NCBI GenBank assembly: GCA_050575255.1
Contig: JBNZDD010013726.1
Location: 3,045,763 to 3,109,762 of the forward strand
Reading direction: 5' to 3'
From: Harriotta raleighana
Taxonomy: Eukaryota
DNA length: 64,000 bases
Under the pieces are notes generated by a model. That model did no database searches, was not told the DNA's origin, and worked only from the letters and a program-made list of their open reading frames with translations. Both the position numbers and the translations under genes were made by a program. Shown here piece after piece: positions 1 to 64,000 of this stretch. Every line of letters begins with the position of its first letter. Positions within the stretch are counted from its first letter, which is position 1.

Positions 1-835
1 CTGCAAGAAATTGTTTTGCCTCAGGATGTATGACACGGCATGACATCTCTGGAATCTATCTCCATTAAGTATATTATTAATGAGTACATAATTAAATGTT
101 TTTCCACCAGTATTTACTTGCCATATGACAAATTATGGATTTCTTTATTACTAATTCGTCAATAGCCACATTGAAATACAACACACCCTGTGTAAGTAAC
201 ATATTTGGAAACAATACATAAGCTGCCGAAACACGCAATATTTTATATACATTTTGCAGAAAAAAATAAGCCAAGAATTATGTCATAAAATTAAAGAGCA
301 TCATTATATTCAAGAGGATATAATTCAGAAACCATTGTTCTAGGAACTACGGAGTGTACTGTGAAATGTAGAATGTCGGGGAAATCTTTACAAGATGGTA
401 TACAATTCTTCACTGAGATTTGAGAGCAGATATGCCTATTATTGATATACAAAGTCATAAATATTTTCGTGAAACAATATAGTAGTAAGATAGCAAAGTG
501 CCATTCTATTGATGTCATCACATTAACAGTGAAACATCTCACTTTCTTTTAACAAGAGGCATTAAATCTAATGAAGGATGGCTTTAAAACAGCAACTTTT
601 TAATTTGTGACCCAATTAGAATTTGACCTTGCTTTGATCTTCATTGGTTTAGAACTGTTCATTTTGGATGCTTTCATTAAGTGGCATTCGCCCGGGGTGA
701 TCAGGCTATTAGAGTGCAACATAGTCCCAAAGTGATGTTAGTGACTAAAATGTCTAGAATTGTGGTACAGTATGTAGAATGAACAGTCTTATTGAATCTT
801 ATTTGACTAACTCTTATTTTTTTGCTTCCACACAG

Positions 836-934
836 AGCATTAAGTGTAATTGTCAAAAAGAGGGCCACAGTACAAAAGGAGCAGTGGCTTCACATGTTGA
901 TAAGACTACCCAAACTGTCCACAAAGAAACTCAT
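836..934 (+). CDS. CCSER2: CCSER2 internal coding exon (99 nt, phase 0/0): SIKCNCQKEGHSTKGAVASHVDKTTQTVHKETH
   Basis: Pyrimidine tract plus cacag acceptor (831-835), donor CAT|gtaagt (935), open frame of 33 codons. DKTTQT matches the recalled human CCSER2 ADKYTQT segment just before the alternative C-termini. Confidence 0.85.
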
Positions 935-1564
935 GTAAGTCTGACTATTCTGTGCATCTGGTGGTATCTCAATGCCTTATGTGCTTTTTTGTGTTTATCA
1001 TTCATTCTCTGTAGCTCCATTTCTTAATTCAATGCTTTATGTTCTCTTTAATTAGATTTTTTTAAAAAGCAAAATGTTACTTAAATAGCAATTCAAGAAC
1101 ATTTTGGTTTGAAATTATTTCTGCTCCATTTAAAATGGTAAATTTGAATAATGTTTCATAAAATAATCTCTGAAATGTCACATTGTTTACCATTTAATTT
1201 TGAGTTTGGGGAAAAAAACTTTCATTACAAGAATACGAAAACTTTTCCTCTCTCCAGTGTCTGACAGAAATATGCAATGAAAATCCTACATTGAACAGCA
1301 TTGTGTACGCCAAACATAACAGAGAATTACCAAACAATCAGCAAGGAGACAGGAGAAAAATAAATAGATATGTTCACTATGAGCAATTTTGCACATCTTA
1401 TAATTATCCAAAGGATTCACAGAAACCTGATTTCAGGTCTCTTTCTTGCATGCTTGGTCAGGGAAAATGCATGATCCAGACAGTACAAAAAACACTTCCC
1501 TGAAATGGTCTGAGATTGAGTTTAATACAACACATCCAAACTTGAGTAAAGTAAGAGATAGGAA

Positions 1565-1712
1565 GACACAATGTGCATGCTGGAAATCTGAAAAATCTGA
1601 GAGTATAAGAAATGCACAGTAAACCATCAAGCTTCTGAAAGAGTTTGTGTGTACTCATAAAATTGCTCTTTCCCATCCATGCTGATCAACTGTTGTGTAC
1701 TTCTAGCATGTT
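1565..1712 (+). repeat. Degenerate chondrichthyan-type short repeat (gcagatgctggaaatctgaaa family)
   Basis: Shares motifs with the copy at 47211-47340. Confidence 0.35.
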
Positions 1713-1715
1713 CGT

Positions 1716-2011
1716 GCAGTCCTGTAGCTCTGTGGTTAGAGCACTCGTCTTACAAACGAGACACCTGGGTTCAAATCCAGACGGGGCGAGACCTTGGTCA
1801 ATTTCCTTACTCCACACCCCTGATAATAATCCCTCAAAACACTTGATCCTTTCAATCCACGACTATTTGTGAGACACTGCTGTGTGCAATTGGCTGTTGT
1901 GTTTCACCCACAACTATACAGTCATTTCAGTTTACAGTATATTCTGTGAAGTGCTTTAAGATGTCCAGAAGACAATTTTGAGGCATTATATCAAATGCAA
2001 GGATTATTATT
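1716..2011 (+). mobile_element. tRNA-derived SINE, full length
   Basis: A-box (tagctctgtggttagagc), B-box (ggttcaaatcc), body shared with >10 copies in the window, tail atcaaatgcaagg(att)n. Confidence 0.9.
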
Positions 2012-3282
2012 AATAATCTGTCCTTGTTTCATCTGAGTGAATACAGATGTTGAAATGATTCTCTATAACTAATCCTTGATTAATACAACTGAGTAGCAAT
2101 TAGAATACACCCAAGGAGCTAATCCTCTTCTTACAAGAACCGCGCAGTTTTACATATTCCAAGATATTTCTACTTGTAGAGTAGATGAAATTGTAGAACT
2201 ATCCATTAAAATAACACATTTGCTGAAGGAACACAAATCTGGATTCATGCTCATCAATTAATGATTCGTACTTTTCAGGACAAAGTTGAGAGTTTTATAA
2301 ATGATCATCTTTTGAAATGCATGATGTATTTGTTGGGCAGTTAAAATAGCAATTTGTCCACTAACAGTAAATCTACATCCAATAAATGCAGTGCAAGATC
2401 ATTTTCATTTTTTTGTTCAGTAAATTGAGGATTTGGAGGTTGTAATAAATGTACAAATTTGGGGGAGTTGTGATAAATGTAGCTCAGCAAGTAACAGTTA
2501 CCATTTTAACTGTGATTCAGATGCTTGCTATTGCTTTGTACAAGTGTTTGTTTTCCAGATAGTTGAATCACAATGGTCTTTTGGTTCCTGTGAATTTCTA
2601 TTTTACAAAGGAGATTTAGTATTTCTCTATTAATGCTGATATTCATTATTTGAAAACGTGGGCACATGAAGCATTTGGAGTAGTCCGTCATCAGTATGCT
2701 CATCACAAACAATTCCTACTTCATATGTTATATAGTGCACCAATGTTATTATATGTATGAGAAATGAGTTTTGTCATCTGAAAANTTGATAAGTATTTAG
2801 TAATTCTCTATTAATGCTGATATTCATTATTTGAAAACGTGGGCACATGAAGCATTTGGAGTAGTCCGTCATCAGTATGCTCATCACAAACAATTCCTAC
2901 TTCATATGTTATATAGTGCACCAATGTTATTATATGTATGAGAAATGAGTTTTGTCATCTGAAAAGTTATTGGTAGGGGTGCCATTTGTAAATGCCTGAA
3001 ACAATCATGCAATGATTTTCACATCTGAAATGTTACATTCCTTATATTACAGTATTATAAACCAAAATTATATCCTTTTTTGAATTATTTCCATTTAAAA
3101 AATGTAAAGATCTTCTTTAAATCGCCATTACAAGTTTACTAAAGGACATTTAAAATGCCAAAATACAGGTTATTAAATAATAAGTTTACAATATGCATTT
3201 TATATTTGTTTTGAATGTCATTTAAGTTATTCTTTAACTCAAATTTGAAAAAGCAAAGAACAGCTTCAGATAGAAAGAACTA

Positions 3283-4514
3283 TCCTCTATCTGTGACCAG
3301 GACTCCCTCTGCCTCCTTGTCCTCCTGGACCTCTCAGCCGCTTTCGCCACAATCGATTACGCCATCCTCCGCCACCGCCTGTCCTCTGTCGTCCACCTCA
3401 GTGGGACCTCACTCGCCTGGTTCATGTCCTACCTCACAAACCGCCAACAGTACATCTCTACTAACGACTTTTCCTCCCACTTTTGCCTGGTTACCTTTGG
3501 GATACCCCAAAGATCTATCCTTGGACCCCTTCTCTTTCTTATCTACATGCTGCCTCTTGGTGATGTCATCCGGAGACATGGGATACACTTCCACATGTTT
3601 GCGGATGACACCCAACTCTATTTTTCACCTCAATTTGTGACCCCCAGTCCCCTGATGTTCTGTCAGCCTGCCTGTCAGACATCAAGAGCTGGATGAGTGC
3701 AAATTTCCTTCAGCTCAANATTGACAAGGCAGAGGCCATACTCTTTGGCTCTCGTCGATTTCTTCAGTCCCACGGCTCTCACCTCCTCCACCTACCCTAA
3801 AACTCTCCGAACCCTTAAGCAACTCAGGCATCAGGTGTGACCCCCAATTATCCTTCCTCCCCCTCATCCGTTCCCTCACCAGCACCACTTTCTTCCAGCT
3901 CTGACGCCCATCTCCGCCAATATCTCACCCCAAAAGTTGCCTAAACACTGGTTCATGCCTTTGTCACCTCTTGGTTGGACTATTTAAATGCCCCACTTGC
4001 TAGTCTCCCCTTAACCATTAACCAAATCCAGTTCATCCAAAATTCTGCTGTCCNTATTCTGACCCATACCAAACTTCTCTCCCCGATTACCTCAGTCTTT
4101 GCCAGTCTTCACTGGCTCCCTGTCTTGGAGCGGATCGATTTCAAGATCCTCAGTCTTGTTTTCAAATCCCTCCACTCCTCTGCAACCCCTACCTCTCTGA
4201 CCGCCTGTCTCCTCGCAACAGCACCAGTTGCCTTCGCTCTACTGGGTCCTGCCTCCTTCGTCCCCCGAATCCTTCGTGACCATGCCTTCAGCCACTCCGC
4301 CCCGAGACTCTGGAATTCCCTTCCTCACTCCCTTCGCCTCAAGCCTTCTTTTCCCATTTCCAGATCACAGCTAAATACCTTTCTTTTCGACTGCGCTTTT
4401 GGTCACCTTTTCCCCTTCCCACTGGCTCGGCCCCGGGATCCGTTATTGTGAACCACTCTGAGTCATCGTCCTGCGTGGAGGGCGCTATATAAATCCAAAT
4501 TGTTGTTGTTGTTG
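3283..4514 (+). mobile_element. 5'-truncated L2-clade LINE: disrupted RT, ORF2 C-terminus and 3' tail
   Basis: Motifs LLDLSAAF, GIPQRSILGPLLFLIY, HMFADDTQLY, LHWLPVLERIDFKIL and APRLWNSLP; frameshifted; tail gcgctatataaat...(ttg)n. Confidence 0.92.
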
Positions 4515-6704
4515 CTTGTAGCTTTCAGTCAGCCATCAATTATCCTACCATCTTTTGAAAAGGTTTGTTTTCCTTGACCAAACATTTGGTATCTTACATG
4601 ATCCACTTTGCTCAGAATAAAAAATAGCATTATAAAGACATTTTCAGCCTGTACAATTACATCAATCTTGCAGATAGATATACATGTTATTTATTATTCT
4701 TGTTTCTCGTCCTTACACACATCTAAACCCGTTCACTACCTTTGCTGCATATTGCCTCTCAATTACTCTCGTTCAGCCATACTCCTTTGCTCATTATTGC
4801 TTTCCTGGCACTTCTGCCCTAATCCACTCTTCATCTGGCTCCAATATCCTCTCTCAGTCAGGCAGGTCTCTCTGTCTAGCTCAGACCCTGGGATTTGACT
4901 GTGCATCTTTCTAGCCCTATCCTTCCATGATGGTGTTTCCTGGTTAGTCCAGATATCTCTTCTCTTCTAAATGCAGCCTACACTGATAGTCAACCTGCAA
5001 ATTGCACTGTGATTCACCTACATTTCACCCATGAAAAGCAAACCCAGCAGTAGTGAATTCTAAATTAGAGCTCTGCTTCTCCATATTTCTGTATTTGCTG
5101 TGATCCTGCTCATCTAAACTGTATCTTATCATCAGTTGAATAACATTGTGCTCATAAGAGAAAGTATTTTCAATAAAAACTATATTGTTGGTTTGAACTT
5201 CCAACCACCAACTCTCCAGCTGTGCAACTTTTCCCAGAGGTTTAAGAGCAATCAGTTTAATAATCTGCCGTGCATCCCAATGGGGAGAATATTATTTATA
5301 ATGATCTACAGCCTTGTTCTGTAAAACCTGCTTATTCAAACTTTTGCAGTTCGAATATATTTAATCCAAATTTTTTTTTAATGGTTTGCTCTTGCTTTAT
5401 CCTTGCCTCTACACAGATACTCAGGAGTAATTTGTGAAAAGATGAGACTTTATCGATCTACATTAATGGCTACTATCACAGTTTAAATGTGAATACTATT
5501 TTTAAATAATTGAATTTTTGCCTCAACATCAGGATTTAATGAGACCATCTGATTATGTCAAGATAAGTCATAAGGGAAAACACGGGAAACTAAATTATTT
5601 CTCACATCTAAACTTATATTACAAATAATAAATAATAAAACAACGTTTTGCATTCTCCCTACAGTATAAATTTTATTGGCGTGTACCAATTGTTAACTTC
5701 CTTTTTGAGCTGAAAAAGGTGAATTGATATGATTTCCTTAACATTCCTTGTTGTGCCACTAATATTAGATAGCAAATGCTCAGTATGAATACTGAAAGAG
5801 TGGATGATTGAGTGACAAGGAATGTTGACCTTTGGCAACCTTTATCTTGTTGAATTCGAACAGCATTGTCGAACATTTTATGAAACAGCCACATTAATGC
5901 TGTTAATGATGTATTGACTTGTATGGAAGGATAATGATCTGCAGTAAATTATATGTTTATATTAGGTTTTTATGGAAGCATTGCCCTTTTAGTATATAGC
6001 TGATTTTAGTGAGGGCTCTTTTAAGCCCGAGATGTTCCCTATTCATTCAAGATGACATTTTTGAGCACGATTTTCTTTGGACCTTCACAATAACTTGCTC
6101 TATTTCACCATTTTTTTTCCTTCGTGTTCATTTCCCTTTCTTAAGGTATTTTGGGATTCCATTCCATGAGTGCTCACAGCTTTGTGATAACTTGTCCAAG
6201 TTGCCATGCTTCATGTGTGACTTAGACAGTGAGTTGCAATAAGCTGATCAACCTTGAAGGAGAAGAGGAAACATTTATAACCAAGCCCCATCAGAGGTCA
6301 CTTGGTAGACTTTAGTAGCCGGAGCCCTCACTCATAATTGTTGTTTTCTGTTTCTTAGGACGTTAAAATGAGGTTCATCCTGTAGGTCAGATACTGCTGA
6401 TTATACAATATCATGCTCAGGCTGTGGCACTGCTTTAAGCCAATGCAATGAGACAGATAAAGAGACTGCCTCTCTGTGCAACCGATCCAAAAGTATCTAA
6501 AATAGTAGCAGAAAATTATAATGTCCCAGAATTCCACCTAACCTTACCCTTTAACACCATTTCATCCTAAAATGTAAGATTGTAGAATTGCAGAAAATTA
6601 TTAAATTCTATATTATTTTGGAAGTTTTCTGTGATTTTTAAAAGTGGAACACCATCCAAATTAAAACTGAATTCATGATTTTTAAGTTGTTTTTATAAAT
6701 TCAA

Positions 6705-6810
6705 ATACATCCAGAGATTTGCCCCTTCCTACCTCTACAATATTCTGGAATCCTACTCCCCGCCAACTGCAATCGCTCTGCCAATTATGGCTTGCTTCAT
6801 TATCCCTGCC
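6705..6810 (+). mobile_element. Degenerate L2 ORF2 3' fragment
   Basis: ttgccccttcctacctctac segment resembles the LAPxYL region of the other L2 copies. Confidence 0.4.
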
Positions 6811-8811
6811 CACTTTATACAACTCTTGGTAGGCAAGTTTTCTTTCAATATGAATATTGAAAGAATACAGAAAACCTCTTCAGTTTCCCCCAACCCTCTC
6901 CCAGTACAGTAGTCTATCCACCTTTGTAAAGAACTTCTGAAACATTTGCTTATATGAAGATATTATTTACTTATATAAGGGCAAATGATTGTTAAACTGA
7001 AATTGTCAGTTAAATAAAATAACATTTGAGATTTAAGAGTCGTTTAATTCTTTTCAACAGCAATTGACAGGAAATGTATAATTGAAAATCTCACTTATAA
7101 TTTTTTTAAAAACTATTCCAATTATTGTTACAGATTTGCAATACGTCACGATTTGGAATTTAGATATTTATTGTTTGTTCAATCTGGTATTTTCTGTCGC
7201 CTGGGTAGAAACTATGAGGCATTTGTGAATTTGTGGAACAACTGCCCAGGGACTAGGAGGAGGCAGAGAGTATTAGACAGCTATTTAGTGAATAATTCAC
7301 TTGTGGGGTGTGATAAATGAATTAGAGTAGCTTTATTTGTTTTTCATCTAAAAAATAATAAGTTTGGCACCAAGCAGATGGAATGCCATGGTCTTGTCTA
7401 GTCCAATATGTCATTTGAGCAGAAATATTGGTGACAATAGATTAATGAATAGTGTATATAGCCTAATATACACACTCATTATATATATATATATCTGTTT
7501 ATTTGCGAGTGTAACTTGTACCAAGCTTGTATCATTGACAAATTATTTCTGGCTTCTCCAGAGTTGACATATTGAGGGATTCTGTAAATTACATGTTTTC
7601 TGTGTTTCGTCTGAATTAGAGATTCTGTATATTATGTATCTATAGATTAATACATCATTTTCACCATCCACATTGATATTGATATAGGTTGAAATTTTCC
7701 ATCTTGAGCATTGTATTTTGAGTGTACTGTCCTTGCGATTTGGAGCACCCAACAAAGTAGCTACCTGGGGTGCTGCCTCGTGCACTGACTTACATTTGTA
7801 ACAAATAACACTTAAATTTGAGGACGGCATTGGTGTTTCAGGTTATAATAATCATCGATATCTTCTGATTCTAATGTAATGTATGTACATTACATTAGAT
7901 TGTGTGGATTGTAGACAAGGTGTATGACTAGAATTTGCATAATTTTTTCTAGCATTTAGAAACATTATAAATCACAAGAGATTTTCTTTGGTGTATTGGC
8001 CTATTTTCTGCACTGGAAAAGTTCTCTGCCATTTATTCCCACATCTTCCTCACTTATACATCCGGCCAACAATACTACTGTACATCAGAAAGTACATTAT
8101 ATTCAGAAGTATTGAGACAATGAGATATCACATTATTCAAATGCCACAGAACTATGGGACACACGTTCACCTCCACTATTTATCTTAGTCACATTGCTTA
8201 GCAGAGTAAATCAAATACAGTTGTTCTCATACATCATGTCGCAACTGAATAAGAGGTTCTGTCAGAGCTGGTCACATTCGTTGTCACAAAACAATGCATA
8301 AGATAACAGACAACTTAGAATAGTAGGGAAAGATTGAAAATTTCAAAAGAAACAGCATAGCATAACAGGATCCGGGTTAATCCAATGCACTACTATATGA
8401 AGTGGTAGAAGCCTGAGCTGTAATGTTTGTAAGCAGTTTAGATTCACTGGTTCCTTTATTTAAATCTTACACTTACACTTTCTTCCACAACCTGGAAATG
8501 TTACTTGGATGTATCCTTATGGAGAAGTTGTTGCTTCTATTTCCCATGTGTGGGTTATGATCCATTTAAAATACGGTGTTACAAGTTATCTTTTTCTGCA
8601 GCAATTTTGTGTGACACCTATTAAAATGAATCATTTGAAAATTATAGGATATAGTTCTTTCTAAAGCAGCTCCTTAGCTGTTTTCAATTCCCAAAGGCAA
8701 TTTCACTGTGTGTCTGATTCTATCCAAATTATTCCTGACATAACTAGTTTATTTCTTTTTTTGTTTTTATACCTTCTTCCCTCCATTCCTTTCCCTCTCT
8801 TTCCTGCACAG

Positions 8812-8896
8812 GCTGGGCCCTCTGCTCCGTCCTCCTCTTCCTGGCAGGGTTTGTTCCAGAGGAATGCACGTCCCATCCAGCTACAACGCCGACCGA
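8812..8896 (+). CDS. CCSER2: CCSER2 85-nt cassette exon (3n+1, frameshifting): AGPSAPSSSSWQGLFQRNARPIQLQRRP+a
   Basis: ~60-nt pyrimidine tract, cacag acceptor ending at 8811, donor CGA|gtgagt (8897). The peptide resembles the recalled human short-isoform segment GGYSAPSFSPWQGSFQGIPRTVPPHRRQ. Confidence 0.85.
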
Positions 8897-10299
8897 GTGA
8901 GTTTAACACTCTACAATCAGACTTCTACAACACTGCCAGTAAACAAAGAATAAACTTGCTCTTGATCTTTAATCACAAATTACCCATGATTTGGGATACC
9001 TGATTAAATTCATAGATGTAACACAAAGACCCAATGCAATGCTGCAGCTTCCATTTGGGAATTGGTCTATTTTCATATTAATCCTGCTTGTTAGCTTAAT
9101 GATGTAAGCTGTTTTAGTGATGTTTATTACTTCTTACTAAATGTGACATTCTTTGAAAGATTTCAGCAGCGGCAGTCATGGGGAACAATAAGGTTACTAG
9201 AGTTGCTGTGCAGTTCATTCCAAGCTGTACTAATGAAATCATGACTTTTTTTTAAGAAACAATAAATTAGCTTTGTGGAAATGAAAAATACTCTTGCCAA
9301 GCACCTATCTGAAGGAACCAGTTTGCTCTCATCCTGCGAGTGAGATGGATTGTCGCGTTCAACTATTCTTGCCTGAACAGTTCATTTATTCAGAAGTCTA
9401 TTCTGTACAATGCAAGCAAGGGATACTTGCTGCACATTTTGGATTTTATTCTGTTCAAACTACGGGGGGAAAAAACTAATCCGTATAAAAACTTGCATCT
9501 ATATAATACCCTTAAAAGCAGGGTAGAACCTTTGACATAGCTATTAAGAACATAAAAAATAACAATTTACATTATTTATAATGTTAGTAACGTAAACGTC
9601 ATGTTTTAAGAAATTATAAGTGGTAAATTTTACTCTTATTTTAAGTGATTAATAGCAATACGTACCACCTTCAGCCCTTGTTAATCTTCCAAATAATATA
9701 CCTCTCAAATGGAGCATTGTCTTTGATGCTCTTGAACATCGATGAGATCAAAAGATTTCTAATAGTACCAGAGGAAAAGAGCACACCTTTCAGTTCTGAT
9801 TCCTTTTTTTGATTTGTCAGTGACTTTCATCATAATTATTTTGTTATCTATGCAAGTTTAAGATATTTGTTTGGATAAATTCTGGTGTCTCAGTTTGTCA
9901 ATACCCCTGTTTGCCAAGCCATATGATTTAATCGCAGAGGCAAACTGGCTTTTGCTGTAAAAAGAACAGGAAAGGGTAAAGATTGGTAAGTATTAGTAAA
10001 TTTAAATATTGTTTTTAATTGATTCTTTGGGTTATATTGTTTGGCACAAATTAATCTAGAAGTTGATATGACACTACTGTAATCTTTAACACTTCAGACA
10101 TCTCAACCTGTTATTGTATCACCATATTTTATTACACTGCAGATTATTAGCTTCGACATAATAGTCTGATTGGGTTATTCCATATAATAATCCAGAAATC
10201 TGATCAACTCCACTTATATATTTCTGATGGTAGGGTACCATCCAATAATGAGGTATCCTGATAATGATGCACTAATCGCAAAGATAAGTGATGTTGTGC

Positions 10300-10740
10300 A
10301 AATGGATGAAAGCAGATTTGGTCAGAGCCTGGATAAAAGGCTTAAACAGAAAGCGTAACAGATACCAAGATTCCCCGCAGGCTCCATGAGTAAGCAACTG
10401 ATACAGACAGTGCCTGAGCACTGGCAGGAACTGAGCAAAATACAATTTTGTCAACCTTGAGTTGGAGAATGTTAAGGCTCATACAGGACCTGATGCCTAA
10501 CAAACTTTTTTTCAGAAAGCAGTAGTCTAGAGTCGAGAGTGGAAATAGAAAGAGTGTCTTCTACATTTAGAGTTGGGTGTCTTGTACATGGAGTTGAAAA
10601 TGGATCCAGGTGATATCACTAATGATGAAGTAGGTGAGGAAAAGGAGAGGGCCAAGAATAGACCCCAGAGGAACACCACACATGGCAGGAGAAGCAAGCT
10701 GTTCAATGAGATGTAGTGAAGACAGATATCGATCTCTACT
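10300..10740 (-). mobile_element. Degenerate L2 RT fragment
   Basis: Reverse complement reads GVPLGSILGPLLFLTY and resembles 3490-3900. Confidence 0.75.
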
Positions 10741-12798
10741 GTAGAGACAGATAAGAGTTCCTCTGGCATAAATGTTGAAAGTATGAAAGAATTTGTGGGG
10801 TTAGATTATTATCTTTCATTGGTGAATTGGAAACAAAGCACTATACATAAACTCAAGATTATTACTAGAAGCATAGAGGGCAAAGTCAGAAATCATTTAG
10901 GATGTGGAATATTTTAGTATAAGAGGATACTGATACCAACTGAATTGTGTCACTTTAAATGGACTTGGATAATTATGTAACTACTACCACTGATATAAAA
11001 GCTTTGGGAAATGGCAAGAATTGGTGTGAAATAAATATAATAAATGGTTCTGGAAAGACAGAATGCTTTAGCTTCCTATAAACTGGCCATATAAATAATG
11101 TGAAAGTTGTTGGATGTGACAGCTTTTAAATTACTAACCTCAAGCACCAGTGTGCTGGGACATAGGTCCTGCCCACCAATTCCCACACACTGAATTCCTG
11201 ACTACAGTCATGCTTACAGCAGGGAGTAACAAAGTAAAGACTTGGTACTTATCTTAGGACAAAAAAGAAGAGTTTGTTCCCAACTTTTGATGTACCTTTC
11301 AGCCTCACACCAAAGGCTAGTGAGCACTTGTCTGTGTCTATACCAAGTGTTTTATATATTTTTGAGGGACAATTTAAGTGCTTGAAGGATATTGTGATAA
11401 TTTGACTGAAATAGAAGTATAGGAATAATCAATTTATGTTTCAAATGAAAAAATTAACAAATTTTTCAAAAAACATTAAATATTAAATCAAAGGTATGTT
11501 CAGATAAAATCTAAAACCCTTTCAATACGGAGGCTTGTTGTCTTGTTCTCAGAGGCACTATGAAATTAAGGCAGTCATATGAAGAAGACTATGTGGAACA
11601 TTACATGAAATCTCAGCAAAAAGTTTTGAATAGCGCTGAGGAATTTTATCATTGAAGCAGAAATGATAAAGGATGGAGTGTTAGCAGTGAATTCCTTTCA
11701 GGAGCATTATGTTCGATTAAGATAAAGAATGGGAAACATAAAGAGGAGGGGCAATAAATAATAAAACTAGATTAACACTAAAGCAAAAGAAAACCCACAA
11801 AATAAAGAACTGATTAATTAATTCTCATGACACATACAGCTACTACAAAGAAAAGTTGTGACCACAAAAGATTACAACCAGTGAAAAGGAATTATCTTCA
11901 TGTGTCATTAGATAAATTATAATTTATAGATTTAATTCAACTCCCAAGATTGCATTAATGCAATATAGAGTCTTATTATTAATGCTATTATAGCAGGTGT
12001 TAATCCAGGTTGGCTAGTGGCCCTTGGGAATAAAATAATCAAGAGAATAATATCAAAGAAAAAATCAAGATGAGCAAAGAGATACCAATACCATTGGAGA
12101 AAAAAATAGTTATATGTTAATGTGAATCTTGTATACACGATGAATGAATATATGCGAAACTGTTTGTTTTAGTAATCTTTCTTTATGTTTTTGTCATTTG
12201 TATACATGCAAGAAAAATTCAACAGAACAATAAGTAATTGTCATCATGATCTGGGAGCACCTGATAGTCTTAGATTATAGTACTTTAGACACAGTTCTAA
12301 TACTACATTGCAAAAAGATGATTGAAGTAATTGCTAGTCAGCTCAGTTGTGGTGCACATTCACAAGGATGCTAACCAATAAATGAGTCCATTAAAATCAA
12401 ACCAGCATTAGTAATAGAAAGCAAAATAGGGCATATTGCTCATATGAAGACTATAAGATGAGCTAGTGCTCGTTAATCGTGAATCTTAATGCGTATTCAT
12501 GGTTTTATCTCTTGCTTTCACGGTGGTGGAACAACAACAACAACAAAATTAGGTGTGGAACTTGGTCTTCCTAATGGAAATAAATATGAGTGTAAAAAAC
12601 ATCAAAAGTACAGAGATACATTGATCAAAAAGATTCTTCATCTTGCTGTCGGCCTCTGTGTCCAGCAGATAAAGTATGTTTGGGCCAATATTATCTTAAT
12701 GATGGACTGTCTGACTCTTAAATGTTTTAATGAAAGAAACCAAGACTGGTGATCTTTGAAATATTTCAATACTATCCATTATACGGGTATTTATAGTT

Positions 12799-12968
12799 AA
12801 TAATAATCCTTGCCATTTGATATAACTCCTTATCATGTCATTGAGACAGCTCAAAGGTTTTCACAGAATATAATGTAAAATGAATTGACTATATTTTGTA
12901 GGTAAACAAAGCAGTCAATTGTGCCCAGCAATGTCCCATAAATAGCTGTGGATTGAGTGACCAATTTT
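12799..12968 (-). mobile_element. tRNA-SINE 3' half
   Basis: Reverse complement of the SINE body and tail seen at 1850-2011. Confidence 0.8.
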
Positions 12969-13199
12969 TTAAATTAATCGAATGATCTAATTGAAGGGTT
13001 CATGAGATTCATTTATTAGATAATAAATCACAAATTACTTTGAAATGGAACTTGATAGATGCTTGGTTGAAAGAATAATAAAGTGTATGGAGACCAAGCA
13101 GGCAAGTGGGATTAAACTGGGACAAAAACTCCTCCAACAAACATGATACCCGCATGTAACATTTTATGATCATGCAGCTATTTCTCATTCGCCTGGGTG

Positions 13200-13830
13200 T
13201 TTTGAATGATTGTGGAGACCAAACAAGTTCTGTAAAGTAAAAACTGGTAGTTGGCACTGGAACTGACATGGTCTTTACCTGAACGTGTAAGGAAAGTAAT
13301 AGTTGTAACTATATTGGAATTCAGGGTGTTGCAAAGTCATGAATTATTTGACCTGTTGATGGAGATTTCTTCTCCTCTGCCAATCCATTGTGAAAATAAT
13401 GCTGAACTCTCCTTTGATATTCTTTGTGCAGTATCCATTCTCATACTTTGCCACAAAGCCAACAGGTATTTGATGGAGTACGAGGGGGAGAAAGGGGTTT
13501 GAATTACTCTTCAATGGGCTCTTTCCCAGAAAATAGTTCACGCAATATTCTGTCTTGAATAACACATAAAAACAGACTTTGGTTGAGTTCCAGCAATAGT
13601 CACACTTGTAAAAGTGTAATTCAGAATGATAACTGCCTTCAAGATAGGAGAGGAGAAAATTGATAGGAAAAATAAATCAAAATGTGTAACATGATTCAAG
13701 TTTAAGTGACTCTCCACAGGCCACTCATAAATGTCTTCTCTGATGTGAAGGATGTACCCTAACACTTCTGTCATAAGATTTATGAGACTTTCATCTTCAT
13801 GAAGTAACACATATTCAGTGTTTACCAACT
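13200..13830 (-). mobile_element. Highly degenerate Penelope-like RT fragment
   Basis: Minus-strand remnants NYF...GFVAKYE, CNTLNSNI and TITFL lie in the order expected for Penelope RT (NYF...LFVGYxE...N..PNIKFT...IxFLD). Confidence 0.4.
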
Positions 13831-14667
13831 ACTTCTTTTAATTAGTCATATTCTTGTAAGCAATTTCTGAATAAATCAGAACTGTTTGAACTGTTCAAAT
13901 GTCAATTTTTATTTGTTTTTCAAGTGCATACTTAAGTGTCCAAAGCTAGAATGTTGTTATGTTATTTGTCACATAATGACTTGTACTCAATAAACATAAT
14001 CCCAAGAGATTTTATATAAGTAGCCAATCCTAATTTACTTGTTTGAGTTCTACTGTAGGAAAATTTTCAAAAGTGAAATTTGATTCACCATTTCAAGAAT
14101 TGAGTCAAAGACTCTGGATAGATCGAGTTCCTGTCATTTTGTGCGTCTAACTTCAAACCGAATGACCATTTACAAAAGGGATTGTGACCCTGAAACCATT
14201 CATTTGCTGTAATAGAACCATATAAACATTCAAAGTGCAATAGTCATTCTGTATCTAGTCAGAAATTGTAATTAGAGGTACTCCGTTTCATTGTTCTGAA
14301 AGACATACTCCATGGCAATTTCTGACCTATAAAATGGAAGTGTTTTAATTTTTCATTATAGATCATTATTATTATGATAGGTCAGTAGCAATCACATTTC
14401 TGTAATAAAGTCTAGTATGCAATTTACTGTCAGCAGAGGTGTGCTGTTAGCAGATTTCTCTAGAGTTTGATTCTGTAATGCTATTTTCTATTATAAAATA
14501 TGGAGAACATTTTAGCACTAATATATAAGTACCTAGAACAATTTCAATTGTATATCATCATTCCTCCAGTTTTAAATGATGGGTGTTGTTGGATATTAAT
14601 CAAAAACAAGTGCCTTGTGTAATTTTCATCCTTCAACCACTGCCTCCAGTGGGTATTACGTTACACA

Positions 14668-14715
14668 TAATAATAATCTTTGCATTTAATACAGCACCTT
14701 ATCATTTTGTTGAGA
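14668..14715 (-). mobile_element. tRNA-SINE tail fragment
   Basis: (taa)n tctttgcatttaatacagcaccttatca...aaagtgcttcacag. Confidence 0.65.
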
Positions 14716-16193
14716 TGTTTCAAAGTGCTTCACAGGATACACTGGTGGGATGGTGTATTGTATTGCCTTCCCCACATGTTTGCATCTATGTTGATGGGTC
14801 CTGACTTTGCCTCATGGGACTCACCAAAGCATGAACTAAGATAGTATTGAATGGGCAAAGATAGTGTTTAGATTACTGCCATACAGTATAGATGATGTGT
14901 AAGTAATTGGGCACATCTATACCAAGAACATTGAGTAAAAATATGATTAGAATGGGTTATGTTTTTGCAGGTAGCATTGATTTAATTTGCAGTTTTTTCT
15001 GCCATGTACAACTGCATTCTAAATCATTTTTTGGCAAACGATCAACTTTCTGAATCTAGAGAGATTTCTGAAGAGCCAGAATGCTTTGTTCACAGAAAAT
15101 ATGACATACAATTCTGCAGAGCAAAATTGAATTTCAGATCAGATGCCAGAGGCCAATATGTGTGCAGCAGTGAAGACATGGCTCCAATACTAATCGAATA
15201 TTAACTGCTGACTCGAATCGAATGTAGGTGCTGTATGGAATGATGAAATTGCTGTGATACTTGTGATTCATATACAACTGACATTATAATTGAAAGTGGA
15301 AGACAAATGTTACCAATATGCTAATCTTAGTAACCCAATTTAGTCAATAATTTATATTAAAATCTGTGTAGTGTTCTGCTAATTATGAGGCCTGAATAAT
15401 TTAGGCTTATTACTCAATAACTTAAAAATGAAAAGAAAATTTATTTGAATATGTGGTTTGAATTTGCTGCAATTGGTTTCATAAATATGAAAATGTACTA
15501 GTATTTTAAGGTTACAAAACAAATTAGACACAAATACGCTAAGTTTGTAAACATAAGGTAGCATTATGCAATGGAGTACCAAATAATTGTACAAGAACCT
15601 GATGGAATGGAGTTTTACTCCTGAATTTCAAAACAGGAGAGTTTCTAAACTTAAATAGTTTGTCAGAGGGCAAAATAGGGAGAATGAATAGGTCACACTG
15701 CAGTCAATTTGCCTCCCAATATGGAGGGACACTAATTCTAAGTCACTTTCACATTTCTTTGCTTGATTATTCATAGACTGGACTAGCAGAAGTTGAGGCC
15801 AGGCCTTCAATAACTATTAGCCAGAGAATAACATTTAGTGTGATTTTAAAAACGGATGTTAACTTAGAAGAATAATCTAGGTGATACTAATTAAAAATTA
15901 TAATCAGATCCAAACACTTTCCTGGCACACATTTTATATCGAAACATTTTAAGAATCCATGCATTTGATAGTGCTTTTTGTTTCAGGACTATGTCCGAAA
16001 GCGCTCCAAAAGCTTTCAAAGTTTTTAAAGATTCACAGGTTTCTATGAAAACACTAGAATCTAGTGAAGAGAGCTGGTTTCTTGGGAAGCTGATGTTGGG
16101 ATTGATTGAGAAGTTCAGTCCACAGAGGACCATATCATACCTAAACCATGGATGATGACATGTCTAGATGTTGTTTGATTGTAATAACTTATC

Positions 16194-16872
16194 CAGACTG
16201 ATCCAACCAGCAGCCCACAGGCTGCATCAGGCCAGGAGGATGATTTCATCTGACGTACAAATATAGTCATACTGTGTGTCTGGAGCCCAGGTCTGGTCTG
16301 ACGCTGTGGGAAAATCACTTTCAAACTGGTAACGGGAGAGAAAGAGAGAGAGAGAAACAGAGACAAGACAGAGAATTACAGAGACACAAAGATGGTTACA
16401 GAGACAGATAGATTCAGAGACANNNNNNNNNNNNNNNNNNNNNNNNNNNNNNNNNNNNNNNNNNNNNNNNNNCAGAGACAGATAGATACAGAGACACATG
16501 CATACAGATAGAAAGAGACAGATGGACAAAGAGACAGATGCAGAGACAGACAGATTGACTGACTGACTGACTGACTGACACAGAAACAGACACACCCAGA
16601 TACAGAGAGACACACCGAGACAGATATTCATAGCTGGTTGTATTATTGTTTCAAAATTTCTATGAATTTTTACATTGTTTAAAGTTTGCATTCTAACTAA
16701 AATTTAATGAAATTAAGTAATACAATTACACAATTAAAAATCTAGGATTTCTATATGATCTTTGTGGGGTAGGTTCCTGGAAAGGAAATACTAAAATATT
16801 GCTCATGGAACCCGGGAGTGTTTCTTAAATCCGGTATCCTGCCCTCAGCAGCGAAAAGGTTGGACCACCCAG
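16194..16872 (+). mobile_element. Non-autonomous hAT (Charlie-like) DNA transposon with an internal GA-rich repeat
   Basis: Imperfect TIRs cagactgatccaacc / ggttggaccacccag; subterminal gcagcccacaggctgcatcaggcc and gccctc...aaaaggttgg typical of hAT-Charlie ends. Confidence 0.5.
16335..16625. repeat. GA/GACA/GACT simple repeat containing a 50-N gap (16423-16472)
   Basis: Directly visible. Confidence 0.95.
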
Positions 16873-16873
16873 C

Positions 16874-17142
16874 CTTATGATAGAGGTATTCAAAATTCGA
16901 TAGGATAAATAGGGAAAAACTGTTCAGCATGGCAGTATTATTAGGGTGTAGAATGTCCTAAAAAGCATGGGTGAAACATAATCTATAAGAGCTTTAAACA
17001 GGAAGTTGTCAAAATATTTACATTTTAACAAGTATGGGGAAAGAAAACAGAATTGAGACCCAAGTGGATAGCTCTTCCAGGGAGCTGGCAAAGGCACATA
17101 GAACTAAATAGCCTCCTGTGTTGCATAAATTCTATAATTTTA
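16874..17142 (+). mobile_element. CR1 LINE 3' fragment
   Basis: atgatagaggtattcaaaat...agggaaaaactgtt...aaatagcctcctgtgttgcataaattctat. Confidence 0.65.
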
Positions 17143-18187
17143 TACATTTCTATTTGCATTCACAGATAATTTACACTTGTAGTGTGGCATTCTATGTTTT
17201 TGGTAACCAAAGCACCACATGTCTGCTACTTCATTCACCCAGCTGCACACACTTAATTTACTTACAAGTACCATCCCTGGGGAATTGGAGTTGTGCCACT
17301 AAGCAGCTAGATTCACTTTGATGGGCCCATCATAATGCATGTTGAATGCTGTTCTGGCTCCCGTGTAACACGTCTGCATAGCAACTAATGCAGTGTTGAA
17401 TTGCTAACTTGGATAGTGTCTGGAGGCCGATTCTAAGTAATTCTCTGTTGCCATATACTAGGAATTTTGTGTTAAATTCATGCTCCTAGTGGCATGAAGT
17501 CAACATGAAATGACTAGGTAAAAGTATTTCTTCATGAATCCATCCACTGTATAGAGAAAGAAGTTACATTTTTGCACATATATTTGACTCAGAAATGCTC
17601 AAGAGTTGCAGAAAGAATGTTCAAATGGATTCTTGATTCAGTTTTGCACTTGTCCAAGCTGCTGAATAAAAAATTCCTCACATTCTGAAAGTTTTCATTG
17701 AAATTCCATGCTGAAGCTTGCAAGAAGTGATGTTTTGGTAGGGTAGGTTTGATTATCCAAGCTTAAAACAGGATTTTTTTTGTTATCTAAATGCTTTGCA
17801 GAAAAATTGCAATAACAATATCAGGAAAACAACTGCTTCCATTGCAATTTCTTTGTAATGAAGGGCTTTTAAGATGCAAGTCAGTTGACAAAAACATCTA
17901 AAATGTTTTAGACAGATTACTAAGACATAGTGAAATACAATGAATGAACGCTGAATACCTTTCATAGGCTTTTATCATTTTTAAATTTTTAACATTTACT
18001 AAAAAGGATTCAGAATCACTGTTGCCCCTGGATGACGATGTGTTTGTTGTAGAATGTCATAGACTGATTGACAGGTGTGAGTTTGCAGTGGGATTGACAA
18101 CCTGTAATTGTGACTAAAAGTGCAGCTCAAAGTCACACCAACAGGATTGTAGGTGTACGTTTGAAGTGGAAATATTGCTCTGTGATT

Positions 18188-18255
18188 GCTTGGTTGGTTG
18201 GTTGTGGGGGGGTTGGTTGGTTGGTGGGTTGATTGGTCAGTTGGTTGGTTGGTTG
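18188..18255. repeat. (TTGG)n microsatellite
   Basis: Directly visible. Confidence 0.9.
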
Positions 18256-18584
18256 ATTATTGATCAGAAGCCATTCTGGCAGACGCACACACAGATGTAA
18301 TGAGAGGTCACACTTTGATTGTGCATTGCTGAGTGAGTAACCATAAGAGTGATATTCAGCATGCTCGGCAATGGGAAACACACTTTGAGATCATTGTGAT
18401 TTAGTGTGCTTTTAATGGACATGATTCTCATGAGAGATGAACACACAATCTGATTGTGTTGGTGGTACCATTCTGTGAAGGGTAGTCATGTGCTTTGCTT
18501 GGGGTAAAAGAGAGTAAGTGACAAATTTCTTAGTGGCAACTTCCCTCACGAGAATCCTGCATGATGCCACCTCCCCACTCAAAA

Positions 18585-18653
18585 ATATTGTATATTCTGT
18601 GCAGCGCTTTGAGACAGCTAGAATACATGAAAAGCTCTATATCAAATGCAAGG
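18585..18653 (+). mobile_element. SINE tail fragment
   Basis: gtatattctgtgcagcgctttgagac...ctatatcaaatgcaagg. Confidence 0.7.
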
Positions 18654-19087
18654 CAGTCCTAGTTAAATATTTTCTTTTAAAAAAGAACTTGCAGTCACAT
18701 GTTTTATGATATTGACTGACATTATATGGGTTAAGCTTCTGAACAAATGTATTTAGGGAAAAAAACATTGCAATGACCTGCATTTTTAAAAAAACGTAAT
18801 TTATGATAATCCACAGCTTCTTATTTCCAATGAGTAATACATTCAAACTATTTGATGTCAACAATTTAGCAGGAGGCTTTTATTACAATGTGCTGGCTTT
18901 GAAAGCTGAGAAGCAGTGGACAGTCAAAATAATTAATCTATCATCCACATATGCAATATGAACTGTAAAATATTTATGGTTTAGGAGAAATATTTCATTT
19001 GTGAAGCCCAAGGATTTTCCCCTCGCTCCTTCATGCTGTTTTATAGTCAAAAGCATCTGGAATAAGAGACATCATAATGAAATTAGA

Positions 19088-19214
19088 TGATGTGCACAAT
19101 TGGCATACCACGTTTCATCCACAAAATATAGTCAATTCACTTTACAGTATATTTTGTGAAGTGCTTTGAGATGTCTAGGAGGTGATATATCAAATCCAAG
19201 GATTATTATTATTA
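19088..19214 (+). mobile_element. tRNA-SINE 3' fragment
   Basis: Matches the SINE tail and ends in (att)n. Confidence 0.8.
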
Positions 19215-19479
19215 TGCTTAGTCTCAGAAAGACCCTTGCTCCTTCTGAAGATTCCAGGTTATTAAAGAGGATTAAAGTTTCTTTGTAAATTATAGTACCT
19301 TTGTACATTTTTCAAAAAGTGAAATCCTTGTACATAAGAAGCTTAAAGAAAGATGGATCCCCTGTGATACTTTTCATTAGTTGAGGAGGTTGATTAAATA
19401 AATAAAAGAACAACTGGAAATGATTTAACTATTACCATAGAATTTAAATTGCGGAGCTTTACAACATGCAAAGCGATGG

Positions 19480-19735
19480 CACTTTATGAGTTTCTAACCA
19501 GCCAGGAGGAGTTGAAGACGTTGCCTACAAGGATGCTACCTTTTTGCCGTTGCATCAAGATTGCATTTGAAGAAAGCCTAGGAGTAGTCTGCCATTCCTT
19601 ATCAGTCGCAAGAGGTGTATAATACGGTGAGAGGCAACAAGAGAAGAAAGTAGTCATTTCCATTACAGCTGTTTGTGGAACACAGCAGTGCGCAAATTGA
19701 CTGCCACATTCACCTACAAAATACACAATCACTAA
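19480..19735 (+). mobile_element. Degenerate Deu-domain SINE fragment
   Basis: gctgtttgtggaacacagcagtgcgcaaattgactgcc plus upstream Deu-like remnants. Confidence 0.45.
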
Positions 19736-20360
19736 ACTTTTTGTGCGCAACATCGTGTTTATTTGTAGTCAAATATATCAGAGACTTAATAAACTGCATT
19801 GTTGCATCGTGCTGCTAATTTCTGAATGAAGTCGGTATTGCATTAGAAAAAGGGAACTATACTAAAAGGTGCAGTTCCTAGGAAGGAGATCCTGTGTGCT
19901 GAACAGATTATCACAAAGAGCATCGCTGAGTATTAACCACAGAACTGTCAAACCTCCCTTTTTTCACTGCTAAATTAAACAGGTCGATCGGCTTCCAATC
20001 TATCTCACAGATCAATCAGCTTCCAATCTATTTTGATTATAAATGTTACTCCCAGCATTTTCCACAGCTCTTTGAATAGTTAATTTGCTAGAAGAGCTCA
20101 GTGTGCTCTACAGTGCATTAAAGAATGAAACTTCTACAGGCCAACTAAAGAATATATTATGGTTATTAAGAAAATCTTTACGGATTATCTTTCATTAGGA
20201 AAGGGAAATTATATAGATTAAAATTAATTAAGTTTTTTTATATAAATTAAAATGTTATCCAGTACTCCGAATTAATTGATGTAATTCATTGGTTTGTTTG
20301 TAAAGTCACTGTCCATTTCCTTGTCTTCTTTGTCTCTCCCTATCCATTACCTGATGCAAG

Positions 20361-20400
20361 GATTTGAGGATGTTGTCCATTACTTCTATGATAAAGCGTG
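20361..20400 (+). CDS. CCSER2: Candidate 40-nt alternative exon of CCSER2 (3n+1)
   Basis: AG-free, pyrimidine-rich stretch 20306-20358, TGC just before the aag acceptor, weak donor GTG|gtacag, and three TGCATG within 66 nt downstream. Open in both usable phases: DLRMLSITSMIKR(A) or (R)FEDVVHYFYDKA(C). Confidence 0.55.
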
Positions 20401-20434
20401 GTACAGTACAGTTAAATAATATTGCACTGCTGCC

Positions 20435-20639
20435 TGCATGTTGCATGAGTGACAAAATCTTGCATGTATTGTTAATCCTACACGGCAGAATTATATCAAT
20501 GTACGATGAAATTTTACACAAATTGTATGTGCTTTTTATGTGCAATACACAAGCATGCAAATATACCTATATATGAAAACAAAGTAGTTAAGTCTAAGAT
20601 TTCCTGTGAACTTAATCACACTATAAGCTCCACTGCATG
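20435..20639 (+). promoter_or_regulatory. RBFOX (TGCATG) intronic splicing element cluster
   Basis: TGCATG at 20435, 20442, 20461 and 20634; GCATG at 20553; immediately downstream of the candidate exon. Confidence 0.6.
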
Positions 20640-20669
20640 AAGCAATATATTTTGGTCTCCAGCACCCCC

Positions 20670-21005
20670 TTCTATGTGATTCAGCTATAAAAATAATAAA
20701 GGAATTAACAGGTTAGATGGTGGATGCCTCTTCGGTTTGATAGAGGGATTCATTGCAAGGGACAGAACTTTCAAATTGGAACTGTTAAAATTTAGTTCAG
20801 CTAACATTTATTCACAGAGTGTTATGAAACTGTGGAATATTTTGCCCCAGAAAGCTGTTAAAGGCAGAATCAATAGCGGTATTTAGAAAAGAGCCAGGTG
20901 ATAGAGACATTATCTTGAAAGGACAAGGCAATGGGATTAAAAGATCTTTCAAGATCAAATAAATTGGTGAAACTGGTTTGAAGGGCCTAATGTACCTATC
21001 CTACT
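20670..21005 (+). mobile_element. CR1 LINE 3' fragment
   Basis: ttcacagagtgttatgaaactgtggaatattttgccccagaaagctgt...gaagggcctaatgtacct (F..RV...WN.LP remnant plus CR1 3' UTR). Confidence 0.7.
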
Positions 21006-24000
21006 TGTTTGTTCAGGTAATGAGCACAATTCACTGACATTTTCACCTCACAGTTGATATCTGAAACATGTATTCAATTGAGTCACTTGCCTCATTCAGT
21101 GATATGTGTTCATTATCTTGTATAATACATACAGACAGTGAGTTAATATATTACAGTATATTGAAGATTCCTACTGATTTATTCATGCAGTCTTGTGCTT
21201 ACTGAGCAATTCTACATCTGGGAGGAGCACAGAGGATAATTTCAAGTTACAGTAAAGATTTGGATTGGGATATAGCAGAATAATGAGGACAATTCCAGTA
21301 GATCTGGAGCATTCCATGAATTTGTGATCTTTGAAAATGTGGCGTTTTTCAGGAATTTGCTGGTGCCACAAAAATGTCATAAATGCATCAAAATACATTT
21401 TTATTTTACACGATTTCACAAAATTAACAAAGATAAATGCGTTTTGAAGAAACACTTTGCTCATACGTCAAATATAAAATACTAGTGACAAGAAAATCCT
21501 TAGTTTTTAGTTGAGTCATCATTTAGCAATTTATATCCTCCAAAGAAGAAAAACATTTGGAAGAAATAATTTTGGCATCTTCTTGTGCAAAGTCTCATTC
21601 TTAGCACCTAGAAATTGACATTAGCGTGGCAGTAAGTTATGTCACTATTCATCTGATACCCAGATGTGGAACATTTGTTATGGATAAGTATCAATTTCAA
21701 AATGCAAGGATGATTATTACAAGTAAATGTTTTAAAACGTCGAAGAAGTTAACCAACAAAAAATGGTCAATTTCCACTAGCCTTAAATACAAACTGGCAG
21801 GCAAAACCAATCTTTGATTTTTCTAGAAGCAGTGCAGATTAATATAAAACCCACAAAATTTAATTTCAAGCACCTTACCTTGGTGTTTAAAACGGATACA
21901 TAAGTGTTAAAATAATTGGTCAATTATTATTGCCCTCGAGTATATGTATAGAATATAAATTATATACTTTCAGGTGGAACACACTCAAGAGATTTTTAGA
22001 AAAAAAATATCTGTTCATTAAAACAGGCTTTTGATGTTAGATTTAAATTTTCTTAAAATAATACCTTCATTAATTTCTCCCTGCATGGAGCTTTTTTTCA
22101 GTCCCAACAGTTAAACTCAACAGGCTGTTAATTTACAGAGATAAACTCAGGATAGATGGAATGTAGCTGTCTGTTGGTTTAATTTTAATATGTCAATATT
22201 AGTTTACATTCATCTCCTCTGTGATTCAACCTCTGTGTGATGTGTTAAAATTGTGCATGGGCACAAAGCTTGCCTAAAAAAAACGGCCATAACAAACTTT
22301 CAGCTAATTTAACATATATTATTATTAACCTACATTTTTGTCTTTGTTTCTATGGTTTTAAATGAATAGGATTGTGCACATCATTCGCAAAATTTCTAGG
22401 TTATTACCATACCCAATAACATTACAAGTACTCGAATTATAGCAAGTACGAAATTCATCTCCATCAAAATCATTCATTTCCATGATATATGTCTCCTGTA
22501 GTTGAAGAGAAACCTTAAAATCAGCTAAGGTTCCCATTCATTCCCAATGATGCCAATTGTATCCAACTATGTTGGGTGATGAGTGAGTTGGAGTCTGCAG
22601 TCATGCTTTCATGGCCAACTAGCTTACCAACATTAACTATAATATGAGGTATGGCCACATAGGATTTACAGAAGTCCCTGCAATGGAACTCACTAAAGCA
22701 CCCAAGTACAGGAGCCAAGCTCCTGTTTAAGCAAATCTTCCTCCCTAAAGTACTGTACTTCTTCAGAAAAAATATTCTCCTGATTTTTTTTTGATGGATT
22801 ATTCTTTGTAGGTTTCACCTTTAAACAATTGTTTCTACTGTTTTATGGGAGATTGCCTGGCATGATTGCGTACAGAATTAATGTACACAGTTACAATTAC
22901 ATGATTATCAAAGTGCTGCAAGTTAATTACCACATTTATTTAACTCCTCAATGATAGCTCAGCAAATTCACCAAGCAGTTCTCACCTTTATTCACGCTTT
23001 ATAAACAGATGCTCCAATAAAAATCAACAAACAGATGAAATAAAGATGTTAAAGTTAGTGATCCTGTTTTTTTAAAGCACACTTAAACCAAAATTTCTAT
23101 ATCATCCAATATAATATAAATATGCAATTATAAATCATTCTGATTGTTGGAATTGTTGATTCTAAAAATCTGATGTATAGGTTAACTGTTCATAGTGTCA
23201 CTAAAATGTTTGGGCTTATGTTAAATCACACTATGAAACCTTCTATGATGGCATGCTATCTATATGCATAACTAAATTAATGCACAAATCTCCATTAATT
23301 GGCAGCAATATAGTTAAATTTTATAATAATAAAGAGACAGATTTTTTAAAACTGCACTATAGTTTTTTTTAAAGTTTATTTATACTATAGTCCATGCATT
23401 TATTCGAATACTAAAACCCATCTATGATTGTCTGGGAAGGTGTATTCTGAATTGAATTCATGTTGTTTTAAACCCGATTTATACTGCACTTTTAGCTTTC
23501 ATTTGATGGGAAATCAGAAACAAATCTATGCTTAACTGCAGTGCTCTTTGCAGTTTATGATGTTAACTGAGATATTTGATCGTTACCAAGGTGTAGCTTT
23601 TATTGAATGTTAGAAGAGTTTGACATGGTTAAACCTTTTACTTAAGCTTGATTGAGTGCACTCTTGGTATAGTAATGAATTGTTAATGAATAGATATCGA
23701 AAGTCCTATATAAACAACTTTTTTGATGGAAAACTATCCAAATAAAATATAAAGATTGTAACTGGCCTTTTAGGATATGTTTGAATGAGAGGCTGTGTGG
23801 CCAATTTATACCAATGAGGTTGGACTAAAAGACCACCCGAACTTTTCATCTTTACTTTCTGGTTAGGTATCCATAGATATCTATGCCTATTATTGCTAAA
23901 ATATTCCTAAACTCTCTCACTGGATGGTATTTTAGTAGTCTATGTCATAGCATTCTAAATCACAGTTTATGTTTATCTCTGCACAAATACCATTAGCAGA

Positions 24001-24184
24001 GATGTCTTAATGTTAATTCGAGCATATAAATTTATTACTACCAAACCTGGTTAATCTATTTATGGTGGTCAATGGCTAGGTAATTTATACGCAACATGCT
24101 TGTATGAGACAAGCAGAGAAGTGGCAAAGCTTTGTGTAACAGAAGGGTTGAGTGAGTCGCCCACCATAAGTGGAAAAGTTTACT

Positions 24185-24480
24185 CGAGATAAGGAGCAGA
24201 GAAATGAGAGAGAATCAAGCAGGATGAGTTTAGGGATGGGTTACAAGGTGCTCACTGCAGAGGCTGGGTAAGGATAGGAGTGAAAACATTCCAGCAGAAA
24301 AAGGGAAAACGTTGCTTGGGGAATAGCAGTTGAGTGTCGAAGATTGCCAAACGTTCACTTTTGAGTTGTAAAGTGACAAACTTTGTAAGAGGAAATGAGC
24401 AATTTAACATGATTGCTGTATTAAAACCACATGGAAAAAGAAGGAAAAACTCCTCCAGGAGAGGAGAGAAATTCACAGGT
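24185..24480 (-). mobile_element. Degenerate L2 ORF2 fragment (pre-RT region)
   Basis: Purine-rich; reverse complement resembles the ...TPILK..LDP...NYRPIS.LPxL region. Confidence 0.4.
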
Positions 24481-24850
24481 AACAATAACCCCAGACATGT
24501 TATCTTATGGTAGAATTTTCAGCTAGACAGAAAATATTCATATTACTGTACTAGTTTTTTTTTAAAAATTTCCACCATCCATCTTGTATGCTTCATCCTC
24601 GAAATAAGTGCCACAGTTTTAAATGTTCCTGTGTGATTTGCTTCAAAATGCTTTTGTTTCTCAATCAAATGATTATGTTGCTTTCATCCAGTGCCCATAC
24701 CTTCTTCTAGATTTTATTCATGCATGGTCTTTAGAAACAAAATAAAGTAGGATGTCCTGGTGATTGGACAGGTTTGGTCTTAGAAAAGTGCTAAGTATAT
24801 GTAAAAGTATGCGTAAAAGTGCTCTAACATGGCTTTTCTTCTTCCATCAG

Positions 24851-24945
24851 CCTCCAGTACTACAGCCTTCCAGCCACACACTCAGCTCAAGCGACTTCCA
24901 CGTGGAAAAACTAGCAAAAACAGTGCAAATCGAGGACCCCAGTAG
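24851..24945 (+). CDS. CCSER2: CCSER2 terminal exon, overlapping short-isoform frame: (T)SSTTAFQPHTQLKRLPRGKTSKNSANRGPQ*
   Basis: Frame reached after a 3n+1 exon; TAG at 24943-24945. Matches the recalled human short tail TSSTTAFQQPSQTHRSHPGKTNKATTYRGPQ in length and both ends. Confidence 0.85.
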
Positions 24946-25795
24946 GTGTATGGAGCAAGCTACGTACGAAAACTGCCAAACCAATCAAAATACAAAAGTT
25001 ACTGATTCCCCACAGATGGATTCAGACAAGCTTAGCTTTCTTTTAGCCTCACAGTTGAAGATGGAAGATTCTGATGAAAATCTTCCAAAAAGCAAAGTGC
25101 ACAATACAGGCAAGCAGATTCTAAATATTCCGCCTAACTTTTCATCTAAGGAACAGGCTTCTTNTGGTCCTAATCAGGCTTCTTTGCAGCAGATCTGTAT
25201 CGCTGGACCTTTGGAATTCACAGAGGAAACCATAAATAAAGACTCTCAGCCCACATTTTCCTTTAGACAATGTCAGCCTTCTAAGGATTTAAATATTGCA
25301 TCCCAGAACTTGTCTTCACGATTGCCATCCCCTTTATCCGTAACAGCTAGAAAGAATGCTCCAATCACTCAAACAAGTCCTTTACCTACAAAATGTCCAG
25401 TTCAACCATCCGGACATGGCCCGAAAGAAAAGGGTCATCATTCTCAGTTAAAAATACCCTTAAACCAGTCAAACCAAAACAATGAACAAAAGAGAAACTC
25501 TAAACTACCACCATCATTGTATTCATCACTTCTAAAGACTAAGATTGCAGGGCCCTTGATTGAGTCTGGATCACCAATCAGAGAGATTCAAAATGCTGAG
25601 GCAACTCGTCACCAGAATGAGCCCCATTTTCAGTTTCTACCAATAAACAAGCCACAGAAACCCCAATCATCCCGAAACGACCGTCCTGGACAACAGCGTG
25701 AATCCCAGATAGAGAAAATGGCAACTTCCATCAGATATTCTCGCCTTCCTAAACCAAAGATGCATGTGTCCAACTCCTCAAACTATAGTTTTTAG
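24851..25795 (+). CDS. CCSER2: CCSER2 terminal exon, long-isoform frame (314 aa, PPVLQPSS...RYSRLPKPKMHVSNSSNYSF*)
   Basis: Acceptor ttttcttcttccatcag (24850). Longest ORF in the window, S/P/Q-rich. Its start and end match the recalled human PQVLQPSS... and ...RYSRLPKPKIH. Confidence 0.9.
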   Translation, partial: PPVLQPSSHTLSSSDFHVEKLAKTVQIEDPSRCMEQATYENCQTNQNTKVTDSPQMDSDKLSFLLASQLKMEDSDENLPKSKVHNTGKQILNIPPNFSSKEQASXGPNQASLQQICIAGPLEFTEETINKDSQPTFSFRQCQPSKDLNIASQNLSSRLPSPLSVTARKNAPITQTSPLPTKCPVQPSGHGPKEKGHHSQLKIPLNQSNQNNEQKRNSKLPPSLYSSLLKTKIAGPLIESGSPIREIQNAEATRHQNEPHFQFLPINKPQKPQSSRNDRPGQQRESQIEKMATSIRYSRLPKPKMHVSNSSNYSF

Positions 25796-28650
25796 AGCTA
25801 GATAAACCCTGTTAGTAAGATTTTCCATTGCAGGATACCCTGCAGGATAAAAGTTTTATCATCCTAGACTTGGCAACTATTTGCTTTTACCTGGTCCACT
25901 TTTAACTCACTAAGGAACTGATTCTAAAAGATAGCTCCTACAGACCTGACTGATGCAACGATTAGCTACTGTCTCGACATTTTGAACATTTAGAGTTTCT
26001 TGAAACGGTTCATTATTGTGATTTGTGGCATTTTGGTTTGGAAGAAAGTTTTGCTCAAAATACAGGGGAAAATTTCCAGGGTGGAGAAGAGCAGGACAAG
26101 AAAAGATTAGCTGCTGTGCAATTTATGAATCTGTAATAATCTGGATGTTAATCAGTCATCAGTAAAGGATTATTTGTGTCATGACTAGTGGGATTTCTAA
26201 CAAATTCCCAAAGCAACTGTGGAACAGTTTGTTGCACTATCTTTAAAATAGCGAATACAAACGACTTATATTTCAATTAAACTGCATGAATCTGTTGTAG
26301 CAGGAAGGAAGACCATTTTTCCAATGAATAGAAAGAGCCTTAACAGAACAGACAGATGGTTATCTTGCTTTAAAAGTAGGTAATCTAGTGATTACATTGT
26401 TTGCTTTGAATGAAAATCTTAAAAATAAATTGAAGTTAAATTTTTTGGAAAGTATGGTTTCTATAATACTGCAAGTTATACAGTAAAGTTTTGTATTATA
26501 ATACCTGTTTTACTGTACTTATTATTATTATTATTTGAAAGAGATGAAGTCTGAGGCAGTTTAAAAATGGAAAAGGGTTCTTTCAAGTTAGTTTAATTCT
26601 TCTCTCTCCACTGGTAATGTTGTTTGCCAGAATCTTAGTGAGTACAACCCGAAAGAATAGTCCAGTTCTTCTCCATACAGCTGTCTGTAAGCAAAACCTG
26701 GAAAGAAATTATATTCTTTGTTTATTTGATGGAATATAAATCCTGGGTTTTGAGTAAATCGATGATTGCACTGACACTGACATTAGTTATCAAACATGCT
26801 ACCTTTTCTGTTAATTAGTTCAGAATATCTTTAAATTATTATTATATATTTAATATCAATGGCTGCAATAAAATGCTAAGTTTGAATCCAAATCAAACCG
26901 ATGGGGTGATATTCTTTTTACCATGAAAATCTACAGTTTGAGTGAAAATGTTCCCATATTGGCTTGCACTGTGAATAGATTGAGAGTCTCAAAATCCAGT
27001 TTCAGGGATTACAAGACTATGCACACAAGTTTGCACAATCTCTGTGTAATTGCATCACTAAAATAGATGCTGAACTGTAGGTTGTCATGGTAGAAATAAT
27101 TTTTGACTTCACATTGAAATTGTTGACAGATAAATGAAAGAAGCTGTATCATTTGTTGCAACTCAAGCATCAAATATACCATTTAATCCTTTGGTTTAAT
27201 GACTGTCCAGAATTATTTTTAGTAATGTATTACATTAAATATGATGATCTCTCCATCAATCAGTTATATATAACTTTTCAGTTTCTAAATCATATGCAAG
27301 TCCCAGAGGTTCTCAACAGCTGTATTTCCCAGGAAACAAATTCAGCTAAATATTGTAATTTGAGCAGAAAACAAAATTTTAGTTAAATTGCAGAAATTGG
27401 TAAATATTCATTCATTTGATAGAAAACCAAACCTTTAGAGGTTTATAGTAAACCTTTATTTTTGAGATGTGATGTAAAAATTGCAATTCTTATATCAGAA
27501 ATTGTGAACTTGTGTGAAAATGAGCACCAGGTAATTCACATATTATGGGATGTGCAGTTTTAAGATTCAAAATAGGGATATGTTGGTGCAACCACTTTAA
27601 ATGTCTTAAAGCAAGCATTCTGGTACCAGTGTAGTGAGGGCAAAGGGGAGTCAGCAAGCTCCAAGTAGCTCTATAAGGTTGCATGCTGGTCGAAGTAAGC
27701 ATTTTGATTGGCAGAAGCCAGGAAGCAAGTTGCCATTATCTCCAGCAGGGATGGGATTTACACAGAGAAACTAAGTGGACAAAAAATTAGAGAACCCACA
27801 CTTAAAAAAGTGTCTCAAAATCATTATTGTAGGAACTCCCAGATAAGATTGTTCTGTTTGTTTCCTTTTGCACTGTAAAATCATCACAAAAGGCATGGTT
27901 AAGGGATAAGCATTACTGAGAACTGATTATATCCATCACTGAATAAGATTTCAGTAGAGTATGACTGCTCAACAATTTGGATCATAAAACCTTTTAGCTT
28001 CACTCTGTCACATTTGTAAACATTGGTGATTTGAGCAGGACTAAACAAATTTAAACCATAATATGTCATTTAGTTTTTGAAGTTTAGTTTTTGTAAAACT
28101 ATTTTAAATTGTCAAATTAACAAAAGGTACATTATTCATAGATATTGTCGATTTTATTTTAGCGATTGCCTGCTAACATGCAAATGTAAAGTAAAATTTA
28201 AGTTAAGCAAAAGAGTTAAGATGTTATGGAGGCTTCAGATTGCATTATTCAGCAAGCACCAAGATGCATCAGGACAGCACAAAGTGACACGTAAATGTCA
28301 TGATAAGTGTCCTGTTGTGGTGTTCTATATTTTAGAATAACCAACCTGAATTATGCATACAAGTTATGTGTAAATGTCATAATGGCAGCCTGAATGCTCT
28401 GATTCTTTTTTGTTCAGTGTTGCCCAGGTCCTTGCAGATTTTTAATTTGCTAAATATAAATAATTCTGTGTTATAAATGTCATGCTCCATGCAAGTGCAA
28501 TATTTTGCTCATAATGAAATGAGGTATAAATAATACTTATATATAGATATATAGATATGCAAAATGAACTATAAACTGAAATACTGAATTTGCATAATGG
28601 AGAAAAATATAAATAAGAAATTGCACTTTAAATAATTTTATGTGTTCATT
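25796..28650 (+). other. CCSER2: Probable CCSER2 3' UTR (end approximate)
   Basis: AU-rich stretch after the stop codon with no recognised repeats, many miRNA seed matches, and AATAAA at 26867-26872. The distal end is inferred. Confidence 0.55.
26867..26872 (+). promoter_or_regulatory. Candidate polyadenylation signal AATAAA
   Basis: Canonical hexamer ~1.07 kb after the long-frame stop; usage not demonstrated. Confidence 0.4.
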
Positions 28651-29585
28651 CAGTTGTGCCTATGCTAGAAAAAGTCTGCTCTGATGTGGGATTAAAAATT
28701 CTCTGCATTCATTCAGTAAATATCTGTTAGCTGGATCCTAAGTATTGTTTTCATTGATTAGCAACTTGACAATTCCCAGCAGGTATATTTTTATTATGTA
28801 ATTGACGAGGTCTTCTAACTTTTTTTTAATTCACACTGTGCCATTGTATTAACCCCTCTACAGAATATTAGAGATTTGATTTTATTCCCCCCACTCCAAA
28901 ACTGTAAAGTTAGTCCAACCCAGAATATTTGAAAAGTTAGCAGGAAAGAAAAGTACAGTACAATGAAAATTGAGGTCACATCAATTATTAGCAATAAGAT
29001 ATTTTATGTTTGTGATGACATGTACAAGACCAGATTTTATTTTCAAAATTCAGCCCACCGTTTTCAGTTTGACTATTTCTGCAGGCAGTGCCACATCCTG
29101 ACTACGTCTTGACTATCTGCTCAGCCTCTATAGTCCCTGTTAAGTCTGGACCATTTGCACCATTTGCAGTCTCAGATAACACTATTTACTTTGAGACTTA
29201 TAAAATTAAATGCCCCCCCTGCCGATCAAAGACTCTGGCAATGAACTATTTTTTTCTTCTATAAAGGCAATTACTTGCAGTTCTATTTTTGAGCCTATAT
29301 TTTGGGGTTATTACAAATGTTGCATTTCAGACTTCAAAGGATCAGACAAAATAAACAGAACAAGCACAAGTCATTCCAAAATAATTATTATACAAAGTTT
29401 CTAAAGTGGAGCCGTTTCAACCATGATTTGGGGGAAATCTTCATTTTATTATCCTTGGAGGAATTTATTGGCTTTCAGAAATATTTTCAAATACTTATCA
29501 ACTGTATTCACTAATTTAATTTAATTTAATTATATCTATAATAGACTTATTGCTGGTACACTCTTCAGCTTCACTTTATTATAAA

Positions 29586-29815
29586 ATCGCATAGACTCTA
29601 CAACACGAAACAACAAGAACAATAAAATTACACTTGTATAGTGCCTTTCACGTCAGGAGGACGTCCCAAAACAGGCCATTTGGCCCAACTAGTCATGCCG
29701 GGATTTATACAACAACAAAAAATTACATTTATGGAACACCTTTCACGGCAGGAGAATGTCCCAAATAGCCCTACCAGGCCCCTCTTCCATACATCACTAT
29801 TCCCTACTCCCTCAA
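29586..29815 (-). mobile_element. CR1-type 3' end interrupted by two ~60-bp L2 tails
   Basis: catagactctacaacacgaaa[L2 tail]caggccatttggcccaac...ttatac[L2 tail]tagccc. Confidence 0.6.
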
Positions 29816-29927
29816 ATATTTCAATTATATAGATCTGACTGACTCATGTATATTTTATGTTTTATTAGAAGATTTCACTCTTGTGCATACTTTCTACACA
29901 TTGAATGATAGGCCTGTAAATAGTCAA

Positions 29928-29996
29928 TACAACAACAATAACNACAAGCTTACATTTATACAGCGCTTTTCATGTCGGAAGGATGTCCCAAGGCGC
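29928..29996 (-). mobile_element. Solo L2 3' tail
   Basis: (aac)n...acatttatacagcgcttttcatgtcggaaggatgtcccaaggcgc. Confidence 0.8.
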
Positions 29997-30285
29997 AATA
30001 TAAAGTGACTTGCATTCCATTTCCTGTTTATTCATTAGGAGAGTTCCCTGCTATGACTTCTCAAAGTAGCCCAGTCAATCCTGCAAACAAAGTCATGGGA
30101 ATGAATCTCTCTTATCACATTGCGCAGCTTGGGGTAATGTTATTCCACTAGAAATTTGCAAGTTTCATCTCATAATTCACAAGATCTATATAATAAACTG
30201 TATTATATATTTCTAGTAAGGACACTTCGAACTTATTTCAAATTGATGTTGTCGGCTTATATTTTTCTTTTTTTTCTTTTACAAC

Positions 30286-30392
30286 TTCGCCCTCAAATAT
30301 ACAGTCAATTCACTTCAGTATATTTTGTGAAGCTCTTTGAGACGTCTAGAACATGTGATAAGGCACAGTATCAAATGTAAAAATTATTATTG
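30286..30392 (+). mobile_element. tRNA-SINE 3' fragment
   Basis: Matches the SINE tail consensus. Confidence 0.8.
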
Positions 30393-32204
30393 TTAGTATA
30401 ATACTTACAAAACAACATTGTGGCAGTACTGTGGCATTTTCCCTTCTTTCATTGCTTGACCAATGGTATCATACTGGCTCTTAAGAAAAAACAGTCTCAC
30501 ATCTTCATCTACTTGTCTTCATGACATTTCTGTCTGCTGTCCTTTCTTCAATATTTATACAGTGTAGCATGCACAAACTCTGTTCCTGGCTTTGTACTCT
30601 GGCTTTGAGACTTCATCTCACCTGCAGCCTAACAAAAGACATGTGACTCACATCACTAAAGACCTTGTTTACATTGATATCTCAACGTGCTGCCCAAAAT
30701 ACCTCTAATTGAAAGCTGGCTCAGTACTTCATAAGATATTAGTCCCATCTCATATATTGTAGCATTCTGCCATAAAAATGCAGCAATTGGAGTTCCCCCC
30801 CCTACCAAAAAAATCTCAACTGTGGAATAAATTCTGTTGGAGAACACTTAATTGCTGCATCAAGTTATTGAATATAGGTGAATAACCACGCTTGCAAATA
30901 AATAGCTGGAGGGAAAATTGATGGAGATTAATATAAATGAGAAGCCCTTATTCTACAGGAATGGCTAATCAATGCACCCATGGAATAATGCAAAATTAAG
31001 AGGTTTATGTATTAGACATCGAATAACATGCAAATACTATTATTCTAACTCTCACCTGACCACAACGCCCCAAAACAAGAACTATCTCTGCTGATGGAAT
31101 GTATTATGTTACTGACGCTTCATATCTCTCCAATTCAACTGCCTTAGTAACCCAGTTAGTGGCTTTACACTTCACTTAAACTTGAAAATTCAAACCATAT
31201 CAGAGCCTATTATAGTGCAGTACAGATATTTTGTTTCCAATAGAAAACTGCTACTGACCTTTTGCGTTCTTGTGAAACATGATCAAAGGACAAAGTATGG
31301 GCAAGAGAGCATCACTTCAGATATTGTTAAACTAGAAGTCAGTTTGACCTCAGAATTGATTAAATTGACCCAATTGATGCAAACAGATCTGACAGACTAA
31401 AGTGTCATGCAACCCCCAAACATCTGCAGCAGAAATCCTTAGGCAGTGATAAAGCCTATTTTTCAATATCCCCCGTGACCCTTTGTTATATTGTTCATGT
31501 ACAATGTCAATGTCACATGCTAGAAATTCGAGTTTTTTTTCTGTTGTGAAGTTTCCTTGCATGGATTGCAAGGCTGTAAAAAGGGGTAGGAAGGAGGTAG
31601 AATACAGCTTATGGCTTTAGTCAGTGAACAGGATTTTTGGTTTAATAAATTCCAAGTTTCATCTAGAAAACTCGAGATATATTTGTTGTGACCTAAAAAT
31701 GGGAACTAAAATGTGCATAAACCATTGTGAAATTATTTGGTTTCCCTTCATGACAATGCAAGTACCGTAGGTACAATATGAAACAGGAACAAAGCCATTT
31801 ATTAAAGTGTCAGCGGCCTCTTACTTTAAAACATTGGGAAGGCGATCCACATCCTTTATACATTATATAGGTGGAGAGGAGCAATTATGGAAAAACAAAT
31901 CCTCATCTAATACTATATGTCTTGTTGTGTAGCAACAAATGTTCAGTAGTAAGACTCTGGGTCTTTAGCCCCTTTCATACAACAAACCGTTTTTTAACAG
32001 TAGCGCCTTTATTTCCAAATATATCTCAACAGTAAAGGCAGATAAGATTTCATAATGCATACCTACATATTGTGAAATATTTCACCAGCCCAGGGAATAT
32101 GATCAAGCAGCAAATGGCAAACCCCAATCTGCATTTTAGCTGTGTTCTCGAAGATTGAATTCTTCTCACAATAGTGCACAGTATTTTACAGTTCCAATTT
32201 TTGC

Positions 32205-32261
32205 AAACAACAACAAAATTACATTTATAGAGCACCTTTCACATCAGGAGGATGTCCCAAC
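32205..32261 (-). mobile_element. Solo L2 3' tail
   Basis: (aac)n aaaattacatttatagagcacctttcacatcaggaggatgtccca. Confidence 0.8.
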
Positions 32262-35200
32262 AGTATTGGAACTGGATAGGTAGGAGTTTCTTTTTAATTT
32301 ATGTCACAGTAAGCCTATTGGCTATGCTTAGATTTCATTGTGTGAGTTAATGCAGAATCAAGTTTACAGATGTTCATGCAGCATTTCCATTACCTTCAAC
32401 AATGCTGTCACAGCTACAAAAGAGGGATTTGCTCCTCTTCCCCTGTATACCGGGGTAATGGAAACACATTAGGCTTGAAAAAAATCCCACTCAAGAGGCA
32501 TAACTTTTTAACATGCTGCATGTTATTTAATGCAACAGAAAATATGCTGATAATGTTGTTTGAAAAATGAATGGATTCAGTGACGTGTTTACACAGAGCA
32601 CATATATCTGGGTTTGTTTTATGTGATTATGGGAATAGAAAATCCAAATTCTAAGGATGTTGCCAAAAGGTCATTATTCAGGAGATAAATCATTGGGCTA
32701 AAAGTCACAGAATAAGTGAATGCCAATATTGTTTTAGGAGTTCTGTATTAAAGGAAGTGATTGCACCAGTTTCCCCTACATGAAGAAAATGTGTGATCCT
32801 GGCACTTTGTGGAGCATCGTTTCATTGGGAAAAGTTTGAAGCTTACTTGAGCTGATCCTTAACTATAAACTTCTCATTGTAGCATTTATCAGACTCAAAT
32901 TAATTAAACTAAAATTAAAGATATCCTTAAAATCCAAATTATTTCACTGTTTTTCCCCCAAGGTCATGTATAAAACACCTGTTTTTAAAACAAAAATGCT
33001 CATGTATTAATGCTGACTTTGGAAATAATGAGCTTGAAAAACTCAATTTTGCTCAAGTTGCCTTGTGGAAGATATTTCATTCGTCATTTTATTCACTAGC
33101 AGGTGATTAATATATCTATTATTCTGTCATAACATCCTTCTACAGAAATTGCCACTGATAAGCAATGGGAATGCAAGAGAATACATAGTAGTACTGTTCA
33201 CAATACTGCAGGCATTCATATTTACTGTCACTGGGAATNTGATAAGCAATGGGAATGCAAGAGAATACATAGTACTGTTCACAATACTGCAGGCATTCAT
33301 ATTTACTGTCACTGGGAATATGAGAAGATAAACAGACTAGCCCTAAATGTGTGGTTTAAAGTAAACACAGGCACATTTCTGATGGAGAACATGTTCCAAA
33401 TTATATCATAATTCAGCCAAAATAAGTGACTATAGTATATGCTCACTTTGAACATTTGAAAGCACTGCATGTTACCATAACAACTCCCTCACCATACCTG
33501 CATTGAGCCTTTCTGGAATATCAACACTAAAAAAGCTATTCCATGCATAAAATATGGGTTTGATCCACAATAAACCACCTAAATAAAGAACTAACCAAAT
33601 GGGTCCACCAAGGTACAGTACTAATCCTGGACACTCATAGTCTTGTCGCTGCATCCTCTTAAACCACCTGACATGCAATTTATGTCATGAGCACTACAAA
33701 ATGTCCCTAAGCATTTTGGAGTCTTACTAAATGTTATTTCATTAGCATGCGTCAAGTAGAGTCCTTCCTACAGGATCAAAAAAAGACGTAGAGGCTGTAT
33801 CTATCACTTGTGATTTGCACAGCATCTTTTTGTGGTACAAAAGTATTGTTAATAGCTTTCTTTGTTCCTAACACTCATGTATTTGTTTGAACTAAGTAAT
33901 AAGCATGCTAAGCCGCAGTAACCCTACTGCAAATTGCACACTCACATTGACTCATTTTCAAGGTGCACTGTGTTTTGTCATCATGATTTACTTCACTGAT
34001 GAAGTTCATGTTAAATCATATTGCTTTCAAGTGAATTTCCTTCATAAAATCTCAGTCGATAGCTTAGAGAATGTGTTTTGTTGAATTTTCAATCTGTTTT
34101 TGTGTTGGAATGGTTTGTTTTGACCAACAAGCCTATTTGAATTCCCCGCTCTCACATGTATGCTTGCAGTGTGTCTGCTACCTCCCTGTCAGCTTGTGCT
34201 AAACTACTTCGTAAACTAGTGTATGCTTAAGCATTTGTGAATGGAAACAAATCTTGAATTTATCTCAACCTTGTCTCAATAAACATGGAGAATCCATCTT
34301 CTTCCTCTTATTTCAAGCATACCAATTAACTTCCTTCGTGCATTACCAGCTAAATATAAAAATATATGTATCTGAATTGATCCCCTATAGAGCTCATAAC
34401 ATCTAGACATATGGACCAAAGTCCGGGATTTTATGGGGGATGGAAAAGAACAAACATTGCACAAGTGTAGTTCTAAAATGATAAAAAGAAACTCACACTT
34501 GATTTCAAAATACGCCATGGGGCTTAACAATTGGAATGCTATGAAGTGGAAAAGAATGCAAACACCTCAAAACTCAGTGAGAGTATATATTGATGCCTAG
34601 GAAATGCTTTTTAAAGCATTCATGAAAATTCAAGCATTTGATAAACGTTTATAAATTCAATTTCCACGAGAGGAAAAGGATTTATTAATCAACTAGCAGA
34701 CGTACATTGTGCTTGCTACTCTTATGTATCGCATCATTTCATGTATATACTTCATTTACTTAAGTACTGCATTGTTCAGGGAATGAATAAAGCCTGAAAA
34801 AGCCTTATATGGATTAAGTGATTATGCTCACCTTGAAATTGTCATAGCAGGGAAGAAGAGTTAATCTATGAAATGTTTGGGGTGTTGTTCATGACAAATG
34901 TTTCCAAGAAAAAATGGAAGTTATACAACATTACTGTCTATCAGCATATTTTCCATGAATTCCGTTATTTTTAGTGGAATCTAGTAGGAATTTTCTCAGC
35001 AAGTTTTTGTTAAACTTTTTCTTTTCCAAATATACAGTGTGTACCACTCCACTGTGAAATTGTAACAACACTGTAAGGACATTTCATTGATGTGAAGTTC
35101 CTCATCATTCGGATATAGTTCGTCTTTTATGGCAATGCAGTAGAGTCTGTAAATGATACGACTGATGAAAATATTTCAGATGCAAAACTAGGCAGATAGA

Positions 35201-37306
35201 AACAATTGAATGGAATGAACACTGCATAGTGCTCCACAGAGATTTTGCTCAGTATTCATTTGATTTTTAATTTGCACAAAGTATTTAAATTGCTGCACCC
35301 GGGATACTTGAGTTTCAATGTTAAATACTGTTCAAAAGTTGGAAAGGTTTCTACAGTATAAGCCCAAAGGAGAAACTTGTCCATCTTTTGGGTCGAGGAA
35401 ATATTAGCACTCATCGTCTACAACTGCAACTGAAATCTTGTTATTCCAGTTAAATTGGTCTTTTGGGCAGTTTTCTTGAGATGTACATTTTCGTTCAAAC
35501 GACTTGTAGAAAACAAAAAATTATAATTTGCTAAGTTATTTTCTTATTTTTCTCAGGTTGCAGAGCTGAAAAGCATAAATTGTCAACTTATTTCTCGACT
35601 TAAACTGGTACTGTACAATACAATACAATCCTAATGGGTAAAAGGAAATGTAAATGAATTCCCTGTATGATTTGACCTTTTATTTTGTCAGTCTTTCAAC
35701 TTAGTTTCAGGAACCATCCACATACAAAGGCATAGCATGAGTCAGCAACTAAGCATCCAGGGATTTAAAAATACTGCTCCATTGTCAGGACTGCAACACC
35801 TACAAATATTGGTCTGACATGACATATTAGAATATATTTTTCTGAATCCTTGAAAGCACAATCATATTCCTCTTTTTTTGTTGAATTGCTCTCTGATATC
35901 TTTTTTTAAATTTGGTATTCCAATTGGATATAATTCAAAAAGAACATTTTATTTTTAGAACAGTTGTTGCTATGGTAGTTAAAATCTCTTTAAAAACAGC
36001 ATGGGTTATGACAGCAGTCAATGTATTGATCTGGTGTTAAAATATTTTCAAGAGTATTATTACTTTTGAAGCTTTCAAGCAAAATTCATTAAGGACACCC
36101 CTATATTCCTGTTGCCTAATTTTATTACCATTTGATTGACTGGTTTGTCCAGCAGCAGGTTTCAGGCCTTCAATTTTGAAATTAAATAATCTATTACCCC
36201 TAACTCAGATTTCTATCAACTGTCTTTAAAATAACAGATTCTTTGTCTAATCTGATTTTTTTTATACACACACACACACAGACATTTGATGAGAAACATG
36301 ATTCACCCTGTGACTCAGGTCTACCATCACAAAGATATAACAGAGGCATTTAAATATACCATTCCATCAATTTAATAGTGATTCCGTCAGAATGTGCTAT
36401 GCAGCCCTACAAAAGTGAAGACCAGCACAATCTCAAACTGATTTTTAACTATGCTGGATTTGTACGGGGATGTGACTAACACTCCAAAGTGCTTGGGTGG
36501 CCCCTGATTCTCTTATTGCTCCACATTGAAAGGATGTTGGTACCTCTCCTGGAATACAAGGGAATTACAGCCCAGAGGTATTGTGATGTTGCACAAAACC
36601 TGGTAAACGACTAGTATTGATTTTTATGTTTGTAGGTCCTTAAAATTTCAGTCAGCTGTTTAGACTTAAATTTCACTTTGTTCTTTTTGTTGGAGCCCGG
36701 AGTTGACATTATTGATATCAGTTAAATTATACAAAGGACAAGGGGCAGTTAATACCACAAAATCAAGGCGCATGTAGCACTGTGTTTCATTGCTGTAACA
36801 GTTGTGTATGTCATGTTGCAAATAACATAATACGGCACAAATTACTGGTGTATATATTGATGTATTCAAAGTTGTAATTCAAATTTACCATGACCAGTGA
36901 GGTTGATGAAAAATGTATTTGAAACTGTTTGTTAATAGTGTTATTCTTTATGATTTCTTAAAATTAAAATTAATAAAAGGTAGCTCAGGTCATTTCTCTG
37001 TTCTCATTTTCTTTATTTAAAATCACAGGTGCGTACTAGGAGCAACAAATTAATGCAGAATCTAAAACATTCAAATTTTAGAAATATGTAGGTCATAAAT
37101 GGGTAATCTGGATAAGTGGATATAGAACCTTTTCACGATCAATTTTGTCTCCAGCAGGCTATACGAATATACACTCAAATAACAGCACATTAGTAATGGA
37201 TATTGTTTTGCTTTGTTTGATGATTTTCACAAACCAAATTCTGTCCATGGGGCAACTATTTCAACCACTCAAGTATCCATGGCACCCAGGCACTGATAAT
37301 ACAGTA

Positions 37307-37525
37307 CAGGCAGTCCTCAAGTTACGTCAGGGTTAGGTTCCTAAGATGTGGTGTAAGTCGAATTTGTATGTAAGTCGAGTCACCCCCTATAATGCTTACA
37401 GTAACATACAGTGATTGGTTGTAGTGTCGTAACTTCGAGACTTTGGATGTAACTCGGACGTAATTTTACTGATACTAAGCGTCGCAACTTCGAATTGTCG
37501 TACCTCGGAAATTGAGGACTGCCTG
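37307..37525. mobile_element. Tc1/mariner (pogo/Tigger-like) MITE, 219 bp
   Basis: Perfect 14-bp TIRs CAGGCAGTCCTCAA / TTGAGGACTGCCTG flanked by TA (37305-6, 37526-7); internal repeated gtaa(g/c)t(t)cg motifs. Confidence 0.85.
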
Positions 37526-37699
37526 TATCAAGTTCTGCCTAAGGAGATATTTAAGCTATATTTGACACAAGATTGTAAAAAATTCCTTCCTAAGTTGTCC
37601 CATCATTCATTTTTTTTAAATGGTACAGTGTATAGACTTTTCTACACGATACCCACAGAAAACTACTGCTTGTTTAATGCCAAACACATAAAAGAGCTA

Positions 37700-37900
37700 A
37701 TTTTCTGAAAGAACCTCTTTGAAAGGCGGACAAGGGAGGTGGAAGGATGACTGAATGGCACAGTCAAAGAGCAGGGTCATGAGAACATCTTTGAAGGAGG
37801 AAAAATAGAAGAGGTGAAGGGAATCCAGAATGGCGTTCCAGAGGTTGGAGGCAGAAAGGATAAAGCCCTGATCCACAGATGGTGGAGCAAGCAGAGTAAT
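37700..37900 (-). mobile_element. Degenerate L2 3' fragment
   Basis: gttccagaggttggaggcagaaaggataaagccc is shared with 40490-40530. Confidence 0.55.
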
Positions 37901-38003
37901 ATCCAGGAATAGCTGGATTCAGAACACATTCCTGGGTTCTTGGGTAAAGTATTAATTAATTTACTAAATCAATGTAAAACATTAATCTAGCTACTTTTTT
38001 AAT

Positions 38004-38057
38004 AGCTCTGAGATGCCGTCCAATGTTGAGGGCACTATATAAATCAAAGTTGTTGTT
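38004..38057 (+). mobile_element. Solo L2 3' tail
   Basis: gagggcactatataaatcaaagttgttgtt. Confidence 0.65.
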
Positions 38058-38298
38058 TAATAATTTCAAATAATATTAATTTAAATTGTTGTGCTTCGTT
38101 ATTAATAGTTATATTTCTAAAATTCCACCCAGTCTCCAAATAGACGTTTATTTTCAGATGAGAAACTACAGCAGTATACTACACTTAGTTGGTGACAACC
38201 TTATTTTTCTTTTCTGGTATTTGGCTGCTTTAGTTTCAGATGAGGTGACATTGTACACTCAGTCAAGGTTATTATCTGTACCTCATAAGTAAATACAA

Positions 38299-38363
38299 AA
38301 ACAACAACAACAAAATGACATTTACAAAGTGCCTTTCATGTCATGAGGACGTCCCAAGGCGCT
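38299..38363 (-). mobile_element. Solo L2 3' tail
   Basis: (aac)n...gtgcctttcatgtcatgaggacgtcccaaggcgctg. Confidence 0.8.
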
Positions 38364-39025
38364 GAATACTTACTACAGTATTTACTGGTAAGTTTTGAGA
38401 CATTCGAAGAACTGATTTTGTTTATTGAGTGGGTAGGTTTAGAATGCTTATTCCTGACAGATTTTCAAAAGCAAAAATTAAAAAAATTGTGTTGCCTTTC
38501 TCCTACAGAACATGAATGTATTTCATAGAAATTATATTAAATGGTTTGATTTTCACTCCACATTAATTTTTACCAATAAATTTAAAGTTTTTGAAATGAC
38601 CAATATTTTTGCAAAATGGATTCTTACTCAAAAGTTGATCAACTTTGCAAACAGCGTGATTTTCCACCACCTTGTGATTTCCTGACTTTTCTGGCATTAA
38701 ATAATCATTTTTTCTGAAGACTGTTGCAAATTGGAAGGTCTCTCTATCAGCTCTTCATGGAATTCGTATCTGGTTATGGCAAGTGTCCTGAAGGGTTGTG
38801 ATAAAATATTGTCTAGAAGACAATTGTATAACACACAGGGAGACCATTCAACTAATGACACCAGTGAAAGCTATTGATTTAGTCGTGCATTTCTGCCTTT
38901 TTTTTAACGTAATTCCCATATAAATTCCCTTTACTTCAACTACTATTTAAATAAATCATTCTGTTATACTAATAATAAATAAATTGATCACAAATCAATT
39001 CTATTATACAAATAAAAATAAATAA

Positions 39026-39200
39026 ATAAATTGGTCACTTTTAATCCACGACTGTTGGTGGGACACTGCTATCCGCAATTGGCTGCCATGTTTCGCCCAC
39101 AAAATATATAGTCAATTCATTGCAGTATATTCTGAGATGTTTCGAAGACATGATAAGATGCTATATAAAATGCAAGGATTGTTATTAATATTTATTATTA
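39026..39200 (+). mobile_element. tRNA-SINE 3' half
   Basis: Matches the SINE body and tail. Confidence 0.85.
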
Positions 39201-40286
39201 TGTTTCTTCTGCTCTCCATTAAATGAAGAAAACATTGAGTAGCAAAATATGATCAGATGCCTCCCACCATAATATATCCTTTTAACTAGAACTGTTGATT
39301 CCCAATCCCTATTCCACTGGGTTTTTTGTTGTTAAAAAAATCATTTTAGTCATATTTTCATGGTTAAAAGCTGGATTTTCTGAAATGTTTCATTCTACAA
39401 ATTGATAGTTTCCATATTTAATTCACTGGTAAGATTTCACATAAAGTTGACACACAAATGGATATCCAAGTATAATTCTGATTCAAATGCATCCTATGGA
39501 CCAAAGCACTTATCATTCACCTTCTTCTGTATAGAATCCAAATAATTTATTATTCCTATCCCACTAAAGAATTCAAATGAACTACATCACCACAACTGTA
39601 TGAATCAAGTATATATTTCCATTACAGTATATAGAATTTCAATTGAACTAAATTGAATCTCATTCATAGCTATTGTGTACCATTCTAGTGGACTAAGCTG
39701 CTTCACATGATCTGGAATTCCAAAAAAACAAATCATTTCTTATTTCATGCAATTTTTATAGAATTCCAGCAGATTGCCCCCACTACCCGCCCACTTCCTA
39801 ATATCTTTTTCAATATTGTGCAGAATGTCAGTATATCAAACTCTTTCTAATCATTTTGAATTGATAGCATTGCACAGTGGACAAAAAATATCCCATTCAT
39901 TCCATCGACAACTTGCGTTTATATAACGGTTCTCACGCAGGGTAGCATCTCAGAGCAAATCATGTGAAATGTTCAATTCAAGCACAAATTATCTGAATAT
40001 ATATTTTATTATTTAGACTTTATTGTTCACCAGCATACAAAATATATCTGGTTAATGGTTAAATTTTTACTTGACAACACCATTGCATTTTCGAATCTAT
40101 TTACTAAATATATTTTTACTTCATCTTTTCTACTGGTTTAATTTAAATGAAATTGGTGAATGTATNTACTTGACAACGCCATTGCATTTTCGAATCTATT
40201 TACTAAATATATTTTTACTTCATCTTTTCTACTGGTTTAATTTAAATGAAATTGGTGAATGTATCTTGTAAAGTGCCACAATATAT

Positions 40287-40668
40287 AACAACAACAACAA
40301 AATTACACTTGTATAGCACCTTTCACGTCAGGAGGACATCCCAAGGCGCTGGACAGTCATTGTTTCAGACCCAAGATGGGGTCGGGGATTGGGACTTGGG
40401 GTTACTGATGGGACTGTCGAAGAGGAAGGCCTTGATGCGGGACAAGAGGAGGCTAGGGAGAGGGTGAGGCGGAGAGACTGTGTGATGGAGTTCCAGAGGT
40501 TGGGGGCAGAGTGGCTGAAGGCTCACCCATGGGTGGGTCGGGGGACGTGGAGTAGGCTGGAGCCTGCTGAGCTGAGGGGGCAAGTAGGGGATTAGGAGGT
40601 CGCAGAGATGGGGTGGGGCAAGGCCCTGGAGGGCTTTGAATGTGAGCACCAGGATCTTGAATCGAATA
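40287..40668 (-). mobile_element. L2 LINE 3' fragment
   Basis: Minus ORF RFKILVLTFKALQGLAPPHLCDLLIPY plus tail ending in (ttg)n. Confidence 0.9.
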
Positions 40669-40939
40669 CATAAGTTTTCCATTTGAAAGTCTTTCATCTG
40701 AATTATACTGATACTAATTCAAGCTTAATATTTCTTGGTAAATTGTATTAAGGTTAATTTCTTGTCAAATTTCCAGGATGTAAACACACAAAATCATGTT
40801 TCAGTCTTACTTTAATGATGTATGCATAAGAGGCAAAACAACAAAAAGCATTTACTATAAAACTGAAAATGCCTTAAGCTCTCTGGTGTGTCTTTTCATG
40901 TGAAGAGTTTATATAAATGTTACATTGAAGACTTCTCTT

Positions 40940-41030
40940 GGAAATTTGCCCAAGGTTTCACCCTGCCTGGATTCGAACACAGGTTTTACGTTTGTAAGGT
41001 AAGTGCTTTAACCACTGAGCTGCAGGCCTC
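40940..41030 (-). mobile_element. tRNA-SINE head only
   Basis: Reverse complement gaggcctgcagctcagtggttaaagcac...gttcgaatcc. Confidence 0.8.
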
Positions 41031-41839
41031 TCTAATACAGTAGTAGGAGTACTGGGGAAACAATACCTGTGGTACAGTTTATGGATGGGCAGAATGTAGT
41101 TGGAGATTGGAGGCCAAGAAAGGAGAAAATATCACATAACGTAGGGATGTGTGGGTATTTTAAAATTATTTGTAAATCATTCAAGGTTGTTAGGTAGGGA
41201 ATTTGCCACTGTTCTCTGTTGCTTCATCAGACAACCTGAATCTCTGAAAAATACTGATCATGAAAACCTATTCTAAATTCATATAAATATCCAGTAACCT
41301 CACAGTGTGGATCTCTGAGTTTTTGTAGTTGGTGATGTAAAACAATTCATTGAAGCATATAAATCTTCCATGACTAAAATATTTGACCATATTGGTTTAT
41401 ACCTGATAGTACTGTAACTTGAACCTAGAGGAATATCTGATCCACCAGTAGTGAAATGTGACACTAGTTGGGATCACTGTCCTGAACCGATTCATAACAG
41501 CAAAATCCAGAAAAATTCAATCTCACATCAGCATTATGACACCATCACTTTGTATTCATCCCACCACACCTCATGTATTTTACTAAATGCACAGTGTATA
41601 ATGAAGCAGAAAGTTGACAGACATAGTTTTGAGCATGACCAGGAATCGAAGGACCAGACAATATCTGCACTCTTGTTACAAGTGCATCTTTAATTCCTCT
41701 AAGTACAGTACAGTATCTCACTTGAAGAGATGGAATGGTTTGGGTAACAGGTCATAAAAAATTGTATTAGATTTTTAATTCTATGCTTATATTCTTACAA
41801 TGTGAAAAACCAAATGGCTTTCACTCATTTTTTATTTTT

Positions 41840-42240
41840 CTTTGGACTTCAATTGGACTGCGCAGGATGAACCAAACTTTGTTTCCCTTGGAATTTCCAG
41901 AGAATGTATTTCATATCCTGAAGTGTTCAATAATTCAGGTCAGTTGACAGATCATTGAGACGTCCGTCATACTTGTGATGGTACAATTGAAATTGTGTTA
42001 CAACCCAGATATTTCCACTCTTCTTGTCACACTCGCAATGGCCTGGCCTCTCCTGTGCCTTTCAAGTATTTTTGGAAGGTGATGGTCGATGCTTCAGATA
42101 GAATATGTCATATCATTGTATGACAGCCTCTACGTTGGAGATTAACTACATATTCCAACAATATCAGCACAATTGATCATGTAATGTTTGACAATATTTC
42201 TGCAGCATTTTTCAAGTGATCCACTGCAGATCAGGTGCCT
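41840..42240 (-). mobile_element. Degenerate RTE-clade LINE RT fragment
   Basis: Reverse complement remnants resemble G..IN..KT, KYLG...IS.DG.L and I...TK motifs in RTE order. Confidence 0.4.
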
Positions 42241-42438
42241 GGAATTGTGTGTCGATGTAATCAATTTAATCCTTCAGCCATGATCCCAAAACAATATATA
42301 AATATTAGAGATAAAACTTTGGGATTGGTGAAGTAGATCACAGTGTGTTTTTATTCTCCAGCTAAGCATTCTTATGATCATTTGTAAAATGGGCACAGGT
42401 ATTATGAGTAAAGAAGGGAAGTCTGATGTTAAAGAAAT

Positions 42439-42602
42439 ATAATAATCCTTGCATTTAATATAGCGCTTTTCACGTTTTATCAACATCTCAAAGCACTTCA
42501 CAGAATAGACTGTAAAGTGAATTGACTGTATATTTGTGGGTGAAACATGACAGCCAATTGTTCACAGCAGTGTCCCACAAACAGTCGTGGATTGAAATGA
42601 TC
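42439..42602 (-). mobile_element. tRNA-SINE 3' half
   Basis: Reverse complement of the SINE tail and body. Confidence 0.85.
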
Positions 42603-42925
42603 TTGCTTCAGAGACTGAAGGTTGGGGGTTCAAGATCCACGTCAGGACGCTTTGCTGACGCTCTATGGTGTAGTGTTGGAGGAATGCTGCATTGTCGCAG
42701 ATGCTGTCCTCTGGATGAAACATCTGCCTATTCTGGTGGGTGTTAGAAATTCCATGGCACTATTGTACTTGCAAAAAGAGTGGAGTTTGTTCTCGTGTCC
42801 TAGCTAATAATCCTCCAGATAAAATTGATTATTCACTTCATAGTGCAAATTTGCTATCACTTACAAATACGGAGTCGCTTTACAGTAAGTCTTCAGAAAT
42901 GCTTTGACACATTTGAATGACACGA
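42603..42925 (+). mobile_element. Deu-domain SINE (SacSINE1/AmnSINE1-like)
   Basis: gaaggttgggggttcaag...gatgctgtcctctggatgaaac...tccatggcacta...gtgtcctagctaata. Confidence 0.7.
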
Positions 42926-43884
42926 CATACTTCAACAAATATTTTTTGCTCCTGTGGCTTCAATGCTAATAAGTATAGCAAACAGGAGGAATGAGGTTTA
43001 AAAACAATTGCGATTAAGAAATATCCATTATCTTGGAAATGATCTTCATTTAAATACACTTTACCTTTTCATGGCCATGGAATGTTAAATTTCTATTGAA
43101 ATGCATGTGAAAGGACTGGAGCTGCTGAGTGTCAGCTCAAATAGTTTGTAGCAAAAAAGACTATCATAAAAGAAATGGATAGTGAACTTGCCTACCATCA
43201 AACAATTTAATAGTTCAAATTTTGTCAGAAGCATTTATAGGAAGAAAATAGTGAAAGAACTCCTTAAGCTAAATGTTCATTCTCTGAAGAAACAACACTT
43301 ACTATGAATACCAAATCAAGACAGTAGAGAGGATAAAAATCAATCCCAAACCAGCTATAAAAGTAGAATTAACATAGCACAATGGCTGTCGGGAAGGATG
43401 CTGGTTGAAATCCTTATCAAATGATTCAGAAGAAAATATAATCCATTTTATGAATACATTGCAGTCCTTAAATCTTGAATAAAACTTTTCAAAACACAAT
43501 CTCTATTTCAATAACAATACTCTCTTATCAAAAATATGCAAAATCGCCATACTGAAATAAACTGCTTCCACACACTGCACTCTACAAGAACATTCTGTAT
43601 CTCTCAATAATCAAACTTAATTTATCACTAAAGTTATAAACCTCTCAACTGACATCCGTTTGCACTATGTTGGTATTCATAAACAGTACAAATATTGTGC
43701 TTACACTTTTAAAATAATGGATCAAATGATTCAAACTTCTGAATTGCCGTTTTGAGATCCAATTAATCTTTTCACAGTTTACCAGGTAAACTCTAATATT
43801 GACTGGTACTCAGCAATTTATGTATTTAAATTTATTGTAATTCCAGCTATTGTTCATTTATATTTTATGTAGATGGAGGTATTA

Positions 43885-44035
43885 ATAATCATCCCAGAAT
43901 TTTTGCCTTATCATGTTATTGAGATGTCCCAAAGAGCTTCACAGCTTTACTGTAAAATGTGTATCACGGTATAATTAGTAACTGTATTTGCTCACAGCAA
44001 TGTCCCATTAACTATCATGAAATGAGTGACCAGTT
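43885..44035 (-). mobile_element. Degenerate tRNA-SINE 3' half
   Basis: gccttatcatg...aaagagcttcacag...cagcaatgtccca...tgagtgacca. Confidence 0.65.
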
Positions 44036-46795
44036 TTATTTGGGGGTTGGACAGTGGTGGTTTCGCGTACTTGATGATTTAGAACTAGATATGCTTAGCT
44101 ACTGTTAAGAAATTATTGCTTATTTTTCAGAGCTCTGCAACTAAGGTAAGATTATTCGCCTTACCTTATCTAATAGTAAATGATGTACAGTACCTCTTTA
44201 CCAGCTGTTAATATGATCAATAATTTATTTTCAGCCTGAATTTAATCATCCTCAATGAGACATATACAATGGGGCATACAAAGGAATACTTTTTATTTGA
44301 CATAATGTATTGGCTATTACATTCAGCAATCTTATGATGAATGCTTTTCTTAAGCATGCATTTGCACATTCCTGGAACCATACATCATTAAGAACCTCTC
44401 ACATTCAGGTGGTATAATCCTATTGCAGGAACAATTTTTGAAATATAATGCCACAGCAAGTAATAATGCTAAGATTTACCAGTAGGTCTGCATATAAAGA
44501 TCTCATCTTCCATTCTTAGCAAATCCCTTCCTTGCTAGTACTGAAAGAAGGTAGGCATCTGAAATCTTGAACATTTTGAAAAGGTCTATTGAAAGTAACT
44601 GCCCGATAAACACAATAAACAAGTAATCACATCTGCTATCATCCAGTGAATACATCCCCCATTGTATCAATTGTTACTTGAAGAACAGAAATATGTTCTA
44701 TAAAGATTTAATAGATGATCAAAATGTTTGAAGGGTAATAATTCAATGAGGAATCTGATTCAGTCACCAATTACATTCTCGGTAAAGAAAAACTTTAAGA
44801 TATCTGGCCCTGAAGTTTTACTGATGTGATTTCTTAACAAGGAAACAGTGTACAATAACTAGATCTTGTTGGAACAGATTTTCTCAGTCAATTGAAGTGA
44901 GGATTAAAGAAATTACCACATATAAGAGTTCCCCTTCCTCGCCTTCACCATTAATTGTATTGGTGCAGGTCTCTCACCATTAATAGTATTGGTCATTTAC
45001 TGCCTCCTAGGTTATTGATGATGTGTGACAAGAATTCAACTGAGCAATGAAATGTGTTTCGCTCACTGAAAAAAACATTAAAAGTATAATTATACAGTAA
45101 ATTGGAGAAGTATGAACAAGAAGGTCTGCATGAACTTGTCTCAATATCTGCCCTTACCTTGTGCTCAAGTGGCCATTTAAATGAAAAACAAAGCCGTTGC
45201 AGGGTATATACATGCCTTGATATTGAATATTAATAGAAAGATGTCTTCAAAATGTATGTTAATATGATAAATTGTGCATTTATACAAACTCAATTTTTTT
45301 TCTCTCATGGTTGCTGATCTTCATGTAAAATTGAACTACTCTGACAATTAGAAACAGAAACATACTGTAAATATTTGCATCTTTTTAACAAATCAGTGCC
45401 ACCTGAAATGCAATTTTAATCTAATTAAAATTGAGTTGCTCACTTTAACATTATTTATTCACAGAATTCTATTATGGTATATATTTAGATGATATATACA
45501 CCATATATACTACCAGTATTACCAGTGTGTATGTCTGTGAATATTCCATTCCCTCCTTCAGAATAGTTTTTCAGTTTTATTTGAAGAAGGCCTCAGGAGA
45601 CTTCCCCTTGCTACANGATATATACACCATATATACTACCAGTATTACCACTGTGTATGTCTGTGAATATTCCATTCCCTCCTTCAGAATTGTTTTTCAG
45701 TTTTATTTGAAGAAGGCCTCAGGAGACTTCCCCTTGCTACAGATACTAGGAATACTTGTCACAGGGATTACAGATACCAGTAATTACACAATATTCAATA
45801 GGCCATGCTAATATTTTTTTTCCTGCCTATGGCATTAAGGATACTGTATATGATAAAGGAGAATTCCTTCAGAAACCAGGTCAAAGGCGCAAACATAATT
45901 CAAAAGATTTCAACCTCACTATGACAACTACTATATTTATAACAACGTAAGATAAAATTCACACAGCCAAATGTGCAACCTCACAAGGTTTGCATTTTTG
46001 TGTATGTTTTTGTATTCACTAAATCCAGAGGAGAGATTATGTTGCTTCCAAGGTTTTTAATCGTATCTGAATGTACAGTTGTGTTTTCAGTGATGATAAT
46101 TAATGCTGATAGGGCTTAAAACATTAGTTGTAAAGGAAAATACTTTTATTATCAAGCAATATTTGTTTTGTAATGAAAAGTCTCCAATATTAATAGGTTA
46201 TATCTGTTCTAAACCTCTTCTAATTTTAAGCTTTCCATATTGTGTTCCCCCAGGGCTCTGTTCACTTTGTTCCATCTTCATATTAATGTTCTCCATCATT
46301 CATCCATGCATCATTCCAACTTAGTTCAAATTTTACTTCTCTGTGTAACTCAGCAACTTTTTAACTTCAACATCAAATGTTGGTGGGATATTTAAGGTCA
46401 AAGGTAAATAAAGTTTATTCCTCAAATGTCTGTTTCTAATTTACCTTCTCTTTGTTTTTTTTTCTATGAGACTTATTTGGTTTAATTTCTTGGATTATAC
46501 TATATCCTAAATTATACCTTGTGTTTTCTCTACTATTCATTTGAGATTATTATTTTTAATTCTAGTACTTTAAAATATGTGGGTAGAAATTCCACCTGGA
46601 TTTATCCTATTAACATTAGCCTTTCAGATTGTGCAGATTTTAACAACATTTTTAATTCTGTTTTAAGTTTGAAGCTCATTTTCTGTACTTATTAAAATTC
46701 CTAGTGTATATCTAGAACTATGTCAAAATTCCAGTGATAGTTCCCCAGTGTTATTGCAATGGAAAACAATGTGGATGATCCTCAGTGCATGAATG

Positions 46796-47130
46796 GTGAA
46801 CCATTCGAAGGAAGTGTCATAAAGATCTGTCAGATTCTAAAGGAAATTAAGAAAGTCAATAGAGAACAATACTTTCAGATCCAACATAGCAGTAGATCAA
46901 AAAGCTACAGGTTGTGGGTTGGAAGGAGCAAATTCAGAACAGACAACATAAGTATTTCTTTACCCAGAGGGTAACTAATGAGTGGAATGGGTTACCAGGA
47001 AAGGTGTTTGAGGCCAGGATGCTGGATTCCTTTAGGAAATAGATTGTTGCTACATTAGAAAGTGAGTAGGGTGAGTATTCTTGAAGGATAAAATCAAATG
47101 GGCCAAAGGGCCTTCTTCACCTCAACAAAA
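46796..47130 (+). mobile_element. CR1 LINE 3' fragment
   Basis: ORF remnant KICQILKEIKKVNREQYF...KFRTD; ttctttacccagagggtaac...tggaatgggttacc; tail gggccaaagggccttctt. Confidence 0.75.
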
Positions 47131-47210
47131 TCTTAACCAAATATTCATGAATGGTCCCATTTTGTGGATAAGATATATCTTATTAACTAACCAGAGTATG
47201 ATCTCCATGT

Positions 47211-47340
47211 TAAACAAAAGACAAAATACTGCAGATGCTGAAAATCTGAAATAGAATGCCTCTGTGGGGAGAGGAAAGTGAGTTAACGCCTCAGGTCGAT
47301 GATCTCCCCATAGATGTTGCCTGACCTGCGGAGTCTTCCC
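47211..47340 (+). repeat. Chondrichthyan-type short repeat (aaatactgcagatgctg...gatgttgcctgacctgc)
   Basis: Recognisable repeat motifs; family assignment uncertain. Confidence 0.5.
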
Positions 47341-47708
47341 ACTTGATATAAAGCCTCATCGCGTCTTCAAAACATCTCAAAGCACTTCACAGAATATATG
47401 TTAACGTGAATTGATTATATATTTTGTTGGCAAAACATGGCAGCAAATGCACACAGCAGTGTCCCACAAGCATTTGTGGATTGAATGACCAAATTATTAT
47501 TATTTATTTGTTTGTTTATTTTGGAAGGATTAGTGCCCTCAAAAAAGCAATTCGCCAATCAACTAACAACCAGGTTCCTATTTACTGCCAGGTTAGCAGA
47601 GGAGTGTAGAGTAAGGAACTTGCCCAACATTTTGCCCTGTTCGGGAATCAAATCCAGGTCTTCTCACTTGCAAGGTGAGTGTTCTAACTATTATACTGCA
47701 GGCCTCCA
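47341..47708 (-). mobile_element. tRNA-SINE, near full length (long-body variant)
   Basis: Head, body and tail all present on the minus strand. Confidence 0.88.
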
Positions 47709-50665
47709 CATTTTAGTATTTAGGTCGAATGGCGATACACACCTATAAAGAAATGTGTATCAATTGGAACAGGAGGAAGAAGATATGCTAACTGCTGATT
47801 ATTTTATGATAGATGTGTGGAGATATGTGTTCGTTGAGTGAACTTCAATGTTTGTTAATGCAACATTACTACAAAACTGAGTGAGGGGCCAATTTTACTG
47901 TATGAACATAAATGATGGAGAGCTTTGCATCAAAAATCTAGTCGCACTCCTCAATTTATTTTTCTCTGCAGAATGATCCACATTTTAGTCTGGCCTAAAG
48001 TCATGTTTAGGAGCCATGTGTCACAGAGAAGGTTAGTGATGCTTGGTTTTCTAATACTTTCTGATCCCACTGCCTTGGGAAGCCGTAATGAATCCAATTT
48101 GTCACTTTGAAGGAAACTACAGTTGAGATCTTTGCCTGTGGCTGTGACTGGGCTAAAAGCTGTAGAGAAGGTCACAGCTGGTGCTGCCTGTTTCTTGCTC
48201 ATCCTCCAAGAGAGGTCCCTGGGTGGCTGGCAGCTTTCCTCCAAAGCTTATCCATTGCCGTCTCTTTCCATTGAATTTTACCTACTGAGGGTTTGATGTT
48301 TATGGGTGTGAGTTGTGATGTATTGGGTCACATAATCAGACTGAATCTTGCAGGTTCAGATTATTTACTTTATACAATACTTGAATTCTCCTACTTCCTC
48401 CACAAATCAATTCTCCAGTCCCTGTACGTAGAATTTAAATGAAATGTAATTTATTTTTCACTTTGTGCCCTGAATTAAATTACTGCTGTTCTTACTGAGA
48501 TCTTTGGATGCTGTTGCTGTATTGTAATGTGCTGCAATAGGAGCCAGGAATCCATGGCAATCAGTACAGGCTGGTGCAGTAAATTCTGTAATGGGAAAAT
48601 GCACTTGTTCCAGATAAGTGGGGGTTGAGGAAGATGTAAAACATTCATTGTGAAAACAGACCTACTTTTGAATGACATACTCTGCAGAAAATTTAGATGG
48701 TACCTCATATCATACTGATAGGCCAGAAAGCATAGAATGTCGTAATAAATATACTAAAATTAAGAGAGAGATTGCCAATTAGATTAGGGACAATGGAGCA
48801 CATGCCTGAGAAATGAAATCTAGACTGAAGGCGTTGTGTTGATAAATAAAACAGATAACCAAGAAAGACAAACACAGATCATGAAACACAATTGGATTTT
48901 TCTCATCAGTGCCCATGTGGGGGTGATCAGAAATATTTGGGAGACACTTCCATATTTCTTAAAGCAAATCAGTAAAAAAAAAAGCAAGCTTTTTCAAAAT
49001 CAATTATGATCAATTATCGTTAAAGAAATATATAGTCATTGTTTTGGTCAGCTGAAACACCATACAGTAAAGGTTGGCTTAGGTGTATCTAAACTAGAGT
49101 AAGTTCCATGCATGTCACCTACACATGAAAATTCCCATATTTGGGCCTGAATCCACACTCTCCCCAGAGTGTAATAAGCGCAGGTTGACAAGAGCCAAGG
49201 TTTTGGTACCCCAGAGTGTGCATTAAGATTTTACTAGAGTTTAACCATTTTAAATGGTATAGCTTGCCATTGAGGGCACTAATTAGGTCTATTTGCAGCC
49301 TATTACAATTAAAGGCGTATTTACTAAGACAGACACTAATGAACATAATTATACAGCAATAATGAATTTTAAACCACCTCCAGCAGCTCAGTTACCCACA
49401 ACTCTTTCTAAATGAGCAAGCTACGATTTGATTTAATTGAAATAAATTCTCCTTTCCATTATCTGAGCCAACGTTGTACAAGTCTCTTCCTAGTTAATAG
49501 TATCCACTGCAGCATTCTCTGATGATACCACACATCTTCGCTAGAACATATACAGTATTTGGATTAATATTTGGTTCTGAAACGCATTAATGAATTAAGC
49601 AGATATGTGGGTTACAAAATAGATGGGTGTTGGTCTAAGAATAAGTAGAATTTGTGAAAAAAAAGAAGTTACCATCTATATTAAAGCCAACCACACCAGT
49701 ATTATAAAATCTCCTTTGGATGAAGCTGTGAATACCTATTAAAAGTGGCGCTAACTGATAGCAATGTGCTTTAGTCAGATTTCTGCATTCCTTCTCAATT
49801 TATTACATTTCTAATCCATTGAGCTGCACAAACTCTATGAAATGGAATCTTTTAATTGTTATGTTTGAGAACAGTAAAGAATGCTTCTGCACATCAACGA
49901 TGGCAGAGGAAACAATCTGTGAGTATATGCATTCATGTATGCAGTAGGCAATTTATTTTAAATGCAATATTGTAAAATTATGAACCTTCCCAAGATATCA
50001 GTCACCTGGTATATTGCATTAAAAAGCAATGGGCTTTTAAGCAATTTAGGAAAGTGCATCAATTACTGCAATTTAAATAGTAACCCCCCCTCCCCCTGCT
50101 GTTAGAAAGTATTTTAATTCTGTCTAGTTGATCCCCGATGGAAGAAAGTTGAGTTAATTTGGAGGTAATCAGGGTGAATTTAATTGAAAGTTGCTAGAAA
50201 TGTGCCTGTAGAAGGGGAAATATTACTAAAATATAGGAATTTATGTCTCCTGACCAAAATATAGCCAATTATAAATACTAGTAGCTTTGTCATTTATTAC
50301 CCTTCTCACTTTTTGTTTTCTATCTGAATCATACTTTTATTTGCCTTTGTTTTCATATCAATGTATTTGCCTCTCTTATCTTAGTTTTAAGCTAAATTTC
50401 AGGTCTGTCCCTTTGACCTCACCGCTGACTCACGTTGTGGTGCATTTATGCAACTTATTTTCCAAGGCACATACACAGAGCATTTGCTTGTTTGTTTTCT
50501 TCTAAGAAAAAACATTTTGTTGTCATTTTGGGCTTACAGCAAATTATAATGTTCCCTCACTCCTATATGTCGGCCCAGTTGTATCACTTTTTTGGTGTCA
50601 GTCATCTGTCTGACACTTATGGAACATTTCCCTTCTTTAAAGGCTTCTTGACTCATTGAATTGTT

Positions 50666-50731
50666 CAGCGCCGTGGGACGTCCACCTGATGTGAAACACG
50701 CTCTATAAATGTCATTTTATTGTAGTTGTTG
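50666..50731 (+). mobile_element. Solo L2 3' tail
   Basis: cagcgccgtgggacgtcc...gctctataaatgtcattttattgtagttgttg. Confidence 0.75.
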
Positions 50732-51204
50732 AATGCGGGTCATTTTCCATATACAGTACTTCCTTACTACATTCTCCTTCACTGTTTTTAAATGTGATTT
50801 AAAGTGTTGGAGATAATTTATTTTGACAAATTGTTTCCTTCACTGGAAACCTCTACTACAACTTGACCTCTTGTTGGGGGAAGGATCATAACATTCTTAG
50901 GAGACATTGGGTTTTAAGCTGCTGGAGAAACTGTCCCAGTGACATTTCCCTGGTGGATGATGCACTTATCTTAAGGTAATGCTGATAAATCAAAACTGAC
51001 AGAAGACCACACCACAGGGAATCAATCTTACAGTCAATGGAGAGAAGCCAAGCAACAAAGTCTAAGAACATTTTGTTTTAAAAGAAAGAGCCAAAATATT
51101 TAAATACATTTTCAAATGGCACACCACACCCAATGATTTCACTAAATGATTCAGTGGAAATTCTGCTGCTATACATGAAGCTAAATGAATAATACAGTAT
51201 ATAT

Positions 51205-51632
51205 TAATTCTTGGATTTAATTTAGCACCTTTTATTGTAAAAAGGAGGACATCACAAAGTGCTTCACAGAATTTCTCTTCATTTGTAGTGACCCTGTATG
51301 TTGGAGATGAAGGTAGCAGAAAATTTGCACACAACAAAGTTGAAAATGAGCTATTGAAGTGAACAATAATTTTTATTTTATGGATTGTTGGCCAGGACAC
51401 CAGGAGAAACTCACTTAATGGCATGGGATCATTAACATCCACCTGAACAGGCAGACACAACCTCAGTTAAAAGTCTCATCAAAAGGGTGGCATCTTCAAC
51501 AATTCAGGGCCATGCCAGTACAGCATTGAGGTGTCAGCATAGACTGCAAGTTTAAAATGCTGATTTGAGGGTTTGAACCAACAACCTTCTGTCTCAGAAG
51601 CGAAAAAGCTACCAACTGAGTCAGGCTGACAC
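51205..51632 (-). mobile_element. Deu-domain SINE, near full length
   Basis: Reverse complement: tRNA-like head gtgtcagcctgactcagttggtagc, Deu core gatgagac...tctgcctgttcaggtggatgttaatgatcccatg...ggtgtcctggccaac, and an L2-like tail. Confidence 0.8.
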
Positions 51633-52155
51633 CAATTAATTAAAGTACTCTGCTGTGGCCCTGTGTTTCTATCATAGTCCTAACCACAAGAATAAAAAAC
51701 ACAGCTGGATCATTAACTGAAGCTTTATGTAACAGCTCCAATGCTAAGTGGTACTGTAATTGGACTGAGCAGCATTACAGGGCATGGTAATAGAAAAGAA
51801 TATACTCATATTGGCAGTATATTACAAGCCTGTGACTCCCCCATTTTCTATTCTGTGCAATGCATAGCACGTCTTACTGTATCCTGTTGCGTTGCCAGCA
51901 CAATCAGTTTGCAAACAATGCCATAGTAAATGTATACAGTTCCTGGTTGACTACTTCAGTCCCCTTTTAAGTGAGTGCACAAATCAATTTGGCTGCAACT
52001 TCCTGGGGTTCTCTTTACGCATTTGGTCAAGATACAGTACTTTTGGTGGTAATTTTGGAGAGCCCTTTTAGTAAACTTCTGTTAAACTTCATATAATTTA
52101 GTGCACCTGAGAAAACCTATGTTTTGGCTAATAAATGATTAAATCTGTAATCCAG

Positions 52156-52468
52156 TGGAGTACTGTAGTTTAATGATTAGAGCACTCACCTTGCAAGTGA
52201 GAAGACCCAAGTTCAATTCCTAGCCAGGGCGAAATATTGGGCAGGTTTCCTTAATCTTCATGCCTCTATTCACCAAGGAGTAAGTAGGAACCTGTTTGTT
52301 AGTCGATTGGTTGATCACTTTCCCGACTGAGATAATCGACGACTGTTTGTGGGACACTGCTGTGCGCAATTGGCTGCCATGTTTCACCCATAAAATATAG
52401 TCAAGTCACCTTACAGTATATTCTGTGAAACACGATAAGGCACCATGTTAAATGCAAGGATTATTATT
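52156..52468 (+). mobile_element. tRNA-SINE, full length (long-body variant)
   Basis: A and B boxes, body, (att)n tail. Confidence 0.9.
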
Positions 52469-52764
52469 AAAAGATTTCATGTTTTATGTTTCTAATACAG
52501 CAGTATATTTGATGATGTGGATAATGGATAGCACTGCTAATCAGTAATTACATAAGTACTGAAAATCCAATTACAAAAATCAACATACAAGTGCTATTAT
52601 ATTGAAGTCAAAAATTGTCAGTTTCACAGAAAGAATCAAACATACCGCAGTTTCCCAAATAAACAGTAAGGATTTAAATTTTACGAGCCTGAGCATTATT
52701 GGTAATAATGTGCAACATGACATTGTAACCTATGATAATCCTGGATTCAAAAACTTTCTGGACA

Positions 52765-52880
52765 TAATAATAAGAATCATTGCATTTGATATAGCACTTT
52801 TCATGTCTTCCAAACATCTGAAAGCTCTTCATAGAATATACTATAAAGTGAATTGATGGTATATTTTGTGGGCAACAAAA
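52765..52880 (-). mobile_element. tRNA-SINE tail fragment
   Basis: Reverse complement of the SINE tail. Confidence 0.8.
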
Positions 52881-53922
52881 CAAACAAAGCTTTGATCTTT
52901 GTAGAATGCAAAATAACTCCCTTATTATTTAATAATATGAAACACATGGCAATCTTATTCAACTGTGTTGTATCATTTGAGCTTCTTGGATAGATTAATA
53001 AATGAATTGCCATATCCTATAAGCTTCCACAATAATGGTTCATGCAAGCTTCCATGTTTCAAAAGAAACATGCATCATAAAAGGTGGGCAAATCAGTATG
53101 GAACATTATTTTAAGTTGAATGCTTATGTAATGTTTAGAAACAATTTTGATTTTGGCACTGGGACCAATTGACTTAGAGAAACCTGACTGACTCTGTATT
53201 GTTCTATGTGTGATGTATGCAAGATCGATGCAAAACTGGAATATTATTTCTTAGAAAAATTATTCCTCCATCTCAACCCAGCCATGTGGCCATAATTGTA
53301 GTTGAGAAATAATTTTCTTTTAAAGATGTGCTTTTGTTGTTATGATTATGTTTTCAATAGAAGTTGATATTGTCATTGTGAATTTGATGGATGAGATCAC
53401 ATCTCATTGAAAGATATGTACGCAATCTTAAAATAAACACTATACTGTATTAGCAAGCTGTAAAAGAGTTGGAAAATCATCCAATGTACCTTGTCATAGT
53501 GTATCACTATCTCCTCAAAGCAAAATTGCCATTTTGCTTCCTTTGGATATCTGAGTTACAAGATCAACTGTATGTATGCAGAAAAACTGGGGAGACTTCA
53601 GTGTCTGATCCCAGAATAATGCTCAGGTATAGGTATAATTAATTGTGACAGGAAGTCAGTCACTGCAAGTACATAGGAATTGACGCTAAAACATGGATAA
53701 ATCATACAGTATCAGAAAGCGAACAGACAGCTTTTACTCATTGTGCTGATTCTTAGTTATATATGAACCATACAAAATTAGGCATAGTAAATGATTACCT
53801 CTTACATGGCTAATATGTGCACGTATTGAAATTGTTCCTGAGACGTACATGAATTATAGAAATAGAAATTAGTGTTTGAAATCTTTTACCATGTGCACTG
53901 CGTGTCCAAGATTTGCCTTTGC

Positions 53923-54280
53923 AGAGCCCTGTAGCTCAATGGTTGGAGCACTCATTTTACAAGTGAGAGACCTGGGTTCAATTCTAGGCAGGGCGAAATC
54001 TTGGAAAAGTTTCCTTAATCCACATGCCTGAAATAAATCTCTCAAAAAAATAATAAATTGGTCATTTCAATCCATGACTGTTTGTAGATCACTGCTGTCT
54101 GAAATTGGCTGCCACATTTCACCCACAAACATGCAGTCAATTCACTTTACAGTATATTTTGTGAAACGCTAAGAAGACATGAAAAGCTCTATGTCAATCA
54201 ATCAATCAATCCATATTACATTTATATAGCGCCTTTCACGTCGGGAGGATTTTCACGTCAAATGCAAGGATTATTATTAT
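53923..54280 (+). mobile_element. tRNA-SINE, full length, with an inverted L2 tail inserted near its 3' end
   Basis: A and B boxes and body; insert ~54198-54256 flanked by gtcaa. Confidence 0.88.
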
Positions 54281-54319
54281 ACTGGAGCATAATTGCTGCT
54301 CAGTGCTTCTGCATTTACT

Positions 54320-54378
54320 GCAATCCACAATCTGCTGACTCGGAGGCTGCAGTGCTACCAACTGAGTGAGGCTGACAG
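54320..54378 (-). mobile_element. Deu-SINE head fragment
   Basis: ctgactcggaggctgcagtgctaccaactgagtgaggctgaca matches 51590-51632. Confidence 0.65.
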
Positions 54379-56649
54379 TGGGTTGTCATCCGGATTCATT
54401 TTTAAAGGTGATTTTCATTCATTTAGAATTTTCATCTTGCATTTCACAGTGTAAAAGCTTTGCAGTCATAGCCCATTTTTTTTTTAAAAAAACTTCTCAG
54501 TTCAGTTTGCTCATGAGAAACCTGGCTCCCGCATAATTTGAAATATTATTAAAGTTAGCACAAAATAGTAAGTGTTCTTATGGTATCAATTACCAAAGGC
54601 TGTCTGGAGCGCAACTTCTCTTTAGCATTGAATTACCAGGAGAGCTTTCCACGCAATTTTTATTTACTCAATACATATTTATCATCATTGAACAAAGTAA
54701 CACTGGAGACTCCACCTGTATCTCATTTCATACATTTGCAATAAAGCTATGATTTAATTTCTTCTTCACATTTTGCTAGAGTCTTTCAAGAAAAACTATT
54801 GAGTAGAGAATCTTCTAAGTAAATTATGAGTTTGTCCTTTCCTCCTGGATGAGAAGCAGGCTAAAAAATGGAGTTCCTGAATACGATAAATTTATGATTA
54901 CAACTCTGTTCCTAGCTCTTTATAATACGTTCAATTATGAAAAAGGGAAAAACCAATTGGAAACCCGTTATACACTATGAAGGGAAGAAACTCAATATGA
55001 CTGAGTAACACACTGGACAAATTATTCCATATTCGTGGCATATCAGCAACAGTAAATCCAGTGATTTCACAGCTTAAGCAGTCATAACTCTTATAGAAAT
55101 CCAAACGATGTTCTGTTCAGAGGAAAAATTATTGGGAGTCCCACAAGTATGCAACTCATTAATTAGTGAGAATATATCTATGGTTATGAGGTCCCATGTT
55201 ATTGTAAAGTATAAATGTTGAACCCATTATTGGTAAATATCAGTTGACTAGCATCTGTTACATGATATAGGTTATATTTTATCTCTTAAACACCCTGGTG
55301 GTGATGTGCGGTATGAGCTGTGCAGCGGATACAATTGTCCTTCGATGTGAAGAGTTGCAGCTGATTGCACATTCCTCAAGTCTTGTGTACCCTTTTTATC
55401 CTCCAGTCTGCACACTTTCCTCAGCTGGACCATACTGCGGTTTAATGAAAGGTCACACCTGAAGCACATTTTCTATTCAGGTGTTGATGGGCATGCTGTG
55501 AAATTTCCAGCACTTAATAACAGAAACCCTTTAGTCCTCAATAAAAAACTTGTTGTGTTAACTCTGCAGACTTTGAAATAGAAGGATTTGTGGGTCTAAA
55601 GTTATCTTGGTTTTGCTGAATCAGTATTGGATGATGCACAAATTGAAGGACTCAGTCAAAGTAAGTATGTTATAGGTGAGAAAACTGGCTGTATTAAAAT
55701 TATGAAGTGCAAATGATCTCAGACTAGGAAGATGGATCATTTGACTAATCTTAAAAAATAGGTGAGGCTGGCAGCATTTGTTGCCTTGTTAAGGTGTTGG
55801 CCTTTAAACCACTGCAGTTTTTGTACTGATGGTTATATTTCTTGAACAATCAAGAACATTTTTACAAAAATTTGACATGGCATATGGTTGCACTATTACA
55901 AGGAACATTTGGCCAAGCCAGAATTTGTTTGATTGCATTTTATTTTCTTGTTGGGTGCTATTTTGAGATACATCATTCTTATACTTCCAATAATTTAGAA
56001 ACTGAATGATAGTGGTGCAACAATATTGATAACATCCATAATTGCAGTTTGAGGAATTGTGCACCTAGAAAGGCATGAAATGTTTCGTAAATCAAATGCA
56101 TGCCCAAATAAAGCCAACGTTGAAAAAGATTTGAAATTATCTATCACGGAAGCCAGTTTTGTTTACCATTAATGAGAAGAGGGGTGGAAAAGGATTTTAC
56201 GTACTGACTTATTTCTATCAGTACTTGCTAAATTTGGATTGGATGTTCTTACTTTGTGGAAATATTTGAGTTTGTAGTGCGTAACTTGATTGAGAATATC
56301 AAGTGAACTTTGTTCCTTGTACAGTACTCGTATTACAGAGGCTAGGTAGGTGTTTCACCACATAGAGTGGGAGAGGATCACCAGTAGTTAGTACTCTTAT
56401 TGACGAGCAATGGCTGGAGCATCCCTGCTTCAGTGATTCACAGAGAGTGTGGATCAGTGGACAACAAAGCTACCATGAGAAAAGAGCTTTTAAAGACATT
56501 TTTTTTAAATATCGGAGAACATCAAGACANTGCAGAGAGTGTGGATCAGTGGATCAGTGGACAACAAAGCTACCATGACAAAAGAGCTTTTAAAGACATT
56601 TTTTTTAAATATCGGAGAACATCAAGACAGCATAAGGTTAAAGGATGAT

Positions 56650-56980
56650 GATTCTTGCAAATAATATAATGGCTTATCACATATGCAAAACATCTCAAAA
56701 TGCTTCACAGAATTTATAGTAAAGTGTAGTGACTGTACATTTTGTAGATGAAGGTGGAAGTCAATTTTGGCTATGTTCTGCCAACAGTCATGAAACTAAT
56801 GATCAATTTGATCTGGAAAAATGCTGTCCAGGACTCCAAAAGAAATTTCCTCCTGTTTTTCAAATATTACCTTGACAACTTTAATATCAACTTGAACCTC
56901 TGTTGAATATTTCAGCCAAGAATGAGACCTTTAATACAATACAATGCTAACTAGCACTGGACTGTCAGCAGGCTGACACT
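56650..56980 (-). mobile_element. Degenerate Deu-domain SINE
   Basis: Tail catctcaaaatgcttcacagaa; Deu remnant ccaggactccaaaagaaatttcc. Confidence 0.55.
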
Positions 56981-58198
56981 CACTAATACAATAATTAAAA
57001 TGTTGTCATGTGGAGAGATAGTTGCATTGTGATATTTCTGTAATTTCAACCTGTCTACAGAATATCTTTATATTCAGACTTTTGCCAAAAATTTGGTTCA
57101 TTGTGAAGAATCTCTGCAGTTTATCTTGTGATTGTTTTTGTAGCTTTTAATAAGAATTGGAAGCTTGCACTCACAAATGTGGTTTTAGAGATTCAAAAAG
57201 CCTGACTTGGCTACTGAAATATTCTGCCACCCATTGCTCAAGTAAAATGACAGTCTGAATTGATGTCGTTCCTGTGAATTAATGAGAATACATTTACAAA
57301 TTGTTAGACTGCCTAATTTAATTGAGCTGCAGTATGAATTTAATGACGAATTGCATTCACTAAATGGCTAATTAATACACTTAGCAGATGTTGGTATTTA
57401 AAACATCTTGCATTTCACATTCTGTCAAAAAATGCTTTTTATTTATTTTTATTCAGAATGAGGTACATTAAATGTTAGTTATGAATATTTCAGGTTGATT
57501 TGACCAGTCAATCACACCTCGGAGCTGCTGTTCAGCATATTGTTCTTCCTTGTTTCCTAGTTAATATTTGAACACCCTATGCTCAGACTACAAGGTTAAA
57601 AAATAATTCCTTCAGGAGAAAAATAATCTATATTCTACCATTGTTGTGCAGTCCTGCAACTGGTGAATTGTCAGGGCCGTATCCAGTTCTACTGTAGCTG
57701 AAATGTAATTTCTTTTTTAACCATTGATTGTGCATTTCAAAGCAACTGAACTCCTAACCACCACACCCCACCTTTCCTCTTTAAAGAAGACACTTTCCTG
57801 GTGACTTGGCCAAAATTAGGACCTTGCTGTGTTCCAAATACCTCATTTCTACCCCCCATGAAATTACAATGTAGCAAGCTGTCCAAGAAATAAAGATAAT
57901 GGAGTGGAATTCACCAGATATGTTATCTAAGTGGGTATTTGCTGCGTAAGAGATTCAGATCATGGAATTTGGAGAGTAGAGAACGATAAGGTTGAACTAA
58001 GATGGGAGAAACTACATTTTAAAAAGCCGGGAGAAATCAACAGAAGTTTATGGAATAAATTAGAGGGCTGGTGGAAAGTGTTCATTTCCTGCAACAGCAA
58101 TTTATTTGATTTTCACCTTGATTGCCACGATGCCAGTTGTAAGGGGAGATAGGTAGCGGGCAAATGATTAATCTGCAGTGTAGAAATTGCAAGAGTCT

Positions 58199-58260
58199 TT
58201 CGCACTTGAGGCCTTTATCAAGAGTGAAATCAGTTCAATTGTGTATCAATATCTGATATT
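58199..58260 (+). pseudogene. Possible highly degenerate U2 snRNA 5' fragment
   Basis: Colinear blocks tcgc..ggccttt, atcaag.gt, atc.gttc and aatatctgata resemble roughly the first 65 nt of U2. Confidence 0.3.
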
Positions 58261-60409
58261 CAGATATAATGTACTTGTGTATTAGAAAATGTTACAAAGA
58301 TTTGTTTATGAGTACTGTAGTATACAAACTGGAGATTCAGAGTCTTCTTTGCTAATGGTGATGCTTAGTTCTCGGAACAGAAGTGTGCAGAGCATTAATT
58401 GGGAAATTAACTGAACTAGGCCTTAAGTTTCAGTGCAGCACTATATGTAGATGGAATCATGAAAATTACTTTTTACTACGAGAGGGCGAGATTTATGTTT
58501 TATGATGCATAAAACATGTTCATGTAACATGCATCGCAGTACTATTTGATCAAAAGGAATAACATAGGTTCACTTCCAGCTACCGTATATTCATTTGCCT
58601 TAATGCATTCCACTGGCATTGTGGCTGTGAAGCTGTGAAACTCTTGATTATGAGGGCTACACCCAGTTGAGGCTTCTGAATCTCATTCAATTCAAACCTC
58701 ACATTATAGACTAATGGATGATGTGTCACCTTCAGCCCTTCTAACACTTGGACTGAATTGATGAGCAAACAATACAATGAAGGGGGAGCCAAATACTGTA
58801 TGTAGCTGCTCCATCCTATAACCGACTTGACATTGCTCTGATACGTCCTTTATCCTATGTGGCTAGTGTTTAAATGCACAATAAATCATGATGAATACAT
58901 AGAATTCTATTCTTAGCTGATGCGTGCTGTAATTGATCATATTCCATGCTGCTTCAGGTTACAAGATAATGTTGTAATTTCTTAAACTGTAATCCCTCAT
59001 CTTAATAAACAAAATTATTGACTTGTGTTTCCTGAATATTAAATGCCTTCTGTTTCCAAGCGGGAGATCTCAGCAAGTGATGGCTCCTGTAATTCCCTTA
59101 CCGTTAGTGAATATAATGTAACTCTAGCTGTGTCTAGGTATGCCTCTCCCCGCATTAGCACAGAGAGCTATCTTTGCATTCAAATTCTCTCTTTCTGATA
59201 GAAATGACGGTTCTCCCACAGAGAGGTCCAATAATAGAGACATCAAAGACATTTCTGCTACCGTTGGATAAAAAATGTATAATTTACCTGTTATAATGAA
59301 AACAAAAATGTGCTAATTTTACCAAGATACTTTAGTATTCACATTACATCCTGACTAATTTACTTCTAACCTTTTATGCACTGGGTCCTCAGTGTTTTTT
59401 TTTGAATGAATGATGTTATTACAAGGAATTAAACATTTAAAATAAATTCTTTGCGATCTCAAAATTTGGGATGTTAGTAAAGGCTTTTTTTGGATAGTGA
59501 GCTGGATGCAGAAATATACCATATTTACGAGTGTCCAAACCAGACAAAGAGAGAAGGTTCCACATTTGTATTGCATTCACACAGACCAAAACGTAGTGTG
59601 TGATACAACTCACAGTGATGTTCACCATGTTCTTATTTATTGGTTCTGTATATTAAGTGTGTTGGTATACCAGCCAACTCAAAGCAACACACAGATGGGA
59701 TGCAGCTTCACGCTAGCTCTTCACTATATGAGTTCACAATCTCAGCTGGACACTCCGCAAAAGGGAGCCAAGGTGAAACCCCATCTAATAAGGATGGATT
59801 CAGAGGGCATGTATGAGTTCTGTACCTTTGTGTAGTGTTACAGGAAGTGCCTACTGTCTCTGCTGGGTACAGTGTATAGTGTGAAATATTCCTAATTTGC
59901 GGATGGGGAAAAGAAAAGAATAATTGCTATTTCTGAAATTGAATATGCAATTGCTGATACAGTACCTTGAAGACAAAAACAATTTGTGTGAGTTAAAAAT
60001 ATCCCAGGTACAGTACATGATTTCCGGGTCACAGCTTGGGTCCAATGTTTTCTGTGTTCTATTCTGATATTGACAGAGGGGGTTTGTGAACTTTCTCGTT
60101 CAGTCGCACCAAAACAATTGTCACACAGCTCAGTAGAAGTCACACAACATCTTTCTCCAAAGCTTTTTTAGAAATGCTCTCTAAAAATGACGTCTATGGT
60201 AGACATATTGCAAAGCTTTCCAAAGTCAAAACAAGGAGAGTCATGTGACAAAAGTAAAGTATAAATGTAACTCCCCGATTACTGTATTTCCCGAGTAACT
60301 CAAAATCCACATGCAGGTTCATGCAGCATCACTACTGTGTTTGAACTTGTGATGAGATTTAAACTAGAATTCAGGTGCAACCATGGGGAATGTCAAGGTC
60401 ATGGTACTC

Positions 60410-60800
60410 GACCTCACCTATAAAGCCCACCCACCTCACTACCTTAGTGTCTCTGGCCATCTTTTTCTACTCCATTCATCTTCTCACTTCCCCAAATACC
60501 TCATCTGGGCCTGCTGCTTGATCTCTGTCACTTTTGAGCTTTCAGCTACCATGCCCCAAACCTCTGGAAATCCTCTCTGCCTTTCTCCCTCACCCCCTCT
60601 CTATTGGTCTTTTAAATACCTCCTAAAATGATGTCCTCCTGACATGAAAGGCGCTATACAACTGTATGTTTGTTGTTGTATAACCTACCTCTGCTTATGG
60701 TCACCTTTTCCTCTTCCCTTTTGCAGACTTCACCTTTGCAAAGCGTTTGGGAAAAATGTTATCCTACATTAAGCATTCAATACAAATGTAAGTTGTTGTT
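60410..60800 (+). mobile_element. Degenerate L2 3' fragment(s) with two successive tails
   Basis: ctctggaaatcctctc...gaaaggcgctatacaa..ttgttgttg; second tail aagcgtttggga...aaatgtaagttgttgtt. Confidence 0.65.
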
Positions 60801-61842
60801 ACTGTAGAGTTTTTGTACGCTTGTAGTATTATTTGAATAACATCACGTTCATCAAATAAAATGCAAAATTAGTCTTTTCATGGGTTAAAAATAAGTCGCA
60901 ATCACTGAGTTGTTTCAGCTGCCAAACTGTCACATCATGCAGCATGTTGGTAATTTATATTCATCATCCATCTTATCAATAAAACAATACTTTAATCTGG
61001 TGCGCTTTTGGGTTCCTTATTCTCAAGTTTTAAAATGTAGCTATTCTGTATATTTCACCTTGTTTATGCTGCATATGGAGCAGATTTTACCTATGTCTTT
61101 TTAATTGGTTTTGAAAATGCTCCAAGCTGCTGTATTCCCCAAGTAGTTAGACAACAGCCAATTTATAATTTATTTAAACTATTATAATCAAAAATAAAAT
61201 GTAAAGTGGCCCCAAAGTGTTTTTGGTACGAAATCATGAAATGTTTGCTGCAACTATTCTTAGCAGGTAGGGTGAGTCTTCAATCATTATTTGCTACAGT
61301 CCTTGTGTACAGGATTTTTTAAAAATCTTGAATTTCCATGCAATTCCATACAATTGCAAGTTGTTGTATGGGAGTTTCCCCATCATTCTGCTCAAGGTAT
61401 TTTCTATCAGTAACTTGCGGTGATGTACAACAAGTTACTGATATTCATCTGTGCATTTCTTACATACCCCCTAATGCTGGGTGCATCCTTCAAAAAAATC
61501 GCCTATTGCAATTTACTTTTGAAAACACTTGCAAACTCAATGTCAAATCTATAAATGCGACCCTCCCTGCTGGCTTTATAGGTGAAGACATTTTCATAGG
61601 TAGAGGCATGTTCAGTGTATTACTGAAACGTACAGGTCACAGCTACAAAATGACCATCTGTGGGAAGAACTTCATTTGACAGCAGATAACAGGCAATGTT
61701 CCTCAGACGTCAAACTGACAGTAAGAAGAGGCACAGGTCGATACTCTGGTTGCGTGTCTAGGATTTCAATAAACATGTCATTTGGAGAAATGTACAATAG
61801 CACCTGGTCCTACAAGTCTACTTTTTTTTTGCTACCATTGAC

Positions 61843-61914
61843 TTCAATCAATCAATCAATCAAAATAACATTTATATAGCGCCTTTTACGTTGGGAGCAT
61901 GTTCCAAGGCGCTG
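61843..61914 (-). mobile_element. Solo L2 3' tail with (ATCA)n terminus
   Basis: (atca)n aaataacatttatatagcgccttttacgttgggagcatgttccaaggcgctg. Confidence 0.8.
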
Positions 61915-62512
61915 TACAGTTAAGTAGGGATCAGAGCGGGTGGAGGGGAAGGAAAGTAGGAAAAAATTGACTATATTTGTGGGCGATTTGACAGATTTTG
62001 TAGGAGTAATACTACTGGTAGCAAAACAATGTCTGTTTCAATCCTGTAAAGATGGCGGTAAGTTATGGTTTTCAATTAGTGATCAAATTGGTTTGAATAG
62101 ATTAATTTAAAATGCAATCGTCGACTTTATATAAAGTAGATTCTAAGGAACTATGCTAAAAGTGGAGTTAAAATGAACAAATTATCAACAAATTAATGTA
62201 GCTTTGTTAAAAAGGTCATTTTATGTAATACAGCATTAATCTGTTTTTAATGTACCTTAATGCATTTTTTCTTTAATCAACAAAATATTAGATTAAAATT
62301 AAACACTGTTAAATAGCAATTATGTTAGTTAATTCATTGAAACATGCAAGAAACAGATGCACTTTTTAAATTACACATTGAAAATTCAATGATGGTCTAT
62401 GTATTAATTTCAGCTTTAAGAGTTAAGCGTCTATGATAATGGTACATTGCTACAGTGTTTGTGTTAATAGCAGTGCAGTATTATAATGTGAAGTTTTATC
62501 TGCTGATTGAAT

Positions 62513-62772
62513 ACTATAATTTTAGTCCTTGTATTTGATATAGTGCTGTTTACATCTTCTAGTCGTCTCAAAGTGCTTCATAGAATATACTGTACAGTAT
62601 ATTTGTGGGTGAAATGCAGCAGCCAATTGTGCAATGAAGAGTCCAAAAACAGTTATGGATTGAGTGACAAAATTAGATTTTTTTTTCTTTTGAGGGATTA
62701 TTATATGTTTGGAGTAAGGAAACTTGCCCATGATTCACCCTGCCTTGTTACAGCACTTATTGACTACAGACT
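62513..62772 (-). mobile_element. tRNA-SINE with a partly deleted head
   Basis: Reverse complement of tail, body and a head remnant. Confidence 0.8.
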
Positions 62773-62776
62773 TAAT

Positions 62777-63080
62777 TGGAGTCCCAAAGCTCAGTGGTTA
62801 GAACACTTGCCTCACAAGTGAGAGACCTAGGTTTGATTTCCAGCAAGGCAAAACCTTTGGAAAGTTTAAGTTTAATTACTCCACATATCTGATAATAATT
62901 CCTCAAAAAAAAAATCATAAAATTGGTCACTTCAATCCAGTGTTGTTTTGTGACAATTAGCTGATGCATTTCACCCCTAAATCTATACAGTCAATTCACT
63001 TTTCAGAATACTCTATGAGGAACTTTGAGACATCCAGAAGACATGAAAAGCACTATATCAAATGCAAGGATTATTATAAT
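62777..63080 (+). mobile_element. tRNA-SINE, full length
   Basis: A and B boxes, body, tail. Confidence 0.9.
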
Positions 63081-63534
63081 TGACAGGAAGGAGAACATTT
63101 CTTTGGTTTCTGACCTTCGTACAGTCCAAAATCAAGAAGTTCCCCACAAGGTTGCACTGCATGCCAGCTAGGATATATATAACCCATGTATCATTTTTAT
63201 GATAGGAACACAAACTATCTTTTCTTTAAGTAATGATTGTTGTCCAAGTTTAGAAATGCTGCATAAACCATGATGTGAGCATTTTCAATGACACAGTAAA
63301 CCAAGGTCTCATCAGCTTTTGCAAAATATTCCTTGACACTATTAGAAAAGTGAAGAGAATTTCTCCCAAGAACCTGGCCAACAATCATCCAACTTAATTG
63401 GTCATTCTGATGGCTTTTGAGGTAATGTGTAAATGGCTCCATCATTTGCATACAAATACAGACACTATATGTGATGCTTACTTTACTTCATTGAGATGAT
63501 TCAATGTAATGAGACCTATGAAAATTATCTGCAA

Positions 63535-63710
63535 CATTCTCCCGCAATCCATCTGCCTCGCCCACTCCCTTTTTCTTAGTCCCTCCTGAATACTTTCCTC
63601 TTCCACCAGCCACCTCCACTCTGGCTTGGAGTCACGCTCCGCTACTGTTAAGCGTTCTGAGACTCTACCTGTGTGAAGGGTACTGCATAAATGCAAGTTG
63701 TTGTTGATGC
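63535..63710 (+). mobile_element. L2 3' fragment
   Basis: aagcgttctgagac...gaagggtactgcataaatgcaagttgttgttg. Confidence 0.65.
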
Positions 63711-63768
63711 AAACTGGACAGCGAGCTCTGGGATTGCCTGATGATAATTTTAGGCAGATATCTGATTG

Positions 63769-64000
63769 TGGAGTCCTGTAGTTTAGTGGGTAGAGCACTC
63801 GCCTTGCAAGCCGGAGACCTGGGTACAATTCCAGGCAAGGCAAAAACCCTGGGTAAATTTCCTTAGTCCACATGCCTGAAAATAATCCCTTGGGGTGGGG
63901 CGTGGCAGGGCAAAAAAAAAAAATTGCTCATTCCAATCCACGACTATTTGTGGGACGCTGCTGTGCGAAATTAGCTGTCACGTTCCACCCACAAATATTC
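63769..64000 (+). mobile_element. tRNA-SINE (cut by the window end)
   Basis: A and B boxes and body. Confidence 0.88.

Follow-up and report, generated by a model that had tools for sequence, protein, structure and literature searches.

Predicted triple coding of the last CCSER2 exon in Harriotta raleighana through two frame-changing cassette exons

When a terminal exon can be entered in more than one reading frame, it must be asked how many frames are used, whether each is held by selection, and what the switch between them would do. An original prediction on a 64,000-nt stretch of Harriotta raleighana DNA (the window) had raised this question by proposing that a frameshifting cassette exon makes the exon behind it dual coding, in two frames kept since the jawed-vertebrate ancestor. 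The underlying observation is real, and its interpretation is supported with two corrections, namely that the coding appears to be triple and that the system is not new.

The gene had been named as CCSER2, and by its protein matches the window contains the CCSER2 3' end of a chimaera-like fish. The named homologues matched by the tail and the upstream exons in the protein search were all CCSER2 or unnamed predicted proteins, with none from CCSER1, and residues 1-836 of Callorhinchus milii CCSER2 were covered by 10 ordered matches on the same contig (69-94% identity, the coiled-coil region included), seven upstream exons lying there in order; the assignment to a CCSER2 orthologue is thus supported at the level of sequence. 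A search of the animal's own genome returned a single match to the long tail, the last exon itself, and no second copy; the search that placed the upstream exons gave one weak match (E 0.002) on a different contig. The first search for long-tail homologues matched C. milii only (one of 1687 candidates); this tail diverges fast. Neither the long tail nor either short isoform belongs to a Pfam family, nor do two ORFs from the introns, and the Rfam search of the window yielded four tRNA-like matches only.

The coordinates first proposed all hold, with donors at 934 and 8896, acceptors at 8812 and 24851, and a cassette of 85 nt (Table 1). The donor of the upstream coding exon E0 reads CAT/GTAAGT (934/935) and that of exon A CGA/GTGAGT (8896/8897), and both the exon A acceptor (8811/8812) and the last-exon acceptor (24850/24851) have a pyrimidine tract and CAG. 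The two claimed frames are real, but their count was incomplete: a 40-nt cassette that had been overlooked, exon B, located by tblastn with the 839-aa C. milii isoform, leads to a third. Both frame-changing exons carry canonical splice sites and open distinct frames of the last exon. If exon B were extended to its tandem donor, exon A plus a 45-nt exon B would return to the RGPQ frame; this use is putative in H. raleighana, and the 45-nt form is present in one catshark model (P0139).

Table 1. Positions of exons, reading frames and motifs in the window
Feature	Position	Strand	Remarks
Upstream coding exon E0	836..934	+	99 nt, ends in phase 0, common to all three forms; AG/GT ends; matches C. 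milii residues 744-779
Cassette exon A	8812..8896	+	85 nt (3n+1); moves last exon into RGPQ frame; splice sites seen in sequence
Cassette exon B	20361..20400	+	40 nt (3n+1); AG/GT ends; A+B moves last exon into third frame
Possible exon B extension	20401..20405	+	5 nt to tandem donor, GT at 20406; from sequence
Four TGCATG motifs	20435, 20442, 20461, 20634 (20435..20639)	+	Downstream of exon B
Last exon, long frame	24851..25795	+	A and B both skipped; 314-aa tail, stop ends 25795; longest stop-free frame of the window; base 25165 is N
Last exon, RGPQ frame	24851..24945	+	Via A, or B alone; junction codon + 30 codons, stop TAG ends 24945; with A, 59 aa after E0
Last exon, third frame	24851..24914	+	Via A+B; junction codon + 20 codons, stop ends 24914; 62-aa tail
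SKLP, SxIP-type match	25499..25510	+	Long tail; shared with C. milii P0001 (position 992)
SRLPKPK, conserved C-terminal SxIP-type motif	25739..25759	+	Long tail only

All three stops fall within one exon, and the predicted overlap of 95 nt between the long and RGPQ frames was confirmed, its part 24851-24914 being readable in all three frames. These frames are not a matter of chance, because the long tail is identical to the annotated C. milii isoform at 262 of 312 residues (83% in the homologue search) and the RGPQ-form product at 53 of 59; the A+B product agrees at 56 of 62. The RGPQ tail is strongly basic, with a pI of about 12 and no acidic residue in C. milii and rat alike. Isoform 1 of the human entry (Q9H7U1-1) is presumably the RGPQ form. 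The three frames are probably all used through splicing in H. raleighana, where the transcript would be spliced into each of the three forms. One run (X1) that had been considered as splicing evidence was rejected, as it consists of continuous genomic contigs of a related fish, of about 92-95% likeness, that run through the exon borders unspliced.

The frames and their stop positions are kept in distant orthologues. A census of 240 fetched vertebrate sequences, many per species and so not independent, retrieved by a query in the RGPQ frame and mostly XP_ predictions that depend in part on homology, comprised 82 long forms, 93 RGPQ-frame forms, 32 third-frame forms, 28 without the anchor motif and 5 others. 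The conserved position of the terminal RGPQ was borne out in this census: the tail has 30 codons in 85 of the 93 RGPQ-frame forms and ends in RGPQ in 79, and third-frame tails have 20 codons in 31 of 32. The exceptions are alligator tails (6 sequences), which stop 9 codons early, and that of X. laevis, which runs 11 codons beyond the usual stop. Annotations of each of the three products extend from chimaera to rat; in herring the long and RGPQ forms are both present, and the third frame was not seen among the few teleost sequences in the set. Some long- and RGPQ-form proteins have as their sole source Logan contigs of 2.7-7.2 kb, presumably spliced transcripts, and Logan is among the sources given for each of the three rat isoforms. 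The proposed likeness to the human C-termini is supported through other primates, rat, horse and the exon tables of published papers, although no human protein was among the matches. The proposed age stands as well, with the isoforms found from cartilaginous fish to mammals, in agreement with the accessible part of Tress et al. (10.64898/2026.05.28.727796), which also reports one CCSER2 frame broken in bats.

What would such a switch do? We consider it probable that the 85-nt and 40-nt exons set the frame of the last exon, and that the switch thereby keeps or removes a long tail with C-terminal EB1-binding SxIP motifs. Skipping of both cassettes would yield the long tail, in which S/T-x-I/L-P motifs lie in a basic, low-complexity region (Table 1), with further SxIP-type matches at 25316 and 25376 that are missing from C. 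milii P0001; the C. milii long tail has a pI of 9.5 and no Pfam domain. An SxIP-type motif closes 74 of the 82 long forms of the census, and the rat long form has 4 such matches, three of them, the conserved terminal one included, in its tail, as against 1 in the rat short forms. EB1 binding and comet formation are established for human CCSER2 (PMC10486078, 10.1101/2024.06.13.598865; accessible parts). In the accessible text of the former, a long-tail human construct without both C-terminal SxIP regions no longer bound microtubules, and in that of the latter, mutating four or two SxIP motifs lowered tip tracking and NDEL1 bound CCSER2 residues 657-687. The short forms would keep the N-terminal SxLP motif and the NDEL1-binding coiled coil and lose the tail motifs; their plus-end tracking on microtubules would thereby be weakened, and their action on NDEL1-dynein preserved. 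The accessible portions of these two papers contain no comparison of the frame-shifted forms, and that of Tress et al. (10.64898/2026.05.28.727796) describes the functions of the CCSER2 isoforms as unknown.

On the other hand, the short tails may have a positive function of their own, with the peptides of the two cassettes and the basic tail of the RGPQ form serving as binding or targeting elements and the loss of the long tail being secondary; we regard this as a serious possibility, though below an even chance, and it is compatible with the motif-removal explanation. Loss of SxIP motifs may indeed not be the point, since a CCSer2 mutant without any of them still partly rescued knockout cells (10.1101/2024.06.13.598865, accessible part) and the C. 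milii short forms retain three N-terminal SxLP matches. The exon A peptide (27/28 identical to C. milii, 13-14/28 to tetrapods) and the exon B peptide (12/12 internal residues identical to the 839-aa C. milii isoform, 7-8/12 to tetrapods) have kept more of their sequence in tetrapods than the long-tail residues that follow the overlap (65-73/283), the charge of the RGPQ tail is shared by C. milii and rat, and plain truncation needs neither two different short ends nor a fixed length. Against this function speak the lack of a Pfam family on either short isoform, the absence of any partner of the short tails from the accessible text of the CCSER2 papers, and the alligators, which tolerate the loss of the last 9 residues.

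Whether more than one frame is selected can be judged from the overlap. Identity to C. milii is 25/30 in the RGPQ-frame part of the last exon (17-18/30 to mammals) and 15/20 in the third-frame part (9-12/20 to tetrapods); the long frame agrees with horse at 15 of 31 residues in the overlap and 66 of 283 beyond it. From bases inferred from the peptides of isoform trios, and with small counts, invariant sites over 10 taxa number 13/30, 9/30 and 17/30 at long-frame codon positions 1, 2 and 3, which makes the wobble position the least variable one, as a synonymous-site check of the original prediction would have it. Four-fold sites are mostly the same as those of the window (horse 6/6, porcupine 6/6, alligator 5/5, frog 5/7). 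Furthermore, the position of the RGPQ-frame stop is kept even though its codon turns over from TAG (14/14 cartilaginous fish) to TGA (3/4 tetrapods), coinciding with a long-frame residue change from R to E. These three observations point to constraint beyond that of one frame; some other tests were not significant. In simulations under long-frame constraint only, the RGPQ-frame identity is significant up to 50% codon retention in mammals, skate and white shark (p <= 0.023) and at full saturation only in frog (p 0.001), but in no species at 70% retention and never in alligator (p >= 0.05). Changes that are silent in the RGPQ frame were significantly favoured in one of five species (horse 14:4, p 0.03; frog 8:8), and in a close relative's DNA, with 15 of the 18 differing letters covered, the overlap has 1/95 differences and the region beyond 12/385 (p 0.48). 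The third-frame sequence of the overlap is almost determined by the other two frames. The overlap would be constrained because the first 20-30 codons of the last exon serve all three tails.

It is improbable, in our judgement, that protein-level selection acts on the long frame alone (or on a single short frame) while splicing signals or RNA structure constrain the exon start and the other frames hitch-hike. The clustering of invariant bases within 25 nt of the acceptor would fit this, as would the simulations that failed to reach significance; however, conservation returns in another block 75-95 nt into the exon, where the RGPQ frame ends, the stop place is held through the TAG/TGA turnover, the cassettes keep 3n+1 lengths (85, 82, 40) together with conserved peptides, and each of the three frames has human peptides and low dN/dS according to the accessible part of Tress et al. 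(10.64898/2026.05.28.727796). That the cassettes are poison exons lowering CCSER2 output through mRNA decay is very unlikely: both bring frameshifts and early stops, with a 3' UTR longer by about 850 nt, but neither stop appears to lie upstream of a later exon junction, both falling within the exon that ends the long form and is apparently the last, the cassette peptides are conserved, and PMC13160074 (Table S1) gives the human region as no_NMD and Q9H7U1-1, the RGPQ-type entry, as canonical and supported by evidence at the protein level. The short forms would rather escape junction-dependent decay and be made as proteins.

As for the control of the frame switch, the orthologues of exons A and B are regulated exons in human cells: dependence on RBPMS2 is tabulated for the human 85-nt and 40-nt exons, the latter lying after the former, and for an 82-nt exon of zebrafish (PMC9770155 Table S7). 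The motifs CAC, YCAY and YGCY occur near the exons in numbers within the intron background, so that we propose no cluster of RBPMS, NOVA or MBNL sites. Downstream of exon B lie four copies of TGCATG, which we take to be an RBFOX-type element; nowhere else in the window do 4 of them fall within 300 nt (2 of 1274 sliding windows reach this number, and these two overlap; Poisson p about 4e-6, with several motifs having been examined beforehand). The cluster, which we did not find in print and offer as a lead, would probably promote exon B in neurons or muscle. Among the titles searched, subscription journals being mostly outside the coverage, none concerned RBFOX control of the 40-nt exon or an isoform-specific CCSER2 function. 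The mouse label 'Gcap14 A85' was rejected as a name of the 85-nt exon, being drawn as a 485-aa isoform. A chicken paper reports that inclusion of the exon chr6:1739585-1739670 gives the full-length protein, the reverse of the sequence here; it is a hint only that an exon of such size is regulated.

Tentatively, and less likely than not, the whole may be seen as an ancient three-position splicing dial, in which RBPMS- and RBFOX-type factors would set by tissue the number of EB1-binding motifs in CCSER2, and hence NDEL1-dynein activation at growing ends or elsewhere; from the jawed-vertebrate ancestor onward, the TGCATG cluster would have made the third frame the form of neurons or muscle.

CCSER2 triple coding and its age are already published. 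In the accessible part of Tress et al. (bioRxiv 2026, 10.64898/2026.05.28.727796), triple coding of CCSER2 across jawed vertebrates is one of two headline examples, the gene being one of 90 dual-coding regions preserved in this group, and the human region is also DCR 361 of Goubert et al. (PMC13160074 Table S1). The human orthologue (FAM190B, Gcap14) reads one exon in three frames to give three C-termini, with cassettes of equal lengths, 85 nt and 40 nt, and is reported as conserved to the earliest jawed vertebrates (10.64898/2026.05.28.727796, accessible part). The H. raleighana gene does not differ from it in kind; its RGPQ-frame stop is TAG in place of the TGA of the human system, its long tail has 314 aa as against 262-272 aa in rat and horse, and the extra in-frame 16-residue insert that mammals have after exon A was not recognized. 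In the related chimaera C. milii, a different species with about 11-17% protein divergence, all three isoforms are annotated (XP_007895613-5; 1089, 836 and 839 aa), their tails 84-90% identical. SH2B1 and NDEL1, the latter a CCSER2 partner as well, likewise change the last-exon frame with an upstream cassette and swap C-termini under selection in more than one frame, although their sequences are unrelated and isoform functions have been tested for SH2B1 (10.64898/2026.05.28.727796, accessible part).

The discovery value of the locus is therefore small, since it adds little to the published triple coding of CCSER2. It is a specimen of a rarity, one exon selected in three frames for more than 400 million years (age from the accessible part of 10.64898/2026.05.28.727796), and its anatomy, with the SxIP-type matches mostly in the long tail (three of four in rat), offers a simple test of the roles of the tails.

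A search with the long tail, the last-exon product read when cassette exons A and B are skipped, returned a single protein out of 1687 candidates, the CCSER2 of Callorhinchus milii, with 83% identity, and the genome search with this tail gave one match. Furthermore, the C. milii 836-aa isoform has ten matching stretches that lie in order along the contig, and seven of these precede the window. Judged from these ordered matches, the window therefore carries the 3' portion of a chimaera-like fish's CCSER2, in agreement with the gene identity originally proposed. A weak match to CCSER2 residues 529-566, possibly from CCSER1, was also seen on another contig (C13625:904367-904480, E 0.002, 53%).

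The original prediction placed four splice sites around an 85-nt cassette exon, all of which have canonical ends in the window sequence, and its two translations are likewise reproduced: skipping exon A gives 314 aa from 24851 onward, the longest of the three stop-free frames of at least 150 aa in the window, while its inclusion gives 59 aa beyond the upstream coding exon E0, ending in RGPQ at the stop at 24945. The claim of a dual-coding last exon holds for these two frames but was incomplete, as a 40-nt exon B opens a third: exons A and B together shift the frame by two and yield a 62-aa tail. The C. milii CCSER2 cluster contains isoforms of 1089, 836 and 839 aa, the last with 13 extra residues past the 85-nt exon and then a different last-exon frame, and the window tails share 262/312 (long), 53/59 (RGPQ) and 56/62 (third) identical residues with their C. 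milii counterparts. Since all three products are matched, 24851-24914 is read as triple coding and 24915-24945 as dual coding.

Features of the window
Feature	Position	Strand	Remarks
E0, upstream exon	836-934	+	phase 0 at its 3' end
Exon A, 85 nt	8812-8896	+	canonical splice ends
Exon B, 40 nt	20361-20400	+	pyrimidine tract, AG, GT; maps extra C. milii residues
Long frame, last exon	24851-25795	+	314 aa, stop ends 25795
RGPQ frame, last exon	24851-24945	+	stop at 24945
Third frame, last exon	24851-24914	+	stop at 24914
tRNA-like Rfam match	1718-1789	+	32-50 bits (range over four matches)
tRNA-like Rfam match	52165-52224	+	32-50 bits (range over four matches)
tRNA-like Rfam match	53925-53996	+	32-50 bits (range over four matches)
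tRNA-like Rfam match	63772-63843	+	32-50 bits (range over four matches)

Behind exon B lies a tandem donor (20401-20411, GTACA GTACAG), whose second site would give a 45-nt exon restoring the RGPQ frame; such a form occurs in a catshark model (P0139). E0 is missing from some mammalian models (P0096, P0110, P0172, P0176), and may thus also be regulated. The long tail contains an N at 25165, and both the DNA of a related fish (~92-95% alike) and C. milii are shorter at 25156, by 9 nt and three residues respectively, which makes 25156-25165 the site of an in-frame insertion in the long tail. The four tRNA-like matches are possibly heads of tRNA-derived SINEs, and intronic high-copy repeats were located by depth of aligned contigs at about 12500-13300, 14500-15100 and 18100-19900.

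Homologue searches and cluster listings gave 240 distinct sequences, mostly predicted models and often several per species: 82 long, 93 RGPQ-frame, 32 third-frame, 28 without the anchor motif and 5 with other ends; no human protein was among the homologue hits. The predicted conservation of the RGPQ terminal position is borne out, with 30 last-exon codons in 85/93 and an RGPQ end in 79/93, the exceptions including six alligator sequences ending 9 codons early, X. laevis (11 further) and herring (one codon shorter); 31 of the 32 third-frame sequences have 20 last-exon codons. All three forms were found in skates, sharks, frogs, alligator, horse and rat, and only the long and RGPQ forms in herring. 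Skate-like Logan contigs of ~4 kb encode long forms, and Logan contigs of 2.7-7.2 kb encode RGPQ forms; we infer that these contigs are spliced because the gene spans >100 kb here. Logan is also among the named sources of all three rat isoforms.

The original prediction further proposed that the overlap is constrained in two frames. In 18 species chosen for having both long and short forms, the overlap bases were inferred from two or three peptides, which fix 23-30 of 32 codons. Compared with horse, the long frame is identical at 15/31 positions within the overlap vs 66/283 beyond it, and four-fold sites agree with the window in horse (6/6), porcupine (6/6), alligator (5/5) and frog (5/7). Invariant sites over 10 taxa number 13/30, 9/30 and 17/30 at long-frame codon positions 1, 2 and 3, the reverse of an ordinary exon, in a count that left out ambiguous bases and may be inflated by a few. 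The RGPQ-frame stop occupies the same codon as TAG in 14/14 cartilaginous fish and TGA in 3/4 tetrapods. Comparisons of chimaera with mammals would be expected to be saturated. However, a long-frame-only simulation accounts for the alligator data at every setting, for the frog data except with synonymous sites fully saturated, and, once 70% of codons are retained, for every one of the six species examined; the excess of RGPQ-frame-silent changes is significant in only 1/5 species, and the contrast between overlap and rest in the relative's DNA is not significant. On balance, constraint in more than one frame is supported, on small counts. The window's TAG (24943-24945) overlaps long-frame codons S-R; the pair is S-E in tetrapods, N-E in two shrew-like sequences and S-K in one frog, with the stop still spellable, and R-K in X. 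laevis, which reads through.

Within 240 nt downstream of exon B lie four TGCATG motifs (20435-20639), packed more closely than anywhere else in the window, three of them within 70 nt of the donor. We take this cluster to be of the RBFOX type, and it suggests that exon B inclusion could be driven by RBFOX. Three further TGCATG motifs lie at 1447-1579, ~510-640 nt downstream of E0. The human 85-nt and 40-nt exons and the zebrafish 82-nt orthologous exon are listed as RBPMS2-dependent skipped exons, with effects on the listed CCSER2 exons in opposite directions (PMC9770155, Table S7).

In rat, the long form has four SxIP-type (EB1-binding) matches, three of them in the tail, and each short form has only the N-terminal one; the window long tail has SRLPKPK as its closing motif, and a motif of that kind terminates 74/82 long forms. 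The construct of Shirai et al. was made with a reverse primer for the long C-terminus, and it lost microtubule binding when its two SxIP regions were deleted (PMC10486078). Zang et al. described four motifs, mutation of which lowers tip tracking, although a motif-free mutant gave partial rescue of knockout cells; they mapped NDEL1 binding to residues 657-687 (10.1101/2024.06.13.598865), which lie upstream of the frame switch. Inclusion of A, or of A and B, would remove the tail motifs and weaken EB1-dependent delivery, NDEL1 binding would be retained, and the short-form mRNAs would be spared decay because their stops lie in the last exon; the human entries of the region are marked no_NMD in Table S1 of Goubert et al. 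(PMC13160074). Independent functions are also possible for the short tails, which are conserved and basic.

The last-exon arrangement of CCSER2 is real, was read correctly and is richer than first noted; it is also already known. Tress et al. describe the gene as triple coding throughout jawed vertebrates (10.64898/2026.05.28.727796), and the human region is listed in the table of Goubert et al. The remaining lead is isoform-specific control of plus-end tracking, together with the TGCATG cluster downstream of exon B.

Follow-up and report, generated by a model that had tools for sequence, protein, structure and literature searches.

A 40-nt cassette exon of CCSER2 lies within the window, the whole 64,000-nt stretch of chimaera DNA that was analysed here. 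We give about 80% probability to the following reading: it is a conserved exon whose inclusion after an 85-nt alternative exon puts the last CCSER2 exon into a third reading frame, and this inclusion is likely neuron-biased and, as its flanking motifs predict, likely RBFOX-driven. The exon itself is real, ancient and already catalogued. The sequence-only reading of this DNA had proposed a pyrimidine tract, a TGC, an acceptor, a 40-nt exon, a donor and four TGCATG words, and all of these were present where they had been placed (Table 1). The four possible combinations of the 85-nt and 40-nt exons also translated as that reading had written them, with stops at 25793, 24943 and 24912. Its description of the exon as hidden, by contrast, did not hold. 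The exon is neither hidden nor new, because it is annotated in relatives, has been catalogued since 2015 and belongs to a gene whose triple coding is reported in a 2026 preprint.

Table 1. Features of the CCSER2 C-terminal switch. Positions are those of the whole 64,000-nt stretch, and features are on the (+) strand unless stated.
Feature	Position	Strand	Details or basis
99-nt CCSER2 coding exon, the last one shared before the switch; phase 0 at its end	836..934	+	matches C. milii residues
85-nt alternative exon, +1 frame shift	8812..8896	+	ortholog of human hg38 chr10:84499875-84499959
Internal AG acceptor in the 85-nt exon, 36 nt in	8846..8848	+	would give a 49-nt same-frame version (to 8896)
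Pyrimidine tract of the 40-nt exon	20306..20358	+	TCTT/CTCT (PTBP-type) words at -37 to -27
TGC before the AAG acceptor of the 40-nt exon	20355..20357 (-6 to -4)	+	sequence
40-nt cassette exon	20361..20400	+	encodes 14 residues; compared with annotated isoforms of relatives
Weak 5' splice site of the 40-nt exon	20401..20411	+	4/11 matches to the U1 consensus
Three-TGCATG cluster (RBFOX motif)	20435..20466	+	35-66 nt 3' of the donor; adjoins two YGCY words
Fourth, distal TGCATG	20634..20639	+	GCATG also at 20553
Last exon start, three-frame region, with third-frame stop TAG 24912-14	24851..24914	+	translation
Second-frame stop (85-nt exon alone)	24943..24945	+	translation
C-terminal S-R-L-P motif (EB-binding SxLP type), long frame only	25739..25750	+	sequence
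Long-frame stop	25793..25795	+	translation

Neural inclusion and triple coding in orthologs

Earlier work already covers the exon, its bias towards brain and the gene's triple coding. A 40-nt FAM190B exon at chr10:86267049-86267089 is among the 145 human brain-specific micro-exons in Supplemental File 2 of PMC4317164 (2015), where an exon counts as brain-specific if its median PSI in brain reaches 25 or more and the 80th-percentile value elsewhere does not exceed 10. The sequence-only reading had suggested a check of VastDB, and the supplement of PMC12626424 contains three 40-nt VastDB events, matched to the window's exon through the gene and the exon length rather than through sequence: HsaEX0024310 in human, with a neural dPSI of 46.14, and DreEX0019867 (ccser2a) and DreEX0019869 (ccser2b) in zebrafish, with neural dPSI values of 53.88 and 81.32, respectively. 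For ccser2a, inclusion climbs from 0 in early embryos to about 30 in larvae. All three events are classed as MINI_Neural, with regulation conserved between human and zebrafish; unlike the window's exon, they come from bony vertebrates only, respond weakly to SRRM3/4 and sit in a table that has no RBFOX column. The prediction of a neural exon was thus borne out for the human and zebrafish orthologs, whose tabulated inclusion is brain-biased.

The preprint bioRxiv 10.64898/2026.05.28.727796 names two genes in which a triple coding region is under selection in each frame, and CCSER2 is one of them. It reports peptides for all three CCSER2 frames, with peptide support in human, and finds the triple coding conserved to the earliest jawed vertebrates and the third transcript annotated only in RefSeq. 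Gene and three-frame last exon are the same as here, but its available text gives neither the length of the 40-nt exon nor a splicing regulator, and it describes the function of the isoforms as not known. The same source covers a second C-terminal switch, that of SH2B1 alpha/beta/gamma/delta, in which small inserted exons likewise choose among three frames of the last exon in a neurite-related gene; SH2B1 differs in having four isoforms with studied function and a younger third frame. By analogy with the orthologs in these papers, from which both properties are carried over, neural inclusion and translation of all three frames would extend to the chimaera gene.

Splice signals and candidate regulators

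The AG preceding the acceptor of the 40-nt exon is at 20304-05, and the 53 AG-free nt that follow (20306-20358) are 77% pyrimidine. The acceptor AG is at 20359-60, the exon spans 20361-20400, and the donor reads GTG/GTACAG (the slash marks the splice site), with two overlapping GTACAG words at 20401-20411. Scored against the U1 consensus, this donor has 4 of 11 matches, compared with 9 and 7 for the two upstream exons. The TGCATG words start at 20435, 20442, 20461 and 20634, corresponding to +35, +42, +61 and +234 from the donor. A paralog or second CCSER2 copy was rejected, since the region of the 40-nt exon and the last exon each gave a single genome match (DNA search, lower bound).

We estimated the chance occurrence of this arrangement in 528,000 bases, namely both strands of the window together with 200 kb of upstream sequence. 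Comparable acceptors were defined as HAG sites with a 40-nt AG-free tract of at least 70% pyrimidine, which 334 of the 24,141 HAG sites possessed. Only one of these 334 had two or more TGCATG words within 150 nt, and it was the acceptor of the 40-nt exon. Its cluster was also the sole case of three TGCATG words within 100 nt among the 173 hexamers in these bases. The TGCATG cluster beside the 40-nt exon is therefore not due to chance.

These data make RBFOX the probable main activator of the exon, a candidate role. According to PMC4317164, TGCATG is the one motif enriched downstream of alternative micro-exons (51 nt or shorter), and RBFOX binding there promotes inclusion. The 40-nt exon shares these features of that class: it is alternative and no longer than 51 nt, and UGCAUG occurs proximally downstream above chance. 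The catalogue of that paper includes the 40-nt FAM190B exon, and downstream TGCATG is its signature of alternative micro-exons in general. RBFOX control was demonstrated there for the class as a whole, and the window's exon differs in shifting the frame. Our literature search found no RBFOX knock-out or CLIP result for the 40-nt exon. The mouse Rbfox targets tabulated in PMC5989265 (12 of its 15 files) do not include the exon, and it had no match in one supplement each of PMC11419088 and PMC12064062.

Sites for other splicing factors also surround the exon. The main event could be release of PTBP1 from the CU-rich tract, or binding at MBNL or NOVA sites, with RBFOX as a minor helper; beyond the TCTT/CTCT words of the tract, YCAY occurs at -75, -55, -48 and -17 and YGCY at +28 and +31. 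Such short words were, however, also frequent around the other three exons, and only the TGCATG cluster was statistically unusual. We consider it unlikely that these factors lead.

The sequence-only reading had also pointed to SRRM3/4, and strong dependence on these factors is not supported by published measurements. A neural short exon controlled mainly by SRRM3/4 (eMIC) through the UGC beside its acceptor would have the layout seen here, in which a UGC at -6 to -4 separates a long AG-free pyrimidine tract from the AG. The human ortholog gains 11.05 PSI (+11.05) upon eMIC over-expression in HEK293 cells in PMC12626424, a gain that may be limited by rare inclusion of the 85-nt exon there. In the same source, however, none of three srrm3/4 mutant comparisons shifts zebrafish ccser2a beyond -6.41 PSI (the comparison covers ccser2a; ccser2b is without data), against a cut-off of -15 that 82 of 136 exons of 28-51 nt pass. 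SRRM3/4 microexons have strong 5' splice sites (10.1101/2024.09.17.613571), whereas the donor here is weak. At 40 nt, the exon is also longer than the 3-27 nt of SRRM3/4 microexons and belongs with exons of 28-51 nt. Of the 334 comparable acceptors, 94 (28%) carried a TGC within their last 15 nt, so the one at 20355-57 says little. Given the small mutant effect and the weak donor, SRRM3/4 would be at most a minor input, and we regard it as quite improbable as the main one. The chimaera sequence points to RBFOX over SRRM3/4.

Three reading frames of the last exon

Skipping of both the 85-nt and the 40-nt exon leads into the long frame, with a 314-aa tail and a stop at 25793. The 85-nt exon alone leads into the second frame (stop at 24943), and the two exons together lead into the third (stop at 24912), which ends in a hydrophobic 34-residue tail. 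This third-frame product, predicted by the sequence-only reading, is annotated in 14 of the 107 listed proteins analysed below.

As had been claimed, the last coding exon contains all three stops, 61 nt (third frame), 92 nt (second frame) and 942 nt (long frame) into it. Under the exon-junction rule, stops 3' of the last exon junction escape decay; none of the three should therefore trigger it, provided that the 3' UTR is intron-free. Within the reading frame of the 314-aa tail there is one N, at 25164, which adjoins a short repeated word and is likely an assembly join. Because the chimaera tail has three residues more than that of C. milii at this point, the true long tail may be about 311 aa. 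Further TGCATG words occur at 24721, 130 nt upstream of the acceptor of the last exon, and at 25761 and 26283 inside the last exon, the latter two being 3' UTR in the short isoforms.

Annotated isoforms in relatives

Isoforms of relatives, all of them database gene models, were collected as clusters of 18 matches, two of which were represented by 15 of 25 and 15 of 41 members. Of the 127 proteins listed, 20 did not carry the anchor motif of exon 836-934; excluding them left 107 anchored proteins. Among these 107 listed proteins, 55 had the long tail, 27 the tail produced by the 85-nt exon only, 14 the tail produced by the 85-nt and 40-nt exons and one a 45-nt variant; the remaining ten had other ends. 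The 40-nt exon was present in 14 and absent from the 82 listed anchored proteins of the long and second-frame classes. The 14 third-frame proteins listed came from 13 species: Callorhinchus milii, ten sharks and rays, the pangolin Manis javanica and the rattlesnake Crotalus tigris. C. milii has all three products annotated (P0001, P0020 and P0021).

The predicted boundaries of the exon agreed with these isoforms. All 14 exon-encoded residues (14/14) of the predicted third-frame tail were identical to those of C. milii XP_007895614.1 (P0021), and 10-13 of the 14 were identical in the 12 other species. Over the last four exons, 81 of 95 residues of the window product matched XP_007895614.1, and 19 of the 34 columns of the third-frame tail were invariant across the 14 proteins listed. 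XP_007895614.1 and the shark, ray, M. javanica and C. tigris isoforms have the same exon chain and third-frame tail as the window; the only difference is the usual sequence divergence towards the end of that tail. In the pangolin protein XP_036858567.1, the 14-residue segment is inserted at the same place, so the exon is also present in mammals. The product of the large upstream CCSER2 exon (L014) was 89% identical to that of C. milii and at most 56% identical to those of sharks and rays, which places the window in a chimaera-like cartilaginous fish. The comparison establishes the boundaries of the exon, its three frames and the annotated products across jawed vertebrates.

The sequence-only reading had envisaged a combinatorial code of four exon choices, in which the 40-nt exon would also be used freely without the 85-nt exon. 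The frame of that form is open and would join the second-frame tail. However, this form was absent from the 107 anchored proteins listed: a pattern search of all 127 listed proteins returned no case (0/127), nor did a reading of all tails, and conservation follows the other frame of the exon rather than the frame that it would have on its own. We see only a slim chance of a free four-way code. We infer that the 40-nt exon is in practice used only with the 85-nt exon, so that the gene makes three tails, not four.

A further GT at 20406 would yield a 45-nt exon, and one catshark model (P0049) among the anchored proteins listed is annotated with this +5 donor, which takes the exon peptide into the second-frame tail and possibly makes a minor fourth tail. 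That the segment is instead a terminal exon, or regularly uses the donor at 20406 or 20411, is very improbable: the weak donor, an AATAAA at 20695, a read-through frame that would stop after a few codons and the catshark model fit such use, but 14 listed proteins join at the 40-nt donor, one joins at the 45-nt donor and none reads through or uses a 50-nt donor among the 107, and the human and zebrafish tables give 40 nt. The terminal-exon and +10 donor readings, both named beforehand as outcomes that would count against a 40-nt cassette exon, were rejected because no such protein is among the 107 listed.

The 85-nt exon

The human counterpart of the 49-nt version of the 85-nt exon is HsaEX0024309, which is 49 nt long and shares its 3' end with the 85-nt exon. 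Compared with healthy tissue, breast and prostate tumours include HsaEX0024309 less. The 49-nt CCSER2 event is also among the matches listed for PMC7935315, a paper on SRRM4 (12 of its 19 files). The 85-nt exon is under RBPMS2 regulation in human cardiomyocytes, and so is its 82-nt counterpart in zebrafish (PMC9770155). Both the 85-nt exon and its 133-nt form appear as predicted Rbfox targets in the mouse network tabulated by PMC5989265. The window's 85-nt exon is free of TGCATG words over 150 nt on its upstream side and 300 nt on its downstream side.

Other features in the window

Near-perfect two-copy tandem duplications with a single N inside were found at 2614-2965, 33156-33327, 40067-40264, 45491-45745 and 56449-56629; they probably arose during assembly, at gap joins, and are unlikely to be genuine repeats. 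Broken repeat fragments occupy introns at 3215-4524 and 40365-40718, with many similar copies upstream, and we take them to be of the LINE-type reverse-transcriptase class. Upstream of CCSER2 on the opposite strand, a 463-aa open frame (L018:7938-9326, minus strand) looks like a large exon of what is presumably an NDNF-like gene.

Proposed consequences for the CCSER2 protein

[quoted passage not shown] Its NDEL1 site corresponds to human residues 657-687, and the switch point, near residue 773-777, is C-terminal to it. An SxLP motif was present in the last 30 residues of 50 of the 55 long tails listed. The short tails listed lack a C-terminal SxLP, the exception being an unrelated SGLP in four rattlesnake proteins. 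An N-terminal S-x-I/L-P-type motif at residue 13 was found in all 12 of the proteins checked (12/12). With the NDEL1 site before the switch point and the SxLP after it, both short tails would lose the C-terminal SxLP and keep the N-terminal motif and the NDEL1-binding helix, trading an EB-type motif for a short tail. The switch would accordingly alter the strength of plus-end tracking and the partners of the tail, not NDEL1 binding. Loss of the C-terminal SxLP in the short tails was not found stated in the available text of PMC11195223, PMC9974511 or the 2026 preprint, or in literature titles and abstracts.

Of the four S-x-I/L-P motifs in CCSER2, the two most conserved contribute to plus-end tracking, which drops when they are mutated (PMC11195223). 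The effect of losing the C-terminal SxLP could still be small: the mouse isoforms AS and A85 each retain plus-end tracking (PMC9974511), and cell shape is partly rescued by a mutant in which all four SxIP-type motifs are altered, so that loss of a single SxLP motif may matter little. An amphipathic helix in the third tail was unsupported, as the hydrophobic moment of 0.31-0.36 was matched by 14-25% of shuffles across all 14 sequences.

We propose that skipping of the 40-nt exon would be the default, resulting from its weak donor and far-set pyrimidine tract, and that neuronal RBFOX bound 35-66 nt downstream would rescue the donor; loss of PTBP-type repression upstream would perhaps help inclusion. 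The exon would be spliced into transcripts in which the 85-nt exon is already present, and inclusion of both would move the last exon to its third frame, giving the short hydrophobic 34-residue tail mainly in neurons. A bolder extension of this model, which we offer tentatively and hold to be possible rather than probable, is that the RBFOX cluster has been kept since before chimaeras diverged from the other jawed vertebrates and serves a two-step switch. In the first step, the 85-nt exon, which is RBPMS2-regulated in heart cells and a predicted mouse Rbfox target, would remove the long tail with its SxLP; in the second, the neuron-specific 40-nt exon would add a third, strongly conserved hydrophobic tail that binds some further partner, creating a neuron-only form of CCSER2, a regulator of NDEL1 and dynein.

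The triple-coding architecture is already published, and the window therefore adds one more cartilaginous-fish example only. The third tail is a conserved short product of CCSER2, a gene of the microtubule tip, and the persistence of three open frames in its last exon throughout the jawed vertebrates implies that all three tails are under selection.
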